Source of the DNA: Candidatus Asgardarchaeum abyssi
Lineage (GTDB): Archaea; Asgardarchaeota; Asgardarchaeia; Asgardarchaeales; Asgardarchaeaceae
DNA length: 10,860 bases
Direction of reading: 5' to 3'
Assembly (NCBI GenBank): GCA_040225955.1
Contig: JBECUL010000065.1
Span: forward strand, 1-10,860
The position numbers were made by a program, and so were the translations under genes. The notes under the pieces were generated by a model. That model worked only from the letters and a program-made list of their open reading frames with translations, made no database searches and was not told the DNA's origin. This document shows, piece after piece, positions 1 through 10,860 of the stretch (its first letter is position 1; every line of letters begins with the position of its first letter).

Positions 1-1
1 T

Positions 2-67
2 CGTAAGCTGAAGCGGTTCAATAATATGGCGGAATTGGGTAAGAGGGTGCTGTTGGAGGTGACATAA
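2..67 (+). CDS. 3' end of a gene entering from the left (..RKLKRFNNMAELGKRVLLEVT*); possibly an IS256-like transposase C-terminus
   Basis: Open frame from base 2 to TAA at 65-67, visibly more G-rich than the following intergenic DNA. Only 21 codons are visible, so the product is speculative. Confidence 0.3.
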   Translation, partial: RKLKRFNNMAELGKRVLLEVT

Positions 68-243
68 AAAATAAAAGAGAGTAACGAGAACGGGTTATAG
101 AGCGACGAAGTTTTTCATAGAATTTAAAATTGAACTCTTTTCTTATATACAATAAAAAATATATTTATTATTGATAAAAACTGTAATTTTTCCCAACATT
201 ACTTTTTTGACATATTTTTTTGTGAAAGATGCGATGGAAAAAG

Positions 244-259
244 CCAAAAACTTATTAAG
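244..259 (+). promoter_or_regulatory. Putative BRE/TATA promoter of the histone gene
   Basis: CCAAAAA-CTTATTAAG about 50 nt upstream of ATG 308. A GAGGGA Shine-Dalgarno-like element lies at 295-300. Confidence 0.5.
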
Positions 260-307
260 GAGAAATGCACTAAATTATTTGTATAACCTTCTCTGAGGGA
301 TAAAGAA

Positions 308-484
308 ATGGCCGAATTGATGATTTACAAGAGCAAAGTTCAAGAGTTAGCAAAGAAGAAAGGCTTCAAAGTATCAGAGAAATTCTACGATGCCCTTAGC
401 AAAGCCGTTGAAGAGCTTGTAGAAAAAGCAATGAAAAGAGCAGAGGCCGAGGGCAAAAAGACTCTTATGGACAGACACGTTTAA
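308..484 (+). CDS. Archaeal histone-fold protein with truncated alpha3 (face-to-face/HTkC-like histone), 58 aa
   Basis: Manual translation gives MAELMIYKSKVQELAKKKGFKVSEKFYDALSKAVEELVEKAMKRAEAEGKKTLMDRHV*. It shows a KSKVxE alpha1, a (K/R)VS loop 1, a long alpha2 ending KRAxAEG and a (R/K)KT loop 2, and it ends at RHV with almost no alpha3. It has an RBS, a TATA-like element and a T-rich terminator. It is absent from the ORF track, presumably because of its small size. Confidence 0.92.
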   Translation: MAELMIYKSKVQELAKKKGFKVSEKFYDALSKAVEELVEKAMKRAEAEGKKTLMDRHV

Positions 485-492
485 ACAAAGAG

Positions 493-527
493 ATCTTTTT
501 AATCCACATTTATCTTTTTTATTTTTG
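493..527 (+). terminator. Oligo-T terminator region downstream of the histone gene
   Basis: Several T5-T6 runs (CTTTTT, CTTTTTT, ATTTTT) follow the stop codon, between convergent genes. Confidence 0.5.
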
Positions 528-577
528 ATTAGTTAGTAAAATGTTGTTATTGATTTTAGAGACAAACAATATAGTGT

Positions 578-1507
578 TTATTGTTCATAATATCGAAGCA
601 ATTTAGCTCCTTCATTTGATATTTTATTTATTGATATAAACATAGGGTTTAATGTCTTTTCTATGATTTTCTTCATGCGATAAATATTTTCTTCCCTAGA
701 AAGAATAAAAAATGAGTTACCTATCATAATCATGCTTCCCATCCATCTATTCTCTTCTACGAGCTTTAGAGCTCTCCTTATTTCAACAGTTACTAAACCT
801 GTATAATTTGTAAATTTTTTTGAAAGTTCAATAAATTTATCAAGAGTTGGCTCATCAATTAATTCATCAACCAGCCTGTCGCCTATTTCATTTATTTTCA
901 TTCTACTCTTTGCGTTCATTAAAATTTGGCTAGTGGGGATGTCACCAAAGGAGAAAGTTAGAACAGATAAATCCTCAGGTGTGGGAATAAAATCAAGTTC
1001 TCCAAATCCGGGGCCTCCAGGTTTCTTTCTTATTTCAACTTTGCCATAGCATTCTGCAATCACATCGCCCAATCCAGTTCTCTCTAAAACTTCAGCCTTA
1101 TGTGCAAATTGGGCTACTTTTATAAATGAGTATTTTAAATCAAAAACGGTATTTAGTGCTAATGCTGCGCTTAATACTCCTGCCGCACTCATTCCAAAAC
1201 CAGCACCCACAGGAAAATCTAATTGATGTTCAATTTTTAAATAAACATTTTCTATAAGTTCTTTAGGAATCATAAGTTCTATCAGCCTTCTGGTTACTGG
1301 AGCAGCGGAATAATGCTCATTAATTAAGATTTCAATTTTTCCCTCTTTGGTGTTTTCTTTTTCATAAAGTGTAACCGTGGTAGTAGAACCAGCATTAAGA
1401 GAAAAGCCTGCTCCACGGGATCCCTTTTTTATAAGATCCTCTGGTTCATCATGTATTGCAAAAAAACCAGTTATATGAGCCGGCGCATATGCCACAGCTA
1501 CTTTCAT
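578..1507 (-). CDS. pok: Pantoate kinase (archaeal GHMP-kinase family)
   Basis: N-terminal APAHITGFF, GSRGAG, GHMP ATP loop PVGAGFGMSAA, AHKAEV...TGLGDV and PGGPG motifs. It lies 1 nt downstream of the panB stop. Confidence 0.92.
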   Translation of the reverse strand: MKVAVAYAPAHITGFFAIHDEPEDLIKKGSRGAGFSLNAGSTTTVTLYEKENTKEGKIEILINEHYSAAPVTRRLIELMIPKELIENVYLKIEHQLDFPVGAGFGMSAAGVLSAALALNTVFDLKYSFIKVAQFAHKAEVLERTGLGDVIAECYGKVEIRKKPGGPGFGELDFIPTPEDLSVLTFSFGDIPTSQILMNAKSRMKINEIGDRLVDELIDEPTLDKFIELSKKFTNYTGLVTVEIRRALKLVEENRWMGSMIMIGNSFFILSREENIYRMKKIIEKTLNPMFISINKISNEGAKLLRYYEQ

Positions 1508-1508
1508 A

Positions 1509-2363
1509 TTACGATCTCCCTAATCTTTTAAGAAGTTCTTTATATTCATCCTCGCTCATGAAAAAGGAATGTTCTTTTTCTGGAAATCGTTTTTCCTTCA
1601 CATCAGCAATATATTCAGATATTGCTTTCCTTATTTCATCACTTAAATTTGTATATCTCTTTACAAATTTCGGAACAAATCTTTCAAAGAGACCTAAAAT
1701 ATCATGTATAACTAAAACTTGACCATCGCAATAAGGCCCAGCACCTATTCCTATTGTTGGTATGGATACTTCTTCTGTTATTATTTTTGCTACCTCAGCT
1801 GGTATAAGCTCTAAAACTATTGAAAAAACACCAGCCTCTTCAAGAGCCCTTGCATCATTAATTAATTTTATCGCTTCGTCAATACTTTTTCCTCTAACTC
1901 TATATCTTCCAAAAATCTTAATTCTCTGTGGAGTTAGACCTATATGTCCCATAACTGGAATATTTGCATCGACTAAAGCCTTTACAATATGTGTGACATT
2001 CTTTCCACCCTCTATTTTGACTGCATCTGCTAACCCCTCTTTAATCAATCTGCCAGCGTTAATAATTGCCTCCTTTACTCCAATTTGGTAGCTTAGAAAA
2101 GGCATGTCTGCAACAACTAATGCACGTTTTACAGCTCCAGTTACCGCTTTTGTATGATGCAATATATCCTCTAATCTGACAGGAAGAGTATTCTCATATC
2201 CCAGCACAACCATACCAACAGAATCACCTACTAATATCACATCAATTCCTACTTGATCAGCTAAAGACGCAAAAGGATAATCATACGACGTTATCATTGT
2301 TATTTTCTCGCCTTTCTTTTTCATTCTTTTGAGTTTTTCAATCGTTATTTTTTCAGCGGACAT
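1509..2363 (-). CDS. panB: 3-methyl-2-oxobutanoate hydroxymethyltransferase (ketopantoate hydroxymethyltransferase)
   Basis: ITSYDY, ILVGDSVGMV, ADMPFLSY, AVKIEGG, MGHIGLTPQ and IGIGAG..CDGQVLV motifs. A GGGTGA RBS precedes the ATG. Confidence 0.97.
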   Translation of the reverse strand: MSAEKITIEKLKRMKKKGEKITMITSYDYPFASLADQVGIDVILVGDSVGMVVLGYENTLPVRLEDILHHTKAVTGAVKRALVVADMPFLSYQIGVKEAIINAGRLIKEGLADAVKIEGGKNVTHIVKALVDANIPVMGHIGLTPQRIKIFGRYRVRGKSIDEAIKLINDARALEEAGVFSIVLELIPAEVAKIITEEVSIPTIGIGAGPYCDGQVLVIHDILGLFERFVPKFVKRYTNLSDEIRKAISEYIADVKEKRFPEKEHSFFMSEDEYKELLKRLGRS

Positions 2364-2572
2364 TTTATCATCACCCTAGCTTTAAATTAATCTAGTACTA
2401 AATTAATTTTTACTTCATTATTAAAGATTCGGATAATATCCTACAATAATCTTCTAATTTTGACAATTATCCAATAAATATGTTTTACTTAACTCTTAAG
2501 ATTTTTTCAAAATGGTTATATACCCTTCCGTAACATATACTTCAGAAAAGGACTTTGATTGGAGGTCTACTT

Positions 2573-3220
2573 GTGTCCTACTACAACTTAAAAAAGGAGA
2601 TAGTAGAGACTTTCAAAATGCTCGTAGAGAAAAATATGTCATCAAGATATGGTGGGAATATAAGTATACGAACACCCGACAAAGCTGATCACTTTCTAAT
2701 TACACCAAGCGGGATTAGAAAGGATATGCTAAAACCTGAGGACATTATAGTCATTGATGACAATGGTAATGTGATTGAGGGGGCTCATAAACCATCTATA
2801 GAAATGAGACTACATCTCTCAATTTATAAAGCAAGGCCTGATATAAGTGCTGTGATACATGCTCATACAATTTATTCTTCAGCATTCGCTGTCGCAAGAA
2901 TGGATATACCTCCCCTGATTGAAGAATATGTAGTTCAAATAGGTGGAGGTGTAAAAGTTTCAAAATTCGCACGTGCTGGTTCTGAGGCTCTAGCAAAAAA
3001 TATTGTAAATGCTCTTGGCCATAGAAAGGCTGCTCTTGTGGCAAATCATGGAGTTGTAGCATGTGGGAAGAATTTAGAAGATGCTGTAACAATATTATTT
3101 GCTGTAGAGAAGATGGCTATGTTATATATTCTTGCAAGGACAATAGGAGAGCCACACGTACTCCCTCCAGATGTAGTTAATAGACTTGTAGAAATTTATA
3201 AAAAGAGAACATTTCAGTAA
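2573..3220 (+). CDS. Class II aldolase/adducin family protein (L-fuculose-1-phosphate aldolase-like)
   Basis: GGNIS, ITPSG, PSIE..LH, HAH and NHG zinc/catalytic motifs. Start moved from 2555 to GTG 2573 because GGAGGT lies at 2561-2566. Confidence 0.88.
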   Translation: MSYYNLKKEIVETFKMLVEKNMSSRYGGNISIRTPDKADHFLITPSGIRKDMLKPEDIIVIDDNGNVIEGAHKPSIEMRLHLSIYKARPDISAVIHAHTIYSSAFAVARMDIPPLIEEYVVQIGGGVKVSKFARAGSEALAKNIVNALGHRKAALVANHGVVACGKNLEDAVTILFAVEKMAMLYILARTIGEPHVLPPDVVNRLVEIYKKRTFQ

Positions 3221-3312
3221 ACTCATTTTTCACTTTAGACCTTTATAAAAACATAGGTATCTTTAAATTTAAATATTCAAATTATAACTTGAATATTTTT
3301 ATGGTGATTTTT

Positions 3313-4269
3313 ATGACTATAACGTCAAAGTACATCTTCGGCCCTGTGCCTTCAAGAAGATTAGGAAGATCATTAGGGATAAATAACATACCTTACAAGC
3401 ATTGCACGTATGCTTGTGTGTACTGCCAGATAGGAAAAACGCCATATATGACAATAGAACGTGAAACATATTATCCATGGAATGATATAGTTAACGAGGT
3501 TATCAGAGGCGTAAAAAACTTTGGAGAGGATAATATAGATTATATCACGTTTGTTCCAGATGGGGAACCAACTTTAGATATAAATATAGGTAAAGAAATT
3601 ATTAGTATAAAAGAAAACACGCTGATAAAAGTTGCGGTTATTACTAACGGTTCTCTTCTGTTTAGAGAAGATGTCCGCAATGACCTATATCATGCTGATA
3701 CGGTTTCTATAAAGGTTGACGCTATTACAGAATCTGTGTTTAAACGAATTAATAGACCTCATCCTAAATTAGAGCTTAGTAGAATCTTGGAAGGAATCGT
3801 TAGGTTTGCGAGAAACTTTAGAGGAAAATTATTAGTAGAATCTATGTTTGTTCACGGATTAAATGATAATGAAGAAGAAATTGAGAATATTGCTAATTTC
3901 ATTGCAAAATTAAAGCCATATAAAGCGTATATCGCCATACCAACAAGGCCACCAGCAGAAAAATGGGTCAAACCCGCAGATGAGAGAGCTATCCTAATTG
4001 CATATAATAAGTTTACAAATCTTTTAGGCGAACGTGTGGAATTGCTAACAGGGTATGAAGGGCCATCATTTGAAAGCGTATCTGATGACCCAGTACAAGG
4101 ATTTCTAGCAATAATATCAGTTCACCCCATGCGACTTGATTACGCATACGATTTTCTATCTAAAAGTGGTGTAGATCCAGAGAAAACAATAAAGTCTCTC
4201 TTGGAAAATAAGAAAATTATTAAGATTTCATATATGGGTTATGATTTTGTCCTTCACAAGATTAAATAA
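3313..4269 (+). CDS. Radical SAM protein of the uncharacterised FGPVPSRRLGRSLG (COG0731/Tyw1-related) group
   Basis: CxxxCxxC (CTYACVYC), GEPT and ITNGS motifs, and N-terminal FGPVPSRRLGRSLGI. Start moved to ATG 3313 because GGTGA lies at 3303-3307. Confidence 0.88.
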   Translation: MTITSKYIFGPVPSRRLGRSLGINNIPYKHCTYACVYCQIGKTPYMTIERETYYPWNDIVNEVIRGVKNFGEDNIDYITFVPDGEPTLDINIGKEIISIKENTLIKVAVITNGSLLFREDVRNDLYHADTVSIKVDAITESVFKRINRPHPKLELSRILEGIVRFARNFRGKLLVESMFVHGLNDNEEEIENIANFIAKLKPYKAYIAIPTRPPAEKWVKPADERAILIAYNKFTNLLGERVELLTGYEGPSFESVSDDPVQGFLAIISVHPMRLDYAYDFLSKSGVDPEKTIKSLLENKKIIKISYMGYDFVLHKIK

Positions 4270-4357
4270 TCACAAAGATTATTTAGATTATTTAATTATC
4301 TTTACGTTATGAAACATTATAATAGTTCTATTACAATAAGATAGCGTGGTGCTGGCA

Positions 4358-5167
4358 ATGGGGCAACTTGGAATGACTACTTGGGTAGATCCCGTATACA
4401 AAATTTATGACTTTATAGCCGCGGCTGCGCAAATGGGTTTCTCCTATATTGAGATAAAAACAGATTATCCTCTAACTACGTTAATTCCTAATGAGAAATT
4501 TAGAATTAGGATAAAACAACTTCTTGAGACTTTCAAAGTAAAACCAATAGTTCATGCACCTTACTATGATGTAAACATTTCCAGCTTGAATTCGAAGGTA
4601 AGAAAAGCATCTATTGAATCAGTGATAGACTCTATAAAGTTCGCTCATGATATAGGTGCTAAAATTGTAACTCTACATCCAGGAAATCTGCCATCGGATT
4701 ATAGTCCGTCATACTACTTGGAAAATGCCTGTGCCGCCCTAAAAGATAGCTTATTTGAAATTATCAAAGTTGCGTCTGAATACTCTGTTATAATAGGATT
4801 AGAAAATAAACAAAAATCGAAAAATCACCAAATTATATGGACGCCTGAAGACCATTTATATTTTGTAGAGGGCCTTAGTTCCAAGTGGCTTAAAATTACG
4901 TATGATGTTGGTCATGCATTTACCGTAGGCAATGATGTAGTTAGTTACTTCAAGAAGACACACATGTATATTGTTAATTTACACATTCATGATAATCATG
5001 GAGAGAGTGATGAGCACTTAGTTCCAGGAAGTGGAAATATCAACTTTCATGAATTAGTTGATGTTTTAAAAAAATATAATTATGGAGGCCCCATAATTTT
5101 AGAGGTTAAATCTATAAGTGGTTTACAGCGTGCTAAAGTGTTCATGAATAGCCTTGGAATTTTCTAA
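4358..5167 (+). CDS. Sugar phosphate isomerase/epimerase (AP endonuclease 2 / xylose-isomerase-like TIM barrel)
   Basis: VHAP, LHPG, LEN, DVGH, HIHDN..DEHL.PG.G.I and ILEV metal-binding pattern. ATG 4358 follows GGTG; the ORF track starts at GTG 4346. Confidence 0.85.
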   Translation: MGQLGMTTWVDPVYKIYDFIAAAAQMGFSYIEIKTDYPLTTLIPNEKFRIRIKQLLETFKVKPIVHAPYYDVNISSLNSKVRKASIESVIDSIKFAHDIGAKIVTLHPGNLPSDYSPSYYLENACAALKDSLFEIIKVASEYSVIIGLENKQKSKNHQIIWTPEDHLYFVEGLSSKWLKITYDVGHAFTVGNDVVSYFKKTHMYIVNLHIHDNHGESDEHLVPGSGNINFHELVDVLKKYNYGGPIILEVKSISGLQRAKVFMNSLGIF

Positions 5168-5259
5168 TATAATAAAATTCTCAAAATAATGATGATAAGG
5201 GTTATTTTAATTATAATTTATTGAAAAAGGATATTGTATGTCAACAGGAGGTTTTTGGA

Positions 5260-6762
5260 GTGATTTTTGAAAATATTGTATCATCTCCTCTAGAAGTAAA
5301 AACAAAGGCATTAGCAATCTTTTTATTCCAAGGAAAACCGTTAGATGTTTCGTTTAAACCCATTGATCAAGCTCTTGATGGATTAATTAATAATCTTTTA
5401 GAAAATAAAGAGTTCCGTGGAGAAGAAGAGGAAACATATATTATACCAACATTAGGAAAACTCAAAGCAGAACGATTAATAATGGTTGGTATGGGAAAAG
5501 AAGAGAATTTTAATCACGACACAATTAGAAAAGCTGCTGCATATTTAGTAAAAGCAATAAAAAAGATAGCTATACAAGAATATGTAGCTATGATGCCAGA
5601 ATTTGTTAATTTAGACGAAAAGACTCTGGCGAGATCCTTTGTTGAAGGAACAATAATGGGCTTTTATGACTTTAAAATATATAAAACCGAGGAAAAGGAG
5701 AAAAATAGGAAAATTGAAACTGTCAAATTAATGTGGAGTGATAACTCTAAAATCAAAAAGGCTAATGAGGGTAAAAAAGTTGGAGAAGTTATAGCAAACG
5801 CTGTTAATTATGTTAGGGACTTAGGGAATCAACCAGCAAATGTAATGACACCAAGTAGATTGGCTAGCGAGGCTCAAAAACTTAGTGAGGAATATGATAA
5901 TATAAATGTTAAAATTTTCAGCTTAGATGATTCAGTAAAGATGGGTATGAATCTTTTTTATGCTGTTGCAAAGGGAAGCAATGAGCCAGCGAAATTTATA
6001 ATCCTGGAATACAATATGAATAGAGAAGATTTGCCATTATATGCCATAGTTGGCAAGGGAATTACTTTTGACAGTGGAGGGCTTTCCTTAAAACCATCAG
6101 AAGGTATGGAAAGCATGAAATATGATATGTGCGGAGCTGCAGCCGTACTTGGCATCATGAAAGCAGCAGCTGAACTTAAACTACCTATAAGGCTTGTAGG
6201 AGTTATTCCAGCTACTGAGAATATGCCAAGTGGCTCAGCCACAAAGCCAGGAGATATCATGAGATCTTACACAGGGATTACAGTCGAGATAGTCAATACA
6301 GACGCCGAAGGTAGATTAATTCTTGCAGATGCTTTAGGATATGTTTCAAAGAACTATAAACCAAGAGCAATAATAGACTTAGCAACATTAACTGGTGCAT
6401 GTGTTGTTGCGCTGGGACATTACGCATCTGGTTTATTCACAAAGGATGATTCACTAGCTGAGAAAATAATTAAGGCCGGAGAGAAAAGCGGGGATCGTGT
6501 CTGGAGGTTACCACTCTGGCCAGAGTACTATGAGAAAATAAAAAGCGATTTTGCTGACATTAAGAATGTTGGCGGAAGACCAGCAGGTGCTATTACAGCT
6601 GCAGCATTTCTAAGTAAGTTTATAGTTAATAATGTCTCCTGGGCGCATTTGGATATTGCTGGAACAGCTTTTGTAGATAAAGAAAGAGCTTATATTCCAA
6701 AAGGGGCCACTGGCGCTGGAGTGCGTGTGATTATCCAATTCCTTCTAGATGAAATAAAATAA
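5260..6762 (+). CDS. pepA: Leucyl aminopeptidase, peptidase family M17
   Basis: GKGITFDSGG, MKYDMCG, NTDAEGRL, ATLTGA and WAHLDIAG motifs. Start moved to GTG 5260 because GGAGG lies at 5247-5251. Confidence 0.96.
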   Translation: MIFENIVSSPLEVKTKALAIFLFQGKPLDVSFKPIDQALDGLINNLLENKEFRGEEEETYIIPTLGKLKAERLIMVGMGKEENFNHDTIRKAAAYLVKAIKKIAIQEYVAMMPEFVNLDEKTLARSFVEGTIMGFYDFKIYKTEEKEKNRKIETVKLMWSDNSKIKKANEGKKVGEVIANAVNYVRDLGNQPANVMTPSRLASEAQKLSEEYDNINVKIFSLDDSVKMGMNLFYAVAKGSNEPAKFIILEYNMNREDLPLYAIVGKGITFDSGGLSLKPSEGMESMKYDMCGAAAVLGIMKAAAELKLPIRLVGVIPATENMPSGSATKPGDIMRSYTGITVEIVNTDAEGRLILADALGYVSKNYKPRAIIDLATLTGACVVALGHYASGLFTKDDSLAEKIIKAGEKSGDRVWRLPLWPEYYEKIKSDFADIKNVGGRPAGAITAAAFLSKFIVNNVSWAHLDIAGTAFVDKERAYIPKGATGAGVRVIIQFLLDEIK

Positions 6763-6786
6763 GGAATAAAAATAAGTCAGTATAAA

Positions 6787-7368
6787 CTATTGAAGAAGAC
6801 CCATTTTTATATGCTCTTCAACTATCAATTTTCCAATTATTTCAAAAGCCCTAGTGACATTTGTCCCGTACTTTGCACTCGTTTTTATAAATCTTATTCT
6901 AAAATCGTATTTTTCTTCAAGCTCTCCTAAAAAAGTAGCAATCTCAAGATTACGTACGCAATCAAATCCAGAATTATTACATAGATCAGCTTTATTTCCT
7001 ATTACTATAAAAGGCACTCTTCCAGCGTTTGTAATAAGTTCTTTAATCCATTTTTCTAGGTTATATAATGATTCTCGCCTTGTTAAATCAAAAACTGCAA
7101 GAGCTCCTTTAGCTCCACTGTAAAAGAGTGCACGTACAGATTCAAACCTATTTTGCCCAGCCAAATCACTTATTAGGTACTTTATTTTGTAGGTCTTATC
7201 TCTCTCCGGAAAACTAAGAACTACATTCTTTGTAGCGAAATCTGCACCTATGGTCATACTATAGTTAGTAGTAAATTGGTTAAACAAAAATCTATTTTTT
7301 AGGGAGGTCTTTCCAACCCCGCCATCCCCTATGAGAACCAATTTGAATATGAGATTAGCTATCTGCAT
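6787..7368 (-). CDS. Ras-superfamily small GTPase, Rab-like
   Basis: G1 GDGGVGKT, G2 TIGADF, G3 DLAGQ, G4 NKAD and G5 SAK motifs. A GGGTGA RBS precedes the ATG. Confidence 0.93.
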   Translation of the reverse strand: MQIANLIFKLVLIGDGGVGKTSLKNRFLFNQFTTNYSMTIGADFATKNVVLSFPERDKTYKIKYLISDLAGQNRFESVRALFYSGAKGALAVFDLTRRESLYNLEKWIKELITNAGRVPFIVIGNKADLCNNSGFDCVRNLEIATFLGELEEKYDFRIRFIKTSAKYGTNVTRAFEIIGKLIVEEHIKMGLLQ

Positions 7369-7690
7369 AAAATATCACCCATTATTGACTATCACCAACA
7401 ATTGCTATCTTTATATAGATACAATTTTACTAATAACGACGACATCTTATTTTATTACTGAAAAATAATTTTTGTATATTGAATTTAAATTCTTTATGCT
7501 CAGAGAATTTTTCATTTTTTATATCTTAAATGATAAATTATTATTCTTATATAGTAGAGTAGACTTCATTAAATTATGTATTTTTTTTATTTTATAACAT
7601 TGTTAATAAATGAAAAAATAATATAAAATCTTATGGTTATATTATTTTTAATCAGAGGATTTAAAGCTTTGAAGATTTTCAAAAAATTTA

Positions 7691-7706
7691 GAAAAAAATT
7701 ATAAAT
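7691..7706 (+). promoter_or_regulatory. Putative BRE/TATA promoter of cas6
   Basis: GAAAAAAA-TTATAAAT about 50 nt upstream of ATG 7758, with GAGGA at 7743-7747. The region is very AT-rich, so a chance match is possible. Confidence 0.45.
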
Positions 7707-7757
7707 CTAAATTTACAGATATATTTCTAATGTTCAATCAGAGAGGATGTATTTTTT

Positions 7758-8504
7758 ATGAGAATAAGAGTCAATTTTATTGCGGTTAACGGGGGACTCT
7801 TACCATATAATTATCAGTATGACATACACGTTATGCTAAGGAATTTGCTAAAAAGTCACTCATCATTTATACCACATGAGTATTTCACATTCTCGTGGCT
7901 GTTCTTTCCTCAAAAATGGACTACTAAAAACCCTAGTGGAATTAAGCTTGTTCCAAATACTAGATTATCGCTCTACATTTCCTCTCCAGACAAGAATTTT
8001 ATGAATAATGTTCTTAACGCATTTCAAAAAACATCTAGAGTTAATCTTGGTGACTTAGTACTAAACGTTCACAGTGCAATACCAGTTGATGATCCGCCCT
8101 TTTCTGAGGAAATGAAATTCAAAACACTCTCCCCAATTTTAATTTCAACCCAGATAAAATCAGAAGGACGAATAAGAGTATGGGATCTATCGCCAAACGA
8201 TGATAAATTCTTTGAACAACTACGTGAGAATCTTATTTGGAAGTATACGTATTATTATGGCAACCCTCCAGAATCAAATCATATAAAAATCAGTAAAATA
8301 TATTGGACAAAATCTAAGAGAATTAGAGTTAGAAACATGTTTCATATTTCTCACTTGATGTCATTTTCAATAATCGGGCATCCAGATTTACTAAGATTTG
8401 CGTATGAATGTGGCTTTGGTGAAAAAAATCATTTTGGCTTCGGTATGGTAACGGTTGATACAAAGAAAGAAAAACAAAAAGTTAAGAAAGAAGAGGAAAA
8501 ATGA
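7758..8504 (+). CDS. cas6: Stand-alone Cas6-family (RAMP) protein
   Basis: LPYNYQY, FTFS, YISSP, TLSPI, LRENL..KY and the C-terminal glycine-rich loop GFGEKNHFGFG. Confidence 0.93.
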   Translation: MRIRVNFIAVNGGLLPYNYQYDIHVMLRNLLKSHSSFIPHEYFTFSWLFFPQKWTTKNPSGIKLVPNTRLSLYISSPDKNFMNNVLNAFQKTSRVNLGDLVLNVHSAIPVDDPPFSEEMKFKTLSPILISTQIKSEGRIRVWDLSPNDDKFFEQLRENLIWKYTYYYGNPPESNHIKISKIYWTKSKRIRVRNMFHISHLMSFSIIGHPDLLRFAYECGFGEKNHFGFGMVTVDTKKEKQKVKKEEEK

Positions 8505-8530
8505 TCCAAGAATCCAATGAGTAAACATTA

Positions 8531-8550
8531 TTTTCTTTTCTTTTTATTTT
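8531..8550 (+). terminator. Oligo-T terminator downstream of cas6
   Basis: TTTTCTTTTCTTTTTATTTT in the 50-nt gap between convergent genes. Confidence 0.5.
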
Positions 8551-8554
8551 AATC

Positions 8555-9802
8555 TCAGATCTCTCGTAGAGTATTTTCTAATCTACCAATAATTCCTCTT
8601 AAAGACTTATAAAATCCAGGGGTAACTTCCTTTCTTATTAGCGGTTTATTGCAAATCTCACATTTAAAATTTAGATTTGTTGCTCGACTAAAGCTATAAT
8701 ATTCATTACAACTTGGACAGTAATAGTACTCGAGAGATCGAGAGTCTATTATTTCTTTAAGTTTTTCAATTCTACTTCTAATAAATTCAGCTATAAGCCC
8801 CTTTGCATTATTTGGTGTATAGACAACGATATCACCAAAGTCCCCTTTAAGTATCTGACAAAAACCTAATTTTTCGAGATGTAATGCTATCTGGTAGGCA
8901 GTATCTATATCCATATGAAGGTATCGTGCTATTGTTCTGATGGATGTTTGATTTTTCCAAGCAATAAAGTATAATATTTCTCTATCATTTTTACTTAAGA
9001 TCTTTGTTATTTTTCTTAGAAAACGTCTCTTCGTACATTCTTTCACAAAAAATAGTCTACTAGCAACTTTAGGCAGAATAATGATAAATTTATTATAAAT
9101 TCTTTGGAGATTTTTTGAACCAAAAATTTGAATCTCGCAATCCTTAATAGTATGGGAAATTTTCAATTTATTAAAATACTCAGAAATCTGAGAAAGTAAC
9201 TCCTTTGATTCGCTTCTTATGAAACCAGTAGCTTTTTGAGGCTCTTGAACAATAAACTTATTCGAATTTAAATAACCTTCTACTACTTTATAAGTATCTA
9301 AAAACGGTTGAATTTTTCTTTCTTGAATTCTCCATAATGACAAAATTAGTGATGGTGCAGCATGAATTATAACTCGGACTCTTCCTAGCTCCCTCTTTTC
9401 AATACCATACGTAATCCCCAGCTGCCTAAAAACATATTTTTTTAAAAATCTTAAAACTTGAGGTTCAATCAATATTTTAATAGGTTGAGTTATATTTCGC
9501 CTCTCTAATCTGATAGAACTTCCTAGAACAAGACCATAAAAATAGCTCCAGTATTCATTAGGAATTATCGGAAATCTTGTCCACATAATATATGACTTAT
9601 GTATCTTAAAACCAACAACTGGAAAATTAGGATCTACGCTGGAGCTTACATTTTTGAGATACTCATTCACTTCAAGGAGTATATATTTCGCCCTAGAAAA
9701 TAAGTCACTAACATCCTTTCGAATGTATGATTTATTAACTAATACATACACATTCTTATAGGATTTAAGGTCCGTTATGTCGATTCTGCCATTTAAGTCC
9801 AT
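8555..9802 (-). CDS. Putative fusion: degenerate LAGLIDADG (DOD) endonuclease-like domain + TFE/TFIIE-alpha-like wHTH and C4 zinc ribbon, 415 aa
   Basis: Residues ~76-245 resemble intein endonuclease blocks C, E and H (WSYFYGLVLGSS, VVEGYLNSNK, SESKELLSQISEYFNKLKI). Residues ~269-330 look like a wHTH. Residues 359-388 (YYYCPSCNEYYSFSRATNLNFKCEICNKPL) match the TFE zinc-ribbon pattern and are flanked by helical segments. A GGGTG RBS is present. Confidence 0.72.
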   Translation of the reverse strand: MDLNGRIDITDLKSYKNVYVLVNKSYIRKDVSDLFSRAKYILLEVNEYLKNVSSSVDPNFPVVGFKIHKSYIMWTRFPIIPNEYWSYFYGLVLGSSIRLERRNITQPIKILIEPQVLRFLKKYVFRQLGITYGIEKRELGRVRVIIHAAPSLILSLWRIQERKIQPFLDTYKVVEGYLNSNKFIVQEPQKATGFIRSESKELLSQISEYFNKLKISHTIKDCEIQIFGSKNLQRIYNKFIIILPKVASRLFFVKECTKRRFLRKITKILSKNDREILYFIAWKNQTSIRTIARYLHMDIDTAYQIALHLEKLGFCQILKGDFGDIVVYTPNNAKGLIAEFIRSRIEKLKEIIDSRSLEYYYCPSCNEYYSFSRATNLNFKCEICNKPLIRKEVTPGFYKSLRGIIGRLENTLREI

Positions 9803-10010
9803 TATTTAAGCACCCGCGAGATAAGAAGCATTATACTTATTCTTTTTCTTTATTTTATTATTGTTTATTTGTGCTTGTACTAAAAAACTTTTATGGATAC
9901 TTATTATTGCGTCTCTGATAATTGGTCTATATCAATCAAATCAATTTTTATCAAATGTGAATAAACATTAAATGCGAAAAACGACAACGTACATAAATAG
10001 GTGAAAAGAT

Positions 10011-10772
10011 ATGTCATTCGATATACTTGGAGAAATAATAGAAGAAGAAACTAAGGCCAGGACATGTTTTATAGTGGTCGCAACTTAGATATTTTTATCT
10101 CTAAAGATGGAAAAGTACATAGTGGAAAATTTGTAGCAGATAAAAAAGATGAAAGCAGCATAAAAGAGTATTGTAAGTGCTTTAAAGGCACTCGACTTTG
10201 TAGAATCTAAAAGTGGACTTGAGGGGAGTATATACCAACAGCTAAGGGTAGAGAATTTCTTAAAAAGCCGACGACAATAGGTTATGAAATCATCCAATTA
10301 AAAAATCAATGGTAAACCATCAGGTATTTCCATTGTAGAAATCAACTTTCTAGATTTATAAGTGCTGTCGAAAGTAAAGCTATTTTAAGACTCATTGGAA
10401 ATATATAAGTTGAAAGCTCTGGAGACAAGGTGAAATTTGACCCAACCCCATTAACAAGACTTATTGTAGAAGGAGAGGTTATTGAGAAAGACGACTTACG
10501 AAAAGAGATAATCATAAGAATAACGACAATGACGAGCATCCCGAGAGAGATTGCCAAGAATATTATGTCAAAGAACTTGATTTCATCTAGCCTAAATGAT
10601 TCATTACGTTATGTGACAGATGTTCTATATTCAAGGAATATAATGAGGAGGAGCTGTAATAGAGGATGGTAAAATCGTAGGACTTATAACAACTTCGGAA
10701 ATAGCAAAAGCATTAAAGGAGGGATCTTTAGATGCTAAAGTATCAGGCTGTATTAGAAAGGATGTACATGTT
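10011..10772 (+). pseudogene. Degraded wHTH + CBS-domain transcriptional regulator (COG2524-like), truncated by an IS end
   Basis: Fragments in alternating frames join up as SIVSALKALDFVESKSG / EYIPTAKGREFL / GDKVKFDPTPLTRLIVEGEV..SIP..IMSKNLI / GAVIEDGKIVGLITTSEIAKAL..AKVSGCIRKDVHV. Frameshifts fall near 10162, 10225, 10300, 10355 and 10645, with an in-frame TAA at 10406-10408. The 5' boundary (ATG 10011 after AGGTGA) is uncertain. Confidence 0.8.
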
Positions 10773-10860
10773 TTGACCTCCTCCCCGCACTAAAGTGCGG
10801 GGAATCCTAAGATTCCCCGGCGGGGAGGTTCGACCATCCTCCACCGGGAAAAATCCCAGT
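10773..10860 (-). mobile_element. Right end of an IS200/IS605-family (tnpB-type) element or derived MITE, continuing beyond the window
   Basis: Abrupt GC jump at about 10773. The minus strand reads ..GGATTCCCCGCACTTTAGTGCGGGGAGGAGGTCAA, i.e. a subterminal hairpin (TCCCCGCAC-TAAA-GTGCGGGGA, 10782-10803) followed by GGAGGTCAA, as is typical of IS605-group right ends. Confidence 0.8.

Follow-up and report, generated by a model that had tools for sequence, protein, structure and literature searches.

We identify an Asgard archaeal gene that joins the fold of a LAGLIDADG homing endonuclease to a module of the general transcription factor TFE-alpha, a pairing that is real and is maintained by selection in two Asgard groups. 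Most likely the protein serves as a regulator of specific genes, not as a second general factor. The fuller form of this reading, to which we assign a probability of roughly 45%, is that a dead homing endonuclease was domesticated by a single fusion to a duplicate of TFE-alpha, so that the beta-saddle of the former would sit on DNA and the zinc ribbon of the latter on RNA polymerase. If true, this would be the second time, independently of WhiA, that a homing endonuclease was domesticated into a transcription factor. For the window we establish that the fusion falls into two subfamilies, that the window's own subfamily has dropped the clamp contacts, and that the gene is linked, in relatives, to a non-canonical FEN1 paralog.

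Architecture of the fusion protein

The gene occupies positions 8,555 to 9,802 of the window, by which we mean the whole stretch of 10,860 nucleotides analysed, and lies with all of its parts on the minus strand. It is an intact, uninterrupted open reading frame of 415 amino acids, present in a single copy in a genome of 2.6 Mb that is 93% complete. An SD-like GGGTG (9,811 to 9,815, minus strand), whose position varies in other members of the family, stands 8 nt before the ATG, in line with the initial annotation of an intact frame with its own ribosome-binding site. The nearest homologs of the protein carry the label Candidatus Asgardarchaeia.

Sequence profiles matched the protein weakly (LAGLIDADG_3, E 0.049; the TFE family NF004910, E 1.3e-6 over aa 335-392). 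The AlphaFold2 model, built from an 11-row alignment, reached a pLDDT of 89.4 and a pTM of 0.83, and structure comparison recovered both of the folds that had been proposed. From the N-terminus, the protein comprises an accessory alpha/beta domain (aa 1-77; 9,572 to 9,802), a double-motif LAGLIDADG domain of net charge +15 (aa 78-258; 9,029 to 9,571), a TFE-derived winged helix (aa 259-330; 8,813 to 9,028), a long linker helix equivalent to TFE alpha5, to the end of which the alignment with 6pln_A extends (aa 331-357; 8,732 to 8,812), a C4 zinc ribbon (aa 358-392; 8,627 to 8,731), and a terminal helix with the stop codon (aa 393-415; 8,555 to 8,626). By structural alignment the accessory domain is not a Hint domain: 7qsu_A and 1jva_A align from residue 2-3, and its counterpart, in a number of endonucleases both intein-borne and free-standing, is the region that precedes the LAGLIDADG core.

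The endonuclease half lacks its catalytic acids

Residues 79-266 of the model aligned with I-Tsp061I at Z 16.1 (rmsd 3.7 Å, 175 aligned residues), followed by PI-PfuI (Z 15.2), WhiA (14.6) and I-DmoI (14.1). The N-terminal region thus has the LAGLIDADG fold assigned to it, with the two-motif alpha-beta-beta-alpha-beta-beta-alpha arrangement of these endonucleases. The N-terminal profile aligned two stretches, aa 83-95 (helix 1; 9,518 to 9,556) and aa 170-182 (helix 2; 9,257 to 9,295), with motifs 1 and 2 of PI-SceI. This places S95 and N181, by residue numbers counted off the alignment, at D218 and D326, which we take to be the catalytic residues of PI-SceI. Across the family, 12 of 12 members carry S, G, T or N at the motif-1 position, which is never acidic; the motif-2 position is N, K, R, P or S, with D in two of the 12, which are related sequences without the motif-1 acid. 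Both catalytic acids are lost, as had been noticed from the two helices, and the LAGLIDADG half is, judged by its sequence, nuclease-dead. Profile, structure and sequence checks of the protein found no intein end motifs, splicing motifs or Hint domain, in agreement with the earlier view that this stand-alone frame is not an intein.

That the protein is still a nuclease, a mobile element or a chance chimera is therefore very improbable and largely refuted by sequence. The aspartate at the second catalytic position in two members would speak for activity, but the motif-1 acid is missing in every member. The single copy, the absence of intein motifs and the lack of any match to the fusion protein in viral contig and plasmid collections argue against mobility, and a junction that recurs in 15 clusters from independent assemblies argues against a chance chimera.

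The LAGLIDADG domain carries a net charge of +14 to +37 in 12 of 12 members, and the pI is high, at 9.2-10.1, throughout. At ~40% overall identity, K109, E113, E135, R137 and R143 are invariant in the Asgardarchaeia subfamily; they lie on the strands of the first beta-saddle or beside them, with side-chain orientation read from strand register. In I-DmoI, Arg and Glu residues of the saddle read bases (PMC2847234), and the charged invariants would suit a gene-specific regulator with a basic saddle that contacts an extended DNA site close to its target promoters. Against this, the saddle residues differ between the Asgardarchaeia and Helarchaeales subfamilies, which fits different sites and equally no specificity. 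The dead LAGLIDADG domain of WhiA, moreover, makes backbone and protein contacts only, without base contacts, and so serves as a protein-contact scaffold, the motif being read by the HTH (PMC10243135). Since helix 3 of the winged helix in the fusion is variable and often acidic, and hence a poor recognition helix, the evidence favours the beta-saddle as the putative DNA reader. The suggestion that the LAGLIDADG domain reads specific sequence is plausible in itself, but the WhiA comparison and the lack of a target promoter (see below) count against it.

These observations also bear on a rather improbable alternative, a WhiA-like scaffold or general DNA-binding (chromatin) protein, in which the dead domain would hold the DNA backbone or partners and any specificity would come from the winged helix or be absent. 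WhiA itself is a precedent, the basic pI would fit, and so would a set of winged-helix residues (Y278, F279, W282, K283, T290 and Y294) that form a new, invariant patch. The variable, often acidic helix 3 is unlike a recognition helix, however, and the saddle residues that are invariant within the Asgardarchaeia subfamily also count against it.

The TFE half resembles a factor reduced to its stalk anchor

Folded alone, aa 255-415 gave 15 Foldseek matches at E<=0.001 over 164-184 columns, all of them TFE/TFIIE-alpha chains (human, yeast and Thermococcus), which ranked above MarR-type proteins. The order of TFE-alpha, from wHTH through linker helix and C4 zinc ribbon to terminal helix, is present over aa 259-415. 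The winged helix alone cannot be distinguished from generic wHTH domains (Z 9.8 to TFE versus 9-10), so it is the whole arrangement, together with the profile matches, that supports the assignment to TFE. With a profile of the family, canonical TFE is retrieved from >200 Asgard genomes; the best matches cover winged helix and ribbon, and the best non-self match in the window's own genome is the canonical tfe. The TFE family cut-offs are missed by a wide distance (27.7 versus 180 bits for NF004910; 20.2 versus 149.5 for TIGR00373). C362, C365, C381 and C384, already named as the ribbon cysteines, are confirmed and are invariant in 12 of 12 aligned members. The C-terminus is, as the initial annotation held, a TFE/TFIIE-alpha module and not a generic HTH with an unrelated zinc finger.

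We then compared the residues by which TFE touches the polymerase. In T. kodakarensis TFE, the clamp is contacted by R51, R52, Y55, D59, F65, K66, R67, W75, Y78 and R81, and the stalk by Y114, Y115, F127, D128, M131, F135 and Y147; the ribbon-stalk contact is a rigid anchor, and the wing tryptophan W75 contacts the non-template strand (Jun et al. 2020, PMC7704642). R51, R52, Y55, R67, W75 and Y78 are 92-100% conserved among 37 canonical TFEs. The window protein has Y303, Q304, L307 and I317 at clamp positions, with Y303 in place of R51 and L307 in place of Y55. None of the seven Asgardarchaeia-type members keeps R51 or Y55; R52, the K66/R67 strand end and W75 are also lost in this subfamily, and its wing is ~6 aa shorter. 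The eight Helarchaeales-type members all keep R51 and Y55, and seven have Tyr at the F65 position. The wing tryptophan is absent from all 15 members of both subfamilies. Within the winged helix, conservation is lowest in helix 3.

On the stalk side, four of six hydrophobics are kept: Y359, Y360, F371 and F379, corresponding to Y114, Y115, F127 and F135. The M131 and Y147 positions are changed, and they are variable in canonical Asgard TFEs also. Across the 15 members, the F135 position is always Phe, the F127 position always Phe or Tyr, and the Y115 position aromatic in 13. The window protein therefore looks like a TFE in which the stalk anchor is retained and the clamp and bubble contacts have been discarded. 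The ribbon is a rigid anchor in TFE (PMC7704642), and the kept aromatics support a gene-specific regulator; against this, they may be merely structural, so that we can only infer binding to RNA polymerase. A predicted complex of the linker-ribbon-helix part with Rpo7 of the same genome scored 0.13, where the mark was 0.32, and speaks neither for nor against the contact.

The idea that the TFE part still functions as TFE is not supported for the window subfamily, which has lost R51, R52, Y55, the K66/R67 strand end and W75. Of the phrase 'sequence-specific basal factor', fusion and paralogy stand, but the residues for the clamp and the melted strand do not. For the gene-specific regulator, we propose that the zinc ribbon binds the Rpo4/7 stalk in the manner of TFE, thereby recruiting or retaining the polymerase. 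In the window subfamily, with the winged helix off the clamp and the melted strand, the polymerase would be tethered and the bubble not opened; the Helarchaeales members retain the clamp helix. The two subfamilies thus amount to a natural experiment, with the clamp helix kept in one and only the stalk-facing ribbon in the other, which lets the recruitment half of TFE be told apart from its melting half.

It is unlikely that the protein is instead a full alternative TFE, delivered to chosen promoters and stimulating open-complex formation there, although this role is more plausible for the Helarchaeales members, which retain R51, Y55 and mostly an aromatic residue at position 65 (F65/Y65). The complete TFE architecture would agree with it. 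The loss of R51, R52, Y55 and W75 together in the window subfamily would not, nor would the poor conservation of helix 3 or a wing tryptophan missing from 15 of 15 members.

Two collinear subfamilies

The fusion is found in 15 full-length clusters of Asgardarchaeia and Helarchaeales from independent assemblies, and so in more than the one assembly in which it was first noticed. Direct searches gave seven full-length 90% clusters of the window type, at 39-55% identity. Iterated searches of 400 Asgard genomes added a second subfamily of ~440 aa, present in six of the seven genomes of three neighbouring families whose named records are mostly Helarchaeota, and an additional search gave two further full-length clusters of it. 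The remaining 393 of the 400 genomes, many of which are incomplete, yielded no member of it. Both domains align collinearly between the two subfamilies (HHalign 99.4%, E 2.9e-21, 327 columns), which have the same dead LAGLIDADG motifs.

A separate canonical tfe is present in seven of seven carrier genomes (in the window's own genome at G000:C40), consistent with the initial description of the fusion as a paralog. We read dN/dS from the two closest pairs, farther pairs being near or past saturation: it was 0.052 for P0004/P0016, with dS near saturation, and 0.071 for P0005/P0012, with 0.061 in the LAGLIDADG part. Values of 0.05-0.07 in close pairs indicate purifying selection. Collinear subfamilies, a retained canonical tfe and low dN/dS together show that the fusion is old and maintained and is no assembly artefact, and, with both folds and the catalytic loss, they favour a gene-specific regulator.

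Most likely the two subfamilies share one fusion origin in an ancestral Asgard archaeon, to judge from their alignment, and we take this as part of the best explanation. In a tree of TFE modules each subfamily formed a 100/100 clade; the two were not joined in the best tree, where branches are long, and a single clade was not rejected (p-AU 0.50).

Weak N-terminal matches elsewhere in the phylum (L097-L104) left the TFE part of the profile unmatched and were not counted as members; the four short sequences among them that were read retain acidic LAGLIDADG motifs. One Helarchaeales family has a third TFE paralog, stand-alone and divergent, beside the canonical tfe and the fusion (L025/L149 at G158:C172, L150 at G157:C99, L151 at G156:C314), and L025, on a long branch, clusters among the fusion modules of Helarchaeales (97/97). 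In family f19, canonical-sized TFEs form a long-branch clade (L022-L024, L031, L040), several of them without the usual clamp-helix or wing motif.

Relation to known systems

With TFE-alpha and TFIIE-alpha (PF02002, NF004910, TIGR00373; PDB 6kf4_G, 1q1h, 5gpy_A, 7o72_W) the protein shares wHTH, long helix, C4 ribbon, terminal helix and stalk-facing ribbon aromatics. It differs by 258 extra N-terminal residues, by scores far under the family cut-offs, by the loss of clamp helix residues and wing Trp in the window subfamily, and by its coexistence with a canonical tfe.

A parallel in concept is WhiA/DUF199 (PDB 3hyi, 8dy9), a domesticated endonuclease that activates transcription with a dead double LAGLIDADG domain, a linker helix and a C-terminal HTH-type domain (PMC10243135). 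WhiA is bacterial, however, and its sigma-4-like HTH reads GACAC and comes without a zinc ribbon, whereas the fusion ends in a TFE-type winged helix and ribbon. The likeness is one of structure only, at 11-13% identity, and the fusion family is closer in shape to I-Tsp061I and PI-PfuI. None of the 12 members matched the profiles WhiA_N, LAGLIDADG_WhiA or HTH_WhiA. The earlier suggestion of a domestication independent of WhiA is supported. I-Tsp061I, I-DmoI, PI-PfuI and PI-SceI share the two-motif fold and the basic beta-saddle; unlike them, the fusion has neither catalytic acid and no intron or intein host, and is single-copy and vertically kept.

Archaea specialise TBP, TFB and TFS by duplication. 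In Sulfolobales, TFB3, a basal-factor paralog induced by damage and acting as an activator in trans, and TFS4 are, like the fusion, general-factor duplicates with partial loss of function that may regulate a subset of genes (PMC7289017). They are stand-alone proteins with no DNA-reading domain of their own; together with WhiA, TFB3 provides a precedent for a gene-specific regulator. In its working the fusion would be WhiA crossed with TFB3 or TFS4; it is a member of none of these groups, and falls outside what defines a TFE, a homing endonuclease or a WhiA.

The literature searched, which takes in few subscription papers, contained no description of a LAGLIDADG-TFE fusion, of a TFE paralog comparable to TFB3 or TFS4, or of one with its own DNA-binding domain. 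It offered nothing on Helarchaeales homing endonucleases and, by title and abstract, nothing relevant on Asgard LAGLIDADG proteins. Within that literature the architecture is, as first supposed, undescribed. Predicted models of uncharacterised archaeal LAGLIDADG_3 plus HTH clusters in the ESM Atlas align over residues 3-415 at TM 0.53-0.58, and such clusters, of 299, 80, 62 and 55 members, are mostly from Nanobdellota, Iainarchaeota and Aenigmatarchaeota (DPANN). Compared by predicted models alone, they could widen or dilute the claim of novelty.

The upstream region and a candidate operator

A putative BRE/TATA-like element (9,878 to 9,895, minus strand), read by eye from the archaeal promoter consensus, precedes the gene and is similar in the ortholog of 55% identity. 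An alignment of the upstream regions of eight members showed BRE/TATA-like words only, and a sigma-70 scan is uninformative for archaea. About 25 bp upstream of the promoter-like element lies a 16-bp pseudo-palindrome (9,921 to 9,936), a candidate operator. The nearest ortholog has a perfect palindrome at a similar upstream distance (L011:1808-1823; 12/16 identity). The pseudo-palindrome could be due to chance or be a property of the divergent gene.

A regulon search with the palindrome in the window's own genome gave 1, 4 and 37 intergenic matches at 0, 1 and 2 mismatches, versus ~0.1, 1.4 and 35 in Markov controls, the sole exact match being the seed itself, and no match was found upstream of the fusion genes of other lineages. 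No target site, promoter or regulon was found in the genome, a result that counts against the gene-specific regulator.

The same palindrome would suit a site-specific repressor, or anti-TFE, which we consider unlikely: bound to DNA, the protein would fill the ribbon site of TFE on the stalk, leave the clamp unopened and block canonical TFE. Retention of the stalk face with loss of the clamp and wing residues fits this, and TFS4 is a precedent for a basal-factor paralog turned inhibitor (PMC7289017). On the other hand, the R51 and Y55 positions kept in eight of eight Helarchaeales members suggest a productive, TFE-like ancestry, and nothing indicates the sign of regulation.

In one marine-sediment metatranscriptome, two short contigs lie on the gene (8,653 to 8,877 and 9,013 to 9,196, depth 2); coverage was also seen on other stretches, including the broken gene upstream, a pattern that does not amount to evidence of transcription. 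That broken gene, at 10,011 to 10,790 (plus strand), encodes an HrcA-type regulator with winged-helix and CBS domains and is disrupted by a number of stops and frameshifts. It runs divergently to the fusion gene, with the intergenic region in common; it is intact in L011:442-1332 (296 aa) and in two pieces in L019. The contig end (~10,770 to 10,860) has a GC-rich, hairpin-like sequence that may resemble an IS200/IS605 end.

Gene neighbourhood and a possible link to DNA repair

Targets are the weakest step of the gene-specific regulator reading; what lies around the gene in relatives hints at genes of DNA repair. In three other Asgardarchaeia lineages, the fusion stands in the order FEN1-like, XPD, fusion and convergent RadA, and a FEN1-like gene lies within ~3 kb of it in five of five assessable Helarchaeales genomes. 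One Helarchaeales family also has XPD and a Ski2/Hel308-like helicase nearby; one further Helarchaeales contig has no FEN1-like gene in the 4.7 kb upstream of the fusion. As the carrier genomes are related, these counts are not independent. The FEN1-like neighbours all fall outside the canonical FEN1 clade (99% SH-aLRT). Linkage in two classes suggests an ancestral association of the fusion with DNA repair.

The link is lost in the window itself, a point against the preferred reading. Around the fusion gene, in synteny conserved with the 55% ortholog, are Cas6, a small GTPase, an M17 aminopeptidase and pantothenate/CoA-pathway genes, with no repair genes in the window, and the two FEN1 genes of the genome both belong to the canonical clade.

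Eukaryotic TFIIE recruits XPD-containing TFIIH. By analogy the fusion could be a repair adaptor, though we doubt it: the saddle would bind DNA that is damaged, branched or opened into a bubble, while the polymerase would be linked through the TFE module to the FEN1/XPG paralog and XPD. The recurrent gene order and a neighbour that is always a non-canonical FEN1 paralog encourage this view. The linkage is absent from the window lineage, however, the paralog also occurs in some genomes without the fusion, and linkage among related carriers fits a regulator of those genes, or inherited synteny, equally well. A still bolder combination, for which the odds are low, is an Asgard chimera in which the endonuclease domain gives a TFE copy a DNA address and directs the polymerase to the repair module (FEN1/XPG paralog, XPD, RadA) or links them physically. 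If such a repair-module reading were true, it would mirror in archaea the TFIIE-TFIIH(XPD)-XPG connection of eukaryotes, with promoter selection built into the basal factor. Should the fusion, as our preferred gene-specific regulator, bring the polymerase to chosen sites, it would offer a new way of choosing promoters, and this in the nearest lineage to eukaryotes.

The non-canonical FEN1/XPG-family paralog has a shorter I-region; besides Asgardarchaeia and Helarchaeales, at least one further family of Asgard archaea carries it (L056:6937-7899, L012:118-1083, L051:2757-3740, L108, L110-L114, L141-L143). Another conserved family is found near the fusion at four Helarchaeales loci (L052:12130-12966, L086:96-1895, L087:58-960, L089:2398-4914); its reading as a VirB4-like ATPase was dropped, as the two members scanned had no Pfam match at E<=0.001. 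The Cas6 gene of the window (7,758 to 8,504, plus strand; TIGR01877 above cut-off), the only cas gene there, has a counterpart near the ortholog (L011:5529-6347). Two further genes of the window are typical of Asgard archaea, a Ras/Rab-like small GTPase (6,787 to 7,368, minus strand) and a short histone-fold protein (308 to 484, plus strand).
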